A stretch of DNA of 32,485 nucleotides from Promethearchaeota archaeon (lineage in GTDB: Archaea > Asgardarchaeota > Lokiarchaeia > Sigyniarchaeales > SOKP01), in NCBI GenBank assembly GCA_048938025.1, contig JBHLMP010000042.1:1-32485 (forward strand), read 5' to 3'. The position numbers and the translations under genes were made by a program. Positions within the stretch are counted from its first letter, which is position 1; each line of letters opens with the position of its first letter. The notes beneath the pieces were generated by a model that searched no databases, was not told where the DNA came from, and saw nothing but the letters and a program-made list of their open reading frames with translations. Shown here piece by piece: positions 1-32,485 of this stretch.

Positions 1-1722
1 AGTCTTGGATTTGAAATTGATGATTATTTTGAATTCGTGTGTACAGAATTAGATATTACTGAATTAAATAGTGTGTTTGGTGGAGATTGGGCAACTAATG
101 TAGGATATTATATGTGGTGGAGTGGTAGTGTAGCACCGAGTGCTCTTGGTCAGAAGTCCAAATTTGCAATTGTTAATATTACGGATCATCCTACTTATAC
201 TGATTGGTGGCGAATTACTTATGATGGATGGGGATGGATAGATAAAGTTAATTCTTTTGGAGTTACTCCAGTAAGAGATGATTACAGTTATAACATCCCT
301 ATGAATCCCTCGGGAGAACTTTGGAATCCCAGTGTGTGGATAATAGGAAGACCAGTAAGTGTATACCTTGCAAATGTATCATATGACACGGGATACTCCA
401 TCTATGAAAATATTATTTATTACACTGGAACCGACATAGGAAATTTCGAAGTGAATTGGATTTATGATGAAAATACTGGTATAGTAAAGAATTTTGTGAT
501 TAAAAACGATGTTGATACTGTTATTTTCGAATTATGGGGATTTGAGCTAAAAATCCAACCCATTGAAACTTATAACTGGATTGTAACCGAATTAAATACA
601 GCGGAATTAGAAGATGTTTTTGGATCGGATTGGGATTTAGATTTAAGAAATACTTATTGTTGGTGGGCGTTAAATGTTCCGTCTGAAGTGGGTAATAAAT
701 CAAAATTAGAAATAGCTTCTGTTTTAAATCATCCTAGTCTCGATGATTGGTATCAATTTTATGTGGATGGATGGAATTGGAAGGATAAAGAATTATTACA
801 CGGATTATTACCAGATAGAGATGATGTAACATATAGTTTGCCTATGGATCCAACTGGAGTTTATTGGAATCCATCTGTTTGGCTAATTGCTACACCTGTG
901 GTAACATTTTTAGAGGAACTTTCATATTATGGTGGAACTAGTGCTTCAGGAAAGATAGTAACCGAATCAAATACTGATGTTGAAGCTTATGAAGCTATAT
1001 GGACTTATGATGAAAATCTTGGTGTTACAGAGCTTTTCCAAATTAAAAATTCAGCAGGTGACACCATCTTTGAGGTAATTCTCCTCGAGTTCAAAATTCC
1101 TGTTGGAAGTGAATTCGAATGGAAAGTGAGCAAATTAAATACTGGTGAATTGGAAAATGTATTTGGAGTTTCTTGGGAAACTGATATACAATCTCTTTTT
1201 GGAACAGATTGTAATCAGATTGATGCTAAAATGAAAAGAAAAATCAATGACATCATCTTAGACGGGAGCGTATGGTATGTATATTATGATGTATGGGATT
1301 GGACTGCTAATAGTTTTAGCTCAGAACCGAATTATACCACAGGCACGAGTTTATATTGCGATCCTGAAGATGGATTTTGGGGAAGTTGGATATGGTTTGT
1401 ACCAGTTCCTGCTTATTATTATTTAGTAGGACGTTCATATACCGCCGGAACTGAATTATCTGGGTTAACCGTTATTCAAAATGACACTGCTATTGAAGAT
1501 TTTCAAATAAAATACATATATGATGAAATTCTTGGTGTTTATAAGACCGTTCAGCTACTTAATGATGGAAATACTGTAATCTTTGAATATAATCTAATAT
1601 CTGCTAAAGCAGATAAGGATGGAGATATACCCGGATATGATTTATATGTATTAATAAGTACAACGTTCCTGATTATCGGTTTTTCATCAATAATCTTTTA
1701 CAGGAAATTAAAAAAATACTAA
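1..1722 (+). CDS. Cell-surface protein with three ~175-aa tandem domains and a Loki-CTERM/PGF-CTERM-like sorting tail (5'-partial)
   Basis: Frame is open from base 1 (SLGFEIDDYFEFVCTEL...). Repeats start xTELxxxELxxVFGxxW and end with IFE. C-terminus is IPGY + hydrophobic helix + RKLKKY. Confidence 0.75.
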   Translation, partial: SLGFEIDDYFEFVCTELDITELNSVFGGDWATNVGYYMWWSGSVAPSALGQKSKFAIVNITDHPTYTDWWRITYDGWGWIDKVNSFGVTPVRDDYSYNIPMNPSGELWNPSVWIIGRPVSVYLANVSYDTGYSIYENIIYYTGTDIGNFEVNWIYDENTGIVKNFVIKNDVDTVIFELWGFELKIQPIETYNWIVTELNTAELEDVFGSDWDLDLRNTYCWWALNVPSEVGNKSKLEIASVLNHPSLDDWYQFYVDGWNWKDKELLHGLLPDRDDVTYSLPMDPTGVYWNPSVWLIATPVVTFLEELSYYGGTSASGKIVTESNTDVEAYEAIWTYDENLGVTELFQIKNSAGDTIFEVILLEFKIPVGSEFEWKVSKLNTGELENVFGVSWETDIQSLFGTDCNQIDAKMKRKINDIILDGSVWYVYYDVWDWTANSFSSEPNYTTGTSLYCDPEDGFWGSWIWFVPVPAYYYLVGRSYTAGTELSGLTVIQNDTAIEDFQIKYIYDEILGVYKTVQLLNDGNTVIFEYNLISAKADKDGDIPGYDLYVLISTTFLIIGFSSIIFYRKLKKY

Positions 1723-1731
1723 AATTTTCCC

Positions 1732-1743
1732 TTTTTTTTTTTT
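1732..1743 (+). terminator. Oligo-T archaeal terminator
   Basis: T12 run 10 nt after the stop codon at 1722. Confidence 0.55.
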
Positions 1744-1958
1744 AATTTAATTTTGAAACGTAATGATCATTCTAAGTAAAAAAAAATTATTTAATATTTT
1801 ATAGATAAATTTACTTCTATGTTCATTTAAATAATAGTCTAAATAAGAAGTTATAAACTACCTTTTTTTCAAGTACTATACACATCTATTTTACAAAAAT
1901 CTTAAATAACTATATATTATCTTTTTACATACAAGTCTTACATTTTTGGCGAATTGAA

Positions 1959-3281
1959 ATGAAACGAAAAATTAAATCAAAATTATTATTGTGCATAATT
2001 ATAGTTAGTTTAGCTTTAGCTGGAATTATTCGTGATGAATTCAGCGTAAAGTGTGTGGATGATATTCAAAATGCGAAAAATGATATTACATCTGATTTGA
2101 GGGATGCTTCTGGTGATTGGAACCCTCCAATTAACAAATCCGTAGGAGATTCTCCTCATAGTCTATTTATCGGGGATGTCAATAATGATGGATATAACGA
2201 TATTGCCACTGCAAATACTGGTTCTGATGATGTCTCAATTCTTTTATGGAATAGTACTTCAGGTGATTGGGATCCCCAAATTAACAAATCTGTAGGAGAT
2301 ACTCCTCATAGTGTATTTATCGGGGATGCCAATAATGATGGGTATGATGACATTGCCACAGCTAACCATGGTTGTGATAATGTCTCAATTCTTTTATGGA
2401 ACAGTACTTCAGATGATTGGAACCTCCAAATTACCAAATCCGTGGGACAATATCCTCTTAGTGTATTTATCGGGGATGCTAATAATGATGGATATAATGA
2501 TATTGCCACTGTAAGTGTGAGTTTTGATAATGTCTCAATTCTTTTATGGAATAGTACTTCAGGTGATTGGGATCCCCAAATTACCAAATCTGTAGGAGAT
2601 ACTCCTCATAGTGTATTTATCGGGGATGCTAATAATGATGGATATAACGATACTGCCACTGCAAATTATTATTCTGATGATGTTTCAATTCTTTTATGGA
2701 ACAGTACTTCAGGTGATTGGGATCCCCAAATTACCAAATCCGTAGGACATGGTCCTTTTAGTGTATTTATCGGGGATGCCAATAATGATGGATATAATGA
2801 TATTGCCACTGCTAACCAGATTTCTTATTCTGTCTCAATTCTTTTATGGAACAATACTTCAGGTAATTGGGATCCCCAAATTACTAAATCCGTAGGAGAT
2901 GAACCTTTTAGTGTATTTATCGGGGATGTCAATAATGATGGGTATAATGATATTGCCACTGCAAATTTGGATTCTGATGATGTCTCAATATTTTTATGGA
3001 AAAGTGCTTCTGGTGATTGGAAACCCCAGATTACAAAATCCGTAGGAGATAAACCTTTTAGTGTATTTATCGGGGATGCCAATAATGATGGATTTAATGA
3101 TATTGCTACAGCAAATTTGGATTCTAATGATGTCTCAATATTATTGTGGACCAAAGTATATGAACCACTAAAAGAATTTCCATTAGCCCTAATCATAGTC
3201 ATCTCAGCAATTAGTGCTGGAGCAATTATAGGATTAGTAGGTATATTTTGGTATAGAAGGAAAGGAAGAAAAATATCATAA
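1959..3281 (+). CDS. Membrane-anchored FG-GAP/VCBS-repeat seven-bladed beta-propeller protein
   Basis: N-terminal signal peptide. Seven 50-aa repeats with a GDxNNDGYND Ca-binding motif. C-terminal TM helix followed by RRKGRK. Confidence 0.85.
   Translation: MKRKIKSKLLLCIIIVSLALAGIIRDEFSVKCVDDIQNAKNDITSDLRDASGDWNPPINKSVGDSPHSLFIGDVNNDGYNDIATANTGSDDVSILLWNSTSGDWDPQINKSVGDTPHSVFIGDANNDGYDDIATANHGCDNVSILLWNSTSDDWNLQITKSVGQYPLSVFIGDANNDGYNDIATVSVSFDNVSILLWNSTSGDWDPQITKSVGDTPHSVFIGDANNDGYNDTATANYYSDDVSILLWNSTSGDWDPQITKSVGHGPFSVFIGDANNDGYNDIATANQISYSVSILLWNNTSGNWDPQITKSVGDEPFSVFIGDVNNDGYNDIATANLDSDDVSIFLWKSASGDWKPQITKSVGDKPFSVFIGDANNDGFNDIATANLDSNDVSILLWTKVYEPLKEFPLALIIVISAISAGAIIGLVGIFWYRRKGRKIS
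2109..3158 (+). repeat. Seven tandem 150-bp coding repeats
   Basis: Near-identical units, e.g. tatttatcggggatgNNaataatgatgg recurring every 150 bp. Confidence 0.95.
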
Positions 3282-3376
3282 ATAAACTAAACTTTTGTTT
3301 ATTTCCTATATGACCCATTCACACGATTAGTAGCTCGATAGATGTATCCAAAAGGAACCTTTTCACTTTTATCCAT
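3280..3376 (-). pseudogene. Truncated GIY-YIG nuclease remnant
   Basis: 3376-3299 translates to MDKSEKVPFGYIYRATNRVNGSYRK*. A shifted frame continues HIGNKQKF*. This resembles the GIY-YIG motif GYIYxxTNxxNGKxYIG. Confidence 0.55.
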
Positions 3377-3576
3377 TTTTGAATTATTGTCTATTTTACA
3401 TGTATCTCAAAACAATTATTTAAACTTCAATCGTAAAAAAAAATCCTCATGAGACAATGAGCTAAAGAAATTTTTGTTTAAATAGATCCATCAATAAAAC
3501 TAGTAATTATAAAAAAAAATGGAGTTGAGTTATCATAACAGAAAATCAAATAAATGAAAACGAAAGTCCAAAATAT

Positions 3577-3762
3577 ATGACTATAGATGAAGTTATTAAA
3601 TTACTCGTAGAAGTGAGAGTTGACCTAACAGCATTAAAAAAAACAGTCAACTCACTAAAAATAAAAGAAATAAAAGAGCAGTTAAAGTGGGCTATTAACG
3701 GAATAGATATCGTTGGATGTGAACTTGCCCAAAATATCGCTAAAAAATTACAAGAAAAATAG
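3577..3762 (+). CDS. Small hypothetical helical protein (61 aa)
   Basis: ATG-started ORF with amphipathic heptad pattern, convergent with the thermosome gene. Confidence 0.55.
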   Translation: MTIDEVIKLLVEVRVDLTALKKTVNSLKIKEIKEQLKWAINGIDIVGCELAQNIAKKLQEK

Positions 3763-3794
3763 AAAGAAAAAATAAAGTAAAAAGATAATTAGAT

Positions 3795-5480
3795 TTAATA
3801 CATATCTGGAGGATATCCTCCCATACCACCCATACCCCCCATTCCAGGCGGCATACCACCAGGACCACCAGGAGGCATCCCTGGAGGCATAGCGCTTTTA
3901 GCTCCGGCAATTACATCATCGATGCGTAAAATCATGGAAGTTGCTTCGGTCGAGCTTTTAATAGCTTGAACTTTGACGACAGATGGTTCGACGACGCCCA
4001 CTTTAGCCATGTCATCAATTACATTGCCAGTATCTAGATCAGTACCCGCAAATTTATTGCCTTTTTGATGGGAAGCTCTTAACTTCATTAAAGTATCAAT
4101 TTGATCTAGGCCAGCATTTTCAGCTAAGGTTTTTGGGATTATATCAAGGCTATCAGCAAAGATTTCTACTGCTAATTGTTCACGACCACCTAAAGTAGAG
4201 GCGTACTTTCTCAATTGAATTGCGGTTTCTATTTCTGGAGCGCCTCCACCACCAACGAGTTTTTGATCTTCAACGACATCTCTCACTACGCAAAGGGCAT
4301 CATGAATGGCTCTCTCAGCTTCATCGACAACAAGTTCAGTACCCCCTCTGATTAAAATTACAACAGATTTAGGATCTTTACATTCTTCAATAAAAATCCA
4401 GCTATCGTTCATAATTTTACGTTCTTCTACTAGTCCTGCCCAACCTAGTGTATTTTCAGTTACATCATCAAGATTCGTGAAAATCATCCCACCAGTAGCT
4501 TTTGATAGTTTTTCAAGGTCTGATTTTTTTACTCTTCTAACAGCCATAATTCCAGCTTTAGATAAGAAATGCTGAGCCATATCATCTATACCTTTCTGAC
4601 AGATAACTACATTAGCTCCAGAATTAACGATTTTCTCAGCCATAGTCCTTAACATCTTCTCTTCTTCATCAAGGAATTGTTGAATTTGTTCAGGGCTAGT
4701 AATTTGGAGTTTAGTGTCAAATTCTGTCTTTTCAATTTCTATTGCACTTTGTAAGAGTAAGATTTTTGCATCTTTAACGATTTTTGGCATGCCAGGGCTT
4801 ACGACTTCTTTATCAAGAATGATACCCTTAATTAAAATAGTATCATCAATGCTTTCTCCTTCTTTTTTTTGAATTTGAACCTTTTCGATATCAGCAACCC
4901 AATTATCATTACTGTCCTTTTCAGCAATAGCCTCAATAGCATTCATACAGATTTTGGCTAACTGTTCTTTACTTTCTGAAACAAGTTTTGATGACATACA
5001 TGTCATAGCCGCGTTTTTTAAACCTTCCTTATCTTCAATGCCGCTTTTGATTGATATATTCTCTAAAATTTCAATAGCTTTTTCTGATGCCTTCCTAAAA
5101 CCTTCCGTTATCACCGTAGGATGGATTTTTTGTTCCAAAAGTTTCTTAGCGCGTTTTAAAAGTTCTCCAGCAAGAATTACAGATGTTGTTGTCCCATCAC
5201 CAACTTCAGAATCCTGAGTTTTTGCAACTTCGACCATCATTTTAGCTGCTGGATGTTGAACATCAATTTCTTTAAGAATTGTTGCACCATCATTCGTAAT
5301 GACTACATCTCCGAATTGATCTACAAGCATTTTGTCCATTCCCCGTGGTCCTAATGATGTTCTAACTGCTTCTGCAATTACTATGGCAGCAGCAATATTG
5401 TTTTCCAATGCATCCTTACCGCGAGTTCTCTCTGTGCCTTCTTTCATTATAAATACAGGAGTTCCACCTAATTGTGCCAT
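3795..5480 (-). CDS. ths: Thermosome subunit (group II chaperonin)
   Basis: LGPRGMDKM, TNDGATIL, GDGTTT and GGGAPE motifs; Gly/Met/Pro-rich tail. Confidence 0.97.
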   Translation of the reverse strand: MAQLGGTPVFIMKEGTERTRGKDALENNIAAAIVIAEAVRTSLGPRGMDKMLVDQFGDVVITNDGATILKEIDVQHPAAKMMVEVAKTQDSEVGDGTTTSVILAGELLKRAKKLLEQKIHPTVITEGFRKASEKAIEILENISIKSGIEDKEGLKNAAMTCMSSKLVSESKEQLAKICMNAIEAIAEKDSNDNWVADIEKVQIQKKEGESIDDTILIKGIILDKEVVSPGMPKIVKDAKILLLQSAIEIEKTEFDTKLQITSPEQIQQFLDEEEKMLRTMAEKIVNSGANVVICQKGIDDMAQHFLSKAGIMAVRRVKKSDLEKLSKATGGMIFTNLDDVTENTLGWAGLVEERKIMNDSWIFIEECKDPKSVVILIRGGTELVVDEAERAIHDALCVVRDVVEDQKLVGGGGAPEIETAIQLRKYASTLGGREQLAVEIFADSLDIIPKTLAENAGLDQIDTLMKLRASHQKGNKFAGTDLDTGNVIDDMAKVGVVEPSVVKVQAIKSSTEATSMILRIDDVIAGAKSAMPPGMPPGGPGGMPPGMGGMGGMGGYPPDMY

Positions 5481-5643
5481 TATTTTTCACGTTCTGTAAA
5501 TTTTATTTTGATTTAATTTTGATTTTCAATGATTATATATATAATGATCTCTAAGTCATAAAATTAAAAAAGTTTACGATTTTTTTGTATTTTTTTAAAT
5601 CTAGGGCTGAGAATATAAATTAATGAAATAGTTTAAAAAAAAT

Positions 5644-5922
5644 TTAGCTAATTTTTACTTTAAAGTTACTAGTAAAATAATTCAAGTTAGCTTTTTCCTT
5701 ACCAATAGTGGAATGTTTATCTACCTTATAAATAATTATTTCTTTTATGTCAGGTTTATAAATAGGTGGATGATGTTTTTCTTTTAAGGTAAGGAACTTG
5801 TCTCCTCCGTTTGAAAATTGCTGTAACTGATTTTCATTTATATGTCCTATTAAGCTTGTTAGGGACCCCCAATTATGATCAGAAAAAACAACCTCACACA
5901 AAAAATTATGATTTTCTGTCAT
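5644..5922 (-). CDS. Hypothetical protein (92 aa)
   Basis: ATG ORF filling the gap, co-oriented with its neighbours; no motif recognised. Confidence 0.55.
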   Translation of the reverse strand: MTENHNFLCEVVFSDHNWGSLTSLIGHINENQLQQFSNGGDKFLTLKEKHHPPIYKPDIKEIIIYKVDKHSTIGKEKANLNYFTSNFKVKIS

Positions 5923-6041
5923 AATATCCTTTTATTTTCCACCTATTTAAAGAAAAAGAGTATTAAGATTTTCAGACAAAAATGCTTGAAGGATTAATTA
6001 TGTAAATTCTTGAAATGAATAGAAAGTTTTTATAACATTAG

Positions 6042-7016
6042 TTACTTAATTAATTTTTTACCACAATAGGGACATTCTTTTAAACCTAAATTTCTTGCTA
6101 AAGCACAATGTTGACAATCTGGATTTGTTTCAAAAATTTGTTTGGAATATTTTTTTTGTGTTGTAGTTTTCCAATTATTTTCATAATATATAGATATGTG
6201 ATCAATCCCTTTACCAATTAAAACAAGAGTTACGATCACTTCAGGAATAATTATTACAATTATACCGGAAGGATAAGGAGGTGTTTGTATTAGAATAAAA
6301 ATTATGAAATAAATAATAAAAATTAATAGAAAAGAACCTATACTAATTAAGAATATTCCCTTGGACCTGTTACTTGCTAAACTGAAATACATACCAATGA
6401 AAAATAACATTCCCCCAATAAAAATTCCAATAACAGGAATCCATGGACGTGGACCAATAAAGTATCCAGCTCCTTTTTTTTTAACTAAAGGCAAAGTGAA
6501 GAATATTACTCCAAAAACGCTTAATATAACTAATCCGATTCCAATAAATAATAATGGAGATAATTTTTTTCGTTCCGTCATTAGACGTATATACTTCCTT
6601 TTATTTTTAGATAATTGTACTGTGGTAAGAATCTGTTGAATCCCTTTACCAATTAAAACAAGAGTTACGATCACTTCTGGAATAATTGGATAAATTTCAC
6701 CAATGAAATAAGGATATGTTGCTATAATAATAGGAATTATAGCATAAAGCTCAAAAATTAATAGAAAGGAACCCATACAAATTAAGAATATTCCCTTGGA
6801 CCTGTTACTTGGTAAATTGAAATATATACCAAGGAAAAGTAAAATTCCCCCTATAAAAATTCCAATAAAAGGAATCCATGGAAGTGGACCCATAAAGTAT
6901 CCAGCTCCTTTTTTTTTTAGTAAAGGCAAAGTAAAAAATATTACTCCAAAGATGCTTAATATAATTAGTCCAATTCCAATAATCAATAATGGAGAGATTT
7001 TTTCACGATCTATCAT
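6042..7016 (-). CDS. Polytopic membrane protein, internally duplicated, with C-terminal zinc ribbon
   Basis: Two ~145-aa four-TM units; CQHC...CPYC at the C-terminus. Confidence 0.8.
   Translation of the reverse strand: MIDREKISPLLIIGIGLIILSIFGVIFFTLPLLKKKGAGYFMGPLPWIPFIGIFIGGILLFLGIYFNLPSNRSKGIFLICMGSFLLIFELYAIIPIIIATYPYFIGEIYPIIPEVIVTLVLIGKGIQQILTTVQLSKNKRKYIRLMTERKKLSPLLFIGIGLVILSVFGVIFFTLPLVKKKGAGYFIGPRPWIPVIGIFIGGMLFFIGMYFSLASNRSKGIFLISIGSFLLIFIIYFIIFILIQTPPYPSGIIVIIIPEVIVTLVLIGKGIDHISIYYENNWKTTTQKKYSKQIFETNPDCQHCALARNLGLKECPYCGKKLIK
6205..7016. repeat. 435-bp-period intragenic tandem duplication
   Basis: atccctttaccaattaaaacaagagttacgatcacttc at ~6205 and ~6640; ttggacctgttacttg at 6361 and 6796. 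Confidence 0.9.
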
Positions 7017-7162
7017 TAGGTATATGTTCTTCCTGAGATTTCACATTACAACTAGTTAGGGTCATATTTAACTTTTTTGTAATTATGAAATTAAACGAAA
7101 AGTCATTTAATAAGCTTAAACAAGGTTTAAATTCTTAAAAGAAGTTGAAAAAACCCATAAAA

Positions 7163-7324
7163 TTACTTTGTAAGTTCTCTTTTTTTTAATCGTAAGTCTT
7201 TACCGTGACATCTTCGACATTTTTTGGCTCTGATAGGATTCAAAGCACCGCAACGTCTACATACTGATTTCTCCAATAAATGATATCTTGCTATTCTTCT
7301 CTTAACCGGGTCATCAATCGGCAA
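7163..7324 (-). CDS. rpl40e: 50S ribosomal protein eL40 (not in ORF track; TTG start)
   Basis: Translates to MPIDDPVKRRIARYHLLEKSVCRRCGALNPIRAKKCRRCHGKDLRLKKRELTK, with the CRRCxAxNPxRAxKCRRC signature. Confidence 0.95.
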   Translation of the reverse strand: MPIDDPVKRRIARYHLLEKSVCRRCGALNPIRAKKCRRCHGKDLRLKKRELTK

Positions 7325-7514
7325 TTTACTCAGTTCTTCTTTTTTATTTTGATTTAAAATTTAATTTAGAAAATACAATTATGGGAATAATTTTTAAAAA
7401 ATATGATTCAAAATAAAATTTTTGTTTAAAATTATTGAATAATATGATAAAATTAAAATTCTATAGATTATAGATCTACACATCATTACAATACTGAAAC
7501 TTAGCTGAAGAAAT

Positions 7515-7709
7515 TTGCCAAAAGAAATAGTTGATGAGGATAAGTTTTTAGAATTATCTGAATATGCAGTTCATTGCAGGGTAAAGAGGATTAAAGATAT
7601 AGTTAAGCTCAAACTTAGGACCAAGAGATATCTTTATACATATAAAACAGATCCAACATCAGCAGAACGTATATTAAGGAATATTGGTTGTGAGATTATA
7701 GAAATTTAA
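7515..7709 (+). CDS. rpl38e: Ribosomal protein eL38
   Basis: MPKEI start and KLKLRTKRYLYT motif; 64 aa. Confidence 0.88.
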   Translation: MPKEIVDEDKFLELSEYAVHCRVKRIKDIVKLKLRTKRYLYTYKTDPTSAERILRNIGCEIIEI

Positions 7710-7726
7710 TTTTAGGTCAAAATTGA

Positions 7727-8236
7727 ATGAAAGTTCTTCCAGCTTGTAAGACATGTGTAAACTCGGGATTTTTATGCACTAGTTGTCAGGAAAAATTAGA
7801 TACTGGAGAAATTACTGAATTTGAGCTAGATTTAGCCAAAGATTTGATTGGATTGGAAGATTCTGAGAAATTTGAATTTCTAAAAAATGTTTCTTTTCAT
7901 AAAGCAATTGATTACGAAGATGTTGTAATATTGGTTATTGGAAATAAGGATAAACTTAAAATATCATCAGAATTAATAGCTTGGGTAAAAGAAAAATATC
8001 AAATAGATGAAATTATATTAATTGAAAAAACAAGTAAGCCTAGACCAGTAGTAGAAGCATTAATTGCACCTAATAAATTGGTTTCGTTAAATGAAATCTT
8101 CTTAGCTACTGGTGACGTTCAATTTAGGGCAGTTCTTCGAGAGGAAGATAAACATAAAATTCTATTTACTAAAGAAGAACTAGAAGAATTGATTTTAGAA
8201 CTAACAGGAAATATTACTAGGATTGAGTTTCAATAG
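7727..8236 (+). CDS. NusA-like archaeal paralogue with N-terminal zinc finger
   Basis: CxxC...LCxxCQEKLDTGEITEFE N-terminus; typical position next to pth2-truD. Confidence 0.75.
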   Translation: MKVLPACKTCVNSGFLCTSCQEKLDTGEITEFELDLAKDLIGLEDSEKFEFLKNVSFHKAIDYEDVVILVIGNKDKLKISSELIAWVKEKYQIDEIILIEKTSKPRPVVEALIAPNKLVSLNEIFLATGDVQFRAVLREEDKHKILFTKEELEELILELTGNITRIEFQ

Positions 8237-8285
8237 TTAAGATTTAATTTACTAATTTCTTAAAATATAATAGGTTTAAGAAATC

Positions 8286-8642
8286 GTGGAAGAATATAAG
8301 CAAGTTATTTTAATAAGAACAGATCTTGAGATGGGAACTGGTAAAAAGTGTGCCCAATCTTGCCATGCTAGTGTTTCAGCTTCAGATTTAGTTCGAATTC
8401 AAAATAAAAATGTTTGGAAAAATTGGAAAACCTCTGGACAGAAAAAGATAGTTGTTAAAATAAAGAGTAAAGAAGAATTGAATGATATCATTATTAAACT
8501 TGAGAACCATAAACTACCCTACTTTATCGTAAAAGATGCTGGTCTTACTCAATTACCCCCAGGAACAACAACAGCAGTGGGTATTGGACCTGCCTTATCT
8601 ACAGAAATTGATAAGATTACAGGAGATTTAAAATTATTATAA
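8286..8642 (+). CDS. pth2: Peptidyl-tRNA hydrolase Pth2
   Basis: RTDLxMGxGKxxAQxxHA, GQKKIV and DAGLTQ...[10 protein letters not shown] motifs. Confidence 0.96.
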
Positions 8643-8663
8643 TCAGAATAACAGGCTATAAAG

Positions 8664-10049
8664 TTGTTAGAAAAAGAGGATGTAACTTACCTATTTGCTG
8701 AAAATGATAATAGAGAACTAGAAAAGTTTGTAGGAATTGAAGCTTATGCTACTTCTAGTATAGATGGTATTGGTGGAGAATATAAAAAAACATACAAGGA
8801 TTTTATTGTACAAGAAATAACTAATAATGGAAAAATTCTTAAAATAAATGAAGGTAAGAAGAGTTTCTCTTTTTCAGAAGAATCGAATAATAAATATACT
8901 ACATTTAATTTAATTAAATTTAATAAGGATACATTTGAAGCTATAAGAGAAATTAGTAATACCTTAAAGATCCCTTCAGAATTAATCCAATATTCTGGAT
9001 TAAAAGATAAATGTTCTATTAGTTCTCAAAAAGTTTCCATAAAAGGAGATTATTTGGAAAAACTAAGAAATTTAAAATTGAATGATTTATATATCAGAGA
9101 CATAACTTCTTCTAAAAAATCTGTTAAATTGGGAAGTCATTGGGGTAATTATTTTACTATAATAATTAGAAATATCGAAAGCAAGGAAAATTTAGAAACC
9201 AAGATAAAAGAAATATTAAATTTCTTAATTAAATATGGATTTCCTAATTATTTTGGTCTCCAGAGATTTGGTACTTTTAGACCGAATTCTCACTTAATTG
9301 GTCGATATCTATTAGAAAATGATTATAAAAACGCTTTTAATGAATTTATAACGTCAACTTATTCTACAGAATCTCAGGAATCAATAAAAGTAAGAAAAAA
9401 CCTGGAGAAAAACAAAAATTATGAAAATGCATATATAAATTTTCCACATAGTCTATTCTATGAAAGAAAAATGATAAAGTATTTAATAGAGAACCCTGGA
9501 GATTATAAAGGGTGTATCTCAACTTTATCTTTTGGTTTAAAGAGATTGTTAATAAGTTCTTTCCAATCTTATCTATTTAATAAGATGATTTCTTTAAGAT
9601 ATCAGAAAGGTTTCTCTTTATTTGAACCTTTAAAAGGTGATGTTATTAGCATACTTGATGATGATAATGGTAATGTAACTCAAGTTAATTATATATATGG
9701 TGGAGATTATGATGATTATCTAAAACAGGCACTGAATGTCAATCGAGCGTCAATAATTGCTCCAATTATTGGTTATGATACTGATATGAACAAATTTCCA
9801 CTAATGAAAACTTTTTATGATGTAATTTTAGAACAAGAAAACATAAAGCAAAATATTTTTAAACAAAAACTTTTAGAAACTTTCGAATTTAGAGGATCTA
9901 CTAGAGCGATGATGATTAAACCAATCGATCTAAAGCTAGTAGAAATTGCAGAGGATGAATTCTATCAGAATAAGAAAAAAGTAAAAATTGAATTTTCTAT
10001 TCAAAAAGGATCTTATGCTACTATGCTTCTTAGGGAAATTATTAAATAA
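8664..10049 (+). CDS. truD: tRNA pseudouridine(13) synthase TruD
   Basis: DFIVQEI, GLKDK (catalytic Asp), GNYF, PNYFGLQRFG and GSYATMLLRE motifs. Confidence 0.95.
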   Translation: MLEKEDVTYLFAENDNRELEKFVGIEAYATSSIDGIGGEYKKTYKDFIVQEITNNGKILKINEGKKSFSFSEESNNKYTTFNLIKFNKDTFEAIREISNTLKIPSELIQYSGLKDKCSISSQKVSIKGDYLEKLRNLKLNDLYIRDITSSKKSVKLGSHWGNYFTIIIRNIESKENLETKIKEILNFLIKYGFPNYFGLQRFGTFRPNSHLIGRYLLENDYKNAFNEFITSTYSTESQESIKVRKNLEKNKNYENAYINFPHSLFYERKMIKYLIENPGDYKGCISTLSFGLKRLLISSFQSYLFNKMISLRYQKGFSLFEPLKGDVISILDDDNGNVTQVNYIYGGDYDDYLKQALNVNRASIIAPIIGYDTDMNKFPLMKTFYDVILEQENIKQNIFKQKLLETFEFRGSTRAMMIKPIDLKLVEIAEDEFYQNKKKVKIEFSIQKGSYATMLLREIIK

Positions 10050-10086
10050 TTCCATCGATTAAGAGAAAATATTTAAAAAAAGTCAA

Positions 10087-11652
10087 TTAAAGGGCAAAAT
10101 TGTATTTTTGGACAGTTTCTATACCAAGAATATCAACAACTTTTATTAAAACCTTATAGGATTTATTTTTAGAAAAATTATAGGGTGTTGAGATTAATTT
10201 TAAATCTCTATTTTTAGGAGTTCTATAAGAGACCCACATAACATTGAAAATATCACTCTTATTATCAAAATCTATAGCCCAATAATCAATCCAATCTGTC
10301 CATTTTTTAATATTTTTTTTAAGATTATCAGAAATTAAATTTTCATATGGAAAAGAATAATCAATCAATTTACAAAATACTATATTTTCTTTTTTTTCAA
10401 TTTTTACATTAAAACTAGGTTTTTCGAAAGCATTTAAATTAATTTCTTGGTCAACACCTTTCGCCAAGAATTCTTTAGGAATTGATTGTTCTTTTTCGGG
10501 TTCATTAATTTGTAGAATCTTAAATGGACCAATATCTTTTCCATAAATATTTTTCCAATTGAACATATCATTACTATTATAAATATCGAGCAATCTTTTC
10601 TTTGATATATGAATGGCGTGCATAGCAATATCGCAACCAATCCAACATCTATCAAGTTTTTCTGCAACTGCTAAAGTTGTACCTGAACCACAAAAAAAAT
10701 CTGCAATAAGATCATTCTTATTTGTAGACGCTAATATAATCCTTTTTAATAGGCGTTCTGGTTTTTGGGTGGAAAAACCTTGATATTCTATGGTATTTGC
10801 TCTTACATAGGGAATATCATTCCATACATCTCGTGGAAATATTCCTTTTTCTTTAAGATACACTTTCTGTGATAATTTCTTACCATTATGGCTTCCACCC
10901 CGATAATAGTAAGTCCCTTTATCATCTTTCTTTAATGCTTTTTTGACTCGATCTGAATATTCCATATAAATATTAGGATCATCATTAAAGGTGTAATCAT
11001 TTGATTTAGTATAAAATAATAGAATATCAAAAGAACGTATATAGAATCGTCTAGTTTGGACAGAAGCGGCAGGATATGCCCATATTATTTCATTTCTAAA
11101 ATTATCAACTCCAAAAATTTCATCCATAAGAATCTTTATATAATGGCCCATATGCCAATCAAGATGTACGTAGATGCTTCCTTCTTGACTTAGAAGTTCT
11201 TTCATAAGCAATAACCTTTCATACATAAAATTAAGATATGATTCAAAACCTTCTTTCCAAGTATCACTATAAGCAGTTTTTCTTAACCATTTACTCGAAC
11301 TTTTAGACGTTTCACTTTCACCTATTTGTATTATATAATTAAAATCTCCGCCAGTAGCAAAAGGTGGATCAAAGTAAATTAGGTTAATTTTTTCTCTAAA
11401 TTTTAGTATTAAAAATTTCATTACTACATAATTATCTCCCCAATAAAGTTGGTTTTCCCAACTTTGCTCTTTTTTAAGATTTCTTAATTCTTTTTTACCA
11501 TTTTGATAAATTAAATTAGAATCACGCTCAATATTTTCATTTATAGGAGATAATATTGATTCAATTATTTTAGACTCGTACTTTTTTTCATGCTCCAATG
11601 ATTTCAGAAATTCACTAGCTTTTCTTTTGCCTTCCCAATTAAATTTTACCAT
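10087..11652 (-). CDS. Beta-class amino (probably N6-adenine) DNA methyltransferase, Type III Mod-like
   Basis: DPPF precedes TQKPE and DFFCGSGTT; Mod-like C-terminal IDYWAIDF...KVVDILG. Confidence 0.9.
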   Translation of the reverse strand: MVKFNWEGKRKASEFLKSLEHEKKYESKIIESILSPINENIERDSNLIYQNGKKELRNLKKEQSWENQLYWGDNYVVMKFLILKFREKINLIYFDPPFATGGDFNYIIQIGESETSKSSSKWLRKTAYSDTWKEGFESYLNFMYERLLLMKELLSQEGSIYVHLDWHMGHYIKILMDEIFGVDNFRNEIIWAYPAASVQTRRFYIRSFDILLFYTKSNDYTFNDDPNIYMEYSDRVKKALKKDDKGTYYYRGGSHNGKKLSQKVYLKEKGIFPRDVWNDIPYVRANTIEYQGFSTQKPERLLKRIILASTNKNDLIADFFCGSGTTLAVAEKLDRCWIGCDIAMHAIHISKKRLLDIYNSNDMFNWKNIYGKDIGPFKILQINEPEKEQSIPKEFLAKGVDQEINLNAFEKPSFNVKIEKKENIVFCKLIDYSFPYENLISDNLKKNIKKWTDWIDYWAIDFDNKSDIFNVMWVSYRTPKNRDLKLISTPYNFSKNKSYKVLIKVVDILGIETVQKYNFAL

Positions 11653-11740
11653 ATTACCACTTAATAAGATGGCAAAAATTTAATTTTTATTTAACTTTTT
11701 GCAAAATTAATTATAAAAAATTACAAATGGTTACAGAATA

Positions 11741-13060
11741 ATGCTGGATGAGTTGGGTGATTGGAGAAAAACACATTATACTAAAGACGTCTCTCCTAAA
11801 TTAGATGACCAAGAAGTTATATTAGGTGGATGGGTTAGAAATTATAGAGATTTGGGTGGTTTAAAGTTTATAAACCTTCAGGATAAGTACGGAGAACGAC
11901 AAATTACTTTAAAAAAAGGTGATATTTCCGATGATTTGTTTGAAAAAGCTAAGCTTGGATATCAATATTGTATTATGGTTAAAGGTATAGTCAAAACGTT
12001 CAAAAAAGCTCCAGGAGGAATAGAGATAATCCCCTCAGATATTAAAATCCTAAATAAAACCCCTGAAAAACTTCCTATTGATATGACAGGAGAAACTATA
12101 TCTGAATTAGATTTGAGATTAAATAATCGACCTTTAGATTTAAGATCACAGAGAAATCAAGCAATTTTTGATATTAGAGGTCAAGTGTTAAATTCTATTA
12201 GAAAATTTCTAACTGAGAGAGATTTCACCGAAATAACGACTCCAAAAATAATTGGTTCTGCCACAGAAGGAGGTACAGAATTATTTCCGATAATGTATTT
12301 TGATAAAGAAGCTTTTTTAACACAATCAGCTCAACTTTACAAAGAACAACTTAGTGGTGTTTACGAACGGGTTTATGAAATTAGCCCAGCTTTCAGGGCA
12401 GAGAAAAGTCGTACCAGGCGACATGTGTGTGAAATTTTTACTTTAGATGTTGAGATGGCGTTTTCAAATATGTATGATGTTCTTAAAGTATTAGAAGAAC
12501 TAGTTCATAAAGTTATTATGGATATAAGAGAAAATCAAATTACCGCATTAAAATTTCTAAATATGGAGAATAAAACCGTTATTCCTGAAATCCCTTTTCC
12601 CAGATATAAATATGATGAGATCCTTGAACTAATAGAAAATAAATTTAATCTAAATATAGAATGGGGTGAAGATATATCAACCGAAGCTTATCGTAAATTA
12701 GGGGATGAAATAACAGAATATTATTATATTACTCACTGGCCAATGATAATAAAGCCATTTTATATTATGCCTTCTAAAAATCCAAAATATAGTGAATCTT
12801 TCGACTTACAAATGGGATGGCTTGAATTAACTTCAGGTGGAACGCGAGTCCATAATAAAGATCACCTTATTGCTGCGCTTGAATCTAAAGGCTTAAATCC
12901 TATATCTTTTAAGTCCCACCTTAAAGCATTTGATTTTGGGATGCCCCCTCATGCTGGATTTGGATTAGGGATAGACCGTTGGATCACTTTTTTATGTGGA
13001 TTAGATGATATTCGGGAATCAATACTTTATCCGCGTACTCCAGATCGCTTAACTCCTTAG
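11741..13060 (+). CDS. aspS: Aspartate-tRNA ligase, archaeal type, probably non-discriminating
   Basis: OB fold with [22 protein letters not shown] and [14 protein letters not shown] motifs; KAPGG loop. Confidence 0.95.
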
Positions 13061-13103
13061 CTTTTTAAAATCTAAAATAAATAACATTATTAATATTTAA
13101 ATT

Positions 13104-14021
13104 ATGAGTAAAGATTATATTCAAGATTATATTAAGGCTGGAAAAGCAGTAATAGCTGCCAAGAAGTTAGCAAGTAAAATTATTCATCCTGGTGCATTAT
13201 TTTTAGAAATAGCTAATAAATGTGAAGCTGAAATTATAAAAAACGGTGCAAATTTGTCTTTTCCCATTAATATGTCTTTAAATGAGATAGCTGCTCACTA
13301 TAGTCCACCAATTGATGATAATACTATTGTTCCAGAAAAAGGTTTGTTAAAAATTGATTTAGGAGCTCACTTTAATGGTTATATAGCAGATTCTGCTTTT
13401 ACAATTAATATTGATGGAGATCCAAAGCTACAAAATTATATTGATGCGGCAGAAGAAGGCCTTGAAGCTGCAATTGCTCTATTTAAGCCGGGTACAAAAT
13501 TATATGAGTTAGGAGGTGCAATTGAAGAAAAGATTAAAAGTTATGGTTTAAAACCAATTAGAAATCTTGGCGGTCATGAATTAAAGCAATATAATCTCCA
13601 TGCAGGCCCATTTATACCAAATTATTTGGAAAAAAGGCATAACAATATATTAAAATCTGGAGATGCATTTGCATGTGAACCATTTGCAACTTCAGGACAA
13701 GGATTAGTTGAAAATGGAGATCATGCCTATATATATCGATTTGTTAAAAAAGTAAAGAAAAATATACCCTATGAGCTACAAAACTATATGAATAAAATTG
13801 AAAAAAACTTTAGACGACTTCCGTTTTCACCAAGATGGATTGAAAATAACAATTTAATACCTAAGAATAGAATAATGAGAATTATTAACGATTTTATAAG
13901 AAAACAAGTCCTCGATAATTACCCTATTTTAATAGAAAGAACTCGTGAACCTGTAGCTCAACAAGAGCACACAATAGTAATTGATGAGGAAGGGAATACA
14001 ATTGTTACCACTAAAGAATGA
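13104..14021 (+). CDS. map: Type II methionine aminopeptidase
   Basis: AAHY, KIDLGAHFNGYIADSA, GGH, EPF and EHT metal ligands. Confidence 0.95.
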   Translation: MSKDYIQDYIKAGKAVIAAKKLASKIIHPGALFLEIANKCEAEIIKNGANLSFPINMSLNEIAAHYSPPIDDNTIVPEKGLLKIDLGAHFNGYIADSAFTINIDGDPKLQNYIDAAEEGLEAAIALFKPGTKLYELGGAIEEKIKSYGLKPIRNLGGHELKQYNLHAGPFIPNYLEKRHNNILKSGDAFACEPFATSGQGLVENGDHAYIYRFVKKVKKNIPYELQNYMNKIEKNFRRLPFSPRWIENNNLIPKNRIMRIINDFIRKQVLDNYPILIERTREPVAQQEHTIVIDEEGNTIVTTKE

Positions 14022-14907
14022 ACTTCGAAGTAAAATCTCAGTTATTATTTTGTGTGCAGGAGAGGGAACACGCTTCAAGGAAATCACTAAAAATTTACCA
14101 AAACCATTATTAAAAATTAAATCATTAAATAATACTACGATTTTACATCATACAATAAATAATTTTATAAAGCTAGGAATAAACCAAATAGCAGTAATTA
14201 AAGGACATTTAGGATATCAAATTGATGAATTTATTTCTTCACTTCAAAAAATAAAAAAAGATCTAACAGATAAATTATTAATTATTGATTCTGGTTTTGA
14301 TTATAAGTTAGGTCCTTTATATTCATTCTTATCTATGACTAAAAATAACATGATTTTTAAGAAAGATAATCTATTTCTCGTAATTCCTGGAGACACTATA
14401 TTTGAGTTTAACCTTCTAAATGATATAATTATTACACTAATGAATAATTCTAATCTCATTCAAGAATATCCAATACTTTTTTACAGAAAAATAAAAGTTA
14501 GTAATTTAAAAGAAAAACATAACAACGTTATTCAAAATTCCCCTAAATTTATTTCAATTGTCCAAATTGAAAGTAAAAATTCGAAGACCTTTTTAAAAGC
14601 AATTCAACAAGAAGATTTGAGAGTTGTTCAAGATCTAGAAATCATAAAGCAAGTAATACCAATATTCTTATTTAATTTCAAAATAGTGAATAAGTTTTTA
14701 AAATTAAAAGAAAAAATCTCAGCAAACACAATAAGGGAAATTATTACTTATATGATTAATAATGGAGAAAAAATAATTGCCATTGAAATTGATAATAGAT
14801 TTGAATTTTATGATATTGATTCTAAATTGGATTTGTATAATTATAATCTTAAAAAAAAAAAGATGGACAATAGGAACTCAGATTTTACTCAGATTTGTAG
14901 TAAGTAA
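13981..14907 (+). CDS. Sugar-phosphate nucleotidyltransferase-family protein (start uncertain)
   Basis: ILCAGEGTRF...LPKPLL, PGD and DID motifs. Confidence 0.85.
   Translation: MMRKGIQLLPLKNELRSKISVIILCAGEGTRFKEITKNLPKPLLKIKSLNNTTILHHTINNFIKLGINQIAVIKGHLGYQIDEFISSLQKIKKDLTDKLLIIDSGFDYKLGPLYSFLSMTKNNMIFKKDNLFLVIPGDTIFEFNLLNDIIITLMNNSNLIQEYPILFYRKIKVSNLKEKHNNVIQNSPKFISIVQIESKNSKTFLKAIQQEDLRVVQDLEIIKQVIPIFLFNFKIVNKFLKLKEKISANTIREIITYMINNGEKIIAIEIDNRFEFYDIDSKLDLYNYNLKKKKMDNRNSDFTQICSK
14851..14861 (-). terminator. U11 tract directly after the putative ncRNA
   Basis: A11 on the plus strand abutting the 3' arm of the terminal helix. Confidence 0.6.
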
Positions 14908-15323
14908 GGAATTAACGATATTATACCCCTATGAACCAAATCTGTAATCAAAGCTCCTATTCTTTAGCACACATTTTTAATGTTAGACTCTGTTTAAATG
15001 TCTCGTGTTTCAAAAAAAAAAAACCACACTCGAACAAGAACTTTAGGAACAAAGTCTGTGAGTCTCAATTTCCATTAGTGATATAAGCGTAAATCCATTA
15101 AAACTCTTCGCTTAGATGTTTATATTTAGTTCTACTGTATAAGACACTACAGGAACATCATGAAATAACTTTAGAAAAGATACAGAGTATTTATTTACTC
15201 CTTAAGATATCAAATAAAAAAATATTGTCGGAAATAACGATTACATTAGAAATATTGTTACAAATTTGTCGTTATTTGATTTTATCTAACTACTCCAATG
15301 CATTATTAGACCTATTATCCATC
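14862..15323 (-). ncRNA. Putative ~460-nt structured non-coding RNA of unknown family
   Basis: 13-bp terminal helix GAUGGAUAAUAGG/CCUAUUGUCCAUC with one U-G pair. Multiple internal helices, an upstream TATA box, a downstream U11 tract and no long ORF inside. Confidence 0.7.
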
Positions 15324-15347
15324 CAATTAGATATATAACAATTTGAC

Positions 15348-15362
15348 TATTTAAATGTTTTT
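15348..15362 (-). promoter_or_regulatory. BRE/TATA promoter for the putative ncRNA
   Basis: Minus strand reads AAAAACA-TTTAAATA; the TATA box ends ~25 nt before the first paired base (15323). Confidence 0.5.
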
Positions 15363-15469
15363 ATTAAAATTTAAAGACTATTCATCCCTTTAAAGCACAA
15401 TTTTTGAAGTTTAAAACGATTTTCATTTTGAAATAATATATAAATCTATATTTACTTTATTTATAAAAT

Positions 15470-15856
15470 ATGACAGATCAAGGACAAATACCTATAAAAA
15501 TCGAATTATTCGGCATTGGGACATTAGAGGGTCATATTATTCGGCATATAGCACCTCTTTCTGCAGATGCCATAATTAATAAAATGCCAATTATTCTTCG
15601 TGGACGATTTAGCTTTGGCTCTAAAAAATACTGGACATTACCTGGTATAGAAATTTATAAAGGACTAAATTCTAAATCAGTTTCAGAAGTGAAAAAGGGC
15701 GATATTGTATATAATCCTAAAACCGATGAATTAATGATTATTATAGAAGCTTTTGAAATGCCAAATAAGATAAATATAGTAGGAAAAGTTATGAGTAATC
15801 TCGAATTATTATTAAAAGCAAGAAATGGATTAAATACTAAAATTCTTAGAATATAG
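15470..15856 (+). CDS. Cyclophilin-like fold protein
   Basis: RHIAPLSADAIINKMP, VKKGDIVY and NIVGKV pattern of archaeal cyclophilin-like (TM1367-type) proteins. Confidence 0.65.
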   Translation: MTDQGQIPIKIELFGIGTLEGHIIRHIAPLSADAIINKMPIILRGRFSFGSKKYWTLPGIEIYKGLNSKSVSEVKKGDIVYNPKTDELMIIIEAFEMPNKINIVGKVMSNLELLLKARNGLNTKILRI

Positions 15857-15882
15857 ATTAAACAAAATACTCAGGTTTAAAG

Positions 15883-16668
15883 ATGGCTGTTTCGAGAAGA
15901 CTATCAATTATATTTCTACTATTTTATGTTTGTGTTATAATTTACTTATTATTATATTTATTTGTTCCTGATTTTCAAGATGCTATTAATAATTCAAGAC
16001 AAAAATTAGCATATATAACAGAAGGTACAAATTATTTTTGGGCTCTATTTATCTCCTTTATTATTTGTCTTGTTGGAAGTGCTAGTATCGGATTTCCTGT
16101 GCCATTTCCCTTTATACTCTTTTTTTTCTCAAATTCAATCATCACAGAATTTGGGCATAGTGGTTTAATACTAATCTTTGGACTTGGGATAGCTGGTGGG
16201 CTAGGTGCTGCTTTAGGCGAACTTACAAGTTTTTTATTGGGAAGAGGAGCTCAGAAAATTGCTTCAATATCTGAGTCAAAAACTTTAGAAAATGTTCAAG
16301 GGTTTGGTAGATTAGTTTTAGACCATCCAAAAAGTATGTATCTATATATATTCTTAGCAGCAGCTCTTCCAATTCCAGATGATCCGCTATGGATAGCTTT
16401 AGGAATGTCAAAGGAAAAAATAAATTTTTTTAACTGTCTTCTTTTTGGATGGATTGGTAAAAATTTTACAACCTTATTTTATGTTTTTCTTCCTATTTTG
16501 ATTAATTTAGGAATTTCTGCATCTGAAGTCGAACTTAATGATGTTTCAAGCGTTATAACTGAAGCTTTAATGCTTATAGTTACACTTACCATTATGTTTT
16601 TCATTCTGGCATTTGATTGGAATAAGTTTATTGATAAAAGAAGTAAAACAAAAGCTAAAGAACGTTAA
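15883..16668 (+). CDS. DedA/VTT (SNARE-associated) family membrane protein
   Basis: PVP, GAALGELTSFLLGRG and AALPIPDD...ALG...GK motifs. Confidence 0.8.
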   Translation: MAVSRRLSIIFLLFYVCVIIYLLLYLFVPDFQDAINNSRQKLAYITEGTNYFWALFISFIICLVGSASIGFPVPFPFILFFFSNSIITEFGHSGLILIFGLGIAGGLGAALGELTSFLLGRGAQKIASISESKTLENVQGFGRLVLDHPKSMYLYIFLAAALPIPDDPLWIALGMSKEKINFFNCLLFGWIGKNFTTLFYVFLPILINLGISASEVELNDVSSVITEALMLIVTLTIMFFILAFDWNKFIDKRSKTKAKER

Positions 16669-16684
16669 AACAGAAGATTTTAAG

Positions 16685-16858
16685 TTATTGCTGATTATTA
16701 TTTAAACAATTTTTGCATACAAAAACAGTTTTTCTTTTTTTCTTAGAGTTTTCATCGAAATAAATACGTTTATAAATAAAATTCTTACATATCTCACAAA
16801 CTGCTTGAGTACGTGTTTCTTCTAATAACGGACCTAAGTTTTTAAAATTAGTAGTCAT
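16685..16858 (-). CDS. Small C4 zinc-ribbon protein, 57 aa (not in ORF track)
   Basis: MTTNFKNLGPLLEETRTQAVCEICKNFIYKRIYFDENSKKKRKTVFVCKNCLNNNQQ. ATG lies 4 nt after the Alba stop and the ORF fills the gap. Confidence 0.75.
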   Translation of the reverse strand: MTTNFKNLGPLLEETRTQAVCEICKNFIYKRIYFDENSKKKRKTVFVCKNCLNNNQQ

Positions 16859-16862
16859 AGAA

Positions 16863-17189
16863 TTAAATATATGATTTCATTTTAAGCGTAATTTCAATTT
16901 TAGAAATAAGATCTTTTTTGTTTTTATTATTTTCATTTTTTCTTTTGTACTTTCCTCCTTGTTCTTTGTTAAAAAATGGACGGCTCCCTAAAGACACATT
17001 GGCGATTTCTACACTAGGATACATTCTATGCTTAAGAATTTCTGCGACTTCTACAGCTGTACTGATTTCTTCTCCTTCTCCTTTTATCAAAAGGGCTTTT
17101 TTCCCACCCGATAATGCAAAAATCGCATCTTTTATTGTTTTTTCTTTTTCAGCTCTATGCTTTATAACGAGTGTTGTCTCATTTGCCAT
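16863..17189 (-). CDS. Divergent Alba-family nucleic-acid-binding protein
   Basis: IKGEGEEISTAVEVAEILKHR...VSLGS...ISKIEITL follows the Alba pattern KARGxAISxAVDVAE...IGS...SxIEIxL. Confidence 0.8.
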   Translation of the reverse strand: MANETTLVIKHRAEKEKTIKDAIFALSGGKKALLIKGEGEEISTAVEVAEILKHRMYPSVEIANVSLGSRPFFNKEQGGKYKRKNENNKNKKDLISKIEITLKMKSYI

Positions 17190-17404
17190 GATAAAATATC
17201 ATTGGTAAGAATATTTTCTAATTAATTGAAAAGAAGTATAATATATCAATTAATACTCCAAATAATATAAAATTTTGTTAAATTCTTAAACTGATATATG
17301 ATCTCGAAACATTTAAGTTTCAAAATTAGATTTGAAAAATTTCGCAATTTGTCGAATGTTCTTAAAATCTAATTAAGATATTTCAAGAAATTAATTTAAA
17401 TAAA

Positions 17405-18526
17405 TTAAGCGAGAAAATTTAGTTCTGCTCGAGAATTTAGCTCTTCCAATATTTTATTATACTCAGAACTTCTTTCTTCAAAATATTCGATTATTTTTCT
17501 CTCATTAGTATCTAAGTAATCATAATAAGGAAATATCACTTCTATCCGTTTAGAAAAATCTTTGATTAATCGGTCATACCATTCATTAGGTTTTTTCAAC
17601 ATATTTTTGACTTTTTTTTGCAGTTTTTCTTTTCTTAACTTATATTTTTCATGTTCATTCTTTTCGATTAATTTATCTAACTCGTCATAACTATCGGATA
17701 TTAACTTCTCTAACTTTTCCCTAAATTTAGGAATTCGATATGATTTTTTGAAAAAAGCAGGATCCCACTCATATAGATAGCGTTCATCCATTCCAGCTTC
17801 TTGCTCATTATCAGTCACTATAATATCTTCCTTAGGTACTAAAATTAATCCGAAATTTCTTTGTATTTGAGCCAGTGCTTTCTTACGGAGTATCTGATCA
17901 ATATAATTAACTTCATCTATTACTTTTTCCATGTTTTTATTGATTTTATCTATTTCTTCTTCAGAATTTTTAAGCATTATTTCTTTCTTTAACTCGTATT
18001 TCAATTCGATAAGATCATAAGTAGAAGAAATACCTCTATTTGGATCCTTTAATCTTAACCCAGCTATTCCTAAAAAATGTGAATCTGATTTTCTTTCACA
18101 ATGATCGAAGACTAATCCAAGAGCGTAAGGATTCGGGATTTGGTAACCTAATTGAGTCATACAATCAATTGGAGAATAAAAAAAACCAAAACCTGGATGT
18201 GTATGCCACCAACCAATTATAAAGTCATTTCTTTTGTCTTGGATAGATCTTTCAAAGACTGAGGCATCAATTTGCGCCATATCAACGTATTGTTTATTTT
18301 CATATTTTACACCTGCTCTATCTCCAACTACCATTGGAATTGCATCTTTTATTATAACTTCAGCTTCATTTTCTATTGATCCTATTAAGATGCCATATAC
18401 TTCACGCCATTTACTCTCATCTAAATGATCATTTGCATATCTTATAGCATAACCACAAATTTTTCTATATGCTTTATAAGTTAAATGAGCAGGTGAATAA
18501 TAAGGATCTACCTTTTTCTTTTTCAT
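17405..18526 (-). CDS. MPN+/JAMM metalloprotease (Rpn11/CSN5-like) with long helical C-terminus
   Basis: EVYGILIG and GWWHTHPGFGFFYSPID, an intact E...HxH-x7-S-x2-D motif. Confidence 0.88.
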   Translation of the reverse strand: MKKKKVDPYYSPAHLTYKAYRKICGYAIRYANDHLDESKWREVYGILIGSIENEAEVIIKDAIPMVVGDRAGVKYENKQYVDMAQIDASVFERSIQDKRNDFIIGWWHTHPGFGFFYSPIDCMTQLGYQIPNPYALGLVFDHCERKSDSHFLGIAGLRLKDPNRGISSTYDLIELKYELKKEIMLKNSEEEIDKINKNMEKVIDEVNYIDQILRKKALAQIQRNFGLILVPKEDIIVTDNEQEAGMDERYLYEWDPAFFKKSYRIPKFREKLEKLISDSYDELDKLIEKNEHEKYKLRKEKLQKKVKNMLKKPNEWYDRLIKDFSKRIEVIFPYYDYLDTNERKIIEYFEERSSEYNKILEELNSRAELNFLA

Positions 18527-18623
18527 TATTTCCTTTTTTTTTTAAAACTTTATTTCTTATTCTATATAGAATTTAAATAAAGATTTAATATATAAATTGT
18601 TTTAATGAATAATTTCTTTAAAA

Positions 18624-19166
18624 ATGAAAGTACTAGCTATTTGCGGACTACCCGGGTCTGGTAAAACTACAGCGATAGATGCTATAAGAAATTTAGGATC
18701 GGTTATTACAATGGGTGATGTTATCAGAAATGAAGCAAATAAAAAAAATCTTGCGCCTACCAGCGAAAATTTAGGTAAAATAGCTAAGGAATTGAGGTTA
18801 AATTACGGTCCTAATATAATTGCTGAAAAATGTGTAGACTTAATAAATAAGCAATATAATAATATTATTTTTATTGACGGATTGAGATCTATGGCTGAAG
18901 TAAAGGTTTTTCGAAAATACTGGAAGTTTCCTATAATTGCTATAGTTCTAGAAGAAAAAAGAAGGTTTAAAAGACTTTTTGAAAGAGCTCGAAGTGATGA
19001 TCCGAAAAGTATTGATGATTTAAAAGATAGAGATAAGAGAGAAATCGAATTTGGTATTGAAGAGGTTTTAAATAATGCAGATTACACTATTAGCAATGAT
19101 TCAACTAAGGAAGATCTTAAAGAAAGAATTAGAAAATTAGTTTTAGATTTAATTCATAACTATTAA
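18624..19166 (+). CDS. P-loop kinase, archaeal dephospho-CoA-kinase-like (UPF0200)
   Basis: GLPGSGKT, MGDVIR, IDGLRS and RARSDD motifs. Confidence 0.8.
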   Translation: MKVLAICGLPGSGKTTAIDAIRNLGSVITMGDVIRNEANKKNLAPTSENLGKIAKELRLNYGPNIIAEKCVDLINKQYNNIIFIDGLRSMAEVKVFRKYWKFPIIAIVLEEKRRFKRLFERARSDDPKSIDDLKDRDKREIEFGIEEVLNNADYTISNDSTKEDLKERIRKLVLDLIHNY

Positions 19167-19178
19167 TATAAAAATACT

Positions 19179-20087
19179 CTATTTTAAATAATCAACAATT
19201 ATTTTTGCTAAAGAAACTGTACTTACTTCATTATCAATTGAGTCAGTACCAATTATTTTATCTGCACCTGCTTTCAATATTCGATATTTAGCTTGATCTA
19301 ACAATAATGCGTGCGTAGCTACGGCATAAATTCTATTTGCTCCGCTTTCTCTAGCTAAATTAATTGCTGTCGCCATAGTACCTCCTGTTGCAATAATATC
19401 ATCTGCAATAACAACATCTTTACCTTTAAGACTCAACTTTCCTGACATCTTAATTTCACCTGTTTTCACATCTCTGCTTTTCTCGAACACGTCAACAGGA
19501 ACACTTTCTCCAAAATATTTTGCAAAAGCTTTTGATCTTTCAATTCCTCCCTTATCAGGTGATACGACAACGATATGTTCTGCTCCAAGAGTTTTTAGAT
19601 TATCTGCTAGAAGGTTCATTGAGTCAATATTAATTGCTTTACATGAACATTTCTCCAAAATCACTGGAGCGTGAACATCTACAGTATAAAATTCATCTAC
19701 ACCTAAGGAGTTAATAATTTGTATAATAACATTACCAAATTGAGTTTCTCCTGGCCTAAATATTTTATCTTGGCGAGCATATGCAAGATAAGGGACAACA
19801 ACAATAATCTTTACTGCTCCCATACGTCTAACAGAATTAATCATCATAAAAAGTTCCATTAATCTAGAATTTTGATTATTATTCGAACTAGGTCCTGTAG
19901 ATTGAATAATAATAACTTCTTTTCCAGCTATTATAGTTTCATCCTCAATATTAATTCTTAGGTAGTTTTCCCCATCTGGAAACTTTTTAACTTCAGTATT
20001 TATTGCTTCAATTCCTAATTCTTTTGCGATTTTTACTCCAAGTAGTTGAGATGCGGGTCCTACAATTAAGATACGATTTCTATCCAT
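19179..20087 (-). CDS. prs: Ribose-phosphate pyrophosphokinase
   Basis: FPDGE, PYLAYARQD, SPDKGG and DDIIATGGT motifs. Confidence 0.96.
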   Translation of the reverse strand: MDRNRILIVGPASQLLGVKIAKELGIEAINTEVKKFPDGENYLRINIEDETIIAGKEVIIIQSTGPSSNNNQNSRLMELFMMINSVRRMGAVKIIVVVPYLAYARQDKIFRPGETQFGNVIIQIINSLGVDEFYTVDVHAPVILEKCSCKAINIDSMNLLADNLKTLGAEHIVVVSPDKGGIERSKAFAKYFGESVPVDVFEKSRDVKTGEIKMSGKLSLKGKDVVIADDIIATGGTMATAINLARESGANRIYAVATHALLLDQAKYRILKAGADKIIGTDSIDNEVSTVSLAKIIVDYLK

Positions 20088-20119
20088 TTTTCCTCACTAA
20101 TTTTCAATTTAATTTTTCT

Positions 20120-20842
20120 TTATTCTAACTTTTTTAAAAATTCAAGAGAATATTTAAAAATTTCTTCTCGATGATCCTTAAAAGAGTGTCCTCCAGTTTC
20201 AAATTCAATTGCATTTTCATCATTTAATCCTAGTTGTTCTTTTATTTGATAAAAATTTTCAATTGGGATTCTTTGATCATCCTTACAATGAGCGATAAAT
20301 ATTCTTTTTCTTAAAGGATCTTCTTTTAAAAAGTATTTAGGACTTATTTTTTTAATAATATCATCTTGAAACTTTACTGTAGTTGTATGATAATCATATC
20401 TAGTACAGAGAGCTATTAATTTCTTCGCTCTTTGATCGGTATAGCCGTGTGTTAGTATTATGGCACCTCCCATACTTCTCCCAAATAAAATTATTTCTTC
20501 TTCCAAAAGCCTATTGAATTGCGTTTCTATTATCCAATCAATTACAATATGGATGTCCGAAAATATTTGTAATATCATTTTATACCATATTGACCCTGTC
20601 TGTTTTTTAGTTTCTCCATGAGCCCGATAATCATAGGAAAGAACATAATATCCTGCTTTAGCAAAATTTTCAGTATAAGATTTTACAAAAGGAGTTTCTC
20701 TATAATCCCTTAGACCCCCTAAAATCACAATAAAAGGAGCTTTTGATGGAGTATCTAAAGTATAATATATTGAACCTTTAAGATTGATATTACCTGAATT
20801 TACAGGAATATCAATATTTTCAATTATAATGTCTTCCATCAT
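20120..20842 (-). CDS. Alpha/beta hydrolase
   Basis: DYRAHGET, GRSMGG nucleophile elbow, KDD and GGH. Confidence 0.9.
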   Translation of the reverse strand: MMEDIIIENIDIPVNSGNINLKGSIYYTLDTPSKAPFIVILGGLRDYRETPFVKSYTENFAKAGYYVLSYDYRAHGETKKQTGSIWYKMILQIFSDIHIVIDWIIETQFNRLLEEEIILFGRSMGGAIILTHGYTDQRAKKLIALCTRYDYHTTTVKFQDDIIKKISPKYFLKEDPLRKRIFIAHCKDDQRIPIENFYQIKEQLGLNDENAIEFETGGHSFKDHREEIFKYSLEFLKKLE

Positions 20843-20851
20843 GAAAAAAGA

Positions 20852-21292
20852 TTAATCCTTTTTATATTTATATTTTTCAATCAACCTTCTTAACGTTGTT
20901 ATAGCTAGTTCAGCACAATGTTTATGATCTTCTGGTAGACCATTTAGAGCCCTCTCTATATCTTTTGATTTTAGATTCTCAGCAAATTCCAACGATCTCC
21001 CCTCAATTAGCATAGTTGTTTGACTTCCGCATGCAACAGTAGCGCCACATCCATCAGTAATAAAATTAGCTTTTTCAATTTTATTATTTTTGATTTTTAA
21101 AAAAAATTGCATAGTATCTCCGCAAGCACCCTCATAAATATGGCTTTCAGTTATTTCATCATTAGGTGGTTTACCCCAATTTCTTGGATTATGGTATAAC
21201 TCTATAACTCTCTGATTATAATCCTTAAGTTCTTTTTCAATAATCTCTTTTTGAAGTTGATTAACAAATTTATCAAAATCATCTTTTGACAT
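20852..21292 (-). CDS. IscU/NifU-N-like Fe-S scaffold protein
   Basis: HNPRNWG, CGD, DGCGA and LPEDHKHCA motifs. Confidence 0.9.
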   Translation of the reverse strand: MSKDDFDKFVNQLQKEIIEKELKDYNQRVIELYHNPRNWGKPPNDEITESHIYEGACGDTMQFFLKIKNNKIEKANFITDGCGATVACGSQTTMLIEGRSLEFAENLKSKDIERALNGLPEDHKHCAELAITTLRRLIEKYKYKKD

Positions 21293-21340
21293 AGACTAAT
21301 TATCCCTCTATCGTTAATATTTAAATTTTTAGATAAAAAT

Positions 21341-21628
21341 TTATTTTTCTGAAGTCTTCAAATGCGTTAATGTATGTTTTTCTAAACATTTAAAATCCTC
21401 TGGATCATTTTTATATTTCTTAACTATCTCAATTATTTTTTTGTTTAATTCTTTATGTTCGGCAAGACAATTAGTTGTACTTAAAAATTCTTCTCCACGG
21501 CGAATTACAGCTGTATTTTCTGTTACTTTAATTAATTCTGTTGCGATTACACCATTAATATAAATTAAATCTGCTAGCATATTTTTAATATATAGTAATA
21601 GTGCAATTTGTTCTTTTGGGATAGACAT
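21341..21628 (-). CDS. Hypothetical protein (probable start MSIPKEQ at 21628)
   Basis: Helical ORF co-oriented with the downstream genes; the track start at 21664 adds a low-information extension. Confidence 0.65.
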   Translation of the reverse strand: MSIPKEQIALLLYIKNMLADLIYINGVIATELIKVTENTAVIRRGEEFLSTTNCLAEHKELNKKIIEIVKKYKNDPEDFKCLEKHTLTHLKTSEK

Positions 21629-21977
21629 AATTAGATAAAGTTTCCCTATAATAAAAATTACCATTAAAAATTAAGACATATTAATTAGTAAAGAAAAGAA
21701 ATCTAAGCAAAATAAGTTATTAAATTATATATTATATAAAATAGTGCACCTAGGATCAACATTAAAATGATAATAAATCTTAATAGAAATGTCCTCAACC
21801 CATCCCGTTGAATATTGTGGGATTAATCATCAAATTATATAGAAGTAATTTTATTTGATTTAAGGTTTAATCTAAATATAAATCAAAATTAAAGTTTTAA
21901 TTGTCATTTTAGATAACGTTAACAATCTCATTTAAGGTGGTAATACTTTCGATTATAAAGATTTTCATGATGGGCTA

Positions 21978-22457
21978 TTGTCCTTAGGATTGGTTTTAAT
22001 TTTATTTTCAATAACTTTTATGATAGGATCAATTATTCTAAAACCCTATATTGCATTGGATCCTCATGATAGAGATTTTATTCTAATTCTATGTTTCATA
22101 AATATAGTGTTTTGTATATATTATTTAATGGAAGTTATTCGATTAGAAAAAGTCTTTAAATTAGAGAATAAAAATATTATTAGATTTGGTAAAAGATTAG
22201 GAATAGTCACCATTTTTTATATTCCTCATTTCTTTTTCTTAATCTCACTTTTCTTTAAAAACTTACATAATTTAGAAATAATGATGATTGTTCTAATTTT
22301 TCTTATAGAAGCATTGCTAATCTGTGTAGCGTTAAAGGAAGTTTACGATCTTTTATTCTTAGAAGAATCACAAAGAGATTTTAAAATAGAAGAAAATCGG
22401 AAAAAGTATATAGAAAAAGAAAAAAAGCCAATATTCGGGGAGATGGATGATTTTTAA
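21978..22457 (+). CDS. Hypothetical four-TM membrane protein
   Basis: Four hydrophobic segments and a charged tail. Confidence 0.7.
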   Translation: MSLGLVLILFSITFMIGSIILKPYIALDPHDRDFILILCFINIVFCIYYLMEVIRLEKVFKLENKNIIRFGKRLGIVTIFYIPHFFFLISLFFKNLHNLEIMMIVLIFLIEALLICVALKEVYDLLFLEESQRDFKIEENRKKYIEKEKKPIFGEMDDF

Positions 22458-22477
22458 TTAGTTATAATAAGATTGTT

Positions 22478-23710
22478 CTACTTTTTTGCTAATTTTTCTA
22501 TAGCAGATTCAATCATGTTTAGTTTAATTGAGTATTTTTCCATAAGTTCAGCGAACTTATCAACATCAATTTCTTTATTTTCTTTTAATAATTTTAACTC
22601 GTTTATTGTTCTAACTATTGCAGCTCTCTTATCTGCTAATTTTTCACGTTTACTGTATGGAATTTTTTGTTCTAATTTTTTTCTTTGAAAAGAATTGAAC
22701 CTCTTTATATTCAAATCTTTTGGCACGAATTTTGTTAAATAAATTGTTGATTTTGGCACAAACGGGGCTAAATTCTCTGGAATTATAATTATAGGTTCTG
22801 GATCTTGGATTTTCTTAATATCTTCATACTCTAATTGTTCCACATCACTCTCTTGAAGATTCTCCTTTACTATTGATAAATTTAAATCTATGTTTTCTTT
22901 TTCTTCACTTGAAATTGGAAGATTTTGAAGCATATTTTCCCAAATATCTCTTGCTTTAATAAAATACCATAGTGCTTTTTGCTGCAGTTTTCTGACTTTT
23001 TCTTGATTTATGTCTGTTAGTGAGGATTCTAATGATGCCTTAGCTTTAAGAGAGCATGATTTTCCCATATCATAGTGAAATTGTGCTCTTATTTGTTGTT
23101 TTTTTCCCTCTTCATGCTTCTTTAAATAGAATAAACGTTTTGATAAAGCAGAAAGTCCTGAATACAATTTCGAAGCAAAGTATATATTATTATTATTTTC
23201 TTCCTGTAAAGCTGAGATGCTCTGAGCTAAAATTCTAGCTTCCTCAGAATTTAATTCAAGATTATCAGAAGATAAACTTATACCTTTATCATTTTGATAA
23301 ATAGCTGCTGCGGAAAAATATGCAGCAGTTTTATATATTTTGCTACATTCGGTCATTGCAACAATAGAATTCTCCCATTCTTCATCTTCTTCAAATTTTT
23401 CGGAAAGTTGGGAATAAGCTCTTGCCATAACCCATAATACCCTTCCACACTCAAACATTATATCTTGAATTTGAACTTCTCGATTCTCAATCGGATCATA
23501 AAAAATAGGGGTTATATCTAGATCCTTTAAAATTCTTCTATGACTTTCACTTTCATAGTTAATATTCAATATTTTAGTATATTCGAGAATAAAATTTAGA
23601 TCATCTAAGTTAAAGTGTTCATCTTCTTTTTCTAATGCCCCTTCTATTTTTTTAATTGAGAAGTGAAGATACCTAATACGCTGCATTAGTTCATCTGGAA
23701 AAAAAGACAT
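22478..23710 (-). CDS. Putative BRO1-domain protein with C-terminal Vps23/TSG101 steadiness-box-like hairpin
   Basis: FYDP...IMFECGRVLWVMARAYSQL, KTAA, ILAQ and SKL in BRO1 order; AIVRTINEL...IDVDKF at the C-terminus. Manual comparison only. Confidence 0.6.
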   Translation of the reverse strand: MSFFPDELMQRIRYLHFSIKKIEGALEKEDEHFNLDDLNFILEYTKILNINYESESHRRILKDLDITPIFYDPIENREVQIQDIMFECGRVLWVMARAYSQLSEKFEEDEEWENSIVAMTECSKIYKTAAYFSAAAIYQNDKGISLSSDNLELNSEEARILAQSISALQEENNNNIYFASKLYSGLSALSKRLFYLKKHEEGKKQQIRAQFHYDMGKSCSLKAKASLESSLTDINQEKVRKLQQKALWYFIKARDIWENMLQNLPISSEEKENIDLNLSIVKENLQESDVEQLEYEDIKKIQDPEPIIIIPENLAPFVPKSTIYLTKFVPKDLNIKRFNSFQRKKLEQKIPYSKREKLADKRAAIVRTINELKLLKENKEIDVDKFAELMEKYSIKLNMIESAIEKLAKK

Positions 23711-23842
23711 AATAAATTCCTAAAGTTTTTTATTAAATTTAGTTAAATTAAATAATTAAATCATTATTTTAAAACTAATCTATAATAACTTTTTTGTGAA
23801 AAAATATTAGAGAATTCTAAAAATAATTAATCTACATAAAAA

Positions 23843-25162
23843 ATGAATGAAAATAATATTTTTATCTTCGAATTTGTATCCGGTGGCGGTTATAATCAAG
23901 TTGATATACCCTCTTCCTTATCTTGTGAAGGATTTGGTATGTTAAGATCTATTATCGCAGATTTTAAGGCGATGGATTTTATTGTTAGTACAATATTAGA
24001 TTACCGAATTTACTTCTTATCAAATTTATTGAAAGCGGATATAATTCATAAAGTTGATGCTAAAGATAACTACATTAATATTTTTAAGAATCAAGTTAGA
24101 AATTGTAAATATATTTTTATAATTGCTCCAGAATTTTCGAATATCTTATATGAGTTAACTGAAATTGCTAAAAATTATAAAAAGATAATATTAAGTGTGG
24201 ATTTAGAAGGTATTAAATTAGGTACTTCAAAAATAATCACGTATAGTTTTTTCAAAAAAAATAAAATAAATACTCCAAAAACATATCTGATACCTTCAAG
24301 GAATAAAAAATTTGATCTAGAATTCATAATACAAAAATTTAAGGAATTACAACGTCCTATTATTATTAAACCTGAAGATGGGGTTGGTGCAGAATCAATT
24401 TATTATTTTGGAAGTGAAAATCAAATAAGAGAGTTCTTTCATAGTTCGGATAATAGTTTTGAATATAATAGATCCTATATACTTCAAGAGTTTATTGACG
24501 GAAGAGATCTAAGTATTTCTTTAATTGGTGATTCATCCAATTTAAATTCTCAAATTGCTACACCTATTTTTTTAAGTATTAATTCACAAGATGTAGAAAT
24601 AAGAAACCTTAAAATTAAGTCTGAATATTTTGGAGGATATACACCAGTACAAGGTCAAAAGAAAATATTAAATTATTTATCTAAAATATTAAATAAAATT
24701 AATCTATCAAAATTTAGCGGGTATTTTGGTATTGATTTCATACAAAAAAAAAATAAAACCATTCACTTTTTAGAAATCAATCCAAGATTAACAACATCAT
24801 ATATAGGACTTAGAAATGTAATTGATATTAATCCAGTTGAGTTAATACTAAATTCAAAATTAAATTCAATGAAACCTATAAAATTAAAATACCATAGTCA
24901 TTCAAATTTCTCTAGAGTAGAGTTAATTTATACTGGATCTAAATCAATTAATGAAATCAAAGAGTCCTTATTACCAAAATTACTGAATATGATCTCTGAA
25001 CTTGTTACTCCTCCAATTTCATTTAATAAATCAAAATTCTTTTCTTGTTTTCTCGCAACAAAAACAAAAGATTTACAATCGTCAAAAAATAGGGTGAATG
25101 ATATATTAAGTACTTTAGAAGAATTTGATTTTAAAGTACTTAAATCAAGGTTAGTAAAATAA
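23843..25162 (+). CDS. ATP-grasp ligase (MfnD/tyramine-glutamate ligase-like)
   Basis: FEFVSGGG...EGFGML, IIAPE, IKPEDGVG, LQEFIDG and EINPRLTTSY motifs. Confidence 0.8.
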   Translation: MNENNIFIFEFVSGGGYNQVDIPSSLSCEGFGMLRSIIADFKAMDFIVSTILDYRIYFLSNLLKADIIHKVDAKDNYINIFKNQVRNCKYIFIIAPEFSNILYELTEIAKNYKKIILSVDLEGIKLGTSKIITYSFFKKNKINTPKTYLIPSRNKKFDLEFIIQKFKELQRPIIIKPEDGVGAESIYYFGSENQIREFFHSSDNSFEYNRSYILQEFIDGRDLSISLIGDSSNLNSQIATPIFLSINSQDVEIRNLKIKSEYFGGYTPVQGQKKILNYLSKILNKINLSKFSGYFGIDFIQKKNKTIHFLEINPRLTTSYIGLRNVIDINPVELILNSKLNSMKPIKLKYHSHSNFSRVELIYTGSKSINEIKESLLPKLLNMISELVTPPISFNKSKFFSCFLATKTKDLQSSKNRVNDILSTLEEFDFKVLKSRLVK

Positions 25163-26024
25163 TAGTAAAACCACCATAGTGTAATAACAGAGAAACAATC
25201 AAGGTTGTCTCGATTTTTAATCCTTTCTTTACACTCATACTATAGGATAATAGCCATAACGACCATACTTGAAGAATAATCATTAATACTTTATCTAAAA
25301 AATTAATAAAAGAAATATCAAAAATTCCACTATAAACAAAAATATAATGTAATAATAGGTACAATACCATAGGGAAAAATATAATTGCAAAAGATATAAA
25401 AAAATTTAACGTATTTTCATTTTTGTTATAAAATAGACGAGAAATTCCTTCAATAATGACAAAATATATTATAAAATTTAATAGAAAACTAAGAATTAAT
25501 AAAATTTGAAAGGCAATTTCTAAATTATTTTCATTAGTCTCTATAAAAAATAGTAATAGGGGGTAAAATTGGTTTAATCGGCTTAATATTGTCCCAATTA
25601 TTAATATTCCGATTGAGATTAAAATTGTATATATTCTATCTTCTTTTTTAAATTGAATAAATCTTCTAGATGTTATCATCATTAATCTTCTTAAAAAAGG
25701 CGATTTAAATTCTCTAATTATAAAACCCTTCTCTCTAATTAATTCAATATCGTCTTTTAAAGAATTATAAGCATGAACACCTAATTCTTTTAGATAATAT
25801 TTTTTATCCTCTTTTTGTTCTATTAATTCAGATAAAGTATCCAAATGATGATAAATCGTGCCTGTACTTACTCCTAGTTCTTTTTTAAGCATGGTAAATG
25901 AAGAAAATTCATTATCTCCAATTATCTTTATAATTTTTCTACGTAATTCATGACCTAATGCGTAGTAAAAACTTCCTTCTACATCTTGACTATTATTTTG
26001 ATTTGAATTTTCATTACTATCCAT
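25140..26024 (-). CDS. Winged-HTH (ArsR-like) domain fused to a five-TM Yip1-like domain
   Basis: ALGHELRRKII...STGTIYHHLDTL, then five TM segments including VWSLWLLSYSM. Confidence 0.7.
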   Translation of the reverse strand: MDSNENSNQNNSQDVEGSFYYALGHELRRKIIKIIGDNEFSSFTMLKKELGVSTGTIYHHLDTLSELIEQKEDKKYYLKELGVHAYNSLKDDIELIREKGFIIREFKSPFLRRLMMITSRRFIQFKKEDRIYTILISIGILIIGTILSRLNQFYPLLLFFIETNENNLEIAFQILLILSFLLNFIIYFVIIEGISRLFYNKNENTLNFFISFAIIFFPMVLYLLLHYIFVYSGIFDISFINFLDKVLMIILQVWSLWLLSYSMSVKKGLKIETTLIVSLLLHYGGFTIILLTLI

Positions 26025-26039
26025 ATTGATCGTTAAATT

Positions 26040-26477
26040 TTATCCTGATTCTTTCTCTTTTGTTAATAATATATTTATTACATTAATTACAATTAAAAGA
26101 AAACCGATTAAAAACAAATAAAAACCAACTCCTAAACTCAAGATGTAATCACTTTCTTGAGAGAGAAAATCTATAGAAAATAGTAATAGGAAACCAATAC
26201 CAACAGATGTTAATATTACTGATTTAATTCTAAGTTTAAAATCGTAGATAACAATAACACATGCCGCTAAACAAATGATGCCACTTAACATTGGAAACAA
26301 ATATAAAAAAGAATCTTCAATTGCAACACTCGTAGCAATCACAAACCTGTCTAATAATGTATAATTAGAAGACCAATAAAAAAATTCAGATAATATAAGT
26401 AATATTGAGCCAGTGAATCCGAAAATTATAAAGTCCAAACTTTTTTTAAGCTTGATTTGAAATTTTACTTTATCCAT
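26040..26477 (-). CDS. Hypothetical four-TM membrane protein
   Basis: Hydrophobic ORF 15 nt upstream of the wHTH gene; GVGFYL motif. Confidence 0.7.
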   Translation of the reverse strand: MDKVKFQIKLKKSLDFIIFGFTGSILLILSEFFYWSSNYTLLDRFVIATSVAIEDSFLYLFPMLSGIICLAACVIVIYDFKLRIKSVILTSVGIGFLLLFSIDFLSQESDYILSLGVGFYLFLIGFLLIVINVINILLTKEKESG

Positions 26478-26586
26478 ATTGAAAAACTATAAAAATTCAA
26501 AAGGAATATTATAAAAATAAAATTTAGTAAATTTATTTTTTTTTAGAATTTTTAATAAAAAAAGATTAATTATAATTTGAGTAAAA

Positions 26587-27966
26587 ATGTCATCACAAAT
26601 GGAAATAGAAGTAAAAACGGAATCTCCGCCTCTTATTAATTATTTACAGCAAGAGATCCCCCTTGAGGATATAAGAGATTATGCCTCTCCAAGACGTATA
26701 ACTTCTATAGATTTTCTTAAAGGATTTGCGATAATTTTTGTGATTTTGGCACACACTTCTCAAGGATGGCTTGATTCTGAATCTAGATACCTTTATGGAC
26801 TCTTATTTGCTTTGTTAGATATTCTTGGACCCTCATTATTTGTATTTCTCTCAGCACTTAGTGTAATATTTAGTATTAAAAGAAAAGAGGGTGTCTTACC
26901 GAATAAGATAATCCGAAATCGTATTTTTACACGAGGAATAGTAATGATAATTATTGGAATGATTACTAATTTAGTAGGTATTGATCCCGCAACAGGAGAA
27001 GTTGTTGTAATTATTTTTGGTTGGAATATTATTACATTTATAGGATTTAGTCAAATAATTTCTTTCTATATATTAAAAATTAAAAAGAAGTGGCGTATCG
27101 TAATTGGTTTATTAATTATTATTAGTTCCCCTTATATTCGAGCATTTCTTTATGAAGGTAAAGAAGCGGGAAATATACTAATAAGTTTCTTTCATTATAT
27201 TGTAACTTCACCCACTCCTCATTTAACGCTCATCCCATGGATTTCAATATGTTTTATTTCTACCATTTTTGGTGAATATATTTTTGAAGCTATGAATAAA
27301 GGAACAGATGATGCCTATATAGGATTATTCCGAATATTTTTAGTTTGGGGAATGACCTTCATCATAATAGGAATTTTTGCACCACTTCCCAATTTTGGTT
27401 TTGAATTACAAACTGCTGATACTATTGTAGGAGGGTTCGCTGAATATCCTCATTTACATTTATTAGAAGTCGCTAATAACCAAGATTTTTTTGAAATTCC
27501 TGGAATGCCATTATTTCTGATAAGAGGAACAAGTGCTAATATGTTTTATAACCAAGGTTCGGCATTGACTATAATTGCAATATTTTTTTATTTTATTGAT
27601 ATTAAGAAGAAATCAAACGATTTCACTAATGTATTGATATATTATGGTAAAGTCTCCTTAAGTCTATTTCTATTACATTTTTTATTTATACCTCTTTTTA
27701 TTGATCGATTTGGAGTAGCGCTATATCTTATTATTGGTCTTTCATATGTAGGATTTTTAGGAATTTTAATGTATATTTGGATGGAATATGCCAATGGAGT
27801 GGGTTCACCCGAATATCTTATGGTGCAGCTTGGGAGAATTGGACAGAAATCAGGAGAAGCAGTTAAGAAAACTACTAAAAAAGTATATGTTAGAATCAAA
27901 AAGCACGAAAGAGTCAAAAAGATGGAAGATTTTATGAAAAAGTTAAGTAAAGACAAAGAGAATTAA
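26587..27966 (+). CDS. Transmembrane acyltransferase, HGSNAT/DUF1624-like (paralogue 1)
   Basis: RITSIDFLKGFAIIFVILAH, PSLFVFLS and YYGKVSL motifs; about 11 TM segments. Confidence 0.8.
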   Translation: MSSQMEIEVKTESPPLINYLQQEIPLEDIRDYASPRRITSIDFLKGFAIIFVILAHTSQGWLDSESRYLYGLLFALLDILGPSLFVFLSALSVIFSIKRKEGVLPNKIIRNRIFTRGIVMIIIGMITNLVGIDPATGEVVVIIFGWNIITFIGFSQIISFYILKIKKKWRIVIGLLIIISSPYIRAFLYEGKEAGNILISFFHYIVTSPTPHLTLIPWISICFISTIFGEYIFEAMNKGTDDAYIGLFRIFLVWGMTFIIIGIFAPLPNFGFELQTADTIVGGFAEYPHLHLLEVANNQDFFEIPGMPLFLIRGTSANMFYNQGSALTIIAIFFYFIDIKKKSNDFTNVLIYYGKVSLSLFLLHFLFIPLFIDRFGVALYLIIGLSYVGFLGILMYIWMEYANGVGSPEYLMVQLGRIGQKSGEAVKKTTKKVYVRIKKHERVKKMEDFMKKLSKDKEN

Positions 27967-27990
27967 AAATTAATTCAAATGATATCTTAA

Positions 27991-29256
27991 ATGAAAACTA
28001 CACAATTTTTTTTTATTTTTGCCTGTGTAACAAATTTTTGTTACTTAATTTTAACCTTTTTTTTCTTCTATTTCTTAGATAATCCTATAATGAATAAAGA
28101 TAATAATGATTTCCTAACTTTTTATAACGCAGGTTTAATTGTTATAAAAGATTTACCCAATTTATATAATCCTTCAAAATATCTTTTTCCATTCAGATAT
28201 TTCCCTCTATCCGCATATTTTTTTACTCCTTTCTCAATGTTAGGACTTGAAGTAGGATATTTTGTTTTTCAAATTTTCAGTTTTCTGATGAATATTACTA
28301 TCATTTATCTCATTTATAAGATTATCCAATTATATTCAAATTTAAACAATCTCAATTATGAATTAGACAATTTTAGAGATCTCTATAATAAACCCGAGAA
28401 TAACAGTATTCTTTATCAATCCGCTATATTGATAATAATGCTCCCTCAATTTATGAATTATTTTTTAGGGCAAATCAATACTTTAGTTTCTATTTTTATT
28501 CTTACTTCAGTCTTTTATTTTTTAAAAGAAGATGATAAAAGTAACTTTATTGGAGGTTTAATGTTAGGATTTGCTATCCTAATTAAACCCACCCTTTTCC
28601 TCCTAATACCGTTTATTTTACCCTTATATTACTCAAAAAACACTAAAAAAATTGACTTTCAATTTAAAACAACAATTATTAGGCTTTCTGGTATATTAAT
28701 TCTAATGCTAATCTCTAGTATTTATTTTATAATTTCCCCTAAATTGCTAGAAGGCTTTATTGAGGTTAATTTTACAGGAAACTACACTACTATTATTGGA
28801 AACTTAGATATAAATGCTTCTTTTAGTCTTACTCGAAACCTTATAACTCTTTTTCAATTGATTGAGTTCAATGTTAACAATTTTATTCTTTTTTTAATAA
28901 TTATTTTATCATTTATGCTTCCAATATTAATATATTTTGTAATTTCATCGAATAAGACAAATAGATTAATTGAAGGATATTTAATTGGAATTAGTATTAT
29001 ATTAATCACCTATTATGATTCTTGGCCACATTATCTAATTATATTAACCCCTTTCATAATTATTTTTATCTTAATTAATAAGAATTTTAAATATTATAAT
29101 ATAATTAGATTTGTTCATCATTTTTTGGCTATATTAGTTGTAATATCATGGGGTATCTTTTATATTTCCTATGAATTCTTTCCATTCAATTTATGTGGTT
29201 TGATCTTATTAATTCTGCTTTATTTTACGTTAATTATTTTTTATAAGCAACAATAA
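27991..29256 (+). CDS. GT-C glycosyltransferase, family 87 (DUF2029)-like
   Basis: DFLTFYNAG, FRYFP, GQIN, AILIKP and WPHY motifs. Confidence 0.8.
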   Translation: MKTTQFFFIFACVTNFCYLILTFFFFYFLDNPIMNKDNNDFLTFYNAGLIVIKDLPNLYNPSKYLFPFRYFPLSAYFFTPFSMLGLEVGYFVFQIFSFLMNITIIYLIYKIIQLYSNLNNLNYELDNFRDLYNKPENNSILYQSAILIIMLPQFMNYFLGQINTLVSIFILTSVFYFLKEDDKSNFIGGLMLGFAILIKPTLFLLIPFILPLYYSKNTKKIDFQFKTTIIRLSGILILMLISSIYFIISPKLLEGFIEVNFTGNYTTIIGNLDINASFSLTRNLITLFQLIEFNVNNFILFLIIILSFMLPILIYFVISSNKTNRLIEGYLIGISIILITYYDSWPHYLIILTPFIIIFILINKNFKYYNIIRFVHHFLAILVVISWGIFYISYEFFPFNLCGLILLILLYFTLIIFYKQQ

Positions 29257-29334
29257 TAAAGAATTAAAATAATATCTTCTTAATTTTTTTTAATCTTTAT
29301 TTAAATTAGTTTTAATTATAATTGGATAATCATA

Positions 29335-30663
29335 ATGTCATCTACAAATGAAAAAGTTCAAAGCGTAGAAACGCCACCACTTGTGGAATATTTAAAAGAA
29401 GAGATTCCTATCGAAGATATTAGGGACGTATCATCACCTAAGCGAATTGCTTCAATAGATTTTGTTAAGGGTTTTGCTATGTGTTTTATAATTTTAGCAC
29501 ATTCTGCACTTGCATGGTTTGATGATGATTGGAGGTATATATATGGTCTTGTTTTTGCTTTTTTAGATATATTGGGTCCCTCCTTATTCGTTTTTCTTTC
29601 AGCTCTTAGTGTTATCTTCAGCATTAAGCGAAAGAAGGGCAAACAATCTCCTAAAATTATACGTAATCGCATTCTAACTCGGGGACTAATTATTATTATA
29701 ATAGGTATACTTTTTAATCCAATGTCTTTATATACTGCAGGTGAAGATATTCCCTTTCCTTTGAATTTTTGGGGTTGGAATTTTCTTGTGTTCATAGGTT
29801 TCTCACAAATTTTTTCTTATTACGTGCTAAAGATTAAGAAAATTCCTCGTGTAGTGATTGGTATTATAATTATAATTATTTCACCTATCATTAGACAATT
29901 TATCTTTGATAATAAAGATACTAGTGTCGGTTTTTTGATCTTACATTTTTTAATAACTTCACCTCTCCCTCAAGTACCAGTTCTTCCTTGGCTCGCAATT
30001 TGTTTTATCTCTACAGTATTTGGTGAATATTTATATGATGCAATGATTAAAGGAACAGAAGAAGCGTATTATCATTTATTTCGTATATTCTCATATAATG
30101 GGATTATTCTAGTAATAACGGGGCTCATACTTGGTTGGAGATTACAAACTCCAGAAACAATAGAATTATCAGAATATTTACATTTAGATTTATTAAGAAT
30201 TGCAAATCAACAGGATTATTATCATTTTATTGGAATGCCAGATTTCATGATAAGAAATACAATGTCAAATATGTTTTATAATCTAGGTGCCGCACTTCTT
30301 ATCATTGCAGTTAGTTTTTATTACATTGATATAAAGAATAAATCTAACCAATTCTCAAAAATGCTTATATATTACGGGAAAGTTAGTTTATCACTATTTT
30401 TAATTCAATATCTGTTTCTTCCCTTATATATTGGACAATTTTCAATAATATTTTTCCCTATTATGTGGGTTGCTTATTGTGGATTTCTTGGTTTAATGAT
30501 GTATTTATGGATGGAGTATTTTAATGGAGTAGGTTCTCCTGAATGGATAATGGTTCAACTTGGGAGAGTAGGACAAAAAACAGAAGAATTTGTTAAGAAA
30601 GAAACTCATATGATGGCAGAAAAGGCAAAAGAAAGTATTCACAAACTAAAAAAAGAGGAATAA
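29335..30663 (+). CDS. Transmembrane acyltransferase, HGSNAT/DUF1624-like (paralogue 2)
   Basis: RIASIDFVKGFAMCFIILAH; collinear with paralogue 1 and sharing LDILGPSLFVFLSALSVIFSIKRK. Confidence 0.8.
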   Translation: MSSTNEKVQSVETPPLVEYLKEEIPIEDIRDVSSPKRIASIDFVKGFAMCFIILAHSALAWFDDDWRYIYGLVFAFLDILGPSLFVFLSALSVIFSIKRKKGKQSPKIIRNRILTRGLIIIIIGILFNPMSLYTAGEDIPFPLNFWGWNFLVFIGFSQIFSYYVLKIKKIPRVVIGIIIIIISPIIRQFIFDNKDTSVGFLILHFLITSPLPQVPVLPWLAICFISTVFGEYLYDAMIKGTEEAYYHLFRIFSYNGIILVITGLILGWRLQTPETIELSEYLHLDLLRIANQQDYYHFIGMPDFMIRNTMSNMFYNLGAALLIIAVSFYYIDIKNKSNQFSKMLIYYGKVSLSLFLIQYLFLPLYIGQFSIIFFPIMWVAYCGFLGLMMYLWMEYFNGVGSPEWIMVQLGRVGQKTEEFVKKETHMMAEKAKESIHKLKKEE

Positions 30664-30904
30664 AACTAAACCTTAAAATTATCAATTTGTTATATAATTA
30701 TAAATACCTTTAAGATAACATATAAATATCTTTAATATAATATATCAAATATAAATAATACTCCGAAAAACAAATTTTTAGAAGCATTGGAAGAAGAAGA
30801 GAACTATACCAGACAGAAGAAATCTTAAAATATATGAGTTTAAATAAATGAAATTTTAAAGAAATACATTAAACATATTTAATCGTAAAAAAGGTTAATT
30901 AAAT

Positions 30905-31426
30905 TTGCAGTCCGGTCAATATAAATTTAAAATAACTTTATTTGGACCAGGTGGAGTAGGAAAAACATCGTTACTTCTCCGCTATATTAAGGATTACTTT
31001 AGCGATGATTTAAAAAAAACCATTGGAAGCAATTTTCTGATCAAAGATGTTGAAATTGAAGGGAAACAAGTCCGCCTTCTTCTATGGGATATCGGTGGTC
31101 AACCACAATTTCATAAATTGCGTACAATTTATTTTAAAGGAAGTAATGGTGCATTAGGAGTTTTTGATTTATCATCAAACCAATCTCTTTTAAAAATTCC
31201 TGGTTGGATAAGCTCTATAAATAAATCAGTTAAAAGGAGAATCCCGATGATTCTATTAGGAAATAAACTTGATCTAGGGAGAGATGTTGATAAAGCAGAA
31301 GCTGAGGATTTAGCTAAAAGATTAAGTTGTGAGTATTTAGAAACTTCCGCGAAAACAGGAGAAAATGTTGAGCTAGCTTTTAAGTCAATTGCCAAAGCAT
31401 GCTTAAGCAGTGCTCTTTCGGAATAA
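30905..31426 (+). CDS. Rab-like small GTPase
   Basis: G1 GPGGVGKT, switch I TIGSNF, G3 WDIGGQ, G4 NKLD and G5 ETSAK. Confidence 0.92.
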   Translation: MQSGQYKFKITLFGPGGVGKTSLLLRYIKDYFSDDLKKTIGSNFLIKDVEIEGKQVRLLLWDIGGQPQFHKLRTIYFKGSNGALGVFDLSSNQSLLKIPGWISSINKSVKRRIPMILLGNKLDLGRDVDKAEAEDLAKRLSCEYLETSAKTGENVELAFKSIAKACLSSALSE

Positions 31427-31452
31427 AAAAAGATAAAATTTTTGAGAAGTCT

Positions 31453-32073
31453 TTATAAATTTATTTTTAAGCTCTTTAGTTCATTAATAAGATTTTCAAG
31501 GTTTGTAAACTTTATTCCATTTATTCCCAATTCCCTTGCTGAACGAATATTATTTAAACCATCATCAATAAAAACGATTTCTTCAGCTTTACATTCTGCT
31601 TTTTGGATTGCTAATTTAAATAATCTTGGATCTGGTTTTGTTAGGTGTACTTCGAATGACAAAATAAGTTCATCAAAAAGTTCCACAATCTCCTTATTTT
31701 GTTCCAATAAATAATGCCAATGACTTGAATTTACATTAGATAAACACAATAGCTTAATATTATTTTGTTCTTTTAGATTTTTTATTAACGCCAGAAAATC
31801 TTCCTTAACATGAGAAATTACTGAGTTGAATGAGTCAAAAAATTGTTCTTGATTTAAAGCGCAAGTTTGTAATAATTCGCATGCTTGAGAATAAAATTCT
31901 TTATTAGTTATTTTACCTTGATGGTATATATCTGATTGTCGCCAAAATTCAAGAAGTAAAGAAGAATTTGGTGTATTTAGAGGAGAAATTTCAATTATAT
32001 CTTTAAAAAATCTACTAAAGTCGAGCTCTACTACTACTCCTCCCAGATCAAAAATAATAGCTTTTATTGTCAT
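31453..32073 (-). CDS. HAD-superfamily phosphatase (YihX-like)
   Basis: FDLGGV, LSN, KPD and FIDD motifs. Confidence 0.9.
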   Translation of the reverse strand: MTIKAIIFDLGGVVVELDFSRFFKDIIEISPLNTPNSSLLLEFWRQSDIYHQGKITNKEFYSQACELLQTCALNQEQFFDSFNSVISHVKEDFLALIKNLKEQNNIKLLCLSNVNSSHWHYLLEQNKEIVELFDELILSFEVHLTKPDPRLFKLAIQKAECKAEEIVFIDDGLNNIRSARELGINGIKFTNLENLINELKSLKINL

Positions 32074-32126
32074 TATTTTATAATATTATATTTGATTTTA
32101 TTAATAAATACATAAATTAATGATAG

Positions 32127-32485
32127 CTAGTGTCTGAAGTACACTTTACTAGAGAATTTTCGAAATGGGATTGGAAGTTTGTACTTAGGAAAACCTCTTG
32201 TATCTTCTTCAAGCATTTTATACAATTTACCTAATTTTATATTATTGAATTGTTTAGAAGTGCTTTTTTTTGGTCCAAGGGGCTGACCAATTAGTCTCTT
32301 TCTTACCGAGATTGTCTGATTATCTTGTTCATTCTTCCCAATTATAACTATATATGGAATCCATTCAACTTCTGCTTGTCTGATCTTTTTATTTAAGGTT
32401 TCATTTCTGTCATCAAAATCAGCTCTATAAGATTCCTTATTTACCATTTCTAGAATTTTTTCAGCATAATCATTCTGATTTTCAC
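32127..32485 (-). CDS. thrS: Threonine-tRNA ligase C-terminal anticodon-binding domain (partial; frame runs off window)
   Basis: DDRNETLNKKIRQAEVEWIPYIVIIG and an archaeal-type GFPxxxLPIP tail; no stop codon up to the window edge. Confidence 0.85.
   Translation of the reverse strand, partial: ENQNDYAEKILEMVNKESYRADFDDRNETLNKKIRQAEVEWIPYIVIIGKNEQDNQTISVRKRLIGQPLGPKKSTSKQFNNIKLGKLYKMLEEDTRGFPKYKLPIPFRKFSSKVYFRH

Follow-up and report, generated by a model that had tools for sequence, protein, structure and literature searches.

What occupies the largest apparent gap in a gene-dense stretch of an Asgard archaeal genome? Among prokaryotes, Asgard archaea are the nearest known kin of eukaryotes, and to our knowledge their non-coding RNAs have hardly been explored. 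Prokaryotes have few structured non-coding RNAs above about 400 nt, and those with known function are mostly ribozymes or the cores of ribonucleoproteins (RNPs). We examined a stretch of 32,485 nucleotides from a Promethearchaeota archaeon of the class Lokiarchaeia (the window), for which a preliminary description had proposed a large non-coding RNA on the minus strand of the gap. Our analysis indicates that the gap probably holds a gene, present in one copy and inherited vertically, whose product is a stable, structured non-coding RNA of an undescribed class, limited as far as detected to one family of Lokiarchaeia. Searches of published full text turned up no report of such an RNA. The promoter, the two ends of the predicted RNA and its internal landmarks are as follows, in the direction of transcription:

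15348-15362, minus strand: archaeal promoter, with the TATA box TTTAAATA behind a purine-rich, BRE-like stretch
14851-15324, minus strand: predicted transcript of about 474 nt, starting at G15324/G15323 and ending within the U11 tract
15311-15323, minus strand: 5' strand of the terminal helix P1, GAUGGAUAAUAGG, 13 bp with 14874-14862
15295-15302, minus strand: motif UGCAUUGG just past the P1 5' strand, with a near-invariant core GCAUUGG
15232-15277, minus strand: lineage-specific 5' hairpin AAAUAACGA/UCGUUAUUU, in the closest relatives only
15216-15234, minus strand: kept block UUUCCGACAAU plus internal U-tract 1 (U7, 15222-15216)
15129-15156, minus strand: conserved block GUUCCUGUAGUG, a local hairpin in the window
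15062-15066, minus strand: first GAGAC motif, a kept column block
15001-15039, minus strand: hairpin region whose loop is U-tract 2 (U12, 15023-15012)
14999-15004, minus strand: second GAGACA motif (ACnnGAGACAU), the best-kept word of the interior
14875-14963, minus strand: 3' domain, a long irregular hairpin with a basal stem, a helix and an apical GG/CC stem
14862-14874, minus strand: P1 3' strand CCUAUUGUCCAUC, exact partner of GAUGGAUAAUAGG
14851-14861, minus strand: U11 tract, taken as transcription terminator and 3' oligo-U tail

The TATA box at 15355-15348, the 13-bp helix joining the ends and the U11 tract at 14861-14851 had all been proposed before, and each can be read directly in the sequence. 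The box lies on the minus strand 31-32 nt ahead of the terminal helix; the distance from its first T to the first paired base of P1 is 29-31 nt in 53 of 53 full-length copies, and the promoter block AAnAAGATTTAAATA is kept in every aligned homologue. It is well supported that the RNA is driven from the minus strand by a BRE/TATA promoter of its own. We placed the start at G15324/G15323 from its distance to the TATA box and from where the helix begins, and a transcript that begins at the first base of the end-joining helix and closes with an oligo-U tract is likewise well supported. A run of at least five U follows P1 in most extracted homologues; in L007, L028 and L087 the run is interrupted, or none lies within 8 nt of P1. 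Against about 474 nt in the window, the RNA measures 370-650 nt among relatives.

Covariation is strong for P1 only. At least ten contiguous base pairs, compensatory changes included, form in 63 of 63 distinct homologues, and seven core positions are paired in every one of these sequences. Position 3 is a CG pair in 46, UG in 12 and UA in 5; position 9 is GC in 32, UA in 21 and AU in 7, with GU, UG and AC once each. Under shuffle controls that ignore relatedness among the homologues, the covariation score is 0.207 compared with 0.093 and the cells with both sides changed number 85 compared with 44, neither value being reached in 500 shuffles; 84.9% of cells are paired, as opposed to 34-58% when the partner is slid. 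The single wobble among the 13 bp of the window, U15317-G14868, becomes an A-C mismatch when the opposite strand is read, which agrees with the earlier observation that it exists on the minus strand alone. An extension of P1 in which GCAUUGG would pair with the bases immediately preceding the P1 3' strand was rejected as a general feature: comparing RNAduplex results with 100 shuffles per sequence gave a mean z of +0.07 over 63 sequences, with z below -2 in four of them, all from genus g13.

The RNA is present in sequenced libraries as a discrete unit that is read through two internal U-tracts, a conclusion that is well supported. Metatranscriptome contigs of 408, 354, 389 and 385 nt, from four studies, are 94-97% identical to the window. 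They lie wholly within 14911-15311, no RNA-library contig reaching beyond 14886-15319, and in one run the RNA is covered at a depth of 108 with zero depth over both flanking genes. These contigs are unstranded and their ends inexact, and the ends and strand of the transcript were placed from sequence features; their confinement to the element bears out the expectation of a transcript here. The caveat that U12 might terminate transcription early is partly answered, because all four contigs run across it, as they do across U7. RNA libraries may contain DNA, though coverage of the flanks would then be expected.

Inside the clamp formed by P1, all internal helices of the preliminary description are present in the window sequence (four verified base by base; three, including hairpin 15156-15129, by paired words and the fold), but only some have been kept in evolution. 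The 9-bp helix 15277-15269/15240-15232, perfect in the window when its letters are checked base by base, is already disrupted in L002, a relative 94% identical, and is missing from L010 and L011; in most of the genus a hairpin tipped by ACGGU...ACCG replaces AAAUAACGA/UCGUUAUUU. Hairpin 15201-15184 was verified base by base in the window, and the helices 15159-15154/15120-15115 and 15114-15109/15089-15084 were matched as paired words in the sequence and in the fold. The 6-bp helix 15065-15060/14990-14985 is restricted to the closest relatives. In the 3' domain, which has the basal stem AGCUUUGAUU/AAUCUGAGU, the 8-bp helix CAGAUUUG/CAAAUCUG (14944-14937/14897-14890) is kept among homologues with shifted registers.

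The motif UGCAUUGG is fully kept across a 32-sequence genus alignment, one g14 subgroup having AAAUCAUUGG in its place. U-tract 1 is a hairpin loop in some lineages, where the closing stem is either CCGA/UCGG or GUGA/UCAC. For U12 the window offers UCUUGU (15039-15034)/ACGAGA (15006-15001) or GUGU (15029-26)/ACAC (15008-05), and the closing stems vary by lineage (GGUA/UACC, GUGU/ACAC, UAGCA/UGCUA). In most relatives GUUCCUGUAGUG pairs over a long range with GCACU..GGAGC; this partner belongs to a conserved block and has lost 10 nt in the window, through a deletion whose junction lies near 15106/15105, where the RNA contigs report no insertion. According to model R2 and pair counts, this mid helix (GUUCC..AGUGC/GCACU..GGAGC) is 93.6% paired in 32 sequences, in which its covariation is not above shuffles; divergent genera lay beyond the reach of R2.

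A covariance model built on the 3' domain (R1) scores 109.6 bits on 14851-14963 and, among homologues, 61-128 bits on the sense strand compared with 30-47 bits on the opposite strand. In 56 distinct sequences 86.9% of its cells are paired and the covariation score is 0.076 compared with 0.058 in shuffles (0 of 500 as high), with two of five measures not above shuffles (two-sided changes, 5 versus 6.7; further pair types, 24 versus 25.3). Near-invariant U-G pairs occur in its stem (UG in 54 and 51 of 56), as they do in P1. Two plain MAFFT alignments, one of 25 and one of 32 sequences, are not structure-aware and misplace the 5' end of one subgroup; from them RNAalifold recovered the 3' basal stem alone, with 0 compensatory pairs. 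A consensus of single-sequence pair probabilities yielded further candidate helices. That the interior evolves fast and is poorly kept between genera, the 3' domain being replaced in some of them, is well supported.

The RNA occurs once per genome in at least eight genera, all of one Lokiarchaeia family. Its own genome has one copy, blastn finds matches in 45 of 53 genomes of the genus, and R1 finds it in 48 of 53, with a single sense-strand match in each. Across the family R1 detects 91 of 131 genomes (g1, 47/52; g14, 37/42; g16, 5/8; g17, 1/6; g23, 1/1). Genera g12, g13 and g15, which R1 misses, nevertheless hold a homologue of 541-648 nt in the same syntenic slot, sharing promoter, 5' motif, P1 and U-tail. 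The pattern GGAYAAUAG-N2-12-GCAUUGG is found in 74 of 134 family genomes, one each except for two in G136, and in 0 of 26 genomes from other families of the class. Five matches elsewhere in the phylum, in 265 genomes outside the family, were rejected as chance: they fall inside ORFs, the stretches inspected holding open frames of 164-280 codons, none has a TATA box or 3' arm, and their rate is about that of a reversed-pattern control (4 in 400). Family-wide retention of the promoter, P1 and the 5' word GCAUUGG is well supported. The earlier suggestion of an undescribed class of large non-coding RNA holds, but its Asgard-wide scope does not: as far as detected by these sequence searches, the RNA appears restricted to one Lokiarchaeia family. 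A MITE or other dispersed repeat, which would show as many copies, was rejected, there being one match in the own genome, one locus per genus genome and no dispersed copies, with constant flanking genes.

The slot itself is conserved. The gene order is MetAP, NTP-transferase, RNA, cyclophilin-like gene and VTT; the cyclophilin-like gene is divergent from the RNA in 52 of 53 loci and the NTP-transferase gene convergent to it in 32 of 33 genus loci. In other genomes of the family this intergenic slot holds the same element with a covarying terminal helix, as the preliminary description had anticipated for a genuine RNA. A cis leader or riboswitch was rejected, since the element ends in U11 on the minus strand and what lies beyond is a convergent gene of the plus strand, 3' end first. 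A real transcript could still act in cis, or by antisense or promoter interference on its fixed neighbours, by ending or overlapping the NTP-transferase mRNA or through coupling with the divergent cyclophilin-like promoter some 110-150 nt away. The same two genes do flank the RNA at every locus with enough flank, and the NTP-transferase open reading frame of the window (13981-14907) enters the RNA 3' end by 57 nt. Most relatives, however, have no such overlap, because their NTP-transferase homology ends at residue 279-281 and the gene stops about 20 nt before the RNA 3' end. Moreover, an RNA of 450-650 nt with a covarying clamp far exceeds what a terminator or promoter needs, the libraries cover the RNA and neither neighbour, and the order is conserved all the way from MetAP to VTT, so that the adjacency may be merely inherited. 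We regard action in cis as rather improbable.

Could the RNA instead belong to a known class but have diverged so far that Rfam misses it, for example as an RNase P/MRP-like paralogue, a multi-hairpin H/ACA or C/D guide or an rRNA fragment? We consider this very unlikely. Its size and closing helix do recall RNase P and SRP RNAs, and the SRP RNA of this lineage (C38:101193-101509, full model length) scores 78.3 bits, under the Rfam cut-off of 96.5, which shows that Rfam models under-score here. Yet genuine RNase P and SRP RNAs lie on other contigs: the archaeal RNase P model RF00373 has its sole own-genome match at C27:3126-3448 (133.6 bits), and neither it nor the SRP model RF01857 has a match in the window or a second one in the genome at E up to 1. 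The RNase P motif GAGGAAAGUCC is absent from the sequence, ARAGORN reports 0 tRNA or tmRNA genes in 14500-15700, and rRNA models have no match in the window, so the motif absences noted earlier are confirmed by model searches. Small- and large-subunit rRNA models find nothing in the MAG itself and, in two single-contig relatives, no more than an SSU fragment of 123 nt.

Rfam (release 15) gives no match at gathering score in the window, in line with the earlier suggestion of novelty, and no strong match to any known family emerged. Around the RNA there are three chance-level matches (E 0.53-5.3), and 12 homologous loci yield four weak matches spread over four different, unrelated families. One of the former, SNORD127 at 14871-14959 (23.4 bits, E 0.53, gathering score 45), together with UGAUUA and CUGA words that flank the terminal stem of the 3' domain in the window, resembles a box C/D sRNA. 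This candidate was rejected: the D-box-like CUGA is CGGA in most of 56 distinct sequences, where its bases form a plain Watson-Crick/G-U stem, the C-box-like word reads UGAUU and not UGAUGA, and the C/D-like domain is part of a 470-nt RNA. For H/ACA RNAs there is an ACA word right after a hairpin (GAGACA) and one weak model match in 1 of 12 loci (E 3.9).

Short words recur within the RNA (GGAGC about three times; AAUAG, CAUUGG and GAGAC twice each), as a decoy or guide might require that titrates an RNA-binding protein or pairs with, for example, the anti-Shine-Dalgarno end. AAUAG is repeated in 50 of 64 sequences, GGAGC in 45 and CAUUGG in 21, and the RNA is abundant in one metatranscriptome. 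Most of these words, however, are taken up by pairing within the RNA: the mid helix and the basal stem of the 3' domain use GGAGC, and P1 uses AAUAG. Short repeats are also expected by chance at 28% G+C; the counts, being uncontrolled for this, give no support, and we hold a sponge or guide to be highly improbable.

That the gap is no RNA gene at all, being a decayed or small-protein coding region or regulatory DNA whose AT-rich sequence pairs as a by-product, is barely credible and largely refuted by P1 compensatory changes that preserve pairing across about 450 nt, by strand-specific G-U pairs and by discrete RNA contigs from four studies. The gap does hold open reading frames of 31-56 codons, but a protein-coding gene was rejected: the frames are split in 93-94%-identical relatives, and the longest stop-free run averages 57 codons compared with 54 in shuffles. 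The checks that the preliminary description had proposed all came out neutral or favourable. AT-rich DNA pairs readily, and minimum-free-energy z-scores, one of those checks, were modest. The window RNA has -2.18 on the minus strand, a value matched by 1 of 100 shuffles, and -0.61 on the plus strand; in six homologues (15 shuffles each) the scores run from -0.97 to -5.17 in sense and from -0.64 to -4.82 in antisense, moderate values that do not separate the strands.

What a stable structured RNA of this kind might do can be proposed from its anatomy. We suggest that it acts in trans as an RNP scaffold, a function to which we give somewhat less than an even chance. In such a particle the covarying clamp would shield the RNA ends, and the invariant single-stranded words UGCAUUGG, GAGACA and AAUAGGA would serve as recognition sites. 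Sm-like proteins bind U-tracts, and the RNA offers candidate sites for such proteins (SmAP/Lsm) in its U-rich loops and 3' oligo-U tail. At the start of the P1 3' strand, the five bases CCUAU have two possible partners, the 5' arm and an internal AUAGG (14960-14956), so that the RNA could take up two conformations.

A bolder and unlikely version makes the RNA the core of an as yet unseen Asgard RNP with a eukaryote-like or catalytic role, its activity gated by a conformational switch. This would be an Sm/Lsm-bound particle resembling an snRNA or Y/vault RNP, or else an RNA that regulates the transcription machinery as 6S and 7SK do. In the switch, the 3' strand AAUCGGAGC-N-CCUAUUGUCC would have the 5' end and an internal look-alike, AAUAGGAGCUUUGAUU, as alternative partners.

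Several known RNAs offer parallels. Archaeal RNase P RNA (RF00373), the core of an RNP, is likewise several hundred nucleotides long and single-copy, with its own promoter and a P1 that joins its ends; archaeal SRP (7S) RNA (RF01857) shares paired ends, abundance, a housekeeping-like character and a pol-III-like oligo-U end. Y, vault, 6S and 7SK RNAs are 80-330 nt long and defined by Ro60/La, MVP, RNA polymerase and HEXIM/P-TEFb, respectively. By analogy, they may be likened to the candidate in a terminal stem made by the ends, a variable interior, 3' oligo-U and a dedicated promoter; Rfam searches reveal no sequence or model similarity to them. OLE, GOLLD, ROOL, HEARO and raiA are large, lineage-restricted structured RNAs that were recognized by comparative genomics before any function. 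They differ in being bacterial or phage RNAs, the interior of our candidate is much less conserved, and their models in Rfam release 15 have no match at or near threshold.

With its promoter, ends and clamp helix defined, an RNA that is expressed and occurs throughout a family can serve as bait for partner proteins and is open to study through enrichment cultures and metatranscriptomes. That the largest intergenic gap of a gene-dense genome is itself a gene also bears on the annotation of MAGs. For recognizing further members of this family, the Lokiarchaeial clamp-ended RNA, we propose five features: a TATA box 29-31 nt before the helix; a 5' GGAYAAU arm forming at least 10 bp with a 3' AUURUCC arm; GCAUUGG soon past the 5' arm; a 3' oligo-U tract; and a slot between the NTP-transferase and cyclophilin-like genes. 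The window has all five.

The largest intergenic gap of the window very probably holds an RNA gene on the minus strand (predicted transcript 14851-15324), and our analysis gives good support for an RNA that has its own promoter and terminator, is expressed, and carries a covarying helix clamping its 5' end to its 3' end. We confirmed that the TATA box, the 13-bp paired ends with a U-G wobble and the adjoining U11 tract claimed in the preliminary description can all be read on this strand.

Features of the locus
13981-14907, plus strand: NTP-transferase-like ORF (Pfam PF00483, E 3.7e-10)
14908-15469: gap between the NTP-transferase-like ORF and the cyclophilin-like ORF
15470-15856, plus strand: cyclophilin-like ORF (PF18050, E 1.9e-4, slightly below the Pfam cut-off)
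15355-15348, minus strand: TATA box TTTAAATA, read in the sequence
15323-15311 and 14874-14862, minus strand: arms GAUGGAUAAUAGG and CCUAUUGUCCAUC of the terminal helix P1, exact partners over 13 bp with one U-G wobble
14861-14851, minus strand: U11 tract directly 3' of the P1 3' arm
14963-14875, minus strand: 3' domain, a long irregular hairpin (model-fitted alignment, 56 distinct sequences)

In 53 distinct full-length copies, P1 pairing begins 29-31 nt downstream of the first T in the TATA box, the distance at which archaeal transcription is expected to start. Lineages with longer helices (GAUGGAU.., GAAGAGGAU.., GAAAAGGAC..) keep this spacing, their helix being extended outward rather than shifted.

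Folding energy gave weak evidence for the RNA. The shuffle comparison proposed in the preliminary description favoured the minus strand in the window (MFE -99.8 kcal/mol, z = -2.18, 1 of 100 dinucleotide shuffles equally good; plus strand -76 kcal/mol, z = -0.61, 27 of 100), but when six homologues were each compared with 15 shuffles, z ran from -0.97 to -5.17 on the sense strand and from -0.64 to -4.82 on the antisense strand, ranges too similar to tell the strands apart; the case for an RNA gene rests on comparison with relatives. We compared 63 distinct P1 sequences from eight genera: none is unpaired at any of seven core positions, and the run of contiguous pairs is never shorter than 10. 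Position 3 is CG in 46, UG in 12 and UA in 5, and position 9 is GC in 32, UA in 21, AU in 7 and GU, UG and AC in one each. Over 14 positions, 84.9% of cells are paired, compared with 77.3% in shuffles (0/500) and, with a slid partner, 34-58%; cells changed on both sides number 85 versus 44 (0/500), and the covariation score is 0.207 versus 0.093 (0/500) in shuffles that ignore relatedness. Pairs with any double change (6 versus 5.7) and further pair types (14 versus 12.6) show no excess. At one position the three types of Watson-Crick pair belong to different genera, which looks like the pattern of compensatory evolution. Thus the syntenic covariation that had been suggested as a check is present in the terminal helix, with the element in the same slot in relatives.

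This slot is conserved. As far as the fetched flanking sequence reaches, the genes are arranged as MetAP, NTP-transferase, the RNA (convergent), cyclophilin-like (divergent) and VTT-domain protein, with the cyclophilin-like gene at 52/53 loci and the NTP-transferase gene at 32/33 genus loci. NTP-transferase homology stops at residue 279-281 in most relatives, ~20 nt before the RNA 3' end, and overlap of the ORF with the RNA, by 57 nt, is confined to the window's own lineage. This extension (14824-14907, plus strand) adds ~27 codons after the homologous part, which in most relatives stops at residue ~281, reads the complement of the U11 tail (KKKK) and of the P1 3' strand, and is common only to the closest relatives.

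The RNA gene appears, on good support, to be vertically inherited in one archaeal family. By blastn, the locus was found in 45 of 53 other genus genomes, with full-length matches at 94, 93, 79 and 70% identity and elsewhere as two collinear conserved ends ~500 nt apart. R1, a covariance model built for the 3' domain from alignment A1, matched 48/53 genus genomes, each once and on the sense strand, and, in the order sample, 91/131 genomes of the RNA's own family (g1 47/52, g14 37/42, g16 5/8, g17 1/6, g23 1/1) and 0/19 genomes in three other families. Genera g12 (0/4), g13 (0/5) and g15 (0/7) had no R1 match; their slot, located via the neighbouring cyclophilin-like gene, holds an RNA gene of 541-648 nt that shares the promoter, 5' motif, terminal helix and U-tail and differs in its 3' domain. 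In an other-family genome, a long ORF, PRPP synthetase-like by eye, occupies the slot upstream of the cyclophilin-like homologue (33% identity). Matches to the strict pattern GGAYAATAG-N2-12-GCATTGG came from 74/134 family genomes, spread over 8 genera, with one match per genome apart from two in G136; genomes from six other families within the class gave 0/26; a reversed-pattern control matched once in 161 genomes. A phylum survey of 400 genomes gave 5 further matches in 265 non-family genomes versus 4 control matches, and all 5 were rejected, having no TATA box or 3' arm and, in the fetched stretches, open frames of 164-280 codons. Public records with the neighbouring gene are labelled Promethearchaeota or Promethearchaeia archaeon, with a few other Asgard labels. 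Two genomes have double matches, for which a second copy, mixed strains or contamination may account: G136 (g15) to the 5' motif (G136:C1:11126-11151 and G136:C5:521967-521986) and G144 (g14) to the 3' domain on separate contigs (G144:C57 and G144:C117).

Six metatranscriptome runs share about one-tenth of the sampled words of 14700-15600, and we aligned four of them, from four studies, to the window. Their contigs (408, 354, 389 and 385 nt, each differing from the window at 10-14 bases and by 5-11 gaps) lie wholly inside 14911-15311. Depth is 108 in one run, and no bin beyond 14886-15319 has any coverage, which leaves both flanking genes at zero. Assembled contigs carry no strand, end or level information, and RNA libraries may contain DNA, although carry-over would be expected to cover the flanks too. 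The contig edges, at the start of blocks common to many species, are likely an assembly effect. The contigs cross both internal U-tracts, which answers in part the concern about an early stop at U12 (15023-15012). Two more contigs (428 and 423 nt; runs X15 and X18) match only a 35-nt conserved block (14928-14962, minus strand) and then diverge, which suggests more distant homologues of other species, transcribed in the same samples.

Internally, all helices listed in the preliminary description are present in the window, but several, 15277/15240 and 15065/14990 among them, occur only in the closest relatives. In the 3' domain, 86.9% of cells are paired across 56 sequences versus 34-56% when slid; the covariation score (0.076 versus 0.058 in shuffles, 0/500) and double-change cells (28 versus 17.3, 0/500) are raised, and double-change pairs show no excess (5 versus 6.7, 474/500). 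Other lineages retain its helix CAGAUUUG/CAAAUCUG in other sequences and at shifted registers, and five species have a shorter version; near-invariant U-G pairs in the basal stem (54/56, 51/56) would be C-A mismatches on the opposite strand. CCUAU in the 3' strand has two potential partners, the 5' arm (variable position paired in 62/63) and an internal AUAGG (40/53 cells at the matching pair), leaving room for two conformations. A mid helix (GUUCC..AGUGC/GCACU..GGAGC) is 93.6% paired in 32 sequences reached by R2, a second model, and is too conserved for covariation to be visible. The window and the 94%-identical locus L002, unlike the 93%-identical L009, have a 10-nt deletion near 15105/15106 (minus strand) in the otherwise conserved block AGCACUUUGGAGC; it removes part of the mid-helix 3' strand, and the 5' strand forms a local hairpin instead. 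The RNA contigs show no insertion at this point, which suggests expression of the deleted form. Both internal U-tracts often lie in hairpin loops, whose stems vary by lineage.

What the RNA does is a matter for tentative readings. We somewhat hesitantly propose, at rather less than even odds, that it serves in trans as an RNP scaffold: across the family, conservation is strongest in the clamp and in the short single-stranded words UGCAUUGG, GAGACA and AAUAGGA, with the interior free to vary, much as in RNAs bound by proteins at their ends. U-rich loops and an oligo-U tail are plausible, putative Sm-like protein sites. A cis-regulatory role at this conserved slot is possible, as is a sponge or guide. 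A divergent member of a known RNA family is also possible; no Rfam family reached its gathering score within the window, and permissive searching gave only three chance-level matches in the region (E 0.53, 4.9, 5.3) and, at 12 homologous loci, four matches to four unrelated families (E 3.7-4.5). The reported absence of RNase P, SRP and tRNA motifs holds: ARAGORN found nothing, and genuine RNase P RNA (133.6 bits) and SRP RNA (78.3 bits, full model length) genes each lie on another contig. A dispersed repeat (MITE) is dismissed by the single copy of the 512-nt stretch in its own genome and one sense locus per genus genome, and a protein-coding gene by small gap ORFs that break up in 93-94%-identical relatives and open-frame lengths equal to those of shuffles. 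With no matching family in Rfam 15 and no description of such an Asgard or Lokiarchaeia RNA in a full-text search of openly accessible articles, the RNA is, on this evidence, a new family.

The lineage's SRP RNA (own genome, contig C38:101193-101509, minus strand) matches the whole Rfam model below the gathering score of 96.5 bits and would therefore escape standard annotation. SSU and LSU rRNA had no match in this genome or in the single-contig relative G006, and one 123-nt SSU 3' piece was found in G023, also single-contig; rRNA genes in these genomes may be unassembled or interrupted. A 57-aa zinc-ribbon-like ORF with a subthreshold SNAPC3 match (E 0.001; 19.2 versus 23.8 bits) adjoins an Alba-family gene (E 2.1e-8) and a JAB/MPN-domain protein (16685-17189 and 17405-18526, minus strand); these genes, of RNA- or ubiquitin-related kinds, lie ~1.5 kb from the RNA gene.

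Follow-up and report, generated by a model that had tools for sequence, protein, structure and literature searches.

The headpiece of eukaryotic ESCRT-I consists of three hairpins packed together, and ALIX, one of the eukaryotic Bro1 proteins, binds CHMP4. For the archaeal relatives of eukaryotes, the presence of only one major upstream recruiter of ESCRT-III is disputed in print, namely that of Bro1/ALIX. ESCRT-III regulators including Bro1 have been claimed in Asgard archaea on Pfam best-hit criteria (Eme et al., 2023, Nature, PMC10307638), whereas Bro1 has elsewhere been called "not identifiable" in these organisms (Makarova et al., 2024, mBio, PMC10936438). The text of the latter paper also describes multidomain Asgard proteins that carry a steadiness box (SB), namely Znr_PH_CC_SB, Vps22-SB and others (its Fig. 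6B). The real novelty of the gene considered here lies in the combination of two known modules, a predicted Bro1 fold and a steadiness box, in one archaeal protein. No description of a Bro1-SB fusion has been found in running text, and the family may be drawn in Fig. 6B of Makarova et al. (2024) under another label such as TPR.

A conserved Lokiarchaeial protein family

The window, i.e., the whole stretch of 32,485 nucleotides that was analysed, derives from a Lokiarchaeia-type Asgard archaeon, and the product of the gene under study is otherwise "hypothetical". The open reading frame that had been proposed from the letters alone is present, and its features are collected in Table 1. A protein search has yielded 717 homologues at E<=1e-3; the best 120 of these 717 are 74-95% identical and every one is unnamed or "hypothetical". 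Of 68 sampled genomes from one Asgard family (Lokiarchaeial), 67 contain the gene, its short form being 64-95% identical, which indicates strong selection. A profile search with an HhH-free family alignment has retrieved solely close Lokiarchaeial homologues among the 120 matches listed, and a search with the distant homologue P0156 has returned two proteins. The datasets listed with the sequence comprise 20 of DNA (sediment and marine metagenomes) and none of RNA. Four short "homologues" (P0166, P0171, P0174 and P0176) have odd N-termini that suggest fragments or chimeric calls from metagenomes; they have been left out as evidence for other architectures.

Table 1. Coordinates and basis of the features of the gene in the window
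Feature	Position	Strand	Basis
Whole gene, 410-aa protein with predicted Bro1 fold and steadiness box	22478..23710	minus	ORF list and translation; ATG start; stop codon 22478-22480
Predicted Bro1-fold domain, aa 1-320: helices at the N-terminus, a beta-hairpin at 69-80, a helical solenoid at 84-286 and an extended segment at the C-terminus (299-320)	22751..23710	minus	AlphaFold, Foldseek, VIA-align
Beta-hairpin and first long helix, aa 69-103, motif "FxWxD...FExxxVLF" (FYDP...FECGRVLWV)	23402..23506	minus	strands 69-72 and 77-80 in model
Extended C-terminal segment of the predicted Bro1 fold, PEPIIIIPENLAPFVPK, aa 304-320	22751..22801	minus	model without helix or strand, pLDDT ~90
Two short helices and flexible basic linker, aa 321-353	22652..22750	minus	model pLDDT
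Steadiness-box-type helical hairpin, aa 354-410: helices 354-377 and 383-409 joined by a turn at KENKEI	22481..22651	minus	models and hhalign

The motifs quoted in the sequence-only reading lie where it had placed them (FYDPIENREVQ...AYSQLS at aa 70-103, YKTAA at 126-130, ILAQ at 160-163, ASKL at 179-182 and AIVRTINELKLLKENKEIDVDKF at 364-386), and they coincide with columns that are conserved among 25 aligned family sequences: D83, E87, R159, Q163 and L375 are each found in 25/25 sequences and D72 in 24/25. The BRO1 and TSG101 consensus strings with which these motifs were compared are those given in that reading. That the resemblance goes beyond chance follows from the fold search and from the profile-profile comparison with its controls.

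The Bro1-fold domain and the C-terminal hairpin

A Bro1 fold combines an N-terminal beta-hairpin or sheet, a boomerang-shaped TPR-like helical solenoid and an extended C-terminal segment that packs back on it, and the AlphaFold model (mean pLDDT 87.8, pTM 0.75) conforms to this fold. The top 16 PDB entries found by VIA-align have all been Bro1 domains (Z 20.8-22.7, rmsd 3.6-4.4 Å, 270-297 of ~360 residues aligned, model 1..320 against chain ~22..348/361), and the best other fold, SRP68-RBD, has reached a Z of 12.2. Likewise, each of the 18 Foldseek rows shown among the first 20 ranks is a Bro1 domain (E 1.4e-6 to 1.2e-4), with sNASP next at 1.5e-2. Judged by these models, residues 1-320 are predicted to adopt the Bro1 fold of ALIX, Bro1p, HD-PTP and BROX, and the gap in Z to the next fold bears out the original proposal of a BRO1-like N-terminus as opposed to a generic TPR solenoid. 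One detail of that proposal has had to be given up: the segment PEPIIIIPENLAPFVPK, which had been regarded as a Pro-rich linker, is no linker and lies inside the Bro1-aligned range 1..320, the flexible linker being found at ~327-353 instead. No other motif of the family is as invariant as this segment (P306, P311, E312 and P319 25/25, N313 24/25). Also invariant are E156, R159, Q163, G185, L186 and R192, all of which map to helices 148-196 by alignment and model, a patch that, by residue offset, may correspond approximately to the CHMP4 site of ALIX. At the beta-hairpin motif, the distant clade reads W-E-D in the alignment (IPVEWED and IPEQWED in P0153 and P0156, respectively).

Pfam BRO1 (gathering score 35.1 bits) has no match on the studied protein at E<=10 and is matched by one of the 25 family members, P0156 (E=3.2e-8, 33.3 bits, just under the cut-off), which aligns full length to the studied protein (E=1.2e-22) and carries a precomputed PF03097 label. 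Across 301 Asgard genomes the Pfam BRO1 cut-off is passed in none, and the 68 sampled genomes of the host's Asgard family contain zero matches; the weak matches found in 3 of the 301 all come from other Asgard families, and the ORFs concerned are missed by the family Bro1 HMM and have no SB tail. The ESM Atlas cluster to which the protein belongs bears the automatic name "putative BRO1 domain-containing protein", and clusters of eukaryotic BRO1 and PalC come next (0.81-0.85), which is a lead only. Searches of PDB sequences have returned nothing relevant for the studied protein alone (NifH, E 0.76), HhH proteins only for the full family profile, due to N-terminal extensions, and no match for P0156; with the family profiles, no ALIX, BROX, TSG101, Vps23 or Vps28 chain has appeared at E<=10. 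A Profilin match at aa 131-202 (E=0.0015, 19.1 bits against a cut-off of 25) has been rejected, as this stretch is all-helical inside the predicted Bro1 fold. Weak Pfam matches to MIT, TPR_8 and TPR-S occur in a few family members.

Behind the linker, whose mean pLDDT amounts to 69, 53 and 51 in the successive 10-residue blocks of aa 321-350 and drops below 50 at 346-352, the C-terminal ~60 residues form an antiparallel helical hairpin in the predicted models (rmsd 1.1-2.3 Å to ESCRT-I core chains), with helices that are alike in the full and the tail-only model (pLDDT 91-97). Structure alone cannot assign this tail, since Foldseek has found nothing at E<=0.001 for the tail alone (chains of the ESCRT-I headpiece or core fill 9 of the 10 top rows, all at E>=0.4), and since the VIA-align scores of ESCRT-I chains (2f6m_C Z 9.6, 2caz_A 9.2, 6vme_F 9.0 at 25% identity) are tied with those of unrelated hairpins (phage-integrase coiled coils Z 8.9-9.1, CdvA 8.6). 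The reference for a profile comparison was built from 28 of the 30 Asgard segments passing the cut-off of PF09454 (Vps23_core). Against these 28 SBs, the tail profile has scored 54.8 in hhalign (P=2.4e-11, Prob 97.3, 59 ungapped columns), compared with 15.4 for the reversed SB, 16.1 for the reversed tail, and maxima of 14.0 for 47 windows of the Bro1 part, 12.6 for ESCRT-III windows and 15.2 for 100 column shuffles. Taken class by class, the tail scores 46.9 against the Vps23-like and 41.0 against the Znr_CC_PH_SB segments, and the accepted classes score 51.1 and 46.1 against each other; the tail of the studied protein as a single sequence reaches 26.7 (Prob 69). Judged by the profiles, residues 354-410 are homologous to the SBs of Asgard Vps23-like and Znr_CC_PH_SB proteins, so that the steadiness box of the sequence-only reading has held up against a plain coiled coil.

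PF09454 itself (26.8 bits) is matched at E<=10 neither by the whole protein nor by aa 331-410 or 301-410 alone, nor in a whole-genome scan; of 19 family tails scanned singly, one matches it (E=0.056). An HMM of the Asgard SBs places the studied protein 239th of 263 reported ORFs (E=92) and its same-genome paralogue 5th of 12,822 ORFs (E=0.004), and the tail HMM, run against the 12,822 six-frame ORFs of the genome, finds just the studied protein and this paralogue. No ESCRT-I chain has turned up when PDB sequences were searched with the tail profile, which has given MarR (0.027). The SB HMM further shows the same type of hairpin at the end of non-ESCRT proteins of the host genome, i.e., a ribophorin-I homologue, an IFT52-GIFT-domain protein and a coiled-coil protein. 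This shows the steadiness box to be a docking module of wide use in these genomes; it may be a general oligomerisation module, and for the same reason the hairpin alone does not place the protein in ESCRT-I.

Possible roles of the fusion

In the sequence-only reading, a protein that would bridge ESCRT-I directly to ESCRT-III had been inferred from the two modules; the more specific model of a two-module adaptor, which links an ESCRT-I-type hub to ESCRT-III independently of ESCRT-II, has in our estimate an even chance of being correct. In this model, the SB hairpin would pack on other SB hairpins (Vps28 N-terminus, Znr_CC_PH_SB, Vps22-SB), as in the eukaryotic ESCRT-I headpiece, so that the Bro1 module would be held on an ESCRT-I-like assembly. 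There, the conserved helices 148-196 of this module might take up a short helix or peptide as a ligand, the likeliest candidate being the conserved C-terminal helix of the core ESCRT-III protein, by analogy to ALIX and CHMP4, and through the HhH-headed paralogues the same module could be anchored to nucleic acid. The host genome encodes Vps28 (contig C48, 218 aa), two Snf7-family proteins (contig C82, 213 aa; contig C5, 187 aa), Vps4, Vps25 and EAP30, the C-terminal helix of ESCRT-III is conserved in 18 orthologues, and the Znr_CC_PH_SB orthologue of the host genome (contig C5) adjoins an ESCRT-III gene. A complex prediction for Bro1 aa 1-325 with the C-terminal 64 residues of the core ESCRT-III has given "no answer" (score 0.00 in both runs) and speaks neither for nor against the model.

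A second explanation, to which we assign a smaller but still substantial share of the probability, accepts both folds and places the job outside ESCRT: the Bro1 scaffold would serve another peptide, and the SB-like hairpin would act as a general dimerisation or tethering module, e.g., one linked to chromatin or nucleic acid. Such a function would suit the hairpins that end the Ribophorin_I, IFT52_GIFT and coiled-coil proteins, and it would suit the genomic setting, as 0 of the 29 scanned ORFs match an ESCRT family (the gene had indeed been described as lying away from any ESCRT cluster in the window) and no ESCRT gene stands beside the studied gene here or in 11 same-genus loci. It also draws on the long homologues, 10 of 14 of which carry an N-terminal HHH_5 domain in Pfam that recurs weakly in the host genome's own paralogue (E=0.0037); these HhH-bearing paralogues hint at a nucleic-acid-linked role that has no eukaryotic Bro1 parallel. 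Finally, Bro1-fold relatives in another Asgard family (E=8e-25 to the Bro1-part HMM) end in a different, non-SB C-terminus, from which it follows that the Bro1 and SB modules are not obligately coupled. On the other side, all solved relatives of the fold are ESCRT-III-binding Bro1 domains, the tail is as near to the Vps23-like and Znr_CC_PH_SB steadiness boxes as these classes are to each other, and a full ESCRT set is encoded in the genome.

It appears improbable that the tail is instead a short C-terminal oligomerisation hairpin of the SHOCT type, whose likeness to the SB would come from a shared G-x-I-S/T-x-x-E-F/Y turn motif. Of 19 tails scanned singly, two do match Pfam SHOCT (best E=0.0043) and two the SHOCT-like DUF1707, as compared with one for Vps23_core (E=0.056); the SB HMM also finds a SHOCT-matching 169-aa protein in the host genome, and there is a faint resemblance between the SB and the SHOCT profile (hhalign 28.2, P=2.2e-5). 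However, the tail scores 22.9 over 39 columns (Prob 41.7) against 16 above-cut-off Asgard SHOCT segments, well below its 54.8 over 59 columns against the SBs; the SB alignment extends beyond the turn to cover both helices, and the tail of the studied protein has no SHOCT (PF09851) match at E<=10, so that SHOCT is not the better match among hairpin families. In a further alternative, which the sequence-only reading had named as its own refutation, a generic solenoid of the TPR type would carry a plain coiled-coil tail, and the motif matches would be due to chance. This alternative could call on sNASP, LGN and KLC in the fold lists (about Z 9-10) and on the weak MIT, TPR_8 and TPR-S matches, but it is already contradicted by the fold searches (270-297 residues aligned at Z 20.8-22.7 for Bro1 domains, with the N-terminal beta-hairpin region and the extended C-terminal segment covered, against <=190 residues at Z <=10.5 for TPR proteins) and by the tail comparison (controls <=16.1 against 54.8), and is highly improbable.

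If the adaptor model is extended, the family may represent a working Lokiarchaeial ALIX-like ESCRT branch with Bro1 built into an ESCRT-I-type SB hub, so that both eukaryotic routes to ESCRT-III (ESCRT-I/II and ALIX) would have come from one archaeal adaptor system and the HhH paralogues would couple the module to DNA, e.g., scission with chromosome clearance at division; this wider scenario is speculative and, in our judgement, rather unlikely. A confidently predicted Bro1 fold joined to an ESCRT-I-type assembly hairpin, found in 67 of 68 sampled genomes of one Lokiarchaeial family, offers a concrete, clonable candidate, with which the question of whether Bro1 recruitment of ESCRT-III predates eukaryotes becomes testable by simple binding assays.

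Comparison with eukaryotic and Asgard systems

With the eukaryotic Bro1 domains (PF03097: Bro1p 1zb1; ALIX/PDCD6IP 2oew, 3c3o, 2oev; HD-PTP/PTPN23 3rau, 5mk0, 5crv; BROX 3r9m, 3zxp, 3um3) the archaeal protein shares the predicted fold, the pattern of motifs that follows the beta-hairpin and a Pro-rich, extended segment at the C-terminus, and with BROX also the overall size (solved BROX chains have 376-389 residues). It differs from these domains by its low identity of 10-14%, below the Pfam threshold, and from the eukaryotic Bro1 proteins in that a V domain, PRR, phosphatase domain and CAAX part are all absent from it. None of the listed eukaryotic Bro1 proteins is known to be fused to an SB hairpin, and the combination is not known from any eukaryotic protein. 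With the ESCRT-I Vps23 core (PF09454; yeast Vps23 2f6m, 2f66, 2caz, 2p22; human headpiece 6vme) it has in common the ~57-residue C-terminal hairpin, which superposes on ESCRT-I chains with an rmsd of 1.1-2.3 Å over 58-67 residues and shows 25% identity to the 6vme chain. We read the best-matching chains as Vps23/TSG101 from their residue numbers (321-383, 312-383) and the entry titles. Unlike in Vps23/TSG101, the hairpin is preceded by the predicted Bro1 fold and not by UEV and stalk, and PF09454 is not passed. As far as its text goes, the Bro1 set of Eme et al. (2023) is Pfam-based, whereas Pfam BRO1 finds nothing in 68 sampled genomes of the host's Asgard family. Another archaeal parallel is provided by the Asgard proteins in the text of Makarova et al. 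(2024), in which, as here, an SB hairpin is appended to another module.

A predicted Bro1 fold in the N-terminal module

Direct searches of Pfam and of PDB sequences with the target protein have returned no BRO1 match, and its N-terminal module has instead been assigned by three independent lines that point to Bro1. The first is a bridging homologue, P0156, which aligns end to end with the target and matches Pfam BRO1 (PF03097) at E=3.2e-8 (residues 9-182 on profile positions 33-208) with a score of 33.3 bits, below the cut-off of 35.1; none of the other 24 aligned family members has such a match. The second is fold comparison. With the AlphaFold model computed from the 25-sequence alignment (mean pLDDT 87.8, pTM 0.75), Foldseek has retrieved nothing other than Bro1 domains as far as rank 20 (E 1.4e-6 to 1.2e-4; chains include 1zb1, 3rau, 2oew, 3zxp, 5mk0, 3r9m and 3c3o), the first non-Bro1 fold appearing at E 1.5e-2. 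In VIA-align, 16 Bro1 entries have been superposed on residues 1..320 of the model with Z 20.8-22.7 (rmsd 3.6-4.4 Å, 270-297 residues); the best non-Bro1 fold has reached Z 12.2 over 171 residues. The third, to be read as a lead only, is the ESM Atlas, where 'putative BRO1 domain-containing protein' is the name given to the target's cluster, and eukaryotic BRO1 and PalC clusters come next (0.81-0.85). Since these lines agree on Bro1, a generic TPR solenoid, whose representatives stay at Z ≤10.5 in VIA-align, has been rejected, and the BRO1-like domain proposed by the sequence-only reading stands as a predicted fold.

The segment formerly described as a Pro-rich linker has turned out to be part of this fold: aa 304-320 (PEPIIIIPENLAPFVPK) fall within the Bro1-aligned range, are extended and placed with confidence in the model, and contain the invariant residues P306, P311, E312 and P319. 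Invariant polar residues (E156, R159, Q163, R192) are located on helices 148-196, which we take, by alignment offset and not at residue level, to be the rough counterparts of the CHMP4-binding helices of ALIX.

A steadiness-box-type C-terminus and related hairpins

Pfam Vps23_core (PF09454), the steadiness-box (SB) profile, has matched neither the target protein, nor its tail (aa 345-410) alone, nor the target ORF in a whole-genome scan. Matches occur in 75 of 301 genomes, over the cut-off in 26; the 12 weak ones in the window's own taxonomic family all lie on ORFs of 658-729 aa, never on the target family. As reference, the 28 of 30 segments above the Vps23_core cut-off have been used (23 Vps23-like, 2 Vps28 N-termini, 3 Znr_CC_PH_SB). 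Against this set, the family tail has scored 54.8 in profile-profile comparison (P=2.4e-11, Prob 97.3, 59 ungapped columns), the controls being 15.4 for the reversed SB, 16.1 for the reversed tail, ≤14.0 for 47 segments of 66 aa taken along the helical Bro1 region, ≤12.6 for ESCRT-III windows, and 9.5 on average with a maximum of 15.2 for 100 column shuffles. With single classes the tail scores 46.9 (Vps23-like), 41.0 (Znr_CC_PH_SB) and 19.2 (Vps28-N); comparisons among the accepted classes give 51.1, 46.1 and 22.1; 16 Asgard SHOCT segments above the Pfam cut-off give 22.9 with the tail, and SB and SHOCT profiles 28.2. Judged by these profiles, the tail belongs with the steadiness boxes, themselves faintly SHOCT-like, which upholds the C-terminal SB originally proposed.

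Taken alone, the tail of the target itself (P0001) scores 26.7 with the SB set (Prob 69), and a plain SB HMM places the target ORF 239th of 263 reported (E=92); a paralogue on contig C65 of the same genome ranks 5th of 12,822 ORFs (E=0.004), directly after Vps28 (E=0.0015). Single-sequence Pfam scans of 19 tails have yielded SHOCT and DUF1707 twice each and Vps23_core once. The predicted tail structure (tail-only model, pLDDT 87.2) is consistent with the SB call without deciding it: ESCRT-I headpiece/core chains fill nine of the ten top Foldseek rows, at E≥0.4, and in VIA-align their scores (2f6m_C Z 9.6, 2caz_A 9.2, 2p22_A 9.1, 2f66_A 9.0, 6vme_F 9.0 (25% identity)) are level with those of integrase coiled coils (9.1, 8.9) and of CdvA (8.6).

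The EAP30-Vps25-Vps4-Snf7 cluster of this genome is found on contig C82, Vps28 on C48, and a Znr_CC_PH_SB orthologue, which has no Pfam match besides Vps23_core, on C5 together with an adjacent second Snf7-family gene. None of these ESCRT genes is near the target gene, and none of 29 window ORFs scanned matches an ESCRT family, in line with the earlier remark that the target is encoded away from any ESCRT cluster in the window. The Asgard SB HMM has also detected SB-like C-termini (E 4e-4 to 5e-3) on a ribophorin-I homologue, an IFT52-GIFT-domain protein and a coiled-coil protein (4e-4 to 0.02 including a 169-aa protein). By these matches the hairpin is therefore a widely reused C-terminal module, which agrees with the accessible text of Makarova et al. 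(2024) on Asgard SB multidomain proteins.

Family distribution and genomic setting

A near-length search with the target has returned 717 proteins at E≤1e-3. The source labels of target homologues read Promethearchaeota or Lokiarchaeota, which marks the genome as an Asgard one of Lokiarchaeia type. The best 120 of the 717 share 74-95% identity, and none of the 120 has a precomputed Pfam domain or a name beyond 'hypothetical'. Among 1.84 billion cluster representatives, 56 match at E≤1e-3, and 14 of them are longer (511-767 aa), with the target-like match beginning at residue 78-358 and, in ten, an N-terminal HHH_5 helix-hairpin-helix (HhH) domain. The C65 paralogue consists of a short HhH head, the Bro1-fold part and the SB part; the ORF downstream of it has no Pfam match. 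P0150, P0153 and P0156 are distant full-length relatives (24-27% identity). At E≤1e-5, 72 of 301 sampled genomes of the phylum have a match: 67 of 68 genomes in the window's own family are positive, as are four of five in family f18, weakly and in the N-terminal half only; with the target query, no match occurs in its sister family within the order (0/7) or in the remaining families sampled. The two f18 proteins match the target family's Bro1-part HMM (E=8e-25 in G020, 6e-24 in G041), and their Bro1-type N-terminal domain is followed by an acidic repeat linker and a different, non-SB C-terminal domain. As these relatives end differently, and weak Pfam-BRO1 ORFs from other lineages are unrelated to the target family and devoid of SB, the Bro1-SB fusion looks confined to one family and a small distant clade.

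The target ORF and all strings quoted from it earlier have been recovered at the residues named. Its neighbours are a membrane ORF of 159 aa, convergent with it, and an ATP-grasp gene, divergent from it; each adjoins the target in 10 of 11 same-genus loci. The window, which is contig C53 of a 3.52-Mb genome (88 contigs, 96.7% complete), is AT-rich (GC 0.24-0.35). Among its genes are housekeeping ones of archaeal type (thermosome, PTH2, TruD, AspRS-type synthetase) and one for a Ras-family GTPase, which is among the eukaryotic signature proteins typical of Asgard archaea. The JAB1/MPN protein may be a deubiquitinase-type enzyme, and the genome encodes ubiquitin-ESCRT parts. The VTT domain family is the one to which VMP1/TMEM41/Tvp38-type membrane proteins belong.

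Features of the window, of other contigs of its genome (C) and of excerpted loci (L)
Feature	Location	Strand	Details
Target ORF	window 22478..23710	-	410 aa, ATG start, clean ORF
VTT-domain match, sub-threshold	window 15883-16668	+	261 aa; E=5.2e-7, 30.6 bits (cut-off 33.9)
JAB1/MPN-domain protein	window 17405-18526	-	373 aa; JAB E=4.7e-9, Prok-JAB 4e-6
Three co-directed membrane-enzyme genes	window 26587-30663	+	GT87-family glycosyltransferase between two HGSNAT_cat/Acyl_transf_3 paralogues
Ras/Rab-family small GTPase	window 30905-31426	+	173 aa; Ras E=1.1e-46
Znr_CC_PH_SB orthologue	C5:35911-38076 (L063:7927-10080)	+	717/722 aa; SB HMM E=7.9e-14, Vps23_core E=0.03
Second Snf7-family gene	C5:38314-38772 (L063:10210-10773)	-	convergent with Znr_CC_PH_SB orthologue
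Ribophorin-I homologue, SB-like C-terminal hairpin	C48:75362-77227	-	622 aa; Asgard SB HMM
IFT52-GIFT-domain protein, SB-like C-terminal hairpin	C20:4715-6124	+	470 aa; Asgard SB HMM
Coiled-coil/low-complexity protein, SB-like C-terminal hairpin	C21:4755-6029	+	425 aa; Asgard SB HMM
SB-like hairpin protein	C70:9243-9749	+	169 aa; Asgard SB HMM; Pfam SHOCT E=3.9e-4
Target paralogue, HhH-headed	C65:2590-4125 (= L066:2590-4125)	+	511 aa, 44% identity
ORF 72 bases downstream of paralogue	L066:4197-4745	+	182 aa; N-terminal hydrophobic helices
f18 Bro1-type protein, genome G020	L061:1044-2576	+	511 aa
f18 Bro1-type protein, genome G041	L062:1040-2569	+	511 aa

A possible adaptor between ESCRT-I and ESCRT-III

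The folds and homologies of both modules have been established from sequence profiles and predicted structures, and from them we infer two binding steps. The hairpin of the target would pack into a bundle with the SBs of Vps28, of other SB proteins or of both, and the Bro1 module would bind the conserved C-terminal helix of ESCRT-III, so that the target would act as an adaptor linking an ESCRT-I-type hub to ESCRT-III while bypassing ESCRT-II. This is the most likely reading, and we hold it with a confidence that is evenly poised. The main rival, less probable and still to be reckoned with, retains the same folds and assigns a non-ESCRT ligand to the Bro1 part and a merely oligomerising role to the tail; it is favoured by the HhH-bearing paralogues and by the promiscuous use of the hairpin. 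The interpretation offered from the sequence alone, with its putative bridge between ESCRT-I and ESCRT-III, is supported in part, namely in its Bro1 and SB domain calls.

As far as their accessible text goes, previous studies have claimed Asgard homologues of Vfa1, Vta1, Ist1 and Bro1 (Eme et al., 2023, PMC10307638), have described many Asgard SB-bearing multidomain proteins, suggested their docking on ESCRT-I SB motifs and been unable to identify Bro1 homologues (Makarova et al., 2024, PMC10936438), and have reported Asgard SB proteins with Y2H contacts to Vps28 and Vps22 (Hatano et al., 2022). No description of a Bro1-SB fusion has been found in the literature on archaeal/Asgard Bro1 and the steadiness box through 2025-26, whose supplements and figures may list the family, e.g., as 'TPR-SB'; the accessible parts of a structure-based ESP preprint, a 2026 PNAS review and a 2025 MK-D1 ESCRT preprint do not mention an archaeal Bro1-SB protein. 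Set beside these systems, the target combines known modules in a new arrangement, the function of which is directly testable.
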